A stretch of 64,000 nt of DNA, from positions 1-64,000 of the forward strand of contig JBBIPC010000002.1 in assembly GCA_037443035.1 (NCBI GenBank). Reading direction: 5' to 3'. The position numbers and the translations under genes are program-made. The notes under the pieces were generated by a model. That model was given only the letters and a program-made list of their open reading frames with translations. It was not told the origin of the DNA and did not search any database. This document shows, one piece after another, positions 1-64,000 of this stretch. How positions within the stretch are numbered: position 1 is the stretch's first letter; each line of letters opens with the position of its first letter. This stretch comes from Chthonomonadales bacterium. Lineage in GTDB: Bacteria; Armatimonadota; Chthonomonadetes; Chthonomonadales; CAJBBX01.

Positions 1-39
1 GTAGACCCGACCGCCTCTGTCGGGTCGTATCGAAACCAC
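1..39 (+). repeat. Dispersed GTAG-hairpin (REP-like) element, copy 1
   Basis: GTAGACCCGACCGCCTCTGTCGGGTCGTATCGAAACCAC. 8-bp stem GACCCGAC/GTCGGGTC. 33/39 identical to the reverse complement of 57022-57060. Confidence 0.7.
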
Positions 40-277
40 CGCCCGCAGCCTCACATGACAGGACCATCCCCATCGGGTGGTATCGAATCCACCTCCCGCG
101 TCGCGGTGCGTAGGATCAGGAACCGTGCACGACGTAACGTCCTGCCGCCTGCATCGCTTGGCGTCGCAGGAGGTACGGGAGCATCTGGCGAACAGAGGAG
201 TGCCTCGGCATGGCCGGTCGCACGGCGGCAGTCCTTGCCTCGTCACAACGGCATGTCGTGCACGTCTCACGCAAACG

Positions 278-1066
278 ATGGAGCACGCAACCTGGACGGG
301 AGCCATCCTGCTGTTTCTTCTGGGCGGGGCGATTCTGCGCCGCATCATTGTCGCTCGTCGAGGGAAGCACGTCTTCGTGCGCCGGATCGCTGGCCTGGAT
401 GAGCTAGACGAAGCGCTCGGACGCGCGACGGAGATGGGTCGGCCCATCGTGTTCAGCCCTGGCTTCGGCGACCTCGGCCAGATGTCAACGTACGCCGGCC
501 TAGCCTGCTTGGAATATGCAGTGCGAAAGGCAGCACGCTTCGGCATTCGCGTCATCGTCCCCGTAGCCGGCGCTACGATGTTCCCAGTGACGCAGGACAT
601 CGTGCGAGACGCCTATACCGCCGAGGGCAAGCCGGAGCTGTACCGCCCTGACGACGTCTTGTACCTCTCCGGAGATCAGAATGCGTTTGCGGCAGCCGTT
701 ACGGGCATCATGGAGCGCCAACGCATCGGGGCTGCCTTCTACTTCGGCTCCTACGGCTTCGAGTCGCTCCTTCTTGCCGAAACGGGTCAGCGGATCGGGG
801 CGATCCAAGTGGCGGCCACGGACTCCTTCTTCCAGGTGCCGTTCTTCATCGCCGCCTGCGACTACACCATTATCGGCGAGGAGCTGTATGCTGCTAGCGC
901 TTACCTGTCACGCGAGCCGACCATGCTCGGCAGCCTGTCCGGCCAGGACTACGGCAAGGTTGTCATCGCCAGCATCCTCGTTACCGGCGTGCTTGCAGCG
1001 CTGATCGCCAGTCTGCTGGGTCGATCGCCCGGCTTCAATGCCGTCGTGGGCCTTCTTGGACGGTAG
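278..1066 (+). CDS. DUF6754-like membrane protein (subunit 1 of four-gene membrane cluster)
   Basis: N-terminal TM followed by RRIAGLDELDEALGRATEMGRPI, and QVPFFIAACDYTIIGEELYAASAYLSREP before a C-terminal TM. Start taken at ATG 278; the frame is open from 77. Confidence 0.75.
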   Translation: MEHATWTGAILLFLLGGAILRRIIVARRGKHVFVRRIAGLDELDEALGRATEMGRPIVFSPGFGDLGQMSTYAGLACLEYAVRKAARFGIRVIVPVAGATMFPVTQDIVRDAYTAEGKPELYRPDDVLYLSGDQNAFAAAVTGIMERQRIGAAFYFGSYGFESLLLAETGQRIGAIQVAATDSFFQVPFFIAACDYTIIGEELYAASAYLSREPTMLGSLSGQDYGKVVIASILVTGVLAALIASLLGRSPGFNAVVGLLGR

Positions 1067-1069
1067 AGC

Positions 1070-2605
1070 GTGAAGCGGCGGGCTATCATCATCGTGACGT
1101 TCATCGCAGGTCTCTACTACCTGCTGGAGTTTCTCCTGCCGCCACGTCTAGGAGGCTCACTGGACGCCGACGGAGCGGAATCCGCCACGCTGGCACAGCA
1201 CCCCGACGGCATGTATCTAGCTTACACAGGCCTTCGACGCGACCGCTACCCCGTAATTCTCGGGGTGGCACGCAGCGGCAAGGGGCCGCGGCGCGTCCTG
1301 ATCGCGCCAAGTTTCGCTCGACAGGATGACTACCGTGGAGCACGCGCTCCGCAGTTCGTGCCTCCAGACAGACTGTACTACATCGGTCTCGGATGGGATG
1401 ACCGCACACCGCGTGTCTGTCTAGCCAGGTACGCACACGGCCGTTGGAAGCCACTGCCAAGAGCGGTTCTAGGTAACGGTCGGCCGGGGGAGCCTGATTC
1501 CTCCGGGATCGGATGGGCCACTGTCCTAATGGATGGCAATTACTCCCAGCCGTGGCGCCTGTGGTACGTCGGTCTCCAGGGAGATCGCGGCACAGTCTGC
1601 TATGCGGATTCAGCCGATGGTATCCACTGGACCAAGCGGGGCACTGTCGCCGTGCCATACCTCGATGGGGCAACGGCAGAGTGCATCAATGCTGTGGCAA
1701 CGTCTGAGGGAGTTGTACTTTGGCTGCTGACTCGCGACGCTAGCGACGCGCGACGCCTGAGGACGGTCCTGGTGCGGCCTGATGGGAGGACTGTAGCCGA
1801 GGTCGTCACAGATCCCGTGGCGATGGACTTACCGCGCAACGTTGCCCTGAAAGATCTGCGCATCGCTCGTGACGGACCAGGGCTGATCGCGCTCGCGACT
1901 CTCATGGTGGAAGGCGGTCGCCCTTATCTTGCGTCCATGCGTGTGCCAGTCCAGTTCGCTGAGACGCGGCTGACCCTGGTCGAGCCGTCCCTCCTCAGGC
2001 CAGGAGCGCAACCGAAGTCCACGGTGCTCTCGGATGTACGCGGCACCGTGGACGACGTCCTCGTTGTCATAGGTGCCTTCGCCGTAGGTCTCGGGCTCAT
2101 CGGCCTTGCACAGGTGCACGGAAAGCGGATCCTCGCCTTGCAAAGGGGTTGGCCGGAGAGTGCTGCGTTCTTCCTCGCCGCGTTTTCCATGTCGGCGTTC
2201 ACGATATACGCTCGCCTCCATCCCGACTCCCGTACGTGGGGTACTCGCGCCTATGACCTCCTCTTCTACGGGCTGTTGCAGCCCCTGGGATCCTCCATGT
2301 TTTCGCTCCTGGCGGCCTATCTGGTGTCAGCCGCCTATCGAGCGTTTCGTGTGCGAACCTTCGAAGGCGGTCTCCTGGCCGCTTCCGCAACGCTGATCAT
2401 GCTGGGCCAGGTACCCGTCGGTAACTGGCTCACCCAGCACCTGCCACCGTACCTGCAGATTCCCAAGGTCATGGCCTGGGTACTCTTCGTGAACAACACA
2501 GCCGTCGTGCGTGCCGTCAACTTCGGCATTTTCGTCGGTGCCCTCGCCACCGCTCTGCGTGTATGGCTCAGCATGGATCGCGCAAGCATGAGGAGCATCG
2601 AGTAG
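1070..2605 (+). CDS. Multi-pass membrane protein with inserted extracytoplasmic beta-propeller-like domain
   Basis: TM1, then about 300 aa of soluble region with WRLWYVG...CYADSADGIHWTK (five-bladed propeller / Asp-box-like), then about 5 TMs including SMFSLLAAYLVSAAYRAFR. Confidence 0.7.
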   Translation: MKRRAIIIVTFIAGLYYLLEFLLPPRLGGSLDADGAESATLAQHPDGMYLAYTGLRRDRYPVILGVARSGKGPRRVLIAPSFARQDDYRGARAPQFVPPDRLYYIGLGWDDRTPRVCLARYAHGRWKPLPRAVLGNGRPGEPDSSGIGWATVLMDGNYSQPWRLWYVGLQGDRGTVCYADSADGIHWTKRGTVAVPYLDGATAECINAVATSEGVVLWLLTRDASDARRLRTVLVRPDGRTVAEVVTDPVAMDLPRNVALKDLRIARDGPGLIALATLMVEGGRPYLASMRVPVQFAETRLTLVEPSLLRPGAQPKSTVLSDVRGTVDDVLVVIGAFAVGLGLIGLAQVHGKRILALQRGWPESAAFFLAAFSMSAFTIYARLHPDSRTWGTRAYDLLFYGLLQPLGSSMFSLLAAYLVSAAYRAFRVRTFEGGLLAASATLIMLGQVPVGNWLTQHLPPYLQIPKVMAWVLFVNNTAVVRAVNFGIFVGALATALRVWLSMDRASMRSIE

Positions 2606-2606
2606 C

Positions 2607-3446
2607 ATGCGCTGGTACGAGCGTCTTCAGCGTATTGACAACCGCCTGCTTTACGTGACCCTAGCCGTAGCTGTGGCGGTACCGGTTTTCGCCAAGCTGC
2701 GGATGCCCATACCTCCCACCAAAGAAACTCTGGGCGCCTACTACGCCGTGGAGAACGTACCGCCGGGCAAGCTCGTCATGGTGCAGAGCACCTGGGACGC
2801 AGGCACCATCGGGGAATGCGAGGGCCAGTGCCGCGCTGTCATCGAACATCTCATGCGCCGCGGACAACCGTTCGTGGTGTGGACGTCGAACCCAGCCTCG
2901 CCGCCATTCTACAACCGTATCATCGACGAGACGGCCCGCAGATATGGCAGGGTGTACGGCAAAGACTGGGTAGACTTCGGCTACAAGGTGCCCGCAGGAG
3001 CCATGGCCTTCGGTGTCCAGGCAATGGCACGAGATTTCCCCGGCTACATGAAGAGTGATGTCCGCGGTACTCCCGTCACCCAGCTTCCGGCCATCCGGCA
3101 TGTGCGCAACGCCACGGATTTCGACCTGATCATCACCATCGGCTACAACCCCATCGGTGAGTTTATCCAGTTCGTCCAAGCCGTCTACGGTACCAAGGTC
3201 GTCTTCGGCATTGCGGCCATCAACTCGACGACGACCTACTCGTACATCGACTCCAGGCAGATTGTGGGGATGCTGGTGGGTGCTCGCGGCGGGGCTGAGT
3301 ACGAGATGCTCGTGCGGCGGCCAGGTCGCGGGGTGCAGATTATCATGGCCCAATCCTTCGGCCACCTCCTCATTGTGCTCCTCGTGATCCTGGCCAACGT
3401 AGCAGCCGTGGCCCAGAGACGGGCCGAGAGGCGCCGCTCGGCATGA
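2607..3446 (+). CDS. Uncharacterised membrane-anchored protein (subunit 3 of cluster)
   Basis: IDNRLLY N-terminal TM, alpha/beta soluble region with YGKDWVDFGY and GMLVGARGGAEYE, C-terminal TM. Starts 1 nt after the previous stop. Confidence 0.75.
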   Translation: MRWYERLQRIDNRLLYVTLAVAVAVPVFAKLRMPIPPTKETLGAYYAVENVPPGKLVMVQSTWDAGTIGECEGQCRAVIEHLMRRGQPFVVWTSNPASPPFYNRIIDETARRYGRVYGKDWVDFGYKVPAGAMAFGVQAMARDFPGYMKSDVRGTPVTQLPAIRHVRNATDFDLIITIGYNPIGEFIQFVQAVYGTKVVFGIAAINSTTTYSYIDSRQIVGMLVGARGGAEYEMLVRRPGRGVQIIMAQSFGHLLIVLLVILANVAAVAQRRAERRRSA

Positions 3447-3525
3447 AGCGGAAGCGCTTGGCACGGCCTAGCGAGACTTCTCGGAGCGATCTCGCCTCCG
3501 TCAGGCTTCATGGGACGGGACGTCC

Positions 3526-4221
3526 ATGAACCAGTGGCTACCTCATCCCGTGAGCCCCTTGTCGTGGCTGGGTTTCACGATCTGGCTTGGAGCGGTTGCC
3601 ACCCTTGCCATCTTCTCGTTTCTGTTCAAGGAAAACCGCGCCTACCGGTTTGCAGAGCATACGTTGCTTGGACTCGGAATCGGTTTCGGCATCGCCACGA
3701 CGATCACTGACATCCTCATCCCCAAGTGGTGGACGCCGCTCACTTCGGCATGGTCGAGACACCAGTGGAGCATCGTAACGCTAGCTCTTGCCGAGCTGAT
3801 TCTCGGTCTGATGTGGTACGGCCTCTACCACCGCAAGACTGTCTGGCTATCCCGCATTGTCATGGGCCTGGCCATCGGAGCAGGCGCAGGTGTGGCCTTC
3901 AAAGCCGAGATCAACGACAAGCTCCCTCAGATCGTTGCCAGCTTCAAGTCACCCTACGTACGCGCCTCGGATGCCACGGCTTTCAACAATACACCGAGCA
4001 ATATCGTCTTCGTGGCCGTGATGCTCTGCGTGCTGTCGTATTTCTTCTTCTCTGTGGAGCATCGGCACCCGGTGTTGAAAGCGAGCTCGCGTATTGGTCG
4101 TGTCTTCCTCATGCTCACGTTCGGTGTGTTCTTCAGTAACGCCATCATGACACGTATGAGCGTGTTCATCGAGCGAGTGTGGTTTCTCCTTACCCAGTGG
4201 CTGCGCATCGGGCAGGGTTAG
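3526..4221 (+). CDS. Uncharacterised integral membrane protein (subunit 4 of cluster)
   Basis: About 6 hydrophobic segments; FSFLFKENRAYRFAEHTLLG motif. Confidence 0.75.
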   Translation: MNQWLPHPVSPLSWLGFTIWLGAVATLAIFSFLFKENRAYRFAEHTLLGLGIGFGIATTITDILIPKWWTPLTSAWSRHQWSIVTLALAELILGLMWYGLYHRKTVWLSRIVMGLAIGAGAGVAFKAEINDKLPQIVASFKSPYVRASDATAFNNTPSNIVFVAVMLCVLSYFFFSVEHRHPVLKASSRIGRVFLMLTFGVFFSNAIMTRMSVFIERVWFLLTQWLRIGQG

Positions 4222-4300
4222 CCACAGCTCCGATGCAGGTCATCCCGCCAGCGACGCCGTATCAGCATACACATTGCGAGTCACAGGAGGCATCCTCAGC

Positions 4301-6631
4301 ATGGAAGCACCCGTCCTCTTACGTGTGTCATTGGTTCATGCAGCTTTCCTAGGAATGATCGCACTGCTATCAGTGTCGGCAGTCAGCTACGGCGAGACAG
4401 AGAAGCAGCGGCGCTGGACTCCAGTGGCTGATGAGCCCTACCTGCAGGAAGTTGGCCAGCGTATTACGACGCAAGCACCGGTTACAGCGGTCGCAGTGCA
4501 CCAGGGCGATATCTACGCGGTATCTGGTGGCACGCTCATGCGGCTTGCAGGTGATGCCATGCAGCCTGTGCCCGGTGCGCCATCACCGATCGTCCGCCTG
4601 CGTGCTCTGAAGGGTGCGCTATGGGCCGCCACCGCGGATGCAACGTACCGGTTCGAACGTGGATCGTGGAAGGTTGTGGCGCCGCTGCCCGCGGTGGACT
4701 TCTGCGTGCATCGGGGAGAAGTCCATCTCGCGACTCGGGATGATATCTACCGCGTCGCAGGCGATACCGTCGCCAACGTCAAGCCCGAAGGAGGCTATCT
4801 CTCCAGCAACACGACGCTGCTCATGGAGGATTTCACCCAGGTCATCGCGGATCCCGTTCGGATCGGACCCATCCAGCGCATCGCCTCCTACAGCGATACG
4901 CTCTACATACTCAATCCCGGGCGCATCTCCTTGCTAGAGGGCAAGACGTTCGTGACCGACACGGTGGACTGGGGAGCACTCCCATCGCCGGTCACACGGG
5001 ACATGATCGCGCTGGGCAGCCGCCTCTGCATCGCTACGGAAAAGGGCGTCGGCATACTGCGGGGCATGGCCATGACGGCTCTCCGCGGAGAGGATGGCTT
5101 GCCCTACGAGGACGCGACCTGCCTGGCCGAGGGTTTCGACGGGGACCTTTGGATCGGCACGAGCCGCGGAGCTATCCGCCATACAGGCAAGGAGTTCCAC
5201 TACTTCGGGGCGCAGAACTGGCTCCCATCAGACAGAGTCCAGGACATCGCCGTCGCTGGCCACACCGTGGTTATCGCAACCGATGGCGGTCTCGCCATCC
5301 TCCGGTACGAGCCGTTCACTCTTGCGAAGAAAGCCGCCTACTATGAGAGGCTCATGGATGTCTGGGGGTTCAAGAGGCTTGGCTTCGTCCACAAGCTGTA
5401 CTGGTCGGATGAGCACAACGCATGGCTGCGAGAGATCAGCGACAACGACGGCGGCCACACCGCCCATTATCTCGCGGCCATGTGTTACAAGTATGCGGCT
5501 ACTAGGGATGAGGCAGCGCGGAAGGAGGCCGTCGAAGCATTCCGTGCCATGGTCTGGCTTGACGACATCACGCCGAAGCCAGGCTTCATTGCCCGGGCGA
5601 TATGGTCGGTCCAGGGGGACAAGGGGCGACGTTCCGAGCGTGGGTCAGGTGGTCTGCCTGCCAAGTGGTACCCGACCGCCGATGGACTCTGGCTCTGGAA
5701 GGGCGACACCTCTAGCGACGAAGTCAACGCTCACATGTACTCCGTCTCTCTGTTCCATGACCTGGTCGCACAGGGAGAAGAGAAGACACGCGCCCGCGAA
5801 CACATCGGCCGCATCGCTAGCCACATCATCGAGAACGGTTGGGTACTCCGAGACATGGACGGCAAACCTACCCGATGGGGCCGGTGGGATCCCGACTATC
5901 TCCTACGCCCGTATGGCTTCGAGGCTCGGGGTCTGAACGGCATGGAGGCGCAAACCTACATGCACACCGCGCTGGCGTTGACCGGTAACCCTAAGTTCCA
6001 GCAAGGACTCGAGCAACTCCTCAAATGGCGCTACCACACCTACACGGTGCGGCAGAAGTTGACGTTCCCTCCCGATGCAGTCGTGCCATGGGATGACGAG
6101 CTTGCGTTTCGCTGCTACGTGCCGCTGCTCCGCTATGCGAAAGGAGAGGAACTGCGCGCGCTCTACTTGCGAAGCCTAGAGCGTCACTGGGAAGTCATGC
6201 GCATGCAGAAGCTCCCCTTCTTCAACTTCATCTACGGTGCGCTGACGGGCAACGACTGCGAGGTGGAGGAGGCGGTACGCAACCTGCGAGAGTGGCCGCT
6301 GGATCTCGTAAACTGGAGCTTCCGCAACTCCCATCGGGCAGACCTTCGACCCGAACCAGGCTATGTGCCTTACCAGGGAGGCACCAAAGCCATGTCCCCC
6401 CGCGAGACCACAGCCATGTGGGGTAGCCGCTCCGCCATTGTCTACGACGGCGGCTCCGGCGGCCGAACGGTCACGCCACCCATCGGATGGCTGGAGGACT
6501 ATTGGATGGGCCGGTACTATGGCTTCATACTGGCGCCGACGACGAGGGATCCGAAGCTGCTGAAGCCAGAAGGTCTGCCGCTGCCCAGCAATGTGGCGGC
6601 TCCGTACAACGGCCCGCAGCGCCCACGGTAG
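4301..6631 (+). CDS. Secreted two-domain protein: beta-propeller N-half plus putative (alpha/alpha)6 glycosidase-like C-half
   Basis: AGGAGG RBS at 4285-4290; signal-like N-terminus; propeller repeats (DGDLWIGTSRGA, VVIATDGGL); W/D-rich helical C-half (WKGDTSSDE). Confidence 0.6.
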   Translation: MEAPVLLRVSLVHAAFLGMIALLSVSAVSYGETEKQRRWTPVADEPYLQEVGQRITTQAPVTAVAVHQGDIYAVSGGTLMRLAGDAMQPVPGAPSPIVRLRALKGALWAATADATYRFERGSWKVVAPLPAVDFCVHRGEVHLATRDDIYRVAGDTVANVKPEGGYLSSNTTLLMEDFTQVIADPVRIGPIQRIASYSDTLYILNPGRISLLEGKTFVTDTVDWGALPSPVTRDMIALGSRLCIATEKGVGILRGMAMTALRGEDGLPYEDATCLAEGFDGDLWIGTSRGAIRHTGKEFHYFGAQNWLPSDRVQDIAVAGHTVVIATDGGLAILRYEPFTLAKKAAYYERLMDVWGFKRLGFVHKLYWSDEHNAWLREISDNDGGHTAHYLAAMCYKYAATRDEAARKEAVEAFRAMVWLDDITPKPGFIARAIWSVQGDKGRRSERGSGGLPAKWYPTADGLWLWKGDTSSDEVNAHMYSVSLFHDLVAQGEEKTRAREHIGRIASHIIENGWVLRDMDGKPTRWGRWDPDYLLRPYGFEARGLNGMEAQTYMHTALALTGNPKFQQGLEQLLKWRYHTYTVRQKLTFPPDAVVPWDDELAFRCYVPLLRYAKGEELRALYLRSLERHWEVMRMQKLPFFNFIYGALTGNDCEVEEAVRNLREWPLDLVNWSFRNSHRADLRPEPGYVPYQGGTKAMSPRETTAMWGSRSAIVYDGGSGGRTVTPPIGWLEDYWMGRYYGFILAPTTRDPKLLKPEGLPLPSNVAAPYNGPQRPR

Positions 6632-6685
6632 GGTGTGTTTCCAGAAACGCTGGCACGGGACTGCGGATACGGCTCGCCGGCGTGA

Positions 6686-8395
6686 CTAAGGACTCGCCTG
6701 CGAAATCTCGATCTTGGCTAAGTATGCAGCCTCGCACATCCAACCGGTCGGCTCGTTGACGACCTCCAACGTCAACGGCTTCCCTGCATAGTCGCTGAGG
6801 TCCACGGCGACATCGAGCCAACCGGCGGTCGCTGTGGACGGGCCTACGGCACGGCGCAGGAGCTCGCGGCCGTTCGCGCGGATGATCAGGTCGAAGTCGC
6901 CGCTCGGGTGATGCCCCACAACAATCCGTAGCTCCCACCGCTTGCCGGCTGCGAGCCTCAGGTCTCTCCGAAGCACGCATCCCACTCCCCGCTCCAGCGG
7001 ATGGGTGACCAGGACCTTGCGCCGGCCATTCCACTCATCGTAGAGACCAGGCTGCATGTCTTGTCCACACTTGCTGATCTTCCAACCGGGCGCGAAACGA
7101 TCCACGGCCTTCTGCATCTCGCCCATGAAACCGACGAACCGGATCTGCTTCATCTCGGACGGCGTGAAACGGCTGCCAGCGATGGGCCCTGGTGACCAAC
7201 TCAGCTCCAACTTGCTGGGGACGGGATCTCGCGTGGGTACGAGCCAGACCTCTTCCGCTCCTTCGCGAATGACACGGCCGCCACTCCGTCGAACGATCTG
7301 CCTTGCCAACTTCTCGCAGACTGCGAGCAGACCCGGAATGTCGTAGGCGGTGTGGCTGAACTTCTGCGCTTCGTTCAGAGCGCTCTTGAAGCGGTCCGGA
7401 ACACGCGCGAATCCCATCGTTGTAAAGAGGACCCCGGCAGCGCTGGAGGGGTTGCAGTCCGAGTCCATGCCGCCGCGCATGGCGATCCGAATCGTGTCGT
7501 CGGGATCCCCCTTGCCATAGAGGAGACCGAGCAGGACATAGGCACCGTTGATCTTGCAGTCGATGCCGCCATTCGAGGCCTTTTGGTACTCGGGGTCTTC
7601 GCGGTATTTCCGCTGTATCAGCCCCCAGGTCTTCTGCCAGTCCTGCGGATCTGCCCTGTACCATCCAAGCACGTCGCGCACCATCTCGGCGTACTGACAG
7701 CCCGGAGGAATGGCCTTCAGAGCACGTTCGATGATGGTCGGAATATCGCTCTCGAAAAAGGCCTCCGCATACATGGCGCCTATGAACTGGCCAGCGTACA
7801 TTCCATCGCCGTAGTTCATGAGACGCCCGAACTTCTCGCCGAGGCGCACGGCCCACTGTGGCATGCCTGGCGCGATGATGCCAGAGTAATCTGCCTCGAT
7901 CTGGTAGTCAATGTCATTGGGACACTTGTTGAACCTCGGATGGCTGGAATCCGGCGGCGCGATACCCGAGCGGAGGTTCGTCCGGCCCGCGTTGTTCGCG
8001 CACCAGAGAGGATAAGCGCTATTGGCGAAGTCTATACCGGCAGCACGAATCGAACAGCCGAGCCCGCGCGTCTCCAACGTCCTGAGGAAGGTCATCTCTA
8101 CATAAAGGTCATCCTGCGCGAACGCGCTGTTGATCATCTCCGGCCTCCACTCCGGCACCGAGCCTTCGGGGATGATCCTGTCCTGCCAGCGGAACTCCGT
8201 CGGAGCTCCCCATGCCACACCCGCCATCTGACCGATCCACGCAGCTTTCATCTTGTCGCGATACTCGCTCACCGACAGACGACGCATCTGCTGTCCCAGC
8301 GCAGGCACCGTGAGAACCGTTTGTGCAATCGCCGCTGCAATTAGCGTCGATCGTACCGACCCGCTGCACACGTACGCCATGCTCCGTCGCATCAT
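6686..8395 (-). CDS. Exported ADP-ribosylglycohydrolase family protein with C-terminal beta-sandwich domain
   Basis: GQMAGVAWGAPTEF, QDDLYVE and GGMDSDCN motifs; signal-peptide-like N-terminus; GGAGG RBS upstream. Confidence 0.75.
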   Translation of the reverse strand: MMRRSMAYVCSGSVRSTLIAAAIAQTVLTVPALGQQMRRLSVSEYRDKMKAAWIGQMAGVAWGAPTEFRWQDRIIPEGSVPEWRPEMINSAFAQDDLYVEMTFLRTLETRGLGCSIRAAGIDFANSAYPLWCANNAGRTNLRSGIAPPDSSHPRFNKCPNDIDYQIEADYSGIIAPGMPQWAVRLGEKFGRLMNYGDGMYAGQFIGAMYAEAFFESDIPTIIERALKAIPPGCQYAEMVRDVLGWYRADPQDWQKTWGLIQRKYREDPEYQKASNGGIDCKINGAYVLLGLLYGKGDPDDTIRIAMRGGMDSDCNPSSAAGVLFTTMGFARVPDRFKSALNEAQKFSHTAYDIPGLLAVCEKLARQIVRRSGGRVIREGAEEVWLVPTRDPVPSKLELSWSPGPIAGSRFTPSEMKQIRFVGFMGEMQKAVDRFAPGWKISKCGQDMQPGLYDEWNGRRKVLVTHPLERGVGCVLRRDLRLAAGKRWELRIVVGHHPSGDFDLIIRANGRELLRRAVGPSTATAGWLDVAVDLSDYAGKPLTLEVVNEPTGWMCEAAYLAKIEISQASP

Positions 8396-8478
8396 GTACC
8401 TCCGCCCCCCGCACGCGTTCATCTGTCCAGCCCCTTTCTACCACGAACACACGTGTTCCGTGTTACACTGTAGTCGCT

Positions 8479-9882
8479 ATGGCCACTGAATCCGAAGACA
8501 TGGACGGTCTGTTCGCTTCGGACGACGATCGGTCGGCCGAAGCTTCTGCACCCCTCGCCGTCCGCATGCGCCCACGAACGCTCGATGAGTTCGTAGGTCA
8601 GGAGGCCATCGTGGGTCCCGGAACCGCATTGCGCCGGGCGATCGAAGGCGACCATCTGAGCTCGGTCGTATTCTGGGGGCCGCCAGGATGTGGCAAGTCT
8701 ACACTGGCCGCGGTCATCTCCCATCTTAGCAAGGCAGCGTTCGAGAACTATAGCGCGGTGACTTCGGGGGTCGCCGACGTCCGGCAGGTCATCGAACGTG
8801 CCCGGGAGAGACGGCGTAAGCTCGGACGCCGAACCATTCTGTTCGTGGATGAAATCCACCGCTGGAACAAGGCACAACAGGACGCTCTCCTGCCTCATGT
8901 CGAGGATGGAACGGTCATTCTCATTGGTACCACAACAGAGAACCCCTTCTTCGAGGTCAATGCACCACTGATCAGCAGGTCACGTGTCTTCCGATTCCAG
9001 CCACTGTCCGACGCGCACATTCGGACAATCTTGGAGCGTGCTCTTGCCGATCCGGACCGAGGGTTGGGAGGTCAGCGGGTGCGCGTAGATGACGACGCTT
9101 TGGACCATCTCATCACCACCGCGGGTGGCGACGCCCGAAGTGCATTGAATGCCCTGGAGACGGCCGCCGCAGTGGCACCCACCGAGCCGGACGGAAGCAG
9201 GCGCATCACGCTCGTGCAAGCTGAACAAGCGGTCCAGCAGCGCGCATTGGGCTACGACAAACGAGGTGACGAGCACTACGACACCATCTCAGCGTTCATC
9301 AAGTCGGTCCGCGGCTCCGACCCCGACGCGGCTATCTACTGGTTGGCCAAGATGCTCGATGCAGGAGAAGACCCGAAGTTCATTGCGCGTCGCCTCGTCA
9401 TTCTTGCCTCCGAGGACATTGGCAACGCAGATCCCATGGCACTCGTCCTCGCCCAGGCCGCCGCCGACGCCGTCATGTTCGTAGGAATGCCGGAAGCGCA
9501 GTTGACACTGGCCCAAGCGACAACCTATCTAGCCTGCGCGCCCAAGAGCAACCGCTCGATGGTGGCCTTGAACCGGGCTCAGAAAGATATCCGCGAGCGC
9601 GGTGCCGCACCTGTTCCACTTCACTTGCGCAATGCACCCCATCCAGCCCTAGGCCAGTTCGGACACGGTAGGGGCTACCTGTACCCCCACGACTTCCCTG
9701 GTGGTTGGGTACCGCAGGAGTACCTGCCTGAGTCGGCCAAGTCAGGTCCCTACTATGAGCCGAGCGACATTGGCCACGAAGCACGCATCAGGGCTCGCCT
9801 GGAGAGCCGCCGTGGCATGCCCGCCGACGAGCCTACGCCGTCGCCCGCAGAGGCAGAGGCGGACAACTCGGAGTCAGTGTAA
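8479..9882 (+). CDS. rarA: Replication-associated recombination protein A (RarA/MgsA AAA+ ATPase)
   Basis: PLAVRMRPRTLDEFVGQ, WGPPGCGKST, FVDEIHRWNKAQQD, ISAFIKSVRGSDPDAA. Confidence 0.95.
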   Translation: MATESEDMDGLFASDDDRSAEASAPLAVRMRPRTLDEFVGQEAIVGPGTALRRAIEGDHLSSVVFWGPPGCGKSTLAAVISHLSKAAFENYSAVTSGVADVRQVIERARERRRKLGRRTILFVDEIHRWNKAQQDALLPHVEDGTVILIGTTTENPFFEVNAPLISRSRVFRFQPLSDAHIRTILERALADPDRGLGGQRVRVDDDALDHLITTAGGDARSALNALETAAAVAPTEPDGSRRITLVQAEQAVQQRALGYDKRGDEHYDTISAFIKSVRGSDPDAAIYWLAKMLDAGEDPKFIARRLVILASEDIGNADPMALVLAQAAADAVMFVGMPEAQLTLAQATTYLACAPKSNRSMVALNRAQKDIRERGAAPVPLHLRNAPHPALGQFGHGRGYLYPHDFPGGWVPQEYLPESAKSGPYYEPSDIGHEARIRARLESRRGMPADEPTPSPAEAEADNSESV

Positions 9883-9904
9883 CGGCTTGCCTGCGGGCAG
9901 GCGG

Positions 9905-10675
9905 TCAGACCTCCACCGCGTACAAGCGCTTCGTGGCACCTACCCACTTCAATGTGTAGCGCGGACCCAGTGCATCCCGCACCAACACGGCGCCTGGATC
10001 GTCCACAGGCACACCCGTCACGCGAGCGAGATCAGTACCCGAAGCATAGGCCCGTCCCTCTCGAATCTCGAGCGGCAGGACAGCTGCGGGGTCGTCGCCA
10101 AGGCCGTGCCGATACACAACGAGCTTCGCCTGCGGCTCCGGCCGATCGGTCATGAGCTGGCGCACAGTCGCGACGATCCAATCCTTGCTCACCCGCGATC
10201 CGGGACAGGTCGTATGGGTAGTTCGCGGATCCTCCTTGTGGAAACGGATCGCTTCCGGAGGGAACCGGCCCTTCTTGCAGAGAGCTGCCAGTGCGGCCAC
10301 GGCATTGTCCCTCACAAGCGCACCCGGCCCAGAGTGGAACTCCTCGCTGCCATACTCGCCCAGCATTTCGACTCCCCACGCGACCTTGTTCCAACTTGGA
10401 CTGTGCACGCCGGGCCGTCCCAACGGATTGAGCACCCAGATCCCGTTCTGATCCACGAAAAGGTGCGGGCACCCACTCCATCCTTTGCCGACGTAGAAAC
10501 CGTACAGATTCTCGATGTGTTGCGGAGTGAACCCATGGGGCCGCTGTGCCAAGGACGGAACCGCCGTGTTATGGACTACGACGAACTCCGGCTGCCACGT
10601 TCTCAGAGGCTCTGCTGCCACATACACTTCGAACTGCTCCGCGCTGAATCGGCGGCCGACAATGCTCCATGCCAT
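9905..10675 (-). CDS. N-acetylmuramoyl-L-alanine amidase (Amidase_2 / PGRP-like)
   Basis: [30 protein letters not shown]...TCPG zinc-amidase pattern. Confidence 0.8.
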
Positions 10676-10832
10676 CCCTCGTCTCCTTTGCCCCGCGCTA
10701 GCACCAGTATACGCGCAGTCCGTGCCGATTGGTGTATGGCCCTGCAACGTGCATCGTACTGCGCTGGGGTACAGTGAGAAGCCCGAGAAGCATGGCAGGC
10801 AGCTGCCGGGATTGTATAGACGGGAGTCCAAT

Positions 10833-11726
10833 ATGACGCTGCAAGACCTTCTCATGACATTGGAGCGCTACTGGGCCGCGCACGGGTGTATCATTCTCCA
10901 ACCCTATGACGTGGAAGTGGGAGCTGGGACCAACGCGCCCATGACGACACTGCGATCGCTCGGACCGGAGCCGTGGAACGTGGCCTATGTCCAGCCGTCC
11001 CGACGCCCGGCAGACGGACGATATGCCATGAACCCCATGCGCATGCAGCGCTACCTCCAATACCAGGTCATTCTGAAGCCATCGCCTGACGATATCGTGG
11101 ATATCTACCTAGCCAGCCTCGAGGAGCTAGGCATTCGAGCCGAGGAGCACGACATCCGCTTCGTTGAGGACGACTGGGAAGCTCCTACGCTCGGCGCCCA
11201 GGGCGTCGGTTGGGAGGTCTGGTTGGATGGCACGGAAATAACGCAGTTCACATATTTCCAACAGATGGGCGGCATCGAACTGAAGACCGTCTCTGGCGAG
11301 ATCACGTACGGCGTCGAGCGGCTTGCCTGCATTCTCCAGGGGGTTGACAGCGTCTGGGATCTCGAATGGGGCCATGGCATCACCTATGGCGAGTGCGAAC
11401 GCGAGTATGAACGCCAGCACTGCGTCTACAACTTCGAGGAAGCGGACGTCCAGATGCTATTCGACATGTTCAGCCGCTACGAGGCGGAGAGCATGAGGGT
11501 GTGCGCCAAGGGTCTCGTTTTCCCGGCCTTCGACTTGGCGCTCAAGTGCTCGCACATCTTCAATCTTCTGGATGCGCGTGGGAGCATCTCGGTCACCGAG
11601 CGCGCTTCGTATATCAACCGCGTGCGCGCTCTCTCCAGGCGTTGCTGCCTCGGGTATCTCGAGCAGCGTGAAGAGGCAGGTTGGCCCCTCGCGAGGAGTG
11701 CAGCTGCCGCAGCCGCAGTCTCCTAG
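10833..11726 (+). CDS. glyQ: Glycine--tRNA ligase alpha subunit
   Basis: [48 protein letters not shown]. Confidence 0.97.
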
Positions 11727-11738
11727 GCACGGCAATCC

Positions 11739-13448
11739 ATGTTCCGAGGCCACAACTCAGCACCTTCGCACAGCCTGATTCTGGTGACAATGCTCGGGCT
11801 GACGATGCTGCTAGGACACGCGTGCTCCCGTTTCGCCCAGCCGCGCCTGCCGCTGCGATGGCTCTACCTGCACACGAAGTTCGCTGCTCTGAACGGCGTT
11901 GACGATGCCGAGGCGGTCATGAAACGTGCCGCGGCCGTGGGCTGCAATGGCGTAATCCTCGCCGAAGCGACTCTGTCCCGGGGAACGAGGACTCCGGACA
12001 GAGACCGGGCGAACTTCTCCAGGATCAAACGGCTGGCGGAGCAACTGAACATCGAGATAATCCCCGCCGTCTTCCTGCCAACTTCCGTTACTGTCCGCGA
12101 TCCCAATCTCGTCGAGGCCATGCCTGTTCGCAATGCGCTCTTCGTTGTCGAGAACGGCACCGCGCGCCTGGAGCCGGACCCGCCAGTCATGCTGGCAAAC
12201 GGCAGCTTCGAGGAAGGGCCTTCGGATGCGCCGTCCAGCTGGTTTGTACGGGCCACGGGCGGTGTTACGATTATTGCCGACGACGCCGTTTCCAGAAATG
12301 GACGCCGGTCGCTGCGGGTTACGGATCCCACCCCTGACGACAAGGGCACCGTGTCGTTCTGGCAATCGGTGGCTGTGGCTCCGTGGCGCCAGTACCATCT
12401 CTCGCTCTGGGTGAAGACGCAGGGCTTCTCCGCCGCGACAGCTCTCCAGCCATGGATCGTGGACGACAGCGGGCGTCCGCTGAACTACTCCCAGTGGAAG
12501 CTTCCAAGCGATGCCGACTGGACGCTGCTTCATGCTGTGTTCAACAGCCAGGCCAATCGGCGCATCAGTGTTCGCCTCAGCGTTCAGCAGCCACGCGGCA
12601 TGCTCTGGTTGGATGATGTTCAGCTCCAAGAGGTAGGCTTGGTCAACCTCGTGCGGAGGCCCGGATGCCCCCTTGTCATCCGAGGCGACGATGGCACCGT
12701 CTATTCCGAGGGACAGGACTACGCGCCAGTGGCCGACCCGTTGCTGGGGCGCTCGCCAGTGTTGGGGGCCTACTCCAGTTACCACACTCCACCAGACGGC
12801 ATTCGCCTCGTACCTGGGAGCCGAATACCCTCTGGGGCGCGCCTGCGTGTCTCCTATTACCACTGCCCGGTAGTCTACGATCGAGCAGTCTGTCAGTGTC
12901 TCAGCGAGCCGGCCACGTACGATGCCATGGAGCAGGAAGTCCGGCGTGTACAAGACCTCCTTGCTCCGGCACGCTACATGATGAGCCACGACGAGATGCG
13001 CGTCATCAACTGGTGCGAGGTCTGTCGCAAGCGCAACATGACGCCTGGCGAGCTGCTCGCTGATAACGTACGCCGATCTGTGGCCATCATCCGCAACGTC
13101 AACCCGCAAGCAAAGGTGGCGGTCTGGTCCGATATGTTCGATCCACGGCACAATGCCAGAGATCAGTACTATCTGGTGAACGGTTCCCTGAGTGGCTCGT
13201 GGAACGGACTGCCGTCGGACGTGCTTATCGTCAACTGGAATAGCACTGCGCCGGCCGCAAGCCTTCGCTGGTTCTCTGAGCGTGGCCACCGGCAGGTGAT
13301 AGCCGCCTACTACGACAGTCCGTTGGAGCGGGTGCGCGACTGGCTGGAAGCCGCCCAAGGTGTTCAGGGTGTGGATGGCATCATGTACACCACGTGGGTA
13401 CGCAACTACCGCGATCTCGAGGAGTTCGCAAAGATCGCTTGGCGGTAG
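11739..13448 (+). CDS. Secreted putative glycoside hydrolase (TIM-barrel, GH20-like) with inserted CBM4/9-like domain
   Basis: Signal-like N-terminus; LANGSFEEG...WLDDVQL CBM pattern; MMSHDEMR, VWSDMF and GIMYTTW motifs. Confidence 0.6.
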   Translation: MFRGHNSAPSHSLILVTMLGLTMLLGHACSRFAQPRLPLRWLYLHTKFAALNGVDDAEAVMKRAAAVGCNGVILAEATLSRGTRTPDRDRANFSRIKRLAEQLNIEIIPAVFLPTSVTVRDPNLVEAMPVRNALFVVENGTARLEPDPPVMLANGSFEEGPSDAPSSWFVRATGGVTIIADDAVSRNGRRSLRVTDPTPDDKGTVSFWQSVAVAPWRQYHLSLWVKTQGFSAATALQPWIVDDSGRPLNYSQWKLPSDADWTLLHAVFNSQANRRISVRLSVQQPRGMLWLDDVQLQEVGLVNLVRRPGCPLVIRGDDGTVYSEGQDYAPVADPLLGRSPVLGAYSSYHTPPDGIRLVPGSRIPSGARLRVSYYHCPVVYDRAVCQCLSEPATYDAMEQEVRRVQDLLAPARYMMSHDEMRVINWCEVCRKRNMTPGELLADNVRRSVAIIRNVNPQAKVAVWSDMFDPRHNARDQYYLVNGSLSGSWNGLPSDVLIVNWNSTAPAASLRWFSERGHRQVIAAYYDSPLERVRDWLEAAQGVQGVDGIMYTTWVRNYRDLEEFAKIAWR

Positions 13449-13670
13449 CGCCGCGCACAGTGGTAGTCTGTCCGCATAGCGCCAGCGCTTCATGTCCGCC
13501 CCCTCGCAGGTCTGCGTGCGGACGACGCTCGATCCGTTCATGACGCCGATCCGACTCCTTGCACGCGCGAGCACCATAGTGGCGTACCTGCCGCAGCGTC
13601 GCCCGGTTGCACGTCCAGTACAGCTTCGCCAGGCGTGGTACCATTCTCGCATCATCCTAAGGGAGCAACG

Positions 13671-14738
13671 ATGAAGACCTATACGATCGCCGTCATTCCC
13701 GGTGACGGCACGGGCCCGGAAGTTGTGCGCGAAGGACGCAAGGTGCTGGAGGCCGTCGCGGCATGCTATGACCTCGCACTCGAGTTCCACGAATTCGATT
13801 TCGGAGGCGCGCGTTATCTCCGCACGGGAGAGACACTGCCGGACAGCGCGCTCGAGGAACTGCGTCGCTTCGATGCCATCTACCTGGGGGCCATCGGCCA
13901 TCCGGATGTGAAGCCAGGAATCCTCGAAAAGGGCATCCTCCTGAAGATACGCTTTGCGCTGGATCAATACATCAACCTCCGGCCTGTGAAGCTTTACCCG
14001 AACGTGGATACACCGTTGAAGGACAAGGGACCTGCCGACATTGACTTCGTGATCGTTCGGGAAAACACGGGTGGCATCTACACAGGCATCGGAGGCTCCA
14101 CCATGGTCGGTACGCCTCATGAGGTTGCCACCCAGGTGATGCTCTACTCGCGCCCCGTCGTGGAGCGGTGTGTCCGCTACGCTTACGAGTTGACACGGAA
14201 GCGCAATCGAAAGAAGCTGCTGACGCTGGTGCACAAATGCAATGTTCTCACTGACGTGGGGGACCTCTGGGTCCGGGTGCACAAAGAAGTCGGCGACGCC
14301 GAGTATCCGGACATCCGTCAGGACTACAACCACGTGGACGCATGCACCATGTGGATGGTCAAGAGCCCTGAGTTCTACGATGTGATCGTTACGGAGAACC
14401 TCTTCGGAGACATCATCACAGACCTGGGCGCCATGATCCAGGGCGGCATGGGTATCGCCGCAGGCGGCAATATCAACCCCGCGGGCGTCTCCATGTTCGA
14501 ACCTATTGGTGGGAGTGCACCCAAGTACACTGGTCAGGGCGTCATCAATCCGCTGGCTGCCATCTGTGCGGCTGGCATGATGCTCGATACCCTGGGCGAG
14601 GAAGCTGCCGCAGCAGCGGTGGACAGTGCCGTTCATGACGCCCTCGCCTCGGGCCGCATTCGTTCTCTAGCCGCGGGTCAGATGGGAATGAGCACGACCG
14701 AAGTCGGAGACTTCGTGGCCGGGCTGGTCGCAGGGTAG
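13671..14738 (+). CDS. leuB: 3-isopropylmalate dehydrogenase
   Basis: [52 protein letters not shown]. Confidence 0.88.
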
Positions 14739-14811
14739 CAGCTCAGTGGACTACGTCGTGCGTGCTCACCAGGCTGCACCGCCACTGTCAAATCGCGATG
14801 ATGCTTCGTGC

Positions 14812-14840
14812 TTGCATTTCGCAGGTGCGTGGGGTATGAA
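14812..14840 (+). promoter_or_regulatory. Putative sigma70 promoter for APC permease
   Basis: TTGCAT-N17-TATGAA in the intergenic region. Confidence 0.35.
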
Positions 14841-14963
14841 TAGCCCCCGAATGGGAACAGCCAGAGGAAATAAGTCCGGTACGTTACGATCAGTGCATCC
14901 CTCTCGATCGGCCGACGGGAGCGGAGCGGAGTCGCGCTGTCGCTGTTCGCAGGGAGTCAGTAG

Positions 14964-16923
14964 GTGAGAAGCTCAGCCGCCCAGGCGCACACATCTCGGC
15001 AACGTCGCATGATTCATCCGGTGAACCCGCTGCGCCTACTGCTGTTCGGGTTTCCCGTTGCCACCGACCAGCAAGAGCACACGAGGCTACGCAAACTCGT
15101 GGCGCTCCCCGTGTTCGCATCGGATGCCATCTCCTCCTCGGCCTATGCCACCCAGGAGATCCTGCTGGTGCTGGGAACGGCAGGTCTCTGGGCGACCCAT
15201 CCCGACCTCTATGCGCGACTGCCCATCCTGATCACCCTGGCGATCATCGCGCTGCTGGGTGTGGTTGTGCTCTCGTACTGGCAGACCATCTTCGCCTATC
15301 CATCCGGTGGAGGATCTTACATCGTCAGCAGCGAGAACCTCGGGCCTATGCTCGGTCTCGTCGCTGCTGGCGCTCTGCTGACGGATTACGTGCTGACCGT
15401 GGCGGTCTCGGTTGCGTCTGGTGTTCAGAACCTGCTTGGCACGCCGGTGATGCAGTTCGCTGCTAACCACCCTGCCGGCGTGTGCGTGATACTCATTGCG
15501 ATTGTGTGTCTTGCCAACCTGCGCGGTCTACGGGAGTCCGGCACTGTTTTCGCCGTTCCCACCTACCTGTTCATCAGCGCCGCAAGTGCGATGATCGTCA
15601 TGGGTTTCCTCGGCCCGCACTTCGGCATTCGGCTTCACTCTTCTGCGGTTACTCGGAGTCTCCCGCCAGGCGCGTACCATCCCGTCGCGCATCTCTCCAG
15701 CACAATGCTCCTTTTCCTTGCGCTGAAGGCTTTCGCCAGCGGATGCTCGGCCATGACGGGTACGGAAGCTGTCAGCAACGGCATACCCGCCTTTCGGCGT
15801 CCAGAATGCCGCAACGCTGCGATGACCCTCGTGGCCATGGCGATCATACTCTCTGGACTCTTCCTGGGAATCACTCTGCTGGCTGTTCGGCTTGGCGTAG
15901 TGTACGGCCATCACGGCCACGACACACCCCCCGCTGTCATAGACCAGCTTGCCCGTGCAGTCTTCGGCAGAGGGTCTGCGATGTATTAGATAATGCAGTT
16001 CGGGAACCGGAGGCATACTCATCCTCGCGGCGAACACGAGCTTCGCCGACTTCCCCAGGCTCGCCGCCATACTCTCTCGAGATCGCTACATGCCCCGGCA
16101 GCTCTCCAATCAGGGTGACAAGCTCGTTTTCTCCAACGGCATCGTGCTACTTGCCATCCTGGCCATGGCACTGATCGTCGCATTCCACGGCAGTGTGGAC
16201 CGTCTGATCCCGCTCTACGCACTGGGTGTGTTCACAGCGTTCACTCTTTCGCAGGGCGGCATGGTAAGGCACTGGCTCAAGGTCCGCGGTCCCGTCTGGA
16301 TCGTGAAATGCGCAGTCAACGGACTTGGTGCGGCGTGTACGGCCATCGTTCTCGGTGTCATCGCCACCGAGAAGTTCCATGAGGGCGCGTGGATCGTGAT
16401 CGTCCTAGTGAGCATTCTCGTTGCCATGTTCACTAGTATCCGGCGGCACTACGAGTTCGTGAGGAGGAACCTATCCATCGCCGACGGAGCGCCCACGCGG
16501 CCTCGCAAGGCCAACACGGTTCTCGTTCTGGTACCGAGCCTCCATAGGGGTATCTTCCCAGCTCTGGATTATGCCCGCGGAATCAGCCCTGACTGTCGCG
16601 CCATTCACATTGAGATAGACCCGAACGAAGTGCGCCGTCTCATCGCCGACTGGGAGCGCAACGTCGGAGATGACGTGCCTCTTGTCATCTTGCCGTCGCC
16701 CTATCGCTCCCTCATTGGCCCCCTCATGGCCTATCTCGACGAGGTACAGCGAGAACGGCCTGACCACGTGGTTACCGTAGTGCTACCAGAGTTCGTGTCC
16801 ACTAAGTGGTGGCGCAGTCTGCTCCACAACGCCAATGGCCCCCTCCTCAAGCTGTACCTCTCGCAGCGACCAGGAGTGGTGCTGACGAATGTCCGCTATT
16901 TCCTCGGTCAGGCCGAGACCTAA
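14964..16923 (+). pseudogene. Disrupted APC-family permease (YdaO/KimA-like K+/amino acid transporter)
   Basis: ALPVFASDAISSSAYATQE, YPSGGGSY and TGTEAVSNG in the 5' part; ILAANTSFADFPRL in the 3' part. In-frame TAG at 15987-15989 and a +1 frameshift near 16002-16005. Confidence 0.8.
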
Positions 16924-16988
16924 CAGGAACGCCTGCGCGGACTGCCGAACTGCAGGTTCAACACTGAAAGCAAGGAGTGAATCGCTCT

Positions 16989-18287
16989 ATGGACGTCCGT
17001 CCCACTATCGGTGACGCATCCTGGTTCGTTCACGATCGGTTCGGCATGTTCATTCACTGGGGGCTCTACGCCCTTCCTGCACGACACGAATGGGTCAAGC
17101 AACGGGAGCGCATGACCAACGAGGCATACGAAAAGTACTTCCGGCACTTCGACCCCGATCTTTACGATCCAGAGCGGTGGGCTGAAGCCGCCGCTGGGGC
17201 CGGCATGAAGTACTTCGTCGTGACCACCAAGCATCATGAGGGCTTCTGCCTCTGGGACACGAAGGCCGGTGACTACAAGGTGACGAACACGCCATATGGT
17301 CGGGACCTTCTCCATCCCATGGTAGATGCCTTTCGCTCGCGCGGTCTGCGAGTCGGTTTCTACCACTCGCTCATTGACTGGCACCACGAGCACTTCATCA
17401 TTGACGACGTACACGCGCTCCGAGATCATCCGGGTCGTGCAGCCATGAACGAAAACAGGGACCAGGCCAGGTATGCAGAGTATCTCCATGCCCAGGTCCG
17501 CGAGCTGCTCACAGAGTTCGGGAAGATAGACATCCTCTGGTGCGACTTCAGCTACCCGAGCCGCGAAGGCTTCGTGGGGAAAGGACGGGACGACTGGCAG
17601 AGCGAGAAGCTCTACGCCATGATCCGCGAGCTACAACCGCACGTTCTCCTGAATGACCGTCTCGACCTGCCTGAGGGATGGGACTTCAAGACACCAGAGC
17701 AGTATCAGCCGAGGGAGTGGGTCACCGTTGGAGGTCAGCCCGTCGTCTGGGAGGCTTGCCAGACGTTCTCAGGCTCTTGGGGCTACCACCGCGACGAAGC
17801 GAGTTGGAAGAGCGTGGATCAGCTCGTCCAGATGCTCATTGACACGGTGAGCAAGGGAGGCAACCTCCTGCTCAACGTCGGTCCGACGGGACGGGGTGAG
17901 TTCGACGAGCGCGCACTGGACCGTCTCGCAGGCATGGGTGAGTGGATGAAACGTCACTCCCGATCCATCTACGGATGCACTCAGGCACCGCCGGAGTTCC
18001 CCACCCCGCAGGATTGCCGCCTGACCTACAATCCGAGCACGAATCGCATGTACGTCCATGTCTTCGCATGGCCGTTCGTACATCTTCACTTGGATGGCTT
18101 CGCTGGACGCGTGGAATACGCTCAGCTTCTCAACGATGCCTCGGAGATCCCCATGCGAGGACCGGAGGAGTGGCAGACTTCCGGCAAGGACCGGGCCAGG
18201 GATCGGGAGACTCTGACCCTCACTCTGCCGGTACAGAAACCAAACGTCACAGTGCCGGTCATTGAGTTGTTCATGAAACCCGCCTGA
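16989..18287 (+). CDS. Alpha-L-fucosidase (GH29)
   Basis: RFGMFIHWGLY, TTKHHEGFCLW, DILWCDFS, GGNLLLNVGP. Confidence 0.92.
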   Translation: MDVRPTIGDASWFVHDRFGMFIHWGLYALPARHEWVKQRERMTNEAYEKYFRHFDPDLYDPERWAEAAAGAGMKYFVVTTKHHEGFCLWDTKAGDYKVTNTPYGRDLLHPMVDAFRSRGLRVGFYHSLIDWHHEHFIIDDVHALRDHPGRAAMNENRDQARYAEYLHAQVRELLTEFGKIDILWCDFSYPSREGFVGKGRDDWQSEKLYAMIRELQPHVLLNDRLDLPEGWDFKTPEQYQPREWVTVGGQPVVWEACQTFSGSWGYHRDEASWKSVDQLVQMLIDTVSKGGNLLLNVGPTGRGEFDERALDRLAGMGEWMKRHSRSIYGCTQAPPEFPTPQDCRLTYNPSTNRMYVHVFAWPFVHLHLDGFAGRVEYAQLLNDASEIPMRGPEEWQTSGKDRARDRETLTLTLPVQKPNVTVPVIELFMKPA

Positions 18288-18288
18288 A

Positions 18289-18341
18289 GCATCCTGATGC
18301 TGCCACAACGATCCCAGCAGTCGGAGGCAGCGTCATGATGC
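18289..18341 (+). terminator. Intergenic stem-loop (terminator or mRNA-stabilising hairpin)
   Basis: GCATCCTGATGCTGCC...GGCAGCGTCATGATGC imperfect inverted repeat right after the fucosidase stop; no U-tract. Confidence 0.35.
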
Positions 18342-18426
18342 AGGTCAGGTGGTAGCATAGTCTGGCAGACCCGCCAGGGGGATCATCCCGGCCGGGGATT
18401 GCAACATCGTCAGGAGACCTCGCGCA

Positions 18427-19755
18427 ATGCCTAAGATCACCTTCATTGGCGCCGGCAGCCTCGGATTCACCCGCGGTCTTGTGAGGGATATTCTCACCTT
18501 CCCGGCGCTGGCCGATTCCACTCTGAGCCTGATGGACATAGACCCGGAACGCTTGGAGTTCGCCGAGACTGCTGTCCGGCGTATTGTCAAGGCCGGCAAC
18601 TACCCGGCCAAAGTCGAAGCGACGTTGGACCGACGGCAGGCTCTGGACGGGGCAGACGCTGTGCTCTGCACCATCCTGGCTGCGCCCACAAGCGTGTGGC
18701 GTCACGACATCGAGATACCCAAGAAGTACGGTGTGGATATCAACGTCGGCGACACACGCGGCCCGGCTGGTGTGTTCCGCGCCCTCCGCACGATTCCGGT
18801 CATGGTGAGCATTTGCAGGGACATGGAGGAGCTGTGCCCCGACGCGATCCTGCTGAACTACACAAACCCCATGGCCATGCTCTGCCGGGCCATGCAGGGC
18901 GTGTCGAAGATCAAGCTTAGCGGCCTCTGCCATAGCGTCCAGGGTACAGCATGGATGCTCGCCAGCTGGATCGGCGCGCCCATGGAAGAAGTGACATACC
19001 TCTGCGCCGGCATCAACCATCAGGCGTTCTACATCGAGTTCAAGTGGAACGGCAAGGACGCCTACCCGCTCATCCGAGAAGCCATCGAGCGTCCTGAGAT
19101 CTACAACGAAGAGATCGTCCGTAACGAGATGTTCAAGCACCTTGGGTACTACGTGACCGAGTCGAGCGGCCATAACTCCGAGTATGTGGCGTGGTTCCGC
19201 AAGCGACCGGATCTCATCGAGAAGTACTGCACCCACGGCACAGGCTGGAACCCTGGTCACCATCGCTACATCCTGGACGAGTACCTCAGGCGCGAGGACA
19301 CGTGGAAAGAGGAGACGCGGGCGTGGCTGGCCAAGGATGAGCCGATTGACCTGAAGCGCGGCCATGAGTACGCAGCCAGCATCATCAACGCCTACTGCGG
19401 CGATGGGACACTCTTCGAGTTCAACGGCAACGTGCGGAACTTCGGACTGGTTGACAACCTGCCCGAGGGATGTTGCGTCGAAGTGCCCGTCTTGGCAAGC
19501 AAGCGAGGCCTCGATCCCATGCACGTGGGTTCGCTGCCACCTCAGTGCGCGGCGCTATGCTCCATCAGCGCCCAGAACGAGGAGATGGCGGTCGCGTCGG
19601 CTCTCACCGGCGATCCACGCCTTGCCTTCTGGTCCATCTGCTACGATCCGCTGACGTCGGCGGTCCTCTCGCTAGAAGAGATTCGGAGCATGGTCAAGGA
19701 CCTGTTCGCGGTGAACAAGGACTACCTACCCCAGTTCAAGAGCGTGGACTTCTGA
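18427..19755 (+). CDS. melA: Alpha-galactosidase / alpha-glucosidase (GH4, MelA-like)
   Basis: [48 protein letters not shown]. Confidence 0.85.
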
Positions 19756-19958
19756 CACTAACCCTTGGGTGCTGCGGCGGATCGAGGGCCCGGCGGCCGA
19801 CACCGAGTCCTCCATCCGAAGCCTGTTCGAGACACTTGGCTAACACCACGCCTACCAATCCAACTCGCGAGTAGACACGCGGTCGGAAGCCCTATCCCGC
19901 TGCACGCAAGCCAGGCCGACGGCGAGACGTGCCCCGTGCCCGAACGGTCAGGCAAAGG

Positions 19959-22124
19959 CTACAACGGAAGGCGTACCTCTGGACCGGAGAGGCTTACGAG
20001 AGATGTGACATGTAGGTCACCAGCCGTGCTGCCGGGCTCGCCATGGCTGCCCCAGGTACCGTCAGGCTGCGTCCCACCTATAGCAATGCCGATCCTGCCC
20101 GGTCCCACAACGGGCACGCCGTCGTCGTCGTACCACGCCATCTGCCGCGGTTCCACCACGAACCGTACGCGCTCCGACTGCCCTCGAGCAATGGCGATGC
20201 GCCTGAAGCCTGCCAACTGCCGGAGTGGAACCGGAACGGGAGCGTCATGGCGGCACAGATAAAGCTGGACAACCTCTTCTGCGTCGAAGGTGCCAGTGTT
20301 CGTGACCGTGACCTCGACAGCGAGCCGCTCGCCAGGTCTCAGGTTGCGGCGGTTGACCTTCAGATCCTCGTAGGCGAAGGTGGAATAGCTGAGGCCGTAG
20401 CCAAACGGGTACAGGGGGGCACCCCTGAAGAAGCGGTATGTCCTTCCGTCCATGCGGTAGTCCTCGAACGGAGGCAATTGGTCCAGCGATCTGTAGAAGG
20501 TGACGGGGAGGCGGCCCGCTGGCGATGCATCGCCGAACAGGATCTCGGCCAAGGCAGAGCCAGCCTCTTCACCACCGTACCACATGGCCAGCAGGGCATC
20601 CGCGTGCCTCGATGCGGTGTTCACGGCAACGGCGCTGCCGCTGTGGAGAACTACGATGGTGGGAGTTCCGGTGTTCAGAACCGCCTGTAAGAGGCCCTCT
20701 TGGCTCTCGGGAAGTCCCAGGCTCGTGCGATCGCCGCTCTTATCTATGAGATGCTCTTCGCCTTCCTCGCCTTCCAGTCGTGGCGAGAGACCGAGAACGA
20801 GTATCGCGACGTCAGCGCCCCGCGCCAGCCGCTCGGCCTGGCCATAGTCCGACGCCGCCGGTCCCGTCAAGCTGCAGCCTGGCTCGAAGTCCACCGTGCG
20901 CCGTGTGCCCGCGCGTTCGCGTATGCCCTGGAGTGGCGTGACAGCTCGTGACGGCGTGCCGTTGTAGTTGCCCAAGAGCGTCTCGACGTCGTCTGCATTG
21001 GGGCCAATCACGGCGATCTTCCGGACGTTTCGTCCGAGAGGCAGGATGCCCGTGTTCTTGAGGAGGACGATGGACTCCCGAGCGGCGCGACGTGCCAGCA
21101 TCCGATGGGCCTCGCAATCATTGACCGAATAGGGTATCTGTGCGTACGGCACCATCTCCGGTGGATCGAACATGCCAAGTCGGAACCTAGCCTCGAAGAG
21201 CCTGCGCAGCGCTCGGGTGATGACGTCCTCGCGGATGAGGCCCATGATCACGGCCCCCGTCAACCCGCAGAACGTGTCACCGCAGTTGAGGTCACAGCCG
21301 GCGTGCATGGCAAGTGCGGCCGCCTCCTCGCGCGTAGCCGCGAGACCGTGATGCCGGTAGATATCGTCAATAGCACCGCAATCCGAGACGACATAGCCAT
21401 CGAAGCCCCACGCTCCTCGCAGGATGTCGCCAAGTAGTGTCTTGCTGGCAGCACATGCCTCGCCGTTCGTGCGGTTGTACGCAGGCATGATCGAAGCTGC
21501 CTTACCTTCCATGACGCACGCACGGAAGGCTGGCAAGTAGGTCTCGTGCAGGTCGCGCAGGCTGACGCGTGCATCGAAGCCGTGGCGAAGCGACTCGGGT
21601 CCACTGTGAACGGCGAAGTGCTTGGGCGTGGCCACTACTTTGAGGTAGCGCGGATGATTACCCTGAAGGCCCCGCACGAACGCTACACCGAGACGCGCCG
21701 TCAGATAGGGATCCTCTCCATAGGTCTCCTGTCCTCGTCCCCACCTAGGATCCCGGAAGATGTTGATATTGGGAGACCAGAAAGTGAGACCCGTATACCA
21801 CCCAGAGTGTCCTCTCTTGCGGACTTCTTCATGGTGCTTGGCGCGCGCTTCATCCGAGATAGCTGTGGCAACCTCGTGAATGAGCTCGGTGTCGAACGTC
21901 GCGGCAAGACCGATGGCTTGAGGAAACACTGTGGCGATGCCAGCGCGACCTACCCCGTGGAGACACTCGTTCCACCAGTTGTACGCCGGAATACCAAGCC
22001 GTGGGATCGCTGCCGCGTCATGGACTACCTGCGAGACCTTCTCCTCGAGCGACATGCGGCCCACCAGGTCTGCAGCCCTGGTTCCGGGCCGCCATCGTGG
22101 ATTGCGATACTTCGGATCCGCCAT
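19959..22124 (-). CDS. GH3 beta-xylosidase / beta-glucosidase
   Basis: WWNECLHG, SPNINIFRDPRWGRGQETYGEDP, VVSDCGA, PFGYGLSY, C-terminal Fn3-like domain. Confidence 0.92.
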   Translation of the reverse strand: MADPKYRNPRWRPGTRAADLVGRMSLEEKVSQVVHDAAAIPRLGIPAYNWWNECLHGVGRAGIATVFPQAIGLAATFDTELIHEVATAISDEARAKHHEEVRKRGHSGWYTGLTFWSPNINIFRDPRWGRGQETYGEDPYLTARLGVAFVRGLQGNHPRYLKVVATPKHFAVHSGPESLRHGFDARVSLRDLHETYLPAFRACVMEGKAASIMPAYNRTNGEACAASKTLLGDILRGAWGFDGYVVSDCGAIDDIYRHHGLAATREEAAALAMHAGCDLNCGDTFCGLTGAVIMGLIREDVITRALRRLFEARFRLGMFDPPEMVPYAQIPYSVNDCEAHRMLARRAARESIVLLKNTGILPLGRNVRKIAVIGPNADDVETLLGNYNGTPSRAVTPLQGIRERAGTRRTVDFEPGCSLTGPAASDYGQAERLARGADVAILVLGLSPRLEGEEGEEHLIDKSGDRTSLGLPESQEGLLQAVLNTGTPTIVVLHSGSAVAVNTASRHADALLAMWYGGEEAGSALAEILFGDASPAGRLPVTFYRSLDQLPPFEDYRMDGRTYRFFRGAPLYPFGYGLSYSTFAYEDLKVNRRNLRPGERLAVEVTVTNTGTFDAEEVVQLYLCRHDAPVPVPLRQLAGFRRIAIARGQSERVRFVVEPRQMAWYDDDGVPVVGPGRIGIAIGGTQPDGTWGSHGEPGSTAGDLHVTSLVSLSGPEVRLPL

Positions 22125-22208
22125 GGTAGACACTCCCCCTTCGCTGTGTGGTATTCATTCGGCATAGGAATACCCCTTCCCTGGAGGGACAGCCGTGCTG
22201 ATTCGGCC

Positions 22209-23144
22209 ATGATCGTCGAAGGTATCGTGCTCCGCTGTATACGCGGTATCTATACCGTGCACGCAGGCGCGCAAGTCCTTCATTGCACACTCCGCGGCAA
22301 CCTGAAGAAGCAGTTCGAGTTCACGACCAGCACGGCCCGGGCGCAACGAGTAACGCGAGTACGGCGCAACGTTCTGCAAGATGTGATCGCGGTGGGAGAT
22401 CGTGTCCGTGTTCTTGTAGGTCACCACAACACGGGCGTCATCCAGGAGGTCCTGCCGCGTCGCACGAGCTTCACACGGGCTGGCTTTCGCGGCAGAGAGC
22501 ACACGGTTGTCTGCAACATAGATCAGGTCGCCATCGTCTTCGCGTGCGCCGAACCCAATCCCGACCTCTGGAAGCTGGACCGATTCCTGGTAGCTGCCGA
22601 AGCCGAGGATCTGGAGCCGATCATCGTGGCGAACAAGTGCGATCTCGGCGACCCGAAGCCATTCGACGAGTACAGGCCTATTGGCTACCGGATACACGTG
22701 ACCAGCGTTGTGCTGGGAAAGGGTATCCATGAACTGAAGCAGCTCCTCGACGAGAGGATCACTGCCTTTGTCGGTCCCTCGGGTGTCGGCAAGTCCAGCC
22801 TGCTCAACGCCATCCAGCCAGGTCTCGACTTGCGGACCGCTGACATAGGCCATGTCACCCACAAGGGCCGGCACACCACCACCGCTGCGCAGCTCATTCC
22901 CCTCCGATCAGGAGGTTGGGTAGCAGATACGCCTGGACTTCGCCAGTTCGAGTTCCTGGACCTCTCCCGCGAAGAGATTGCGGACTGCTTCCCCGAGTTC
23001 CGTGATCTTCTTGGCGGATGTCGATTCGATGACTGCCGCCACATGAGCGAGCCGGGCTGCGCCGTCAAGCACGCCGTAGAGCAGGGGGCTGTGAGCCAGC
23101 GACGCTACGAGAGTTATGTGGCGATGACCGCGGACTTGCCATGA
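22209..23144 (+). CDS. rsgA: Ribosome small subunit-dependent GTPase A
   Basis: NKCD, GPSGVGKSS, GRHTT, DTPG and C-x4-C-x-H-x5-C zinc site. Confidence 0.95.
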   Translation: MIVEGIVLRCIRGIYTVHAGAQVLHCTLRGNLKKQFEFTTSTARAQRVTRVRRNVLQDVIAVGDRVRVLVGHHNTGVIQEVLPRRTSFTRAGFRGREHTVVCNIDQVAIVFACAEPNPDLWKLDRFLVAAEAEDLEPIIVANKCDLGDPKPFDEYRPIGYRIHVTSVVLGKGIHELKQLLDERITAFVGPSGVGKSSLLNAIQPGLDLRTADIGHVTHKGRHTTTAAQLIPLRSGGWVADTPGLRQFEFLDLSREEIADCFPEFRDLLGGCRFDDCRHMSEPGCAVKHAVEQGAVSQRRYESYVAMTADLP

Positions 23145-24481
23145 TCCGTATGAGAAGGAGTGATACCGTGCGATTCTGGGCGCTGTCTCTCACCATGACA
23201 GTGTTGTCTGCCTGTCCGATCCCATCCCGTGGGGCGAATGCTGCACGCCCGCTCATGCGCGAAATGATGGGAATCAACGGGCACACGATCCTCTTCAAGC
23301 CTGAGTTGTACAAACAGGTGTGCCGCATCGCTCGCGACTATCACCCGCTGGACTGGGATGTCGGCGACGAGACGAACTACGCCACGCGTTTTCCCTGGGC
23401 TCGCAACATGGTCAACTGGGAGACGGTCTACGGCTCATGGGTCAAGGAAGGGTTCACCGTCAACCCTTGCGTCATCTTCGACAACTACGATGCGAAGAAG
23501 TGGAAGGACATTCCGGCGGATGCCTTCGCGTATGGCTTCACGTTCGCGCGGTTCTTCGGACCATCGGGCACACAGAAGCTCTGCGAGTCCATCGAGATTG
23601 GCAACGAGCCAGGTCTGTACGATGACGCCACCTACCGCGTCATTTTCGAGCACATGGCCAGCGGCGTGCGCAAGGGTGACCCCAAGATGAAGATTGCCAC
23701 TTGCGCCGTCGTCAACGGCACCAGTCACAGATACGCCAAGAGCTTGGAATGCTTCAAAGGACTGGAGCACCTCTACGATGTGATCAGCTTCCACTCGTAC
23801 GCGGAGGTGGAAGGATGGCCCACGTGGCGTCGCAGCTTCCCGGAAGATGGCAAGATCAAGTTCCTGCGGGAAATCAAGGACATCATGGCGTGGCGGGATA
23901 AGAATGCACCGGGCAAGCCGGTCTGGCTCACCGAGTTTGGTTGGGACGCCTGCACGAAACCGCCGCCTCCGACCGGGGACTTCGCCAAGTGGGTCGGATC
24001 CACGGAGACGCAACAAGCTCAGTGGCTAGTAAGAGCGTTTCTGGTCTTCGCTCGTATCGGACTGGACCGCGCGTACATCTTCTTCTTCGACGACAAAGAT
24101 GAACCGCACGTCCACGGTTCGAGCGGCATCACCCGCGAGTACAAGCCCAAGCCCTCCTTCCATGCTCTGGCCCATCTCTACAAGACACTAGGCGACTATC
24201 GGTTCGAGCGTGCTATCATCGAGAAGGAGGGTGAGGTCTACGCCTACGACTTCCGGAAAGGCGACGACGCGAAGGACGGCGTGCTGGTGGTCTGGTCGCC
24301 AACGGGATCTAACCGTCAAGCTGAAGTCGCGATTCCAGCACCGCCAGGCAAGGTCGTCAGCGCTGAACGTATGCCCCTGAAGGAGAATGGCGCCGAGGCC
24401 GTCACATGGAGACTAGAGCGTACCACCCTTCATCTGGGCATTGACGAGTCGCCCGTCTACCTACGGTTCCGGGCACCATAG
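23141..24481 (+). CDS. Secreted clan GH-A-like glycoside hydrolase (family unassigned)
   Basis: Signal peptide; IEIGNEP acid/base motif, SFHSY, WLTEFGW nucleophile motif. Confidence 0.7.
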   Translation: MIRMRRSDTVRFWALSLTMTVLSACPIPSRGANAARPLMREMMGINGHTILFKPELYKQVCRIARDYHPLDWDVGDETNYATRFPWARNMVNWETVYGSWVKEGFTVNPCVIFDNYDAKKWKDIPADAFAYGFTFARFFGPSGTQKLCESIEIGNEPGLYDDATYRVIFEHMASGVRKGDPKMKIATCAVVNGTSHRYAKSLECFKGLEHLYDVISFHSYAEVEGWPTWRRSFPEDGKIKFLREIKDIMAWRDKNAPGKPVWLTEFGWDACTKPPPPTGDFAKWVGSTETQQAQWLVRAFLVFARIGLDRAYIFFFDDKDEPHVHGSSGITREYKPKPSFHALAHLYKTLGDYRFERAIIEKEGEVYAYDFRKGDDAKDGVLVVWSPTGSNRQAEVAIPAPPGKVVSAERMPLKENGAEAVTWRLERTTLHLGIDESPVYLRFRAP

Positions 24482-24517
24482 TTCCCACGTCCTCCAGTGG
24501 CACTGCTGGCGCATACT

Positions 24518-25579
24518 TCAGTCGTCTGGAAGCCGTAGTCCTCTGGGCAAGAAGTGATGCTCGTAGCGCGAGACCGCGTAACGATCTGTCATGCCAGCGA
24601 CGTAGTCACAGACTCTCTGAGCCAAGGCCCTGCGGTCTCGAACGACATCCTCCGAACCCTCCGGCAGGTATTGGGGGTTCTCCATATAGAAGGCGAACAA
24701 CTCGCCGACAAGTCTCTGCGCCTTGGCCAGATCCTCGTTGGAGTCTCGCTCGCGAAGATACACTTTCTCCCACAGGAACTGCTTCAGCGTGTCCGTGGCG
24801 GCTGCGACGTCCGCTGACATGGCCACTTCTGGCCGGCTCTCGCTGTGCTCGATGACGTCCATAACCATCGTCGCTATGCGACCGGAGTGCGTGCTACCCA
24901 ATCGAGCTACGGCCGCCTGCGGAAGGTCAGCGTCAGTGATGAGACCAGCACGCATGGCATCGTCTATGTCATGGTTGACATAGGCAATGCGATCGGCGAT
25001 CCGGACGACCTGCCCCTCCAATGTCGCCGCCCGTCGAGTCGCTGCGTCGCTGAGATCACGCATGCCCTTGCTGTGGTGAGCGATGCCGTCCCGAACCTCC
25101 CATGTGAGGTTGAGGCCGGGCCCGTCACCATGCACCTCGAGAATCTCGACGACCCGGACGCTCTGAATGTCGTGGCGAAACCCTCCGTCTGGCACGAAGC
25201 GGCGGTAAGCTGTGTCCAGAGCCTCCTCTCCAGCATGGCCGAACGGGGCATGTCCGAGGTCGTGGGCTAGTGCGACGGCCTCTGTGAGATCCTCATTGAG
25301 ACGAAGAGCCCGAGCGATCGTACGTGCGATCTGCGCCACTTCCAGGGTATGTGTCAGACGTGTTCGATAGTGGTCTTCCTCGGGATCGAGGAAAACCTGC
25401 GTCTTGTGTTTCAGTCGGCGGAAAGCCTTGCAGTGGATAATCCGATCCCTATCACGCTGGAACGCCGTGCGAACTGGGTCCGGCATCTCTGGCCGGTCCC
25501 TCCGTGCTTCTGCCGACTTGGCAGCCCACGGCGCGAGGCGTTCGGACTCCCACTGCTCCTGCCGTTCACGAGGCGTCAT
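24518..25579 (-). CDS. dgt: Deoxyguanosinetriphosphate triphosphohydrolase
   Basis: FQRDRDRI, FRRLKHKTQVF, RTRLTHTLEV, AHDLGHAPFGHAGE, DYVAGMTDRY. Confidence 0.93.
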   Translation of the reverse strand: MTPRERQEQWESERLAPWAAKSAEARRDRPEMPDPVRTAFQRDRDRIIHCKAFRRLKHKTQVFLDPEEDHYRTRLTHTLEVAQIARTIARALRLNEDLTEAVALAHDLGHAPFGHAGEEALDTAYRRFVPDGGFRHDIQSVRVVEILEVHGDGPGLNLTWEVRDGIAHHSKGMRDLSDAATRRAATLEGQVVRIADRIAYVNHDIDDAMRAGLITDADLPQAAVARLGSTHSGRIATMVMDVIEHSESRPEVAMSADVAAATDTLKQFLWEKVYLRERDSNEDLAKAQRLVGELFAFYMENPQYLPEGSEDVVRDRRALAQRVCDYVAGMTDRYAVSRYEHHFLPRGLRLPDD

Positions 25580-25701
25580 GAAGTATCCCTGTGTGTCATT
25601 GCACGTCCTGGATCCGTACATAGATTAGCACGACAGACGAGCATCCAACGCTACGCCTCGGCAAGTGCGGATCCGCGCTCAGCAGCAGGAGAACAGGTGG
25701 A

Positions 25702-26376
25702 ATGAAGCGAAGCTCGAGATACATCGTGATGGGGCTGGCAGCCATGCTTCTTGTCCTGGGAGTAGCCGGGCAGAATCGGGCGCGCCGCCAGACAGGAGAA
25801 CGGAAGAAGGTGACAACGTCGCTGCAGGTGCCCAAAAGCAAGGAGGTGGCCACGCTAGCTGGGGGGTGTTTCTGGTGCACGGAAGCTGTATTCAAGGATC
25901 TACGAGGAGTGGAGTCCGTCATGCCAGGATATGCTGGCGGACGCGTCGCCAACCCGACGTACGAACAGGTCTGCATGGGAACAACTGGCCATGCGGAAGC
26001 CGTGCGGATTGTGTTCGATCCCAAGCAGATCTCCTACGCTGATATCCTGCGCGTCTTCTTCACTGTCCACGATCCGACGACTCTCAACAGGCAGGGCGCA
26101 GACGTCGGTACCCAGTACCGGTCCGCCATTTTCACGCACTCGGAGAACCAGGCCAAGACAGCGAAAGAAGTCATAGCCGAGATCACACGAATGAGGCTGT
26201 ACTCTGATCCCATCGTTACCGAGGTTACGCCATTCACGAACTTCTACCCGGCGGAGGAATATCACCGCGACTACTTCGCCCGCAATCCCGACAAGACCTA
26301 CTGCAAGGTGGTCATCGCTCCGAAGGTGGCGAAGTTTCGCCAGAAGTTCCAGGAGCGGCTCAAGGCAGCCCCATAA
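25702..26376 (+). CDS. msrA: Peptide-methionine (S)-S-oxide reductase with N-terminal signal/anchor
   Basis: GGCFWC, TGHAE, DPTTLNRQGADVGTQYRS, AEEYH. Confidence 0.95.
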   Translation: MKRSSRYIVMGLAAMLLVLGVAGQNRARRQTGERKKVTTSLQVPKSKEVATLAGGCFWCTEAVFKDLRGVESVMPGYAGGRVANPTYEQVCMGTTGHAEAVRIVFDPKQISYADILRVFFTVHDPTTLNRQGADVGTQYRSAIFTHSENQAKTAKEVIAEITRMRLYSDPIVTEVTPFTNFYPAEEYHRDYFARNPDKTYCKVVIAPKVAKFRQKFQERLKAAP

Positions 26377-26406
26377 GGACGTCCATAGGCTTCTGATACC
26401 CGCGAA

Positions 26407-27219
26407 ATGCGACTGACGGCCTATTACTATCAGCAGTTCGACGCTGACCGCTCGCGGGCCGTTCCTGCCGAGACCTACGGAGGCTGGAAGTCCTCGGAGA
26501 TCGCCGTCGCTCCCCAGCATACCGCGCTGGTCGTCATGCATGCTTGGAACACCGGCACGCCAGAGCAGTACGCCGGCTGGTGGCGGGCTGTAGAGTACAT
26601 GTCACGGGCACGCGCCATCCTCAGCACGGTGTTCCCGCCTCTGTTGGCGGCGGCGAGAAGGGCGCGTTTTCGCATCTTCCACGTCGTGGGAGGCGGTAGC
26701 TATTACCAGCATCTGCCAGACTATCGGTCAACGGTGGATCTCGCTGGTCCGGGGCCGCCTGCACCGGAAAAGATCCCGCTGGAGCCTACGCTCGCCGCAC
26801 TACGGGCTTTTCGAGCGAAGCACGTCTTCGTCGGTCGTCACAACGAGGACGACGTTGCCCATGGCTTCGCCGCACTGGACTTTGCGGAGGAGGCCAGACC
26901 CGTGACCGGGGAGCCTATCGCCGAAGACGGCCATCAGCTCTTCGCCCTCTGTCGCCACTACAACATCGACCATCTGATCTACATCGGCTTCGCTATCAAC
27001 TGGTGTCTTCTCCTGTCGCCAGGGGGTATGGCTGACATGGCGCGGCACGGCATCATGTGCTCCGTGGTTCGCGATGCGACAACTGCAGTCGAGAACCGCG
27101 AGACAGCCCGTCATGAGCTTTGCAAGGAGATCGCTCTATGGAGAGTAGCCCTCGCATACGGCTTCGTCTTCGATTCCGCCGACTTCATCTCCGCCCTCGG
27201 CGCCGCAACGGCCGGGTAA
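26407..27219 (+). CDS. Isochorismatase-like cysteine hydrolase fold protein
   Basis: TALVVMHAW; HLIYIGFAINWC...VVRDATTA. Confidence 0.6.
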   Translation: MRLTAYYYQQFDADRSRAVPAETYGGWKSSEIAVAPQHTALVVMHAWNTGTPEQYAGWWRAVEYMSRARAILSTVFPPLLAAARRARFRIFHVVGGGSYYQHLPDYRSTVDLAGPGPPAPEKIPLEPTLAALRAFRAKHVFVGRHNEDDVAHGFAALDFAEEARPVTGEPIAEDGHQLFALCRHYNIDHLIYIGFAINWCLLLSPGGMADMARHGIMCSVVRDATTAVENRETARHELCKEIALWRVALAYGFVFDSADFISALGAATAG

Positions 27220-27239
27220 CGCACTCGGTAGCAGCGGTT

Positions 27240-30191
27240 GTGCGCTACGGCGCCGCCCTGCTCTGCCTGGCGTCCGTGGGGACGCCACTCCGCGCGCAGC
27301 TTGCACCGAAGTTTGGACCGCATGGTGAAATCACGGTACTGCGAGCCGGCTCTGCGGAGTATCTCCGGGATCTGGCCGTCACCATTGTGAAGCCAGGCTG
27401 GGTCGGCGCAATGGCGTCTCAATCGGACCCTGATACCCAGATCCTCAGCGTTCACCACTCTGCCACGGTCACGACATACGTCCTCCGTCTTCATGCGGAG
27501 GCAACCTCGTTCATTCTCCGTGCGAGCGCGACGAAGACGGCCAACGACCTCCGCTTGAGCTACGAGCTGACCCCGGCCAGGGACGTCGCCACCGAGACAG
27601 TGATGCTGCGAGCGGTCATGCCGACGCCCCTTCACGCTGGCAAGACGCGCTACGTCGTCGTCGGACCGGGCATCGTCCGCGGCGTGTGTCCTGCTGCTCT
27701 GCCAGAACCGTATATTCTCCACAGCGGTCCCGTGGACTGGATAGGGTTCGCGGCACCTGGAGCCCAAGCTCTGCGCCTTCAGTTTCAAGCTATGACGTGC
27801 CAGTTTCAGGACGACCGCAAGTGGGACACACCGAGCTTCTCCATCATGGGCCACGCGACCCATGGCAAGCTCGCAGCCGGTCGTCCCATACGCTTCGCTC
27901 TTACTCTGAGCGCCATGCCTCCCCAAACCATGGACGCAATGGCGCGCGATGCTGAAAGGAACGACCTCATGGGACTGCCGCTCCAGGACAGCCGTCCGCT
28001 ACATATTCGGGCCGTCACGTCGGACAGGTCAGTGGTCCCAACGTACGATACCGTCGAGTTGCGCGCTGACCTTACGGCAACCTACGCGAACCCATTCGAT
28101 CCTGACGAGATCGCAGTCGAGGCCATAGTTACCACCCCTGACCGAAGAACTCTGCGCATTCCAGGTTTCTTTGGTGCACCGATGAAGGTGGATGTCAGGG
28201 GAGAGACCGAGCGGCTTCGCATGGCCGGTAAGGCTGGGTTCTTCGTTCGCTATACTCCCACGAAGCCAGGGGTTCACCGCATTGTACTTACCGTCCGTGA
28301 CCGTTCTGGTACCGCCCGATGGAAGCCCATCGCAATCAGGGCCACGTCCAGCAACGCGTCGGGCTTCGTGCGAGTCTCGAAGCACGATCCGCACTACTTT
28401 GCATGCGACGACGGCAAGCCGTTCGTGCCCATTGGCGAGAACCTATGCTGGGCCAACGGGCCAACCCCCTTGAGGCTCTACTCCCAATGGCTTGGCGGTC
28501 TGGGCAAGGCCGGCGCCAACTGCGTGCGCCTCTGGCTGGCGTTCAATGAGAAGGGGCTGGAGTGGATGCCCGCCCCAACGCCCAAGGGAGGCACGGGGAC
28601 GTACCTCGGTCTGGGACGGTATGCACTGGATAACGCCTGGAGGCTGGATGAGGTCGTCCGGATGGCACGAGCCAATGGTGTCAGGCTCATGTTCTGCGTT
28701 GGCACCTACGGGGAGTTCACGGACGGTGGTTTCTTCAATGAAGGCAGTTGGATCAGCAATCCGTACAACGCACGCAACGGGGGCCCTTGCGCCAGACCTG
28801 AAGACTTCTGGACCAACGAGAAGGCACGCAGGCTGTACAAGCAGCGCCTCCGTTACCTGATCGCCCGTTACGGCCACTCTCCGTTCTTGTTCGCCTGGGA
28901 GTTCTGGAACGAAGTGCCGCCAACACCTACTCAGGCTCGATGGGTCGCCGAGATGGCCGCTTACCTGAAGCAGCACGATCCCTATCGCCACCTGGTAAGC
29001 ACCACCTACGGCGATCGAACGGTGTGGACATGTCCCGATGTCGATTTCAGCATGACCCACATGTATGGTCAGGCAGGAAACACGCCGGACTTCACCCCTC
29101 AGATTGTCGCGCATGCCCGAGAGCACCGGCAGTACCGCAAGCCCTATCTACTCGCGGAGTTCGGGATAGACTGGCAGACCAGCGACAGTCGCTGGGACCC
29201 GAGCGGGATCGGAACGAACATGCACAACGGTGCCTGGGCTGCCCTCATGGCAGGTGCAGCAGGAACGGCGATGCTATGGTACTGGGATGGCTACGTTCAC
29301 CCGAACAACCTTTACCATGTCTTCACGCCGATCCATCGCTACGTGGGCTCTGTGGACTGGACGGGAGCGGGACTGCAACCCGCCGAAGCCATCGAGCTAC
29401 GCACTGCGCCCGACGCCATGGAGACGTTCAAGGACGTGACGATCCCTGGCACCGTGGAATGGGGCCTCACACCATCGAACGAATACACGGTTCTTCACGA
29501 CGGGACCGTATTAGGACGCCCGGCCGTAGCCATGGCGATCGGCAGTCCGGAGAGGTCCATCCCTCGCGAACTCCACACCGAGATCACTTGGCACCTGGAC
29601 TTGCAGAGACCAACTCCTGTGAGGCTCAAGCTCGGACAGGTCTGTACTCGGGCTCACATGGTGATTCAGGTTGACGGCAAGACGATCATCGAGCGGGAGC
29701 TGACAGCCGGCGAACCCGGCAAGGGTCCCTGGAAGTCGTCGCGGCGTCTCGAGCAGTACGGAGTCTGGGTTAGCGACTACGATGAGGACCTGGTGCTGGA
29801 TCTGGCCGCAGGGCGGCATGCTATCCGGGTGCAGAACACGGGAGGCGATTGGTTCCAGATCAGGTCCATCACGATACCTGGCTACCAGAGCAGCCGATAT
29901 CCCGACGTGAATGCCCTCGGCCTGGTCGGCAAGCACCTGCTTCTCCTATGGCTACACAACCGGGAGAGCACCTGGAAGACGGACTATGACGGCAAGCGCC
30001 CCTCCACTTTGCGAGGGCTAACGGCTGTCCTCCCCGTGTCGAAGAACGGCACCTGGCAGGTGGAATGGTGGGACACATGGAAAGGAAAGGTGTTCCAGCA
30101 CGGGACGGCTGTCTCACGCAGTGGCATGTTGGAGCTACCGGTGCCACCTCTGGAGCGCGACATGGCGGCGGTGGTGCGGCTCGTCCGCTAA
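27240..30191 (+). CDS. Large secreted multidomain glycoside hydrolase (DUF5060 plus GH5-like catalytic domain)
   Basis: NPFDPDEI (DUF5060-like), GANCVRLW, AWEFWNEV, LAEFG. Start codon approximate. Confidence 0.7.
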   Translation: MRYGAALLCLASVGTPLRAQLAPKFGPHGEITVLRAGSAEYLRDLAVTIVKPGWVGAMASQSDPDTQILSVHHSATVTTYVLRLHAEATSFILRASATKTANDLRLSYELTPARDVATETVMLRAVMPTPLHAGKTRYVVVGPGIVRGVCPAALPEPYILHSGPVDWIGFAAPGAQALRLQFQAMTCQFQDDRKWDTPSFSIMGHATHGKLAAGRPIRFALTLSAMPPQTMDAMARDAERNDLMGLPLQDSRPLHIRAVTSDRSVVPTYDTVELRADLTATYANPFDPDEIAVEAIVTTPDRRTLRIPGFFGAPMKVDVRGETERLRMAGKAGFFVRYTPTKPGVHRIVLTVRDRSGTARWKPIAIRATSSNASGFVRVSKHDPHYFACDDGKPFVPIGENLCWANGPTPLRLYSQWLGGLGKAGANCVRLWLAFNEKGLEWMPAPTPKGGTGTYLGLGRYALDNAWRLDEVVRMARANGVRLMFCVGTYGEFTDGGFFNEGSWISNPYNARNGGPCARPEDFWTNEKARRLYKQRLRYLIARYGHSPFLFAWEFWNEVPPTPTQARWVAEMAAYLKQHDPYRHLVSTTYGDRTVWTCPDVDFSMTHMYGQAGNTPDFTPQIVAHAREHRQYRKPYLLAEFGIDWQTSDSRWDPSGIGTNMHNGAWAALMAGAAGTAMLWYWDGYVHPNNLYHVFTPIHRYVGSVDWTGAGLQPAEAIELRTAPDAMETFKDVTIPGTVEWGLTPSNEYTVLHDGTVLGRPAVAMAIGSPERSIPRELHTEITWHLDLQRPTPVRLKLGQVCTRAHMVIQVDGKTIIERELTAGEPGKGPWKSSRRLEQYGVWVSDYDEDLVLDLAAGRHAIRVQNTGGDWFQIRSITIPGYQSSRYPDVNALGLVGKHLLLLWLHNRESTWKTDYDGKRPSTLRGLTAVLPVSKNGTWQVEWWDTWKGKVFQHGTAVSRSGMLELPVPPLERDMAAVVRLVR

Positions 30192-30245
30192 GCATGCTCC
30201 CCCGCGCACAAGCTTCGCAGCAACGGCATCCCTGACGAGCCTCGT

Positions 30246-33206
30246 CTATACCGCCATGGCAGCCACGTCCCGCCCTTCGCGGGCCAGGACCTTTCGTAGG
30301 AACTGGCCAGTGTAACTCTCTGGAACGGCGGCAATCTCTTCTGGAGTACCAACTGCCACGACCTGACCTCCGCGGTCTCCGCCCTCGGGGCCCAGGTCAA
30401 TGATGTAATCGGCCGTCTTGATGACGTCCATGTTGTGCTCGATGACGAGGACACTGTTGCCAGCGTCCACGAGCCGATTGAGAACATCGAGGAGTTTCTC
30501 GATGTCGGCGAAGTGCAGGCCGGTCGTCGGTTCGTCGAGGATGTACAGAGTGTTGCCCGTGTCGCGGCGCGAAAGCTCGGCCGCGAGCTTGATCCGCTGA
30601 GCTTCCCCGCCAGACAGAGTGGTGGCCGGCTGCCCCAAACGAATGTAATCCAGACCGACCGCGTGGAGCGTGCCGAGCTTGCGACTGATCCGCGGGATAG
30701 CACCGAACAGCTCTAGGGCCTCGCTCACCGTCATATCCAGGACGTCTGCGATGCTCTTGCCTTTGTAGTGGACCTCCAGTGTCTCGCGATTGTACCGCTT
30801 GCCCTTGCACACCTCGCAGGGAACATAGACGTCCGGGAGGAAGTGCATTTCGATCTTGATGATGCCATCCCCGCGGCAGGCCTCGCATCGCCCTCCGTGA
30901 ACGTTGAACGAGAATCGCCCAGGACTGTAGCCACGTACACGTGCCTCTGGCGTCGCCGCGAACAACTCTCGGATGTGGTCGAAGACGCCGGTGTACGTCG
31001 CGGGATTGGAGCGCGGTGTCCTGCCAATGGGTGACTGGTCTATGTCAATGACTTTGTCCACGTTCTCGATGCCGAGGATCGCGTCGTGAGAAGCCCAGGT
31101 GCTCTGAGTGCCGTGGATGGCACTCATGAGGCGTGGTAGAAGTGTCTCCTGAATCAGGGTGGATTTCCCCGAGCCGGAGACGCCTGTGACACAGACGAAA
31201 ACCCCGAGAGGGATGCGGACATCAATATGCTTCAGGTTGTGGGCACATGCGCCTCGTATCTCTATCCATCCCTTTGGCCGATCTCTCGCAGAGCCTTCGC
31301 TGGATGCGGATGCTTGTGTGACTGCGTGCTCGGGAGGCAGCGGACGCCGCACCAGGGGGACCGCTATGGCGCGCTTGCCGCTCAGGAACTGCCCAGTAAC
31401 GGACTCGGGACACGCAACGATATCCTCGATCGTCCCCTGCGCTACGATTCTGCCGCCGTGCTCGCCAGCGCCCGGTCCGATATCCACGATATGGTCGGCA
31501 GCGTGCATGGTCTCCTCGTCGTGCTCCACCACGATGATTGTGTTGCCCAGATCCCGTAGCGTCTCCAGAGTATTGATAAGCTTGGCGTTGTCCCGCTGAT
31601 GCAGGCCGATGCTGGGTTCGTCCAATATGTAGAGAACACCCATGAGGCCCGAGCCGATCTGCGTCGCCAATCGGATGCGCTGGGCTTCCCCACCTGCGAG
31701 CGTCGTGGCTGACCGATCTAGCGTCAGGTAGTCCAACCCCACGTTTACCAAGAAGCTCAGCCTGGAGCGGATCTCCTTCAGGATCTGCCTTGCGATGGTT
31801 TGCTCACGGGGAGTCAGGCCAAGGGACCCAAAGCGCTCATAGGCTTCTCCCACGGACCATCGGCACATCTCAGCGATATTCATCCCGTCAATCGTGACGG
31901 CCAGGGCTTCCGGCTTGAGGCGCGTGCCCTGACACACGGGACAGGGACGAGTGGAACGGTAACGCTCGAGGTCCTGCTTGATGTAGTCGCTGCTGGTGTC
32001 GTTGTACCGGCGTTCGAGCATGTTGACGACCCCAGCGAACTTGCTATCGAAGCTGCGTATCCGACCCCAGCGATTGCGGAACCGGACGGTAACGTTACCC
32101 TCGAGGCCGTACATGAGCGCGTGGAACTGCTCCGGTGTGAGATCCCGGATGGGAGTATCCAGGCTGAAGCCCATCTCCTCCGCCACGCCGCCGAACAACC
32201 CCAGAAGGTAGTCACCGTAGTTGGCGCCCGGTGTCTTCGGCATGACGGCCACAAGGGCTCCTTGCCGGATGCTGAGGGCTTTATTCGGTACGATCCGATC
32301 CGGATCGAATTCCGTCTTGGTGCCGAGGCCGTGGCATTCGGGGCACGCGCCATACGGACTGTTGAACGAGAAGGTCCTGGGTGCGATTTCTTCCATGCTT
32401 ATCCCGCACACAGAACAGGCGAACCGCTCCGAGAAAAGCATCTCGGACGCTGCCTCCGGCGGCTCCGGACTGCCAGGGGAGGGAAGCACCACCACTGCCA
32501 CGCTTCCATCACCCTTCTTGAGCGCTGTCTCCAGAGAGTCTGCAAGCCGTCGTCCCATGTCGGGCCGCACAACAAGCCGATCCACCACGATATCAATCCA
32601 GTGCTGCTTGTACCGCTCGAGCTCAGGCGGATCGTCCGTACTGAGGTCGTAGATCGTCCCGTCAATTCGGACCCGCGTATAGCCTTCCTTGCGGATGTCC
32701 TCGATTTCCTTGCGGTACTCTCCCTTCCGTCCTTTCACGATGGGCGCGAGGATCTGCAGCCTGGTCCCCGCTGGGAGTTCCGTAATGCGGTCCACCATCT
32801 GCTCGACTGTCTGTTGGGAGATCTCGCGACCACACTGAGGGCAGTGGGGATGGCCAATGCGCGCGAAGAGCAATCGCAGGTAATCGTAGACCTCGGTCAC
32901 GGTGCCCACGGTCGAACGGGGATTGCGGCTGGTGGACTTCTGGTCTATAGCGACAGCCGGCGATAAGCCCTCGATGTAGTCCACGTCGGGCTTGTCCATC
33001 TGCCCCAGGAACTGGCGAGCATACGAGGAGAGGCTCTCGACATACCGCCTCTGTCCTTCGGCGTAAAGGGTATCGAAGGCCAGAGAGGACTTGCCGGAGC
33101 CGGAGATCCCTGTGATCACGATGAGCCGGTCGCGCGGCAGCTCGAGGTCTATGTTCTTGAGATTGTGCTGACGTGCGCCACGAATGACGATTCGGTCCTG
33201 GGGCAT
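30246..33206 (-). CDS. uvrA: Excinuclease ABC subunit A
   Basis: GARQHNLKN, two GxSGSGKS Walker A motifs, [12 protein letters not shown], zinc fingers. Confidence 0.98.
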
Positions 33207-33320
33207 CCGGAAGCTCCTCCGCTCCTAGGGGACAAGCACCATCATTCTATCCGACGAGAGCCGTCGGTTGTGCGGCGCCAACGACGCTGGCTGGTAGCGC
33301 ACGGAGCTGGAAGCTGGGAA

Positions 33321-34061
33321 CTACTCCTCGTCTTCCTCGGGCTTCATGTTGGCCAGTATCTCCTGGGCGTTGAGCCGCCTGAGCACAGGCTCGTCGCCGA
33401 CCAGATGTCCATCCCGAAAACGAATGATCCGCTTGGCATGCATGGCGATGTCGCTTTCGTGTGTGACGAGGACGACCGTCTTTCCAGCGTCATTGAGCCG
33501 CTGGAAAATCGCCATGATCTCCTCGCCTGTCCGTGTGTCTAAGTTGCCCGTAGGCTCATCGCCGAAGATGATAGGTGGGTCGTTGACAAGGGCGCGGGCG
33601 ATGGCAACACGTTGTTGTTGCCCTCCAGACAGTTCGTTGGGCTTGTGATGGGCGCGATCGGCCAGGCCAACCGCCTCAAGAGCCCGCATGGCTGTCTGCT
33701 CTCGGTTCCGGGCACCATTGTAAAGTAGCGGAAGCTCGACGTTGTGGAGAGCCGATGTCCTAGGCAACAGGTTGAATGTCTGGAAGACGAAGCCGATCTT
33801 CTTGTTGCGTATCTCTGCGAGCTGGTTGTCGTTGAGCCTCGCCACCTCGACGCCGTCCAGGCGGTACGATCCAGACGTTGGCTTGTCCAGACAGCCAATG
33901 AGGTTCATGAAGGTGGACTTCCCAGATCCGGACGGCCCCATGATGGCCACGAACTCTCCGTGGTTCACCGTCAGGCTCACGTGCCGAAGCGCCCGCACCT
34001 CCATCTTGCCCATGCGGTAGGTCTTGCAGAGGTCAACGACCTCGATCAGTGGATTGCTCAT
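33321..34061 (-). CDS. ABC transporter ATP-binding protein (MacB/LolD-like)
   Basis: [32 protein letters not shown]. Confidence 0.93.
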
Positions 34062-34169
34062 CACGCGTGCGCGCGCTCCTTGCTGTACGCCGGATCGGGG
34101 CCGAGGCGCACTCGGCCCCGGAATCATCGTTCCTATAATCGTTGGTTCGTTCGAGGACGGACGTGGGAT

Positions 34170-34760
34170 CTACTTGGCCCGTTTCTCCAGATCCGCAATG
34201 AACTTATCGAGTCTCTGCTTCGCCTGTGCACGGATGCCTTCGAACGGCAGTGTATCTGGATTCAGCGGGTTGTAGTCCTTGGGATCGGGCATCTTGCTGA
34301 TGTCGAACCGGGGTCGCTGACCGCCGGCGGCGCCCGGACCACCGCCCATGCGGGCACCGCCGCCGAAGCCTGGTCCGCCCCGTCCGAACCGCGGTGCCGT
34401 TGCTATCTTCTTGAGCTGGACGTCCGTCAATGGAGCCGTCAGAGCCCGGTTGACTTTGAGTGCGTCCTCATCGCTCATGACTTTCTTCTTGCGCCAGGCT
34501 TTCAAGACCGGAAGGATCTTCTTCGCCTGATCCTTCGTTAGGGCGGTCTTCGGATCCGTTTCCAAAGTTCCGAACGCCATGACGGTCTGGCTGACAGCCG
34601 TGACGTTCCGGTGGTTGGCCCGCCACGTCTCCCACGCCTTGCGTTTCGCCTGAAGCTGCGCCTGCTGCTGCGGGGTCAGGTTGAAGGGATTCTGGGCACT
34701 GGCTGGTAGCGCTGCCAGGACCAGTCCGGATGCTGCTAGGAAAATGAGAGGTCGTTTCAC
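34170..34760 (-). CDS. Secreted helical protein with LTxxQ motifs
   Basis: Signal peptide ending ASA; LTPQQ, LTKDQ and LTDVQ motifs; Gly-rich linker. Confidence 0.7.
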   Translation of the reverse strand: MKRPLIFLAASGLVLAALPASAQNPFNLTPQQQAQLQAKRKAWETWRANHRNVTAVSQTVMAFGTLETDPKTALTKDQAKKILPVLKAWRKKKVMSDEDALKVNRALTAPLTDVQLKKIATAPRFGRGGPGFGGGARMGGGPGAAGGQRPRFDISKMPDPKDYNPLNPDTLPFEGIRAQAKQRLDKFIADLEKRAK

Positions 34761-34772
34761 GTCTTGTTCCTC

Positions 34773-35978
34773 CTATTCGTATCTCAGTGCCTCGATGGGG
34801 TTCAGATTGGATGCCTTCAGAGCAGGGTAGAAACCGAAGAACACTCCGACCAGCGCCGAGAAGCCGTACGCCAGGATGATGGCCGGAATACTGACGATGA
34901 CCTTCCATTCGTTGGCCTCGGCTACCACGCGCGATCCGACAACACCAAAGACCACTCCCAGAAGTCCGCCGACGAGGGACAGGAACATGGCCTCCAGGAG
35001 AAACTGCAGGAGGATGTTCCTGCGCTTTGCGCCGATGGCCTTCCGGATGCCGATCTCGCGAGTCCTCTCGGTGACCGACACCAACATGATGTTCATGATC
35101 CCGATGCCGCCCACGAGAAGCGACACGACTGCGAGATAGGTGATGAGCGCCGAGAAGGTGTCCTGCTGCTCGTTCTGGGTCTCTGCCAGATCTGCCTGGC
35201 TAAAAATGATGAAGTCCGCTGTACCACCCGTGGGGATCTTGTGACGCTTTCTCAGGACCGCGTCTATCTCATCCTGTGCCCGTACCATGAGGCTCTGGCT
35301 CCGGGCCTGGACCGTGATGTTCTGGACATTTTCCATACCAAACAGGCGGCGCATGGCGGTGGTGACGGGCACATAGACCATGTCATCGGGGTTACGGAAG
35401 CCCTGGCCACCTTTCTCCTTGAGCTTGCCAATGACTTGGTAGCTCGTGCCGTTGATGCGGATCGTCTTCCCGACCGGCGATTGTTGATCGAAGAGGTCCT
35501 TCGCGGTCGTGCTACCGAGCACAGCGACGCGTCGAAGCTGCTTGACCTCAGCGTCCCTGAAGTAGCGGCCTTCCTCTACGGGATGGTTGCTGATGACAGG
35601 ATAGTCCGGCCCGTTGCCGTTGATCGTCACCGATGTGTTGCGGTTCTTGTACTTCACCTGAGCTTGACGGTTCACCGCGGGGGAGACCTTGGAGACGGAC
35701 GGACACTCGCGCAGAATGGCCCTGGCATCATCCAGTGTCATCGTGTTCTGAGACCCGAACCCGAAGCTGATGCCCCCGCGGCGCTGCTGGCCGGGGAACA
35801 CCGTCATGACGTTGGTGCCCAGCCGCTGAATGCTCTCTGCCACAGCTTCCCGCGAGCCTTGACCGATGGCGATGGCGATGATGACTGCGCCGACGCCGAT
35901 GATCACCCCAAGCATCGTGAGGAAGGAGCGCAGCTTGTTGCTGGATAGCCCTCTCAGGGCCATGAGCACGGTTACCAT
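34773..35978 (-). CDS. ABC transporter permease (MacB-like)
   Basis: NKLRSFLTMLGVIIGV, VGGIGIMNIMLVSVTERTREIGIRKAIGA, PIEALRYE. Confidence 0.95.
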   Translation of the reverse strand: MVTVLMALRGLSSNKLRSFLTMLGVIIGVGAVIIAIAIGQGSREAVAESIQRLGTNVMTVFPGQQRRGGISFGFGSQNTMTLDDARAILRECPSVSKVSPAVNRQAQVKYKNRNTSVTINGNGPDYPVISNHPVEEGRYFRDAEVKQLRRVAVLGSTTAKDLFDQQSPVGKTIRINGTSYQVIGKLKEKGGQGFRNPDDMVYVPVTTAMRRLFGMENVQNITVQARSQSLMVRAQDEIDAVLRKRHKIPTGGTADFIIFSQADLAETQNEQQDTFSALITYLAVVSLLVGGIGIMNIMLVSVTERTREIGIRKAIGAKRRNILLQFLLEAMFLSLVGGLLGVVFGVVGSRVVAEANEWKVIVSIPAIILAYGFSALVGVFFGFYPALKASNLNPIEALRYE

Positions 35979-36029
35979 CTGCGATTCACCTGGCCTTGCC
36001 TACCAAACAGCACGCCCTAGCTTCCTCGC

Positions 36030-37817
36030 CTAGCGTATGCGGCCCGCGCCGCGCATGCCGCCCGGTCCTCCACCACCGAACGGGCTGCCGGCAGTCTCCG
36101 GTGCTGGCTCGATCTTCTGCACCACCACCATGTCGCCAGGCTTGACACCGTTGACGATCTCCGTCGTCTCGTTGCCTTCCAATCCAACCTCGATGGGCTG
36201 GCGCCTGACTTTCACATCCACAAGCAGGGATGGATCGGCAGGCTCGCCTGTCTTCGGGTCAGGAGGGGCCGGCCTACCTTTGTTCAAGGCGAGTTCCACA
36301 TACTGCCCCTGGTCGTCCGTCCGGATGGCTTCGTTGGGCACCATCACCACATCGTCCTTCTTCTGGCTCACGAACTCGCACGTGGCGTTCATGCCAGGCT
36401 TCAACAGGCGGAAGGAGACATCGCTGTTATCAATCTCCACGCGGACGTGCACCGTGGTTACGTTCTGCTCCACAACTGCCTGCGGGTCCACTCGGGACAC
36501 GGTGCCTCGGAAGGGCAGACTTGGATAGGCCTCGATGGTAACCTCGACCTCCTGTCCTTCGTCAACGTTGGCGATATCCGTCTCGTCTACGGTGACATCC
36601 ACGTACATGCGGGTAACGTCACCAAGCTGCAGAATGTTGTTGCCCGTTGCTGCGAACGACAGGGCAGATGAGATGATGGTCCCCTCCTCCACGTACTTGG
36701 TGAGAATGACGCCGTCCGCCGGAGCGCGCACAATGGTTTGATCGAGGGTGATCAGCGCGTTCGTAAGCGTCGCCTGCGAGCGTGCCTTGGAGGCGCGTGC
36801 TGTGTCTATGTCCAGCCGGCGGATGGGCACATTGGCTAGGTTGGCTCTCGCCTGGTTCAGGTTGGTCTCAGCCTGCGCGACGCTCGCCTCGGCCTGTCGG
36901 AAGGCAGCTTCGGCCTCCATGAGCGCCAGCTTGCGGTTCTGCACGTCTACTGCTTGGGCCTTAGCCGACGCCAGTTGGGCCTGGGCTTGGTTCACGCGGG
37001 CATCGGCTGCGTCTCTCTCAGCCTTCTGTTGAGCATCCAGGGTGCGGAGCTTCTCTGCCGCCGAAGCCACCTGAGCTACGGTCACGGCGTAGGACGCTTC
37101 TGCTGCATCCACCGTCTGTTTCGCCACGAACCCCTTCTCTAGGAGCGTACGGTAGCGCGCCAAATCGGCCGCACTCTTCTTTCGATTTGCCTCTGCCTGA
37201 TCCAGCGCCGACTGAGCAGACGCACGCTCTTGGGACTGGGTAGCATCCAACTGCTTCCGCTGCTGCAGAGCCGACTGCAGGTTGGCCTCGGCCTGCTCGA
37301 TAGCTGCTTGAGTCACGGCTGGCTGCGTGGTTGCGGTGTTGCGTGCACTGTCCAACCGCGCCTTGGCAGCTGCCCGCGATGCTCGCGCAGTGGCCAGTTG
37401 GGACTCCGCGGTCTGTATGGCCAGATCGCTGAGTTTCTTCTGCAGCACGTAGGTCTCCTCGTTCTGCTTCTCCCGCGCCTTGGCGGCCTCCACATCAGCG
37501 CGTGCGGTACCTACAGAGAGTTGTGTATCGCTGGGATCGATTTTCGCCAGGACCTGGCCCTTGGTAACGCGGCTGCCAATATCCACCAGGAGCGCATCCA
37601 CCCGTCCACCGGCCTTGGACTTGATGTCTACGGTGCGCCAGGGCTTGAGAACGCCCGTTGCCGAGACCGTCTTCTTGACGGTACCGATCTCCACCTGTCC
37701 CAACTTGTATTGGGTAAGCTGACTGGCCTTCGGTGCACGCAAGCGCGCCCAAGCCCACCAGCCACCGACCACGAGAACGGTCGCGATGATAGCGCCGACG
37801 ATGAAACGCTTGAGCAC
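36030..37817 (-). CDS. Efflux periplasmic adaptor (MacA/HlyD-like) with long coiled coil
   Basis: N-terminal TM, lipoyl half-motifs (GSRVTKGQVLAKID; IVRAPADGVI), VDETDI, LKPGMNA. Confidence 0.9.
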   Translation of the reverse strand: MLKRFIVGAIIATVLVVGGWWAWARLRAPKASQLTQYKLGQVEIGTVKKTVSATGVLKPWRTVDIKSKAGGRVDALLVDIGSRVTKGQVLAKIDPSDTQLSVGTARADVEAAKAREKQNEETYVLQKKLSDLAIQTAESQLATARASRAAAKARLDSARNTATTQPAVTQAAIEQAEANLQSALQQRKQLDATQSQERASAQSALDQAEANRKKSAADLARYRTLLEKGFVAKQTVDAAEASYAVTVAQVASAAEKLRTLDAQQKAERDAADARVNQAQAQLASAKAQAVDVQNRKLALMEAEAAFRQAEASVAQAETNLNQARANLANVPIRRLDIDTARASKARSQATLTNALITLDQTIVRAPADGVILTKYVEEGTIISSALSFAATGNNILQLGDVTRMYVDVTVDETDIANVDEGQEVEVTIEAYPSLPFRGTVSRVDPQAVVEQNVTTVHVRVEIDNSDVSFRLLKPGMNATCEFVSQKKDDVVMVPNEAIRTDDQGQYVELALNKGRPAPPDPKTGEPADPSLLVDVKVRRQPIEVGLEGNETTEIVNGVKPGDMVVVQKIEPAPETAGSPFGGGGPGGMRGAGRIR

Positions 37818-39163
37818 TACGACTTGCCTCCTGTCCAGTAGGGATCGTTGTCACCGACCGCACGCTTGAGCCTTGCATCTGCCGTGTGGTAGTCGTACAG
37901 CGATTGGACGAGGTTCGTCTCGGCCTGAACTAGCTGAGCGCGTGCCGTGATGACATCCACCACTGTCTGCACGCCTTCTCGGTATCCAGCAGATGCTGCT
38001 TCGTAGTTGGCCTTGGCAGCCTCGACCGCGCTGCGCGCGGCACTGACACGTTGACGTGCTTCTTCCCTCGAGAGATACGCCTCCTCGACCGCCAGATGCA
38101 CCTCCTGCCGAGCCAGAGCGAGCTGCTGCTGCGATTGCTTCACGCTCTCTTCGGCAGACCGGACTCGCGCTCGCGACGCTCCACCATCGAAGAGAGGAAA
38201 GCTCAGAGACGCCAACAAGACGTTGTCAGAGCCGGGATCCGGGTCGAAACGGTAGCCGGCTGTGAGGTTCGCCTCCACAACCGGTCCGGCGTTGATTCGC
38301 GCGACACGGGCAGATGCCCTGTCGGCGTCGATGAGTGCAAGATCCCGTTTCAGGTCTGGCCGGTTGTCCAGGGCCCGCGTCACGAAGACGCTCACTGGTT
38401 CCGGCTTGGCCGTCTCATCTGGCCATGGCGGGGTGGTCTCGGCAGCCGTCACAGTCTCCGTGGTGTCCAGGCCGATGGCATTTCGCAGAGAGACTTCCGC
38501 AAGCCGGACGTCGTTGTTTGCCACGCTGAGCTGAACTAGGGCGTTCCTGTAGTCCGCTTCGGCTTGAAGCACATCTATCTGCCGGACGGTACCCGCCTCC
38601 GCGAAGGCTTTGGTCGCATCGTACGTGGTCTTCGCTCGCTCGACGGCTGTCTCCTGTACGCGGAGCAGCTCGCGCCGTCGGAGTAGCTCGTAATACGCCG
38701 TGGTGACGTTGAGAACGACCGTCTGACGGGTGTTTTGCAGGCTGTACACCGAAGCAGTCACAGAGCTTCGCGCTGCCGCGACTCCTGCCTCCCGCTTGCC
38801 CATGTCGAAGACAAGCTGATTCAGTGCCAGAGACGTCTCCGACCTCTCGGAGCGTGTGGTGGTTGTCAGGCCGCCTAGACGATACGAGCTACGACGACTG
38901 GTATAGTCGAGACTGGGCGTAAGCTGCGGGAAGTAGGATGAGCTGGTCTCGACCAGACGAGCCCGCGAGGAAGCTACCTGGCTGGCGGCCATTCGAACTT
39001 GCGGCTGGACCCGCAGCGCTAGCTCGATCGCCTCACTCAGCGTGAGCTTGCGCACCGCGGGCCTCTCCTGAGCGACGGAAGGAACTGACGCGCAAACGAC
39101 CGCCCAAAGAGCTGCGGTCGTCAACGAGAACCGTAACGTGTCTGGTATCATTCGTGATGCCAT
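37817..39163 (-). CDS. TolC family outer membrane protein
   Basis: LTLSEAIELAL, FPQL, LSFPLFDGG, YREG...DVITA. Start uncertain (39151-39205). Confidence 0.88.
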   Translation of the reverse strand: MASRMIPDTLRFSLTTAALWAVVCASVPSVAQERPAVRKLTLSEAIELALRVQPQVRMAASQVASSRARLVETSSSYFPQLTPSLDYTSRRSSYRLGGLTTTTRSERSETSLALNQLVFDMGKREAGVAAARSSVTASVYSLQNTRQTVVLNVTTAYYELLRRRELLRVQETAVERAKTTYDATKAFAEAGTVRQIDVLQAEADYRNALVQLSVANNDVRLAEVSLRNAIGLDTTETVTAAETTPPWPDETAKPEPVSVFVTRALDNRPDLKRDLALIDADRASARVARINAGPVVEANLTAGYRFDPDPGSDNVLLASLSFPLFDGGASRARVRSAEESVKQSQQQLALARQEVHLAVEEAYLSREEARQRVSAARSAVEAAKANYEAASAGYREGVQTVVDVITARAQLVQAETNLVQSLYDYHTADARLKRAVGDNDPYWTGGKS

Positions 39164-39340
39164 CCGGAAATGGCCACCTCCCCACATGAAGCCGGCTCCT
39201 CGCACCGAACGCTCACGGCGGACGTGCGGGAACCTTGTCAGGAATACGCACCCGGCATCGGTTCGTTTCGGCTAGTAACTATGACATTCTCGGCAGACGC
39301 TGGTAACACCTTCTGTCCCATGCCAGCCTGCGGACGCGCC

Positions 39341-39370
39341 TTGACCGGCGGCTTGGCACGGGGCTATAAT
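39341..39370 (+). promoter_or_regulatory. sigma70 promoter of nuo operon
   Basis: TTGACC-N18-TATAAT, 44 nt upstream of the nuoA ATG. Confidence 0.7.
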
Positions 39371-39414
39371 CGTTACCGTTTTGCGATGCAAAGGAACCAT
39401 CGAGTACTGAGCCC

Positions 39415-39768
39415 ATGTTAGCGTATCTTACGGCGGCGATGTTCACCGTGGCTGGCTTCGCCTTCGTTGCGTCGACGCTTATCCTCTCGCGCTTCCTGCG
39501 TCCGGCTGCACCGAACCCCGAGAAGCTCGAGACGTACGAGTGCGGGCCGCTCCCATTTGGCGATGCGTGGCAGCAGTTCAATATGCACTACTACCTTTTC
39601 GCCCTGTTGTTTGTCGTGTTCGAGGTGGAAGCCGCATTCCTCTACCCGTGGGCGTTGGCGTACAAGCAGGTGGGTCTGTACGCCGTTGTCGAGATGATCC
39701 TGTTCGTAGGGCTGCTGGCATTCGGATGGGCATACGCATGGCGCCGCGGCGCCTTGGAGTGGGAATGA
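39415..39768 (+). CDS. nuoA: NADH-quinone oxidoreductase subunit A
   Basis: [28 protein letters not shown]. Confidence 0.95.
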
Positions 39769-40322
39769 TGGCGCCCCGGCTGACGCAAGAGGAAGTAGAC
39801 AGCTGGCGCGTTCCCATTCCTGGTGGCTCCATTCTCATGGCACCCATAGACAGGCTGGCCCAATGGGCGCGCAGCAACTCCCTCTGGTCGCTGACGTTCG
39901 GCCTCTCGTGTTGCGCTATCGAGATGATGGCCACAGCAGCTTCCCGATACGATCTGGACCGGTTCGGCACGATCTTCCGAGCGACCCCCCGCCAGGCCGA
40001 TGTGATGATCGTCGCTGGTTGGGTATCGGTGAAAATGGCTCCGTTCATTCGCCGCCTCTACGACCAGATGCCGGAACCCAAGTACGTGATCGCCATGGGT
40101 GGATGCGCGTCCGCGGGTGGCCCGTATCGAGATAGCATTACCATCGTCAAGGGAGTGGATCGGTTCGTACCCGTGGACGTGTATGTCTACGGATGCCCAC
40201 CGAGACCGGAGAACCTGATCCATGGCATCCGACTCCTCCAGGAGAAGATACGGCAGGAGCACGCGCTCAGTCGGCGCGGCCAACGAACCGAGGGCCGAGA
40301 GCCCATCACGGTGGGTGGATAG
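39765..40322 (+). CDS. nuoB: NADH-quinone oxidoreductase subunit B
   Basis: [31 protein letters not shown] overlap with nuoA. Confidence 0.95.
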
Positions 40323-40328
40323 TAGGCA

Positions 40329-40862
40329 GTGGAAGAGCGGCCGGCGGCGAGCAGCGGGAGTACGCCTGATCTCACTCACGTCCTAGAGGCACTCCGCACA
40401 GCTGCGGGGGATGGTCTCGTGGCTGTGGATGTTGCCGCCGGAACTCTTCGCGTCGAGGTAGGCAGGGCAGGTCTGCACGCCGTCGCCTGCGTGCTCCGCG
40501 ATCATCCGGACTGTCTCCTGACCTATCCCGCCGACCTTTGCGCCACTGACACAGGCGACGCCATCGTTCTCTGGTATCGGCTCTGGAGTATGGCGCGCCG
40601 CATTACGGCGATCATTACCGTGAACTTGCCCCGCGAAACGCCAGAGGTCGTCACGCTCACGGATGTCTGGCCCGGTCTCGACTGGCACGAGCGAGAGACT
40701 TTCGATCTTTTCGGGGTGCACTTCGTCGGCCACCCGCGGGTCCAGGACCCTGCACGCATGCGGATCCTCTTACCAGAGGACTGGGTGGGGCATCCGTTCC
40801 GCAAGGATTACGAGCCTGTCTTCTCCGACGATCCTCTGCACGGGCCTCAGGAGACGAACTGA
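40329..40862 (+). CDS. nuoC: NADH-quinone oxidoreductase subunit C
   Basis: [24 protein letters not shown]. Confidence 0.92.
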
Positions 40863-40877
40863 TGATGAGAAGCGGCT

Positions 40878-42056
40878 ATGTCGCCTGAGAAGGAGCCCGC
40901 CCTCGCGCAGTCAGTCTGCGGTCCCGAGTGCCTTCTGTCCAGGGAGCTGCCGGGTACCGACTCGATTGGTCAGAGCATGACCATCAACCTGGGTCCGCAG
41001 CACCCTTCGACCCATGGAGTGCTCAGGCTCCTCGTCGAGCTGGATGGAGAGTACGTCCGCTCATGCGATCCTGTCATTGGCTATCTCCATCGTGGCCTCG
41101 AGCGCATGCTTGCAGCCAGACCGTACCGCCAGACGATTCCGTTCACCGATCGGCTCGATTATCTGTCCTCCCTGAACTGCAACCTGGCCATCTCGCAGGC
41201 CATCGAGCGCTTGGCGAACATCGAGGTGCCGGAGCGCGCGCAGTATATTCGGGTGCTGCTCTGCGAGCTGAATCGCATTGCAAGCCATCTCGTCTTTCTC
41301 GGCACCTTCGCCAGTGACGTTGGCGCGACGAGTGTGCTCCTCTACGCGTTCCGCGAACGTGAACGGATTCTGGACCTGCTCGAGGCCATGACTGGCGCGC
41401 GACTGACCTACAACTGGATCCGACCTGGCGGTGTGCCAGCCGACCTGCCGGAAGGCTTCGAGGATGGTGTGCGCCGGTTTCTCCGGGTGTTTCTTCCGGA
41501 GCTGAATAGCTATGACAGGCTCTTGACGGGAAATGCGGTCTTCCGTATGCGCACGGAAGGCGTTGGCATCATCCCCACGCAATGCGCGCTTGCCTACGGC
41601 GCGTCGGGCCCGGTGGCGCGCGGTTCTGGCTTGGATTTCGATGTCCGCAAGACCGATCCGTACGAGGTCTACGAGCGGTTGGAGTTCGACGTACCCGTGT
41701 TTTCAGAAGGCGACTGCATGGCTCGCTACAGAGTCCGCATGGAGGAAATGCGCCAGAGCGCTCGCATCATCGAGCAGTGTCTGCGGGACATGCCGGATGG
41801 GGACATCAGTACGAAGCTTCCCAAGGTTTTCCGACCTCCCGCAGGAGAAGCGTATTCCCGTACGGAGTCGCCACGCGGAGAACTCAGCTTCTACATCCGG
41901 AGCAATGGCGGTCCGCAGCCGGAACGTGTGCACATCCGCGCCCCGTCGTTCGTCCATCTCAGCATGCTGCCTGAACTTCTTCGCGGTGTGAAACTGGCTG
42001 ATATCATCGCCATCCTTGGCAGTCTCGATCCAGTCATGGGAGAGGTGGACCGGTGA
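40878..42056 (+). CDS. nuoD: NADH-quinone oxidoreductase subunit D
   Basis: NLGPQHPSTHGVLRL, GYLHRG, DRLDYLS, GEVDR; no NiFe CxxC motifs. Confidence 0.95.
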   Translation: MSPEKEPALAQSVCGPECLLSRELPGTDSIGQSMTINLGPQHPSTHGVLRLLVELDGEYVRSCDPVIGYLHRGLERMLAARPYRQTIPFTDRLDYLSSLNCNLAISQAIERLANIEVPERAQYIRVLLCELNRIASHLVFLGTFASDVGATSVLLYAFRERERILDLLEAMTGARLTYNWIRPGGVPADLPEGFEDGVRRFLRVFLPELNSYDRLLTGNAVFRMRTEGVGIIPTQCALAYGASGPVARGSGLDFDVRKTDPYEVYERLEFDVPVFSEGDCMARYRVRMEEMRQSARIIEQCLRDMPDGDISTKLPKVFRPPAGEAYSRTESPRGELSFYIRSNGGPQPERVHIRAPSFVHLSMLPELLRGVKLADIIAILGSLDPVMGEVDR

Positions 42057-43183
42057 CACAGCGTCCCGTGCGCGTCTATGCCACCTACCAGCGCGGCGAA
42101 GTCGTCGGGCAGGTTGCGGCGGCGCTGCTTATCGTAGTCGGAGTTCTAGCCCTGAGCGTCGCCGTCACCCACCTTCCGTGGTATCGGCTGGATCCTGTGC
42201 TGCAGTTCATAGGCCGCCATCCTGTCCTCAACGCGTTCGCGAAGGCCATGGTGGTGGCTGTTTTCGTGACGCTCCACGTGCTATTGCTGATATGGTGGGA
42301 GCGCAAGTTCGCTGGTTGGCTTCAAGCTCGGCTTGGGCCCAAGCATGTAGGCTGGAACGGCCTCATCCAAAGCGTGGCCGATGCGATCAAGCTTCTCGTC
42401 AAGGAAGACATCATTCCGTCGAAGGCCGACAAGGGCCTGTTCATCCTTGCACCGTTTCTAGTTTTCATGCCGACACTCCTGACCTTCATGCTGCTTCCAT
42501 TCAGCGCCACATGGGTCGGGTACAACTTCGACCTCGGGGCCCTTCTTGTGCTTGCGGTCACTACGAACGTGTCGCTCGGCATTTTGGCGGCGGGATGGGG
42601 CGCTAACAACAAGTACTCGCTCCTCGGCGGTGCTCGCGCCTGCGCACAGGTGCTGGCCTACGAGGTCCCCATGGCGGTGACTGTGCTTTCCATGGTAACG
42701 CTGGTCGGAAGCATGTCCCTCGTCGAGATTGTGAGACGTCAAACTCACGTGTGGAACATCGTATCCCACGCGCCCGTCGCCATTCCGGCGTTCGTCTTGC
42801 TGTTCATCTGCGGCCTGGCCGAGTTGAACCGCACACCCTTCGATCTCCCCGAGGCCGAGTCGGAGCTCGTGAGCGGGTTCCATACCGAGTACTCGGGCAT
42901 GCGTTTCGCTTTCTTCTATCTTGCAGAGTTCGCCAACAACTTCTTCATGGCCGGCTTCATCGTAGTGTTGTTCCTCGGTGGCTGGCTTGGGCCATGGTTC
43001 CCAGCGCCTGTTTGGTTCGTTCTCAAGACCATCGTTGTGGTCACCGCGATGATGTGGGTGCGATGGACCCTGCCAAGGTTCCGCGTTGACCAGATGATGG
43101 GTTTCTGCTGGAAAGGACTTGTACCGGCATCGCTGGCCGTTTTCTGTCTGACGGCGCTGTGGTCGGTATGGATGTCGCCATGA
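42053..43183 (+). CDS. nuoH: NADH-quinone oxidoreductase subunit H
   Basis: ERK...QARLGP, NRTPFDLPEAESELVSGFHTEYSG, LPRFRVDQ. Confidence 0.95.
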   Translation: MTQRPVRVYATYQRGEVVGQVAAALLIVVGVLALSVAVTHLPWYRLDPVLQFIGRHPVLNAFAKAMVVAVFVTLHVLLLIWWERKFAGWLQARLGPKHVGWNGLIQSVADAIKLLVKEDIIPSKADKGLFILAPFLVFMPTLLTFMLLPFSATWVGYNFDLGALLVLAVTTNVSLGILAAGWGANNKYSLLGGARACAQVLAYEVPMAVTVLSMVTLVGSMSLVEIVRRQTHVWNIVSHAPVAIPAFVLLFICGLAELNRTPFDLPEAESELVSGFHTEYSGMRFAFFYLAEFANNFFMAGFIVVLFLGGWLGPWFPAPVWFVLKTIVVVTAMMWVRWTLPRFRVDQMMGFCWKGLVPASLAVFCLTALWSVWMSP

Positions 43184-43722
43184 GTGCAGTGCGAGGATTC
43201 GTCGTAGGCTTCGTCTCGGTGTTTCGCGGGCTGGGAGTGACGTTAGTCAACTTGGTGGCGAGGCCGAAGGTTACCATCGCCTATCCCTATGAGCGACCGC
43301 AGGTGTCGCCGCGATATCGAGGTCTGTTCTACCTGCCATTCGATGAGCAAGCCAACCGCCTCAAGTGCGTGGGTTGCACGCTCTGCGCCCAGGCATGCCC
43401 CACCAAGGTCATCTCCATGAAGAAGCTTGGTGCCGGCAAGCACGCAGGCGTGAGCGAGTTCACGATGGACCTTGGCCGTTGCATGTTCTGCAACCTCTGC
43501 ATCGAGGCATGCCCCTTTGACGCTATCCACATGGGCCCCGATTACGAACTGGCGTCGAGCCAACGCGAGATCAGTGTGTTCACTATTGCTGACCTGGCTC
43601 AGGGCGGAGCCCACGCAGTGGCCCGGAACAACGCTACCATAGAGGCAGCCCTGCAAGAGGAACAGGGCGAGAAGAAGCCGACTATCGTGCATCTGCAGGT
43701 ACCCAAAGGTCGCGAACCGTGA
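43180..43722 (+). CDS. nuoI: NADH-quinone oxidoreductase subunit I
   Basis: Two CxxCxxCxxxCP ferredoxin motifs. Confidence 0.93.
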   Translation: MSAVRGFVVGFVSVFRGLGVTLVNLVARPKVTIAYPYERPQVSPRYRGLFYLPFDEQANRLKCVGCTLCAQACPTKVISMKKLGAGKHAGVSEFTMDLGRCMFCNLCIEACPFDAIHMGPDYELASSQREISVFTIADLAQGGAHAVARNNATIEAALQEEQGEKKPTIVHLQVPKGREP

Positions 43723-44270
43723 GTATGTCAAGCATACATTTACTGGCGTTTCTCAGCCTCTGCGTGCTCACGCTCGTGCCGGCAGTAATGGTAGTCACCA
43801 CCAGGAATCTAGTCCATGCGGGGTTCTGGCTACTTCCCTGCTTGATCGGAGTCGCAGGCTTCTACGCCCTGTTAGAGGCTCATGTGTTCGTGGCTGTGCA
43901 GGTTCTCATCTACGTCGGGGCCATACTCGTACTCATTCTCTTCGCTCTCATGCTCACCCGCGACGTCATGGACCCCAAGGAGCCGCAGACGAACCGATTG
44001 GTGTGGTGGGCAGCAGGATCCTGCGGAGCGGCCATGCTCATCACCGCCCATATTCTCTTCCATCATCCATGGAGAACAACCGGCATGGTGCCAATGCCCG
44101 CCGCTCAACAGACCGCGGAGCTCGGTCGGGCCCTCATCGGTCGCTACGCCATGCCCTTCGAAGTTGCTAGCGTGATCCTGCTGGCGGCGCTGGTGGGTGC
44201 TATCGTCGTGGCTAGAGGACCTCGAAGAGACGCCGCAGCGAGCATCCCCGCTGGGGAGGATAGGCCGTGA
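43719..44270 (+). CDS. nuoJ: NADH-quinone oxidoreductase subunit J
   Basis: QVLIYVGAILVL, PFEVASVILLAALVGA. Confidence 0.93.
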   Translation: MSMSSIHLLAFLSLCVLTLVPAVMVVTTRNLVHAGFWLLPCLIGVAGFYALLEAHVFVAVQVLIYVGAILVLILFALMLTRDVMDPKEPQTNRLVWWAAGSCGAAMLITAHILFHHPWRTTGMVPMPAAQQTAELGRALIGRYAMPFEVASVILLAALVGAIVVARGPRRDAAASIPAGEDRP

Positions 44271-44575
44271 TCGGGTTGCAGCATTATCTTCTTGTCAGTG
44301 CCGCGCTTCTGGGCATTGGAGCGTTCGGAGCGCTCACGCGGCGAAACGCCATTGCCGTGCTCATGGGCGTCGAGTTGATGCTGAATGCGGCCAACCTCAA
44401 CTTCATAGCCCTATGGCGCTTTCTCACGCCCTATTCCATGGAGCCACAGGTCTTCGTGCTCATCGGCCTGACCATCGCCGCCGCCGAAGCTGCCATCGGC
44501 TTGGCTGTGGTCTTGAACATATATCGTGAATACGGTACCGTGAACCTCGACAAGATCGCGGAGCTGAAGGGGTGA
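44267..44575 (+). CDS. nuoK: NADH-quinone oxidoreductase subunit K
   Basis: GVELMLNAANLN, AAAEAAIGLA. Confidence 0.95.
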   Translation: MIGLQHYLLVSAALLGIGAFGALTRRNAIAVLMGVELMLNAANLNFIALWRFLTPYSMEPQVFVLIGLTIAAAEAAIGLAVVLNIYREYGTVNLDKIAELKG

Positions 44576-46605
44576 GCGTTCTCGCGCCGACGGCCGATCC
44601 CGTACTCTGGCTCATCGTGCTCGTCCCGCTGTTCATGGCCGTTGTTGCCGGAATCCTGGCCTTGACCCGTCGTCTGGAAGGGGCTGCTCCGTACCTCACC
44701 TCGATCGGGACGGGCATCGCCGGACTCGTGGCACTGACCCACAGACCCAGCCGCACACACGGCTACCTCGGCCACGTGGATGTGTCCTGGCTGCAGGTAT
44801 GGGACAGATTCCACATCGCGCTGTCGGTGCATCTGGACCACCTTGCGTGGGTGATGGTCGGCGTAGTATGCGCCGTGAGTCTCCTCGTCCAAGTCTATTC
44901 CATCGGTTACATGCGGGGCGAGCGAGGGTACGCGCGCTACTTCGCCTACCTCTCTCTGTTCACAGCGTCCATGCTCGGATTGGTGGTTGCCGATAATCTG
45001 TTCCAGCTCTATGTGTGCTGGGAGCTCGTGGGCATATGTTCGTACCTACTCATCGGGTTCTGGTGGCATAAGCCAAGCGCAGCGTCGGCTGCGAAGAAGG
45101 CGTTCGTCGTAACGCGGTTCGGCGACGTCGGCTTCATGCTCGGTCTGCTGTTCCTGTCCGTGGCTGCAGGTTCGTTCGGGTTCACGGACGTTCAGCATGC
45201 CTTTGCGCGCATAGGTTCTGGTGCGCAGCAAGCCAGCACACTCATGTCCAATGAGGTGTTTCTCTGGGTCGTACCCCTTCTGCTCTTCTGTGGTGCGGTC
45301 GGCAAGTCCGCCCAGTTTCCGCTGCACGTATGGTTGCCGGACGCCATGGAGGGTCCCACACCAGTCAGCGCTCTGATCCACGCTGCCACCATGGTGGCGG
45401 CTGGAGTCTACATGGTGGCTCGTCTGATCTGGCTCTTTACCTGGTCGTCCGTATCGGCTCCCCTTCGCGGTCCTCTGGCCATTCCTCTCGATGTCATCCT
45501 TGTAGTCGGAGCAGTAACGGCACTCATTGCCGCCACCATCGCACTCGTGCAGAACGATATCAAGAAGGTGCTCGCCTACTCCACGATCAGTCAACTCGGC
45601 TTCATGATGATGGCGCTTGGTGCAGGGAACACGGCCGGCCAGGCGACATCCATGTTCCACCTTGTAACTCACGCCTTCTTCAAAGCGCTCCTCTTCCTTG
45701 CCGCGGGCTCGGTGATCCACGCGCTCCACCATGCCCCCGACCCCAACGACCTGCGGTATATGGGTGGGCTACGGCACCGCATGCCATGGACGGCGTTGAC
45801 CTGCGGCATCGGAGTGGTGGCATTGGCAGGACTCCCGCCTTTCTCAGGGTTCTGGAGCAAGGATGCCATCGCCGGGTTGCTCATGGAGCGCGCGGGCTGG
45901 TTCGGTCATCGGATGAGCCCCGAGGGCGTTCTGCAGCTCGGTGCCGACCCGGACGTGGCTAGTTTTGGAGCCGTCGTCGCTCTTGTGGTGACCGTGCTAA
46001 CGGCGTTCTATGCCTTTCGGCTATGGTTCCTGGCATTCGCCGGCACGCCACGATCCCAAGCAGCTACTCAAGCACACGAATCGCCAGCCGTCATGACTCT
46101 GCCGCTGGTACTGCTGGCGGTACCCTCGGTCTTCGCCGGCTGGTGGCTTCACCACAACAGCCTCCTGGAAGCCTACTTGACCAACGAACACGGTGCTCCC
46201 ATGCATCTCACCGTAGCCGTAGTTGCAACGGTTCTCGCACTAGCAGGAGCGGCCATGGCGGTTCGCCTGTACCTGAAGCCGTCCTCCGGCGAAGATCCTG
46301 TCTGCGGTATGCCGCGGCCACTCTACGCTCTGTTCAGCAACCTCTGGTACGTTGAAGCGTTCTGGTCGGCTGCTGTTGCGCCTACCCTGCTCAAGCTCGG
46401 TTCCACGGTCGCCTGGGCAGATCGCAATATCGTTGACGGCACTGTCCGGGCCACAGGACGGGGCATCGTGCGTGTCGGATACGAGGTTCGGCGCATGGCT
46501 TCTGGCCAGGCCCAGTCCTACGCAACGGTCATCGTCGCAGCAACTGTTGCCGTGATCGTTCTGCTGGTTCTCTATGAAGCCGCGGCAAGCGGAGGGATGC
46601 CCTGA
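44572..46605 (+). CDS. nuoL: NADH-quinone oxidoreductase subunit L
   Basis: GKSAQFPLHVWLPDAMEGPTPVSALIHAATMV, HAFFKALLFL. Confidence 0.95.
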   Translation: MSVLAPTADPVLWLIVLVPLFMAVVAGILALTRRLEGAAPYLTSIGTGIAGLVALTHRPSRTHGYLGHVDVSWLQVWDRFHIALSVHLDHLAWVMVGVVCAVSLLVQVYSIGYMRGERGYARYFAYLSLFTASMLGLVVADNLFQLYVCWELVGICSYLLIGFWWHKPSAASAAKKAFVVTRFGDVGFMLGLLFLSVAAGSFGFTDVQHAFARIGSGAQQASTLMSNEVFLWVVPLLLFCGAVGKSAQFPLHVWLPDAMEGPTPVSALIHAATMVAAGVYMVARLIWLFTWSSVSAPLRGPLAIPLDVILVVGAVTALIAATIALVQNDIKKVLAYSTISQLGFMMMALGAGNTAGQATSMFHLVTHAFFKALLFLAAGSVIHALHHAPDPNDLRYMGGLRHRMPWTALTCGIGVVALAGLPPFSGFWSKDAIAGLLMERAGWFGHRMSPEGVLQLGADPDVASFGAVVALVVTVLTAFYAFRLWFLAFAGTPRSQAATQAHESPAVMTLPLVLLAVPSVFAGWWLHHNSLLEAYLTNEHGAPMHLTVAVVATVLALAGAAMAVRLYLKPSSGEDPVCGMPRPLYALFSNLWYVEAFWSAAVAPTLLKLGSTVAWADRNIVDGTVRATGRGIVRVGYEVRRMASGQAQSYATVIVAATVAVIVLLVLYEAAASGGMP

Positions 46606-48125
46606 TGGGAGGCTGGATCGTCACCCTTACGGTGCTGGCCCCACTGACGGCATCCCTGCTGCTGCTGGTGTTGCCGGCATCGCGTGGGCTTCTTGTCCGG
46701 CTCGTAGCAGCCCTCGGCGCAGGCATCACCCTCCCTGCGTCGTTGTGGTTGTGCTGGACCTATGACCTGCGCAAGGGTGGTTTTCAGCATGAACTGCGCA
46801 TTCCCTGGGTGCCATCGCTCGGCATCGGCTACCACGTAGGCGTAGATGGAATCAGTCTTTCCCTAGTCCTGCTCACCTCCCTCGTCATCACCTTCGGCGT
46901 CTTCGCCTCGTGGACGCAGAAGACTCGTACGAAGGAGTTCCTCGCCCTCCTGCTGCTGCTCGTGAGCGGGGTGTTCGGCGTATTCGTGTCCAGGGACCTG
47001 TTCTTCCTCTTCCTCTTCTACGAGATCGCCGTCCTACCGATGTACCTGCTGATCGGCGTCTGGGGAACGAGCTCGAAGGAGCGAACGAAGGAACATGCCG
47101 CCATGAAGCTCACGCTCATGTTACTCGGTGGCAGTGCGTTCATTCTCGTGGCGATCCTGGCCATCTACTTCGTTCAGCCCGTACGTTCCTTCGACCTGGA
47201 GCGCCTGGCGACCACCCGCTACTCCCCTGACTTCCAGACATGGGCGTTCCTTCTCGTCTACGTCGGCTTTGGCATCCTTGCAGGTATCTGGCCGCTGCAC
47301 ACATGGTCGCCTGACGGCCACGCTTCGGCTCCAACTGCCGTCTCCATGCTCCACGCAGGTGTCCTGATGAAGCTTGGCGCCTACGGCGTCTTGCGCGTGG
47401 GTGTGGGGCTCATGCCGGAAGGCGCCCAACACTGGGCTATGCTGATGGGCTGCATTGCGACGGTGAACATCCTCTACGGTGCCATGTCCGCCATGGGTCA
47501 GACGGACCTGAAGTACGTCATCGCTTACTCGTCTGTATCGCACATGGGCGTTGTCATGCTGGGGCTGGCGTCCCTGAATCCGGTGGGAATCAATGGGTCG
47601 GTCATGCAGATGTTCTCGCATGGCATCATGACGGGGCTGTTCTTCGCCGTGGTTGGCCTGATCTACGAGAAAGCCCATACACGGGATACGACGCGAATGG
47701 GCGGTTTCGCAAGGAGGATGCCTGGTATCGCAGTTACGATGACCGTCGGGGGGCTCGCCTCGTTCGGCTTACCGGCAACCAGCGGTTTCATCGCCGAGTT
47801 TCTGTCCTTCTACGGTATGTGGCTGCGAAGTCCTCTGCTCGCCCTTCTCGCAGTCGGCGGCATCGTGCTGACCGCCATTTATGTCCTCCGGATCATCCAG
47901 CGTGTCTTCCTCGGTCCATTCAACGAGTCCAACTACGCCGATCTTCGCGACGCCAGGACCACGGAGTGGCCCGCTATAGTTGCCCTTGCGTTGATCCTGC
48001 TCGTTGTCGGGCTCTGGCCACGGCCTCTGGTACGCATGATCGACTCCGGCATCCGTACCGCCCTGCCGTGGGTCCAGACCACGCAGGTGGCACAGTACCC
48101 TGGGAGAGACGTGGGCCAACGATGA
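46605..48125 (+). CDS. nuoM: NADH-quinone oxidoreductase subunit M
   Basis: GVDGIS, PLHTWSPDGHASAPT, AYSSVSHMG, GLPATSGFIAEF. Confidence 0.93.
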   Translation: MGGWIVTLTVLAPLTASLLLLVLPASRGLLVRLVAALGAGITLPASLWLCWTYDLRKGGFQHELRIPWVPSLGIGYHVGVDGISLSLVLLTSLVITFGVFASWTQKTRTKEFLALLLLLVSGVFGVFVSRDLFFLFLFYEIAVLPMYLLIGVWGTSSKERTKEHAAMKLTLMLLGGSAFILVAILAIYFVQPVRSFDLERLATTRYSPDFQTWAFLLVYVGFGILAGIWPLHTWSPDGHASAPTAVSMLHAGVLMKLGAYGVLRVGVGLMPEGAQHWAMLMGCIATVNILYGAMSAMGQTDLKYVIAYSSVSHMGVVMLGLASLNPVGINGSVMQMFSHGIMTGLFFAVVGLIYEKAHTRDTTRMGGFARRMPGIAVTMTVGGLASFGLPATSGFIAEFLSFYGMWLRSPLLALLAVGGIVLTAIYVLRIIQRVFLGPFNESNYADLRDARTTEWPAIVALALILLVVGLWPRPLVRMIDSGIRTALPWVQTTQVAQYPGRDVGQR

Positions 48126-50608
48126 CCCGCTCGCTAGGCGTTCGTCTTTGTGCTCACGCCGTGGCGCTGACAGGAGGTGTTCTCGCAGCCATGTGCCAAC
48201 AGAAAATCTCCGACTGGCCCTCCTCTGTGCTCGCTTTCCCCTACCCGCGCTCGAGCTCAGTCGGTAGCCCGCGTATCGTCGTTTACCGGCACGACATCCT
48301 CCGGCTGCAACGCAACAAGTCTGTCATTGGCACTCCATTGCGCATTGGCTCGCGGGAGTTCCGCTCCGGTCTGGGCACACATGCACCGTCCAGGCTCGTG
48401 GTCACGTCGCCGCGTCCGCTCGTCGCCGTAGCCGGCTGGCTAGGCGTGGATGCGAACGAGCGAACGCAGGGAGGGACCGGCTCGGTTGTATTCGTTGTTC
48501 GCGCTGACGGCGTGGAAGTGTACCGATCCCCTGTCGTTCGGCCAAAGCAGGATCCCCTGCGGTTGGATCTGAACCTGGCGTCGGCCCGCACTGTGGATCT
48601 GATCGTAGAGGACGCAGGTGATGGCGTGACCTGCGACCATGCGGACTGGGCCGACCTGCGCGTACGTCTCGCTGATGGCTCCGAACTAGCTGTCGCCGAC
48701 CTGGAGGAAGGTGTAGCGGATCTCTCCGGTCCCTATCCCTTCTCGTTCACCGTCGGAGGCAAAGCGTGCGGGGATGTCTTGCAGAGCTGGAAGAGTGAGG
48801 GGCACGATGAAACGCTTGCCGATGGACGGCGACACATCGAGCGTACATGGCTTCACCCCGACGGAACTCTCCGCGTCCGTTTCGATGCCGTCCAGTACAA
48901 GGACTTCCCGGCGGTAGACTGGGTTCTCCGGTTCGAAAACATTGGTACACGGGATACGCCGATCATCGAGAACGTCCTGCCGCTGGACTTCACCCTGAAC
49001 GCACCCAGAGATGGTGCATGGCCATATGTACTCCACCGGACCGCCGGCGGCACTCCGGACGCCCAGCAGTTCGCCTCGACCACTCTGGACATTGGCGGAG
49101 GCCAAACCGGCGAACTCAGTGCAGGCGGTGGTAGGTCTTCCACGAAGGACTTCCCGTTTTTCAAGGTGGACCTGAGCGACGGGGCGCTCATCGTCGCGAT
49201 AGGATGGTCGGGTAACTGGAAGGCCACCGTAGAATCGCCCGACAAGCGCCAACTGCACATCGCCGCAGGACAGGATGGCACCCGCTTCCTCCTGCATCCC
49301 GGCGAAACCGTCCGGACACCCCGCGTCCTCATGTTGCGCAGCAGGGGCGACAGCCTCGAAGCGAACGTCCTCTTTCGGCGGTTGATCTACAGACACTACG
49401 CTGCCCGGCGATCCGGCAAGAACCCCTTGCCAGTCCTGTTCAGCAACACATGTTTCACCCGAGGTGGCGGCTGGCTCAACGAGTGCAATGCCGCCAATCA
49501 GATCTCGCTGATCGACGCGTACGCGCCGCTCGGGCTGGAAGCCGTCATCACGGACGCAGGCTGGTTCGAGGGCGGCTGGCCGGACGGCGCTGGCAACTGG
49601 ACACCGAGGAAGGACGCATACCCACAGGGCATGGGGCCGGTGGCCGCCGCCGCCGCGAAGCACAACATGGTCTATGGCCTGTGGTTCGAGCCAGAACGAG
49701 TGGTAGCGGGTACTGGACTCCATCGGGAACATCCCGAATGGTGTCTGGCTGCTGGACCAGAACCGCAGCATACCTATCTGGCCAACTTCGCCCTCAAACC
49801 CGTAAGGGACTACTTCCTCCAAATCGTGAAAGGCTTCATGGATCTGCCAGGATTCAGGGTCTACAGGCAGGATTTCAACATGGATCCATTGCCCTACTGG
49901 AGATTCAACGACCGGCCGGACCGCCAGGGCATGACCGAAATGCAGTACATCGAAGGTCTCTATGCCTACTGGGACAGTCTGGCCCAAGCGTGGCCGGATA
50001 GCCTGCGGGAGGAGTGTGCCAGCGGCGGTCACCGAATCGATCTGGAGACGGTCAAACGCTTTCACATTCACCAGAAGACCGATTACTGGTTCGACAACGA
50101 GGTGGACCAGGCCAGCATCTGGTCTCTCAGCCAGTATCTGCCCAACAGTGTCTTTGTCGCTCCCATTGACAGGCTGGACGAGTACACTTACCATTCGGTG
50201 TTCGCCACATCGCTGTGCGTTGGTTGGATCGCCGACGCGCCCGAGTTTCCCACGACGCGTGCCAGCAAGATGCTCAGTCGCTACCTCGCTCTGCGACATT
50301 TCCTTGTAGGTGACTATTACCCCCTCACGGGTTATAGCCTGAACCAGAGGGACTGGATGGCCTACCAGTTCCATCGGCCGGACCTCGGAGCTGGCATCGT
50401 CATGGTGTTTCGACGACGGGAAAGCCCCTACAGGAGCGTGGAAGTGGCTTTGCATGGACTGGAGCCGGCGGCCACCTACACGCTCCGATCCGAGACATCC
50501 GGCAAGGTCACAGAGGGTCGTGGTGCCGCTCTGATGCAACAGATGGTGATTGCACTTCCAGCACCACATATGTCGGATATTCTCGTCTACCGGAAGGTGC
50601 AGAAGTGA
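48122..50608 (+). CDS. Secreted GH36-type alpha-galactosidase with NPCBM/NEW2 domain
   Basis: GLGTHAPS and CDHADWAD (NPCBM/NEW2); DAGWF, GLWFEPE, DFN and EECASGGHRID (GH36). ATGA overlap with nuoM and GTGA overlap with nuoN. Confidence 0.8.
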   Translation: MTRSLGVRLCAHAVALTGGVLAAMCQQKISDWPSSVLAFPYPRSSSVGSPRIVVYRHDILRLQRNKSVIGTPLRIGSREFRSGLGTHAPSRLVVTSPRPLVAVAGWLGVDANERTQGGTGSVVFVVRADGVEVYRSPVVRPKQDPLRLDLNLASARTVDLIVEDAGDGVTCDHADWADLRVRLADGSELAVADLEEGVADLSGPYPFSFTVGGKACGDVLQSWKSEGHDETLADGRRHIERTWLHPDGTLRVRFDAVQYKDFPAVDWVLRFENIGTRDTPIIENVLPLDFTLNAPRDGAWPYVLHRTAGGTPDAQQFASTTLDIGGGQTGELSAGGGRSSTKDFPFFKVDLSDGALIVAIGWSGNWKATVESPDKRQLHIAAGQDGTRFLLHPGETVRTPRVLMLRSRGDSLEANVLFRRLIYRHYAARRSGKNPLPVLFSNTCFTRGGGWLNECNAANQISLIDAYAPLGLEAVITDAGWFEGGWPDGAGNWTPRKDAYPQGMGPVAAAAAKHNMVYGLWFEPERVVAGTGLHREHPEWCLAAGPEPQHTYLANFALKPVRDYFLQIVKGFMDLPGFRVYRQDFNMDPLPYWRFNDRPDRQGMTEMQYIEGLYAYWDSLAQAWPDSLREECASGGHRIDLETVKRFHIHQKTDYWFDNEVDQASIWSLSQYLPNSVFVAPIDRLDEYTYHSVFATSLCVGWIADAPEFPTTRASKMLSRYLALRHFLVGDYYPLTGYSLNQRDWMAYQFHRPDLGAGIVMVFRRRESPYRSVEVALHGLEPAATYTLRSETSGKVTEGRGAALMQQMVIALPAPHMSDILVYRKVQK

Positions 50609-52122
50609 TCGAGCTCCGTGCACTGCTGCCGCATGCCGTTCTCATCGGTGTAGGACTGCTCGTCATTGCCCTGGACATTCTGCACGTGCGGCGCCGATTC
50701 TGCTGCCTGGGCGCCATCACCGCGGCAGGAGCATTTCTAGTCCTAGTTCTCGATTGGCAGGGTCCGACAGCAGCGCTTTGGCAGGGTCTCGCTGCAACGG
50801 ACGGGTTCTCGCGCGCATTCGACACCGTTTTCCTCCTCTCGCTGGCCATCGTTGCCATCGGCTCCGTCGGGTCCGAGAAGTGCGCCGTGTACGCGGGTGA
50901 GTACTTCGGTGTTCTAGCATTCAGCACGTTGGGGCTCATGCTTGCCGCTTCTGCGACGAGCCTTCTTGCCCTGTACATCGGTGTGGAGCTCACCACGATC
51001 GGCCTCATGGGTCTGGTAGGGTTCGCCAAGACCGAGAAACGCTCAGCCGAGGCAGCGGTAAAGCTGTTTGTCGTTGGAGCCGTGGCATCGGCGTTGGCTC
51101 TCTACGGAGCAGGGATCGTCTACGGAGTGGCCGGAACCACTGAGTATCACCGCGTGGTTGAAGCTTTGGGAACGGGTCGCGAGGGTTTCCCCTGGTTGAT
51201 GTGGCTTGGTCTGGCCTGCGTTATCGCCGGTCTGGGGTTCAAGATCGCCGCCGTACCGTTCCACCTTTGGGCACCCGACGTCTACGAAGGGGCGCCTACT
51301 GCTGTCAGCGCGTTCATCTCCACGGCTTCCAAGGCTGGTGGCATGGCCGGTCTCCTACGCTTTCTTGTCGTCGCCCTGGGCCACGCTGGAGACCGGTGGT
51401 TGCCGATCGTCGTGGTTCTGTCCCTCGGCTCCATGCTGCTGGGCAACCTGGCGGCCATCGCCCAGACGAACTTCAAGCGGATGCTGGCCTATTCGGGCAT
51501 TGCTCAGGCAGGTTACATGCTCGTCGCTGTGGCCGGCGCCTGGGCGCCCAGCAGCACGATGGCTGTAAGCGCCGTCGTCATGTATGCCTTCCTCTACGCG
51601 TTCACCAACATCGGTGGCTTCCTCGTTGCCCACGCAGTGGCTGAAGCCACCGGTAGCGATGACATCGCCGCACTGCGCGGGCTTCACAAGCGGTCTCCTT
51701 TCCTGGCCCTGACGGTTCTAGTCGTGCTGTTCTCGCTGGGTGGCATACCGCCGCTGGCTGGCTTTGTGGGCAAGCTCTACCTGTTCGCTGCAGGATGGGA
51801 TGGCGGCCAGGTGCTGCTCGTGAGCGTGGGCGCGGGCATCAGTGTGGTAGCTCTGTACTATTACCTTCGTGTCGCCCTGGAAGCGTATATCAAGGATCCG
51901 GACGATGCCAGCCCATTGCCTTTAGCACGCCCGGTCGGCGTTGCCCTCGCAGTGTGCGTTCTGGGTACCATTGCCATCGGAGTGTATCCGCGACCATGGG
52001 TGAGCCTTGGCGAACAGGCAGCGAAGGCGCTCGCGCCCAGCCTTCCGGCGAGAGCTAGCGTCGGCACTCCCGAGAAGCCAACCTTGACAGGAGCAGGCCG
52101 TGTTCTACCTAACCGTTCATGA
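50605..52122 (+). CDS. nuoN: NADH-quinone oxidoreductase subunit N
   Basis: FKIAAVPFHLWAPDVYEGAPT, KRMLAYSGIAQAGY, GIPPLAGFVGK. Confidence 0.95.
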   Translation: MIELRALLPHAVLIGVGLLVIALDILHVRRRFCCLGAITAAGAFLVLVLDWQGPTAALWQGLAATDGFSRAFDTVFLLSLAIVAIGSVGSEKCAVYAGEYFGVLAFSTLGLMLAASATSLLALYIGVELTTIGLMGLVGFAKTEKRSAEAAVKLFVVGAVASALALYGAGIVYGVAGTTEYHRVVEALGTGREGFPWLMWLGLACVIAGLGFKIAAVPFHLWAPDVYEGAPTAVSAFISTASKAGGMAGLLRFLVVALGHAGDRWLPIVVVLSLGSMLLGNLAAIAQTNFKRMLAYSGIAQAGYMLVAVAGAWAPSSTMAVSAVVMYAFLYAFTNIGGFLVAHAVAEATGSDDIAALRGLHKRSPFLALTVLVVLFSLGGIPPLAGFVGKLYLFAAGWDGGQVLLVSVGAGISVVALYYYLRVALEAYIKDPDDASPLPLARPVGVALAVCVLGTIAIGVYPRPWVSLGEQAAKALAPSLPARASVGTPEKPTLTGAGRVLPNRS

Positions 52123-52615
52123 CATCGTCTGGGTCAACGAGCTTATCTGCGGCGCCGGAGTACCCTTCGACTACGAGCTTCTGGAAGCCTGCATGGCAGC
52201 ACAGTACGGCTATGGTGATAGCCGTGACGTACTGGGTCAGGCCGGCGCGTTCGCCGAGAAGATGATTCGCACCGTTCCGTTTCGCGAGGGGAATCTGCGC
52301 ACGGGGCTTGTGTGCGTGACGATGTTCTTGACCGGTAACCGGCTATCGCTGGAACCGGACGCGAGTCGCCTCTTGGAGGTCGCTCGGGCGGTCCAGGCTG
52401 GCGCGTCCGAAGGCGAGGATCTTGTCGCAGCGCTACGGGGTCGCTTCGGCTCACAGACGCCGCAGGAGGCTGCGGTCAATGCCGGTCGTCCGCCTGCGGT
52501 CCGGAGTCTTGCATCGCAAGCGCTGGCGCGGCTGGGGCCTGTACTGGACGCTTGCGCGGAGGAGGACGGTCCGGTTCCCGGATGGACCGCCTCTCCATAT
52601 CTTCACAGGGACTAG
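52100..52615 (+). CDS. Fic/Doc-fold protein with degenerate active site
   Basis: YLTVHDI N-terminus; VPFREGNLRTG versus canonical HPFxDGNxR; AGGAG RBS. Confidence 0.7.
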   Translation: MFYLTVHDIVWVNELICGAGVPFDYELLEACMAAQYGYGDSRDVLGQAGAFAEKMIRTVPFREGNLRTGLVCVTMFLTGNRLSLEPDASRLLEVARAVQAGASEGEDLVAALRGRFGSQTPQEAAVNAGRPPAVRSLASQALARLGPVLDACAEEDGPVPGWTASPYLHRD

Positions 52616-53349
52616 GACTCCAGTCGTTGCCGCCGACGTGGATGCCGAAGGTGGCACACTAGCAGGCAGCCACCGCGCACGCGAATGCGCACCCTAGCGT
52701 CCACGAACACATTGCTAACGCCTAACGAGCCGGGCTCGAGATCCCGATCCTCCAGAGGCCATCGCACACCGGTAAGTGTCACGCCGTGCACGGGAGCCAT
52801 TACGACGAGCGACAGAGTGTCTCCTGGTGACCCTGTGAGTTCGGCCTGATCCGTCACCGCAATCAGTTCGCTCTTGGCGTCTACGTGGCGTAGGCGAAAC
52901 TGGTCTGCGTACTTGAGCATCACGCTGATCGTCGTGAGTGCGTGGTCGAGGCGGTATCCGAGGGCACCTACGAGAGTAGCGTCCGTACACCCCAGATCTC
53001 TAGCGTACTGCAGTGCCTTCTCAAGGTCGCACATGTTCTGATCGGGCAGATGGATACGACAGCGAGCAGGGAACTGATCGAGCATCTCAGGTTCGACAGA
53101 GTCGAAGTCGCCGACAACGTAGTCGGGCACAAGACCGTGTACGAGCAGTCGTGTGGCGGCCCCGTCCGTCGCGATAACTACGTCGGCGACTCGCTGGAGT
53201 CTTCGCAGCAGCCGTATCCCCGGTATGGCGCCGTTGGCAACGATGAGACAACGGCGAGATGCCGGGACCGGCCTGGTTTCACGAACGTCATGTGCGCAGA
53301 CGTGGTCGTTGGACCGCGGCGAGGTCCCGGTTCTCCTGCTCAATCGCAC
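52612..53349 (-). CDS. thiN: Thiamine diphosphokinase
   Basis: LIVANG, IATDGAA, VVGDFDS, DQNMCDLEKAL, GALGYRLDH, GVRWPL, GVSN. Start approximate; overlaps the pilin gene stop. Confidence 0.92.
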   Translation of the reverse strand: MRLSRRTGTSPRSNDHVCAHDVRETRPVPASRRCLIVANGAIPGIRLLRRLQRVADVVIATDGAATRLLVHGLVPDYVVGDFDSVEPEMLDQFPARCRIHLPDQNMCDLEKALQYARDLGCTDATLVGALGYRLDHALTTISVMLKYADQFRLRHVDAKSELIAVTDQAELTGSPGDTLSLVVMAPVHGVTLTGVRWPLEDRDLEPGSLGVSNVFVDARVRIRVRGGCLLVCHLRHPRRRQRLES

Positions 53350-54080
53350 CCTCGATAGTACATCCTGCCGGTGGCGGGGTTGATGTCGCCGCTCCGCTCA
53401 CCTCCCGGACACACCACATGCTTGTCGAACTCATCGTTGGAGACGGTGAACTTCGCATGACCGTCAACGAAGATAACGGTCCCCCCGCGCGGATGCCATA
53501 GCTGGAAGTAATCGGGCACGTACGCATACTTCGGCATCGTGAAAAACGGAAACATCTCGTCCCGCATCATCCGCGTTTCAGCAGGAAGAACGAACGAGGA
53601 GTCGTAGACCATTCGCGTCCACGAGTAGACAAAGTTGTTCTGGCTCGATTCGCCCCCCACGACGCAGAAGCTGCCCTTGCTGAACCGATAGCTGGACCCG
53701 TAGCACGCATGGTACGTCGTCCTGCCCGGACATCCGTAGAACGGGTCGCTCAGTGCAGGACCGCCAGCATCGTCGGGACAGCGGAAGATATCCTTGTTCT
53801 TGCCGTACGGAAGGATAAGCAGCTCTACGCCCTTGTGGCCTGGCGACCCTGATGGAGGCTGCGAGTTGTATGCGTAGAAAATGGGCATGGTCTCATCATA
53901 GTCCGACACATACATACGCACCTGCATGCCCACCTGCCGTGCATGCGTCACGCATACGGTCTCCCGAGCCTTCTCGCGAGCCTGAGAGAAGACGGGGAAG
54001 AGTATCGCTGCGAGGATGGCGATGATAGCGATCACCACCAGTAGCTCGATCAGCGTGAATGCCCTTCTACTGTCCTTCAT
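53340..54080 (-). CDS. Prepilin-type N-terminal cleavage/methylation protein with H-X9-DG motif (DUF1559-like)
   Basis: [55 protein letters not shown] at 54089-54094. Confidence 0.9.
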   Translation of the reverse strand: MKDSRRAFTLIELLVVIAIIAILAAILFPVFSQAREKARETVCVTHARQVGMQVRMYVSDYDETMPIFYAYNSQPPSGSPGHKGVELLILPYGKNKDIFRCPDDAGGPALSDPFYGCPGRTTYHACYGSSYRFSKGSFCVVGGESSQNNFVYSWTRMVYDSSFVLPAETRMMRDEMFPFFTMPKYAYVPDYFQLWHPRGGTVIFVDGHAKFTVSNDEFDKHVVCPGGERSGDINPATGRMYYRGCD

Positions 54081-54150
54081 GTGTGTCACTCCTTCCGACG
54101 CGGGTACGCGCCGTACGGAGCTGACACCTCGGCCCGGGTCCAGACAGCAT

Positions 54151-54190
54151 AACGCCGCTGTCCCGAGCCGATCGTCAGGACAACGGCGTC
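54151..54190 (-). terminator. Expression-platform hairpin of TPP riboswitch
   Basis: 16-bp stem GACGCCGTTGTCCTGA/TCGGGACAGCGGCGTT (with G-U pairs) downstream of the aptamer; weak U-tract. Confidence 0.55.
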
Positions 54191-54207
54191 ACCAATGCGA
54201 TGCATCG

Positions 54208-54300
54208 TCGCTTCCCTCCGTCGGCATTACCCGCATCAGGTTCATGGGGTTCCCCGCAGATTGCGAGGTCTCAGCCGGCCTACGCCAGCACCCCCAGCGT
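54208..54300 (-). ncRNA. TPP riboswitch (THI element)
   Basis: Minus strand reads CGCTGGGGGTGCTGGCGTAGGCCGGCTGAGA...AACCCCATGAACCTGATGCGGGTAATGCCGACGGAGGGAAGCG. It contains GGGGTGC, CTGAGA, ACCC, GAACCTGAT, GTAATGCC and GGGAAG. Confidence 0.95.
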
Positions 54301-54345
54301 TCGTTATTCTAATGTGGGACCAGTCTTCCGACCAAGCCCGAACTG

Positions 54346-54375
54346 TCTATACCGCGCCAGGTGCGGTCTTGTCAA
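54346..54375 (-). promoter_or_regulatory. Putative sigma70 promoter for TPP-riboswitch operon
   Basis: TTGACA-N18-TATAGA on the minus strand. An alternative -10 (TAGAAT at 54306-54311) lies just before the aptamer. Confidence 0.5.
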
Positions 54376-54704
54376 GCATTATCCACAAACGGCGCGAGTT
54401 TGTCAGCGATCACCTTCTTCGGTACCGCCCCCACAACCTGCGCGACTGGCTTGCCATCCTTGAACACGATGAGTGTAGGAATGGACATAATCCCGTAGCG
54501 GGCGGCTATGTCGCCCTCCTGATCCACATCGAGCTTGTAGACTCTCGCCTTCCCTGCGAACTCGTCCGCAATGGCCTCCACGTGTGGTGCAACCATGCGG
54601 CACGGCCCGCACCATGTCGCCCAAAAGTCCACCAGCACGGGTACATCCGACTGAAGCACTTTCTCGTCAAACTCCGCCGCCGTGACTGCAGCAACCGCTC
54701 CCAT
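54372..54704 (-). CDS. trxA: Thioredoxin
   Basis: VDFWATWCGPC, MSIPTL; GGAAGGAG RBS. Confidence 0.96.
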   Translation of the reverse strand: MGAVAAVTAAEFDEKVLQSDVPVLVDFWATWCGPCRMVAPHVEAIADEFAGKARVYKLDVDQEGDIAARYGIMSIPTLIVFKDGKPVAQVVGAVPKKVIADKLAPFVDNA

Positions 54705-54787
54705 AGGTGTCTCTCTCCTTCCACGTAACATAGACATGGGCGGCACCCGTCGAACTGCCGCCCTGGCAACTGTTCCTTCGTGAACCT

Positions 54788-55651
54788 CTACGCAGACCCC
54801 TGTCCCTCGGTTCCCCTTGGAAAACCTGGTCCTCGCAGCGTTAGCACGACGACCTCTGGCGGACAGCGGAACCGTAGCGGCAAGCCGACGGTCCCGACCC
54901 CACGCGACACGAACAAAGGGTTTGGCGCATGAGGATAGTATCCCATATGGTACTTGCGCGCGCCCGCTGGGGTATAGGCTGGCAGACCCGGGAAACGTAT
55001 CTGCCCCCCGTGGGAGTGACCGGAAACCTGCAGCGCCACCTCGATGAAGGCATAGTCCGCGAAATCGGGCTCGTGAACGAGCATGATTTTCGTTGCGTCC
55101 TCTGGAACACCCTTCGCCGCTACGGTTGCATCAGCGGCGCCAGTGGCGATGGAATCCACACCGAGAATCCAGAGGCCATCGCGCCCTTTGGCGCGAGCAT
55201 GCTCATTGCATAGCACCTGAATTCCGACGTTCCTGAGTCCCGCTTTGATGGCCTCGGGGCGGCCTGCCCAGTAGTCATGGTTCCCAAGTGTGGCGAACGC
55301 CCCCAGAGGCACCCTCGTCACCGGCGCCAGAGCATCCACGGCTTCTGACACCCAACGCCCTCCCCCAAGCGTGACGTAGTCCCCTGTCAGGAAGACGATA
55401 TCCGGCTTTTCGGACATGAGGATTCTAACCGCCTCCCGAGCGCGCTCCGTCGCCCGCTCGCTGTCGCAGTGAAGGTCACTGAGCTGCCCGATGCGGAGGG
55501 GTGGCGCTTGCGGAGTCCACCTAGGTAGACGCAGTGTCAGCCGTGTCACACCGATGTGCCAGGGCTCCCAAAGGTAGGCATAGGAGAAGCCACTCGCGCC
55601 AAGCCCACCACCAACGAGAAGCGCACGCCTCAGGAGCTGGCGGCGTGTCAC
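54788..55651 (-). CDS. Metallophosphoesterase (YkuE-like) with twin-arginine-like leader
   Basis: [31 protein letters not shown]. Confidence 0.9.
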
Positions 55652-56835
55652 ACAAGCCCCAGGCGTCGGCCGACCTTCTCCATGGCGGCGAGTGCCTCAT
55701 CGAGATCGCTGCGCTCATGGGACGCATTCGGCATGGTGCGTACCCGAGCTTTGCCGCGCGGAACTGTCGGGAACACGACTGCCAGCGCGAGAACTCCCTC
55801 CTCGAAGAGACCCCGCTGCAGTTCCTGTGCCTTGCCCTCGTCGCCGACCATCACGGGTGTAATGGGCGTCTCCGTCACGCCGATATCGAAGCCCAGCCTC
55901 TTGAGGCCGTCTTGCCAGTAGCGTGCATTGTCCCAAAGCTTCTGGGTCAGGGATGGATCCGATTCCATCAAGTCGATGGCCGCCAGGATTGCCGCCACGA
56001 CCGCTGGCGGGTGGGCTGTGCTGAAGAGGAAGGGCCGTGAGCGCTGCGTCAGCCAGTCAATGAGGGCATGGCTGCCGGCGATATAGCCGCCCATGACGCC
56101 AACCGCCTTGGACAATGTGCCGAGCTGGATATCGATGCGCTGATGTACGCCGAAATGATACGCCGTCCCCCGTCCTCCGCCAAGTACTCCCGAACCGTGT
56201 GCATCGTCTACCATGACGGCAGCATCGTACTGCTCCGCCAGCTCGACGATCTTGTCCAACGGCGCGATGTCCCCATCCATGCTGAAAACGCCGTCGGTCA
56301 CGATGAGCCGCTTGCGGTATTGGCCCGTCCGCTTCAAGACTTCCTCTAGCGAGTCCATGTCGCGGTGCTTGTAGATGGGTCTTTGCTCGGAGGGTAATCC
56401 CGTGAGACGACAGCCATCAATGATACTCGCGTGGTTGAGCTCATCCGAGATGATGGCATCGTCCTTGGTGACGATCGCCGGGATCGTTCCGGCGTTGGCT
56501 GTGAAGCCCGACTGGAAAACGATGGTGGCTTCGACATGCTTGAACTCTGCCAGTCGGCGCTCCAGCCTCTGGTGAATCGCCATGGTGCCGATGATGGTGC
56601 GCACGGCGCCCGCACCAGCGCCCCACTCCTCGACGGCACGAATCGCCGCCTCCTTGAGCTTCGGATGATTCGCTAGCCCAAGATAGTTGTTGGAGGAGAG
56701 GTTGATAACCCTCCGCCCGTCCACCGTGATGCGCCCGCCTTGCGGCGTCTGAAGCTCGACCAGCGGTTTGTACAGATGTTGCTCCTGCAGAGCACCTAGT
56801 TGTTCTCCAAGCCAGCTCTGAAGGGTCGGATTCAT
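55648..56835 (-). CDS. Glycine C-acetyltransferase / 8-amino-7-oxononanoate synthase family PLP enzyme
   Basis: [40 protein letters not shown]. Confidence 0.9.
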
Positions 56836-57021
56836 GATGACGGTCTCCTTGCCTCGTTCTCGCAAAGAAAGATACGCCAAAAACCGGGAGAAGGGTCCAA
56901 GATGGATCACGAGAAGCTACCACCACTCGTCGTTCCGACATCTCGTGCCCGAGCGACGGCAGCAGCGAACGGCGCTTACGCTGGTGTTCGGCTGCCGCAT
57001 GATCCAGGGAATCCGTCGCCC

Positions 57022-57060
57022 GTGGTTTCGATACGGCCGGACGTTGGCGGTCCGGTCTAC
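57022..57060 (-). repeat. Dispersed GTAG-hairpin (REP-like) element, copy 2
   Basis: Reverse complement is GTAGACCGGACCGCCAACGTCCGGCCGTATCGAAACCAC, 33/39 identical to positions 1-39. Confidence 0.7.
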
Positions 57061-57148
57061 TCGACCACCGGTGCAGCGCCAAGGTCTGGCGTTCTTGCGT
57101 GTGGAGGGCATGGCACCAGGGATGCCCAGGCACCATGCCCTGAAAGTG

Positions 57149-57463
57149 CTACTTGCCGCCTGCTCCTTTGCCGCCCATCATGAGACCGGGCTGCTGCGCT
57201 GGTCCTTCCATGCCTGCGCCTGCAGGTCCCTCAGCGGAACCACCCTTGACGCCGACATTGGCGGCCGGAGCCTCCTCGCCCTGCTGCTGCTGCATGAGCT
57301 GTGCCTTGCCAACGAAGCCAGGGAGGGACCCCTTGTTCTCGCCTTGAGAGGACCGCACGGTTCGCGTGATGGAGAAGATCGCCGCGGCGACCGCTAGAAT
57401 CGCGATGACGACTACCAGCACTGTGCGACCCGAGGAGTTACCTTCGCCTGATGCTCTGGCCAT
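57149..57463 (-). CDS. Small single-TM protein with low-complexity Gly/Pro/Gln tail
   Basis: VLVVVIAILAVAAAIFSI TM; AAAGGA RBS; directly downstream of the pilin-like gene. Confidence 0.7.
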   Translation of the reverse strand: MARASGEGNSSGRTVLVVVIAILAVAAAIFSITRTVRSSQGENKGSLPGFVGKAQLMQQQQGEEAPAANVGVKGGSAEGPAGAGMEGPAQQPGLMMGGKGAGGK

Positions 57464-57490
57464 GTGTGTTGTCCTTTGGCCTCTCGCAGG

Positions 57491-58288
57491 CTACTTGTAC
57501 TGGGCGTCCCAGTGCAGATAGTTCGGCTTGGATCCATCCCACTGCCCACCTACCACGCGGCACATGCGCAGGCGATCCATGGTCTTCACATGTCCATCCG
57601 CAAAGCCGAAGTTCGTCAGGCGATTGTGGGCACCAATGCTGAAACGCGCGTCGCCAGTCCCGCACCAATTCACCGTGAAGTAGTCGGGCGCCGTTGGCCA
57701 AGTTGGATCCGCGATATCCGAGTTGTCCCATCGCCAGTAGGACATGTATCTGGCGTAGCTGACCGTTGTCCACAACTCGTAGAGGTTCGCTGTCTCTGCT
57801 GGTGCACCCACTTCGGCCTGGGTTCGCGATCGCTCGGCGTTGTAGTACGCGTGCACTCCGAAGGTGTTGTACGGGTAGCCGTTCTGGTAGTGGGTCCAAG
57901 AGTAGCTGATGGGATAGCCGATGCCTGTTCCGTACCGGTCCACGCCGCAGTCATCCCGCTGGATACCGTCGCTGGGGCACTTCCACACGCCACCGTTCTT
58001 GATGTACGGTGCTAACGCATTTTCCGAACCCCACATCTGATCGGGATCTCCGGGGTTGTTGTTGTTGAACGACGCAACCCCGCACTTGATCCGGTGGAAC
58101 ATCTCGTCGTAGTCCTGGCTGTACATGAGCGCAGCCGTCAGGAGCTGCTTCATGTTGGAGATGCAGGATGCCTGCCTGGCCTTTTCACGGGCCTGAGCGA
58201 AGACAGGGAACAGAATCGCGGCTAGGATCGCGATGATCGCGATCACGACCAACAGCTCGATGAGGGTGAAACCACGTGCTCGATGCAT
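57491..58288 (-). CDS. Prepilin-type N-terminal cleavage/methylation protein with H-X9-DG motif (DUF1559-like)
   Basis: [66 protein letters not shown]. Confidence 0.9.
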
Positions 58289-58403
58289 TTCGGTGCTCCT
58301 CCCCTGTGGGTATAGGTCCGCTCGATGAGCGCAGCTACCGGCGTGCGGCTCCCCTGGCTCCTTCCAAACCCTCTCTCGCCGGCACTGCCGCTGTGGACCT
58401 GTC

Positions 58404-59696
58404 TTATAGATTCAGCGCACGGCCTGCAATATCCTTCCTATAGTGCATACCTTCGAACGAAATGAACTGGATAGCTGCGTACGCTCGGCGTGCAGCCTCT
58501 CCGAGGTCTGGTCCCGTTCCGGTCACCCCGAGAACGCGCCCGCCAGCCGTCACAATCTGGCCATCCGCTTCACGTGTCCCGGCATGGAAAACGGTGCATC
58601 CCTCGGCCTGAGACGCACGATCGAGACCGGAAATGGGCTTGCCCGTCTCGTAGTCTCCCGGGTATCCGCGGGAAGCAGCCACAACGCACACGGCGGCCTC
58701 GGCGGAGCATGCGACGTCTACGTCGTCGAGCCGCCCATTGACGGCGGCATCCATCATCTCGAACAGGTCCGCCTCCAACAATGGCAAGACCGCTTGCGTC
58801 TCTGGGTCGCCGAATCGGCAGTTGAACTCCAGCGTCCTGATGCCTTGAGCCGTGACCATGAGACCCGCATAGAGGACCCCTTTGTACGGGATTCCGAGGT
58901 CTCGGATGGCGTGCACCGCAGGTCTTAGTACTAGCTCCAGTGCCTCGTTCACGATGCTATCCGGCAGAATCGGCACCGGCGAGTAGGCGCCCATGCCGCC
59001 CGTGTTGGGTCCCTGATCGTTGTCGTAGGCACGCTTGTGGTCCTGAGACGGGGGGAGCGGTACCACGCATTCGCCGTCGGTGACGGCCATGATGCTGACC
59101 TCTTCACCCTCGAGGCATTCCTCGACGAGAACGCGGTCGCCTGCGGCACCGAAGGTCCTGCGCACCATCATGTCTTCTACTGCTTGGTGCGCCTGTTCCT
59201 CATCGGCGGCCACCACGACACCTTTGCCCGCCGCGAGACCGTCGGCCTTGATCACGATGCGCGTGCCGGGTTCGGGGTGAGCGGCGAAGTGGCGGCGGAT
59301 GGCGTCATGAGCGGCCTGCGGATCCTCGCATAGCTTGTACGAAGCGGTGGGAATTCCGTAGCGTACCATCAGCTCCTTGGCGAAGACTTTGCTGCCTTCG
59401 ATACGAGCGGGGTCGGTGCTTGGTCCGAACGCGGGCAGTCCTCGTGCCTCGAAGCGATCCACGATGCCGGCGATGAGGGGCGCCTCGGGTCCGATGACCG
59501 TAAGGTCTATCTTCTCTCCGGCAGCGAAGTTCGCGAGTCCCTCGATGTCCGTGGACTGGATGTTGATGCATTCTGCGATCCGAGCGATTCCCGCGTTGCC
59601 AGGAGCGCAGTACAGCCGGTCCACGTGGCGGCTCTGAGCGAGCTTCCAGATGAGCGCGTGCTCGCGTCCTCCTCCACCAACGACTAGAACACGCAT
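58404..59696 (-). CDS. purD: Phosphoribosylamine--glycine ligase
   Basis: [44 protein letters not shown]. Confidence 0.97.
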
Positions 59697-59835
59697 AGAG
59701 AAACTCTCCTTACCCTCGTCACCAGTCTGACTGGCTTGCTGCCAGTCCCGCTGGTGCCTGTATGTTGGCTTACCTCAGCGCTAGAATGCGCCAGTCTGCG
59801 CGTCGGAAGCTGCCAGAGTCTCCTTGCGGGTACGA

Positions 59836-61248
59836 CTATTCCTCCTCCGAGAGGTTGTCGAACCGCGCATATGCCGGATGAAATGCCACCTTGACTCTGC
59901 CGGTCGGTCCGTTCCGCTGCTTGGCGATGATCAACTCCGCTACATCTACGACGTCATCAGGCGCGGGGCCATCGGACTGGGTTTCCTCTTCGGCATCGTC
60001 CGTGGATCCCCTCTGCTGCTGCCTCTTCTCGAGCTGCTTGTAGTACGACTCCCGATAAATGAAAATGACGACGTCCGCCTCGGCTTCGATGCTACCGGAC
60101 TCGCGGAGGTCCGACAACATCGGGCGCTTGTCGTTTCGACTCTCGACTGCTCGGGACAATTGCGAGAGTGCGATGACGGGTCGCTTCAGCTCCCGCGCCA
60201 GGCTCTTCAGGCCCCTGGCGATTTCCGTGATCTCCTGATTCCGATTGTCAGCTTTCTTGTGGGAACGCATGAGCTGCAGGTAATCCACGACGACAAGCCC
60301 GAGGTCCTTCTGCTCGGCCATGAGCCGTCGGCACTTTCCTCGGATGTCCATCACAGTGCTGTCGGTGCTATCGTCTATGAAGATCGGCATTTCCACCAGT
60401 CGCGAACATGCCTCGCCTACTCGTGGCCACTCATTGCGGCGCAGGTGCCCCGTGCGGAGCCGATGGGCGTTGATACCGCCCTCGGAGCAGATCATGCGCA
60501 GGCACAGTTGCTCCTTGGACATCTCCAGGCTGAACAGCGCAACCGGCAGTCGTTTGGTCTTGGCCACGTGCTGGGCGATATTCAGCGCCAGCGCGGTCTT
60601 GCCCATGGAGGGACGCGCGGCAATGATGATGAGATCCGCGTTCTGGAGTCCGGCCGTCATCTCGTCCAGGCGCCGGAACGATGTCGGCACGCCTGTGATG
60701 CCGGAGTCCGTGTCTGACAGGTGCTCGAGCTGATCGAGAACCTCGCCAGCGAGAGTACTGATGGGGGTGAAGTAGGCATCGGACCGGCGCCGCCCGACCG
60801 AAAAGACAAGCTGCTCAGCTTTGTCCACGACTTCGCTGATGTCCTCGAAGTCCTGGTAGGCCATGTCACGGATCTGGCCGGCGGCGTCGATGAGGCGCCT
60901 GAGTACGGCCGTCGCCTCCACCCGCCCAGCGTAGTAGGCAGCGTTAGCCGCGCTGGCTACGGCATCGGTGAGCTGGACAAGGTAGGGTGCACCGCCCACC
61001 GCCTCCAGCGCCTCCTGGCGCTTGAGCTGCTCCTGGAGCGTTAGCACGTCGACGGGCTCGTTCCGCTGGTAGAGGGCTAGTATCGCCTCGTAGATCACCT
61101 TGTGTGCGTCTCGGTAGAAGTCCTCGGGACGGAGGACGGCCTGCACACGGTCTATGGCCGAGCGCTCGATGAGCATGGCCCCTAGCACGGCCTGTTCCAT
61201 CTCCAGGCTCTGAGGGGGAATCCGATCCTCGACGGAAGCCCTGTTCAT
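59836..61248 (-). CDS. dnaB: Replicative DNA helicase
   Basis: AARPSMGKT, FSLEMS, VDYLQL, LSQLSR, SDLRESGSIE; no intein. Confidence 0.97.
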   Translation of the reverse strand: MNRASVEDRIPPQSLEMEQAVLGAMLIERSAIDRVQAVLRPEDFYRDAHKVIYEAILALYQRNEPVDVLTLQEQLKRQEALEAVGGAPYLVQLTDAVASAANAAYYAGRVEATAVLRRLIDAAGQIRDMAYQDFEDISEVVDKAEQLVFSVGRRRSDAYFTPISTLAGEVLDQLEHLSDTDSGITGVPTSFRRLDEMTAGLQNADLIIIAARPSMGKTALALNIAQHVAKTKRLPVALFSLEMSKEQLCLRMICSEGGINAHRLRTGHLRRNEWPRVGEACSRLVEMPIFIDDSTDSTVMDIRGKCRRLMAEQKDLGLVVVDYLQLMRSHKKADNRNQEITEIARGLKSLARELKRPVIALSQLSRAVESRNDKRPMLSDLRESGSIEAEADVVIFIYRESYYKQLEKRQQQRGSTDDAEEETQSDGPAPDDVVDVAELIIAKQRNGPTGRVKVAFHPAYARFDNLSEEE

Positions 61249-61371
61249 GATGACGCCGCTACCCCTGCGGCCATGTCACATGTAGCACCGGACTGCAGTG
61301 TTCTCGATGGCGGTTCTCGCACGTCACGATGATCACGTACCTATAGCCGTCGTGACGCGAATAGACGGTCG

Positions 61372-61899
61372 TCACGCCGAGGCTTCGGCCTGCTCAGCGA
61401 CAGTATCGGCCGTTCGTTGTGCCGCCTCCTCAGCGGCTCTCCTCGCCAGTTCCTCTTCCGTGGTCACATCCACGTTCACCTTGACCGTCACATCGGCACC
61501 GAGCCTAACCGGCACCACGTAAGTTCCCAGGCTCTTGATCGGGTCCACGAGACCGACGCGGCGCTTGTCCACTTCAATACCAGTGGCCGACTTGATGGCG
61601 TCAGCGACATCCTGGGCAGTAATCGAACCGTAAAGTTTCGTGCCCGCTCCAACCTTGCCAGTAAGGACGACGGTCGTCCCTTCGAGCTGGCGGGCGTGGC
61701 TCTCTGCGTCGGCATGCAGCCGGTCGCCACGAGCGCGCTCATGCTCCAGCCGAGCCTGGTGGTGTTTGAGGAACCCGCCCTTCGCTGGCACGGCATAGTT
61801 GCGGGGAAACAGGTAATTGCGAGCGTATCCGTCGGCCACGTTGACGATCTCGCCGCCCTTACCCACCTTCGGTATGTCTCGTTGCAGTATGACCTTCAT
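61372..61899 (-). CDS. rplI: 50S ribosomal protein L9
   Basis: MKVIL, VADGYARNYLFP, KLYGSIT. Confidence 0.97.
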   Translation of the reverse strand: MKVILQRDIPKVGKGGEIVNVADGYARNYLFPRNYAVPAKGGFLKHHQARLEHERARGDRLHADAESHARQLEGTTVVLTGKVGAGTKLYGSITAQDVADAIKSATGIEVDKRRVGLVDPIKSLGTYVVPVRLGADVTVKVNVDVTTEEELARRAAEEAAQRTADTVAEQAEASA

Positions 61900-61961
61900 T
61901 CAGACTTCTCCTTCAGGCAGCGATTCTAACGAATGCTGCCATGCTTGCTTCTCTCGTCTTC

Positions 61962-63407
61962 CTAACGCTGCAGGCGCAGACCTATCGTCGGAGTCGTTCG
62001 GCGCAGGATCCCCTCGGCACCGACCCACAGCGAGAAATCGTCATTCAGTTTGAAGAACGCCCGCGAATCTACCTGCAGATTGTTAGGATCGAACACATCC
62101 AGCCGCATGCCGACTCCTTGCGGCGCGTTCATGTCAAGCCCCAGGCCGAGCTTGCCTGCATACAGACCGTAACGGAACTCTCCGATACCTGCCAAAGGCG
62201 TTTCGTACTGCGCCGTTAGCTTGTTTCCTTCAGCGAAATCATAGACTCCCACATGGAAGGCATTCATCTTCCCTATAGGAAACCGTACGTCCACATTGGA
62301 GCGGAAGTGCGGACGCTGCCCTCGTCCGCCGAACTCTATTCCGAGCTGCGGCTGGCCTATGCCGAAACGAGGTGTCGCCGAAGGAAGGTTCAGCCTCTCC
62401 ACCAACTTGGAGACATCCGCTGCGACCTTCCTGCCGCTCTCCGTAGTATCCCGCACCGCCGCGAGCGTCGCCTTGAGATCCCCCTGTACCTCCACATCAC
62501 CCAGCAGCACATGCACGTCCGACGCTACCTGATTGATGCGGGCCATGGTCGCCCGCGTAAGATCCAGCGTCTCCTGCAGCGATTGCTGAAGTCGCGGGTC
62601 ATTCACCTGCTCTGCCAGCCTCGTCACTAGCCCGCGGGCGGCATCTACCGTATCTGTGAAGCGTTGGAGCAGATCGAAGAGCCCTGAGATCAGTTGATCT
62701 ACCTTCCCGCTGTTGCGCTTGGTCAGGGACTCCAGCTCGGTGCCCAGCATCGTCGTGGTGTGCCGTGCCTGAGATGCCATGACCTCGAGATCACGCAGCA
62801 CACTCCGGAGGGTCCGCTCCAACTGAGGATCAGCCGCCATCCGTCGCCCACGCGCTGTGATCGCGGCTAGGTCCGCGGTCATCGCCTCCGTGCGTCTCAG
62901 TATACCTTCTACATGCTGCATAGAGCGATCGAGCTTGGGGGTCAAGGTCTCCAGTGCCGCGGAGAAGCGTTTCAGGATTTGGTCAGTCTCAGGGGAAAGC
63001 TGAGCAAGAGGGCTGATAGGCGCCGCGCCCGCATACACCCTTCCGGGCTGCATGGTGGAGGCGGACTTGCCCGGGAGAATCTCCACCTGCGGGTTGACAA
63101 CCAGGAGACCGGTCGTTATGACAATCGAGGAGTCCTCGGGTATGGCGTTCCGGTACTGATTGCCGATACGTAGCGTTACGACGGGTTTGCGGGTCGTCAG
63201 GTCCAGCTCTATGCCCTTGACCTCACCGATCTTCACCCCGCTCATCCGCACAGGCGCCTGGAGTTGCAGCCCCCGTGTGTCGTCGAACCGGACCGTCAGC
63301 GGGAAGGTGTTCCAATCCTGGTGGGCGAGATACGCCCACGCGGCCAGCAAGCCCGCCAATCCGAGGATGGCAGCGATCCCTACCTTGACCGTTGCCTTCA
63401 GGTCCAT
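61962..63407 (-). CDS. MlaD/MCE family protein with long helical region
   Basis: N-terminal TM; FDDTRGL..QAPVRMSGVKIGEV MCE motif; coiled coil followed by a beta-rich C-terminus. Confidence 0.85.
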   Translation of the reverse strand: MDLKATVKVGIAAILGLAGLLAAWAYLAHQDWNTFPLTVRFDDTRGLQLQAPVRMSGVKIGEVKGIELDLTTRKPVVTLRIGNQYRNAIPEDSSIVITTGLLVVNPQVEILPGKSASTMQPGRVYAGAAPISPLAQLSPETDQILKRFSAALETLTPKLDRSMQHVEGILRRTEAMTADLAAITARGRRMAADPQLERTLRSVLRDLEVMASQARHTTTMLGTELESLTKRNSGKVDQLISGLFDLLQRFTDTVDAARGLVTRLAEQVNDPRLQQSLQETLDLTRATMARINQVASDVHVLLGDVEVQGDLKATLAAVRDTTESGRKVAADVSKLVERLNLPSATPRFGIGQPQLGIEFGGRGQRPHFRSNVDVRFPIGKMNAFHVGVYDFAEGNKLTAQYETPLAGIGEFRYGLYAGKLGLGLDMNAPQGVGMRLDVFDPNNLQVDSRAFFKLNDDFSLWVGAEGILRRTTPTIGLRLQR

Positions 63408-64000
63408 CAAAGCGCGTTCTCCATCGTCGTCAGCGGCGGACGGTTCAGATTATCGTACCCGTTATCGCCGTAGATGAACTCCCGCACCTTGGGTAGGTCG
63501 GAGTTGCGTACTTCCTCCGGTGTTCCAATGGTGAGCAACACACCGACATCCAGCATCGCGATACGGTCCGAGATGCGGAAGATGGTCTCGATGTCGTGGG
63601 ACACCACCACAGAGGTGACGCCATAGGTGTCCCGGGTCCGCACAATGAGGTCATCGATCGCTCGTCCGATAACAGGGTCGAGGCCGCTCGTCGGCTCGTC
63701 GTACAGGAGCACGGAGGGTTCCATGGCGAGAGCACGTGCCAAGCCGACGCGCTTCTGCATACCTCCGGAAAGCTCAGACGGATACAATTCCTCCGTGCCA
63801 GCCAAGTTCACATCCTCCAGGCGACGTGCTACGACTTGGCGCAATTCGGCCATCGGGATGCGCCTGTGATGCTGCACTCCGAAAGCCACGTTCTCGAACA
63901 CGGTCATGGAATCGAACAGGGCTGCATACTGAAAGACGAATCCGAACCGTAGGCGGATGCGGTCCAGCTCCGATTCGGGAAGGCGGACAATGTCTTCTCC
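63407..64000 (-). CDS. ABC transporter ATP-binding protein (MlaF/Ttg2A-like), 5'-truncated by window edge
   Basis: GFVFQYAALFDSMTVFENVAF, LSGGMQKRVGLARAL, YDEPTSGLDP; frame open to 64000. Confidence 0.9.
   Translation of the reverse strand, partial: GEDIVRLPESELDRIRLRFGFVFQYAALFDSMTVFENVAFGVQHHRRIPMAELRQVVARRLEDVNLAGTEELYPSELSGGMQKRVGLARALAMEPSVLLYDEPTSGLDPVIGRAIDDLIVRTRDTYGVTSVVVSHDIETIFRISDRIAMLDVGVLLTIGTPEEVRNSDLPKVREFIYGDNGYDNLNRPPLTTMENAL

Follow-up and report, generated by a model that had tools for sequence, protein, structure and literature searches.

A TPP riboswitch in the window (the whole 64,000-nucleotide stretch of the Chthonomonadales contig that was analysed) precedes the gene for a prepilin-type protein, a candidate thiamine-capture protein, which is followed by thiN, encoding thiamine diphosphokinase (Table 1). 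We consider it fairly probable (roughly 65%), from gene content and conserved neighbourhood, that this pilin-fold protein serves in the envelope as the capture component of a thiamine uptake or salvage operon, where it would hold the slot that a TonB receptor holds in Bacteroides.

Table 1. Features of the putative riboswitch-controlled unit and its downstream boundary (positions in the window)
Feature	Position	Strand	Details
Likely promoter	54346..54375	-	TTGACA 54375-54370, 18 nt, TATAGA 54351-54346; inferred by reading the sequence
TPP riboswitch aptamer, RF00059	54196..54305	-	70.2 bits, full model
Candidate expression-platform hairpin, strong	54151..54190	-	just 3′ of the aptamer
Shine-Dalgarno AAGGAG	54089..54094	-	sequence reading
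Prepilin-type H-X9-DG (DUF1559-like) gene	53340..54080	-	246 aa from ATG
thiN, thiamine diphosphokinase	52612..53349	-	TIGR01378, 146.5 bits (cut-off 76.4)
Fic-like ORF	52100..52615	+	convergent

The leader and the two-gene unit

The aptamer, which a first-pass annotation had proposed from the letters alone together with a following hairpin and ribosome-binding site, matches the Rfam model over its full length and well above the gathering score of 54.3 bits; it is the single TPP match in the whole genome, and both the hairpin and the AAGGAG box are in place behind it. Upstream, the TTGACA box of the likely promoter overlaps, on reading of the sequence, the stop codon of a thioredoxin gene, and TTGAC..TAxxxT occurs near the same place in several relatives. 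A consensus promoter scan did not call the TTGACA/TATAGA pair; it returned one other site, at chance level.

The 241-nt leader folds with a z of -4.9 against shuffles. Its hairpin resembles the terminator-like hairpin of relatives, with a degenerate U tail here, and a 7-bp pairing can form between its 3′ arm and the P5 strand of the aptamer. Among relatives, a terminator-like hairpin arm followed by a U tract was found in 19/29, where shuffles predict 2.9; a terminator count of 23/30 was set aside, as it had no control, and antiterminator pairing (0 to 7 bp, without covariation support) was rejected as a conserved feature. The AAGGAG box is predicted to be unpaired with a probability of 0.95 without ligand and 0.40 with the aptamer locked; this masking is predicted in this genome and inconsistent among the 12 relatives computed, and was likewise not retained as conserved.

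ThiN contains both of its Pfam domains, and the only in-frame starts before the catalytic domain, GTG 53349 and TTG 53343, both overlap the 3′ end of the pilin gene, such that the overlap noted at first reading holds for either start. The unit is bounded by the convergent Fic-like ORF and therefore consists of two genes only, the pilin-like gene and thiN, with no thiamine transporter among them, again as first read.

Thiamine synthesis and transport in the genome

No ThiC, ThiE or true ThiG was found in the genome (one ThiG match, a 50-aa fragment with an E-value of 2e-4, was rejected); the organism is, judged by its gene complement, a thiamine auxotroph, and since ThiE is missing it needs intact thiamine. 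The lack of a known thiamine transporter, first noted for the unit, extends genome-wide to PnuC, ThiB (TIGR01254), ThiT, NCS1 and TonB receptors (no PF00593 match). The sodium:solute symporter found beside the pilin gene in relatives (see below) is missing from this genome and from 27 others of the 61 in the order, so that no carrier for the inner-membrane step was found here. Possible substitutes were considered and rejected: NCS1 occurs in 0/61 genomes, the NMT1 match in this genome is a phosphonate-type binding protein, and its two other SSF genes are unlinked.

Linkage of the riboswitch to the pilin gene

The switch tracks the pilin gene rather than thiN. It lies upstream in all 54 orthologue loci, from 53 of the 61 genomes of the order (one aptamer scoring just below the cut-off), and elsewhere in Armatimonadota in 34/34 orthologue-bearing genomes of eight families, although these genomes share kinship and the counts across them are dependent samples. 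In 43 of the genomes in the order, the switch on the pilin gene is the sole TPP match. thiN adjoins in 32/54 loci and does not in 22; of the linkage to riboswitch and thiN expected from the first-pass annotation, the former thus stands throughout and the latter only in these 32. The symporter, an SSF (PF00474) protein under the TPP switch, adjoins in 27/54, in third place at 26 loci and in second place at one. Neither gene follows the pilin gene in 21/54 loci, at least one of which is cut by a contig end, and the switch is kept there.

Translations read behind the other TPP switches show them to precede thiC, thiE/thiG, a thi4-like gene or a second, separate pilin clade followed by a symporter, with one exception, a ruvC-like gene; this second clade likewise keeps its TPP switch. 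In the TPP loci read, no secreted-enzyme gene lies downstream, and the genes that recur there encode a cytoplasmic kinase and a permease. The orthologue itself is patchy, being present in 47/141 genomes of the phylum: two genomes (G002, 96% complete, and G005, 92%) have thiN and lack ThiC, any TPP match and the orthologue, and seven ThiC-positive genomes retain the orthologue. Outside the phylum, the matches listed in a contig search are mostly distant paralogues, and a TPP-like match stands at 1/77 loci listed, that of the one true orthologue.

The pilin-like protein

The protein has a class III signal, with the leader MKDSRRA followed by FTLIE (Phe+1, Glu+5); residue -1 is Ala here, as it is in 31/38 orthologues, instead of the usual Gly. 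It scores 36.4 bits against Pfam N_methyl (PF07963; cut-off 21.2) and 31.9 bits against TIGR02532, and the literal motif H196-X9-D206-G207 is invariant or nearly so among orthologues, in line with the prepilin signal and the literal H-X9-DG motif of the initial reading. TIGR04294, the H-X9-DG model, gives no match despite the literal motif, and PF07596 (DUF1559) reaches 19 bits, below its cut-off of 23.3; many orthologues carry a precomputed PF07596 match, and one member of a homologous cluster bears the JGI name "H-X9-DG protein". Apart from this weak PF07596 similarity, the Pfam search returned no SBP family. A cluster-atlas search matched unnamed or DUF1559-type clusters only, and those distant head homologues with a named taxon are from Armatimonadota.

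Residues H196, D206 and H208 are invariant in orthologues; D206 and H208 are also invariant in every paralogue aligned, including the B12- and LacI-linked ones, and so belong to the family scaffold. Around 30 head residues are near-invariant in the TPP-linked clade only, whose members are mostly single-copy and 60–81% identical (one at 50%), with paralogues at ~40%. At 0.167, the aromatic content of the head falls inside the range of the paralogues (median 0.153, 90th percentile 0.175); aromatic enrichment, which is not distinctive, was dropped as a pointer to a thiamine pocket.

An AlphaFold model (pLDDT 93.9) predicts a 51-residue helix and one enlarged type IV pilin head. The top 18 structural matches are all pilins or pseudopilins, aligned over residues 5–223 with Z ≤ 5.0; PilA4 is the best (Z 5.0, rmsd 3.7, 123 residues), ComP gives Z 3.9, and a search with an orthologue reached Z 5.6. 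These searches, whose best Z is only 5.0–5.6, revealed neither a thiamine-binding fold nor a thiamine-binding pocket, and a two-lobed or classical binding-protein fold is absent among the best 50 matches listed. No hydrolase stands out in either the sequence or the fold searches.

The genome encodes three type IV filament clusters, six secretin matches and a complete T2SS-type cluster. The genes for prepilin peptidase, ATPases, platform proteins and secretins all lie away from the TPP locus, and the filament machines carry their own short pilins.

Sister paralogues

H-X9-DG-type paralogues number 45 copies in the genome. The only cobalamin switch precedes one of them, with a periplasmic binding protein gene next, and in relatives a cobalamin switch precedes a pilin paralogue in 25/30 loci, in a clade separate from the TPP-linked one. 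All ten strong LacI-type regulator matches here precede a paralogue (chance 0.005 per site), as do 19/29 in four other genomes. A scan of 40 paralogue regions for riboswitches returned the cobalamin one only; C3:209532 and C10:74770 have none even at a lax threshold, yet the former groups with the B12 clade. Genes for glycoside hydrolases (GH43, glucoamylase, melibiase, arabinofuranosidase) often come next after a paralogue. The pairings with TPP switch, B12 switch and sugar regulators suggest that H-X9-DG proteins capture specific nutrients, and the general nutrient-receptor role first proposed from the TPP locus has passed two further genomic tests, the cobalamin and LacI counts.

Comparison with known systems

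In the available part of PMC5613172, OMthi-pnuT-tnr3 forms one operon in most gut Bacteroidetes and is split in some. The loci described here resemble it in having a TPP switch, an envelope component, an inner-membrane permease and a thiamine pyrophosphokinase; they differ in that the first gene encodes a pilin-fold protein with a helical stalk and no PF00593 outer-membrane beta-barrel, rather than a TonB-dependent barrel, and in that the permease of relatives, not found in this genome, is an SSS symporter rather than PnuT. That symporter under its TPP switch resembles ThiV/SSSP (PMC11452348) at the level of the family. SAR11 ThiV is presented in the accessible portion of that paper as a candidate carrier for the precursor HMP, with no pilin-like partner named there, whereas the organism studied here needs the intact vitamin.

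The prepilin signal, literal motif and weak DUF1559 similarity place the protein close to the N_methyl plus DUF1559/SBP_bac_10 family (PF07596; TIGR04294) of PVC bacteria and Armatimonadota, from which the TPP clade is set apart by being conserved, mostly single-copy and below both curated cut-offs. Family members have been called solute-binding receptors from the Pfam label (PMC2754498) and placed in detergent-soluble fractions (PMC8567305); the available parts of these two papers name neither ligand nor riboswitch for them. Pfam thus already labels the family as solute-binding, and a TPP-switch pilin capture system was not found in the literature searched.

The protein shares a class III signal and a predicted pilin-like fold with type IV pilins, with T2SS pseudopilins and with ComP, a minor pilin that binds DNA. 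Competence pili bind their substrate and pull it in. Unlike in usual type IV pilins, the head here is about twice the size and the gene lies outside any assembly cluster; unlike filament substrates such as the DNA of ComP, the putative ligand is a small molecule. The lack of similarity to ThiB, and a model made of a long helix with one head, appear to set the protein apart from ThiB/TbpA-type periplasmic binding proteins.

Proposed mechanism and alternatives

At low TPP the operon would be switched on, and the class III signal would direct insertion of the protein into the inner membrane, where its clade-specific head may bind intact thiamine or its phosphate outside the cytoplasm. Roughly half of the relatives would use the ThiV-like symporter for the permease step, and this genome some other carrier; ThiN would then convert imported thiamine to TPP, which would shut the switch. 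We give about even odds to delivery by a membrane-anchored periplasmic binder and by a subunit of a type IV filament that extends through a secretin and then retracts. As the symporter is also present in half of the loci of the order, the pilin is not a stand-in for the whole transporter; the "transporter slot" first assigned to it appears to fit as an outer capture slot, not as an inner-membrane permease role.

The fold and the complete T2SS-type cluster would also suit a thiamine-regulated specificity pseudopilin that aids export or display of a scavenging enzyme, or signals that a nutrient is present, and carries no vitamin. Paralogues ahead of glycoside hydrolases point the same way; the TPP loci read, however, pair the gene with kinase and permease instead of a secreted enzyme, and behind the B12 paralogue of this genome lies a periplasmic binding protein gene, so we consider this unlikely. 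An envelope enzyme, in which the conserved His/Asp/His residues would form a metal site and TPP or TMP from the environment would be made into thiamine fit for import, would account for the invariance of H196, D206 and H208, and an organism with ThiN and without ThiE does require free thiamine. We nonetheless judge it quite improbable, given that D206 and H208 are family scaffold and that the searches reveal no standout hydrolase.

A structural or adhesive pilin tied to thiamine starvation, attaching for example to thiamine-producing partner cells, is consistent with the signal, Glu+5, the 51-residue helix and the filament and secretin complement, and the 79 PulG-like genes of Fimbriimonas are read as attachment pili in the portion of PMC4072686 available. 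Yet a small-molecule role fits better with a head so strongly conserved within its clade and with a gene that sits beside permease and kinase, and adhesion seems to us hardly plausible. That the switch serves thiN or the symporter, with the pilin gene in front by chance, could be argued from this locus, where the switch covers thiN too; the loci that keep it with neither gene following, and the same pattern in the second pilin clade, largely refute this, and we regard it as scarcely credible. Envelope thiamine capture is the reading we prefer. Points against it are the patchy distribution of the orthologue, the genomes that depart from the pattern (G002, G005 and the seven with ThiC), the missing symporter here, the ordinary aromatic content of the head, the failure of the structural searches to reveal a thiamine-binding fold or pocket, and the B12-clade paralogue with no riboswitch found.

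Implications

TonB receptors occur in 86/141 genomes of the phylum, and so the pilin family is not a strict TonB replacement. Genomes of Armatimonadota and Planctomycetota carry dozens of N_methyl plus DUF1559/H-X9-DG genes each, and no ligand for the family is named in the literature searched. The TPP clade offers a named, cheap and measurable candidate ligand, and its 190-aa head is conserved, well folded and amenable to purification, so that a single binding experiment could test the function of the family. Specificity controls come with the same genome, in the B12-switch paralogue and the ten LacI-linked ones.

Nutrient capture by pilin-fold proteins may also account for the way in which diderm bacteria that have few TonB receptors, or none, obtain vitamins and sugars; should it depend on filament assembly, type IV filaments would have a new use. 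A broader and tentative proposal, which we think rather doubtful, is that Armatimonadota, and probably PVC bacteria, possess a library of interchangeable receptor pilins for nutrient import with one ligand per paralogue, be it thiamine, cobalamin, a specific sugar or perhaps a metal, each switched on through the riboswitch or regulator of its ligand, built into a shared type IV filament and pulled through a secretin. If true, such a library would let nutrients cross the outer membrane by means of pili instead of TonB/SusCD uptake.

The TPP riboswitch and its two-gene unit

The aptamer upstream of the pilin gene is the sole RNA family detected by Rfam in the 64-kb window, and the only TPP match across the whole genome, which spans 3.76 Mb at an estimated completeness of 100%. 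Judged by the organisms named for its close homologues, the lineage belongs to Chthonomonadales in the phylum Armatimonadota. The first-pass annotation had described a canonical TPP aptamer ahead of a prepilin-type gene overlapping the start of thiN; both elements were borne out by the Rfam and prepilin motif matches and by the position of the thiN start. H-X9-DG is present literally in the pilin protein, for which the DUF1559 match falls below cut-off and the TIGR04294 model gives no score. The unit is bounded by a convergent gene after thiN. No riboswitch was found at the second paralogue of the window; 3′ of this paralogue lies an ORF for a single-helix membrane protein (104 aa) that matches no Pfam family.

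Features discussed in the text (positions are those of the window; C-prefixed positions refer to contigs of the same genome)
Feature	Position	Strand	Remarks
TPP aptamer	54305-54196	-	Rfam, 70.2 bits; cut-off 54.3
Hairpin	54190-54151	-	3′ of aptamer
RBS AAGGAG		-	3′ of hairpin, ahead of pilin gene
Pilin gene	54080-53340	-	246 aa, first gene; prepilin motif over cut-off
thiN		-	Second gene; every possible start overlaps 3′ end of pilin gene
Fic/Doc-like ORF	52100-52615	+	23 bits, below cut-off; convergent 4-nt overlap with thiN stop
Second H-X9-DG paralogue	57149-58288	-	4 kb from pilin gene
NPCBM + melibiase (alpha-galactosidase-like) gene	47819-50608	+	Inside NADH dehydrogenase operon, flanked by nuoM-like and nuoN-like genes
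Cobalamin riboswitch, single in genome	C4:148076-148217		210 nt ahead of another H-X9-DG paralogue
B12-linked paralogue region	C4:148076-149150		Peripla_BP_2 (BtuF-like) gene 3′ of paralogue (L088, L154)
Member of B12-linked group	C3:209532		No riboswitch found there
LacI-type regulator, then H-X9-DG paralogue	e.g. C3:91165, C23:27594, C2:226443		Ten loci
Paralogue nearest TPP clade (L129)	C10:74770-78194		FmdE-like, CbiQ and ABC ATPase genes lie 3′; riboswitch not found
Three tandem secretin matches	C34:7281-11198		Away from type IV filament clusters

Among relatives, a GC arm and U tract follow the aptamer in 19 of 29 cases (2.9 expected from shuffles), which suggests that their switches act by transcription termination. 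The corresponding hairpin of the window locus has a degenerate tail; here the predicted probability that the Shine–Dalgarno sequence is unpaired falls from 0.95 in the ligand-free state to 0.40 once the aptamer is locked, so that control at this locus may be translational.

Conservation of the switch–pilin pairing

As the family profile finds 45 genes at ≥100 bits in this genome, a single chance neighbour of a TPP switch is conceivable. Chance pairing is excluded by the conservation of the linkage among orthologues, and we regard a hitchhiker beside the switch as the least probable reading. The first-pass annotation had proposed surveying riboswitches upstream of H-X9-DG genes. A clear orthologue (50–81% identity; paralogues ~40%) occurs in 53 of the 61 genomes of the order, and all 54 loci, the window locus included, have a same-strand TPP aptamer 53–251 nt upstream (one just below cut-off at 52.6 bits); in 43 genomes it is the sole TPP match. 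One further genome, G016, has the switch ahead of a copy truncated by a contig end. The distribution in the phylum is patchy (47 of 141 genomes in an even sample, by head-domain search); outside the order the switch lies upstream in 34/34 orthologue-bearing genomes, two of them with a second tandem copy. No orthologue without a TPP switch was found in either sample, although these genomes are related and not independent trials. Two genomes (G084, G097) have a tandem pair of orthologues, and in another (G053) a separate switch serves each of the two copies. Some genomes of families f16 and f26 have a second, different prepilin gene 3′ of the TPP-linked one (L099, L103, L117).

The expected linkage of switch and thiN held only in part: thiN lies ≤1.2 kb downstream of the pilin in 32/54 loci, a sodium:solute symporter (PF00474) ≤2.2 kb downstream in 27, both in 26 and neither in 21 (G019, in which the gene is split, counted by its 3′ part; at least one locus ends at a contig end). 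Since this adjacency varies, the pilin is the constant target of the switch. The symporter orthologue occurs in 33 of the 61 genomes of the order and was not found in the window's own. In family f17 another pilin clade, on a separate tree branch, follows a TPP switch and precedes a symporter-like gene (2 loci).

The need for thiamine uptake

On established pathway logic, a cell with ThiN and without ThiE requires intact thiamine unless a fused ThiDN-type alternative exists. Neither ThiC (present in 11 genomes of the 61-genome survey) nor ThiE was found in this genome, and a ThiG match, a 50-aa fragment, was not taken as ThiG; judged by gene content, the organism is a thiamine auxotroph. The first-pass annotation had seen no known thiamine transporter in the unit; a search of the genome confined to TonB receptor, PnuC, ThiB, ThiT and NCS1 types found none. 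Across the order, ThiC is present in 4/7 orthologue-less genomes versus 7/54 orthologue-bearing ones (Fisher p = 0.03, from counts before G016 was reassigned and with kinship ignored). Two genomes (G002, G005) are counter-cases, having thiN but no ThiC, TPP switch or orthologue.

Structure and filament machinery

In the AlphaFold2 models (pLDDT 93.9 for the window protein, 91.6 for an orthologue), a helix of 51 residues carries a head rich in loops. The best 18 matches among 48,161 chains are all pilins or pseudopilins, with modest scores for the closest, PilA4 (Z 5.0, rmsd 3.7, 123 residues); the modelled fold appears pilin-like, a likeness that says nothing on function. D206 and H208, invariant across the entire family, look like scaffold, whereas ~30 further head residues are near-invariant in the TPP clade only (including F68, Y71, H82, E86, Y123, F133, R170, R173, E175, F180, Y185 and W195).

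Three clusters of the type IV filament or T2SS kind are encoded in the genome, together with LptF/G, a prepilin peptidase and six matches to secretins; none of these adjoins the pilin gene. Residue −1 is Ala in 31/38 orthologues versus Gly in 34/43 family members of this genome; Ala at −1 may weaken prepilin cleavage, which would be compatible with a membrane-anchored protein.

Related pairings across the family

The survey extended to cobalamin switches: in 25 of the 30 loci listed, of 70 matches in the order, an H-X9-DG gene comes first. Translations read by eye place cob genes, a ribonucleotide reductase, a probable TonB receptor and two BtuF-like genes behind the other five. TPP-linked and B12-linked proteins form distinct branches (quick tree, SH-aLRT 95 and 98), with C3:209532 a counter-example to the B12 linkage. 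A small Cys-rich ORF (C-x-C...CG-x-x-CG-x-C), by eye resembling a BFD-like 2Fe-2S protein, is often 3′ of the B12-linked pilin (L073, L074, L077, L080, L081, L084, L087).

All ten strong LacI-type regulators of this genome (of 14 matches above cut-off) have a same-strand paralogue 82–603 nt downstream (chance ~0.005 per site), as do 19/29 top LacI loci of four other genomes, one weak locus of a fifth being omitted. Paralogue neighbours include glycoside hydrolases and an ABC binding protein; gene content at C10:74770 suggests a variant that serves the uptake of nickel or cobalt. DUF6785/DUF6784 membrane proteins, which may be inner-membrane permeases of the family, lie near three paralogues (L130, L144, L156), two of them LacI-linked. 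TonB receptors are scarce rather than absent in the phylum (86/141 genomes, 0–6 each).

Mechanism and precedents

We infer, with a probability of roughly 0.65, that the pilin-fold protein captures thiamine outside the cytoplasm and that the ligand would then be handed to a permease and on to ThiN. Delivery by an anchored binder and by a filament subunit are about evenly balanced. A secretion adaptor or sensor is unlikely; an envelope enzyme is more doubtful still, and an adhesin less probable again. In glycan papers, a term search gave no discussion of the pilin family except one adhesion remark and one T2SS up-regulation remark.

The gene order is like that of the Bacteroidetes thiamine operon OMthi-pnuT-tnr3 (PMC5613172), but here a pilin-fold protein holds the receptor position. 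PMC8567305 reports at least 41 such genes per Planctomycetales genome, with proteins detected in fractions S2 and S3; for Fimbriimonas, PMC4072686 counts 79 PulG-like genes and names a single thiamine gene, that for thiamine pyrophosphokinase, with no link drawn between the two in the passages cited; and PMC11452348 covers ThiV, a symporter behind TPP switches. Among the matches listed (CC-licensed PMC and bioRxiv, by title or abstract start), no paper ties a riboswitch or ligand to the H-X9-DG/DUF1559 family, although riboswitch-survey tables may hold these genes. PMC2754498 already names DUF1559 a solute-binding family, probably receptors, so the general receptor idea is published as a label. 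The pairing of switch and pilin gene is genuine and conserved, and no known transporter explains it. It represents a novel form of the TPP-controlled uptake operon; were filament-dependent uptake to be shown, it would count as a system of a new type.
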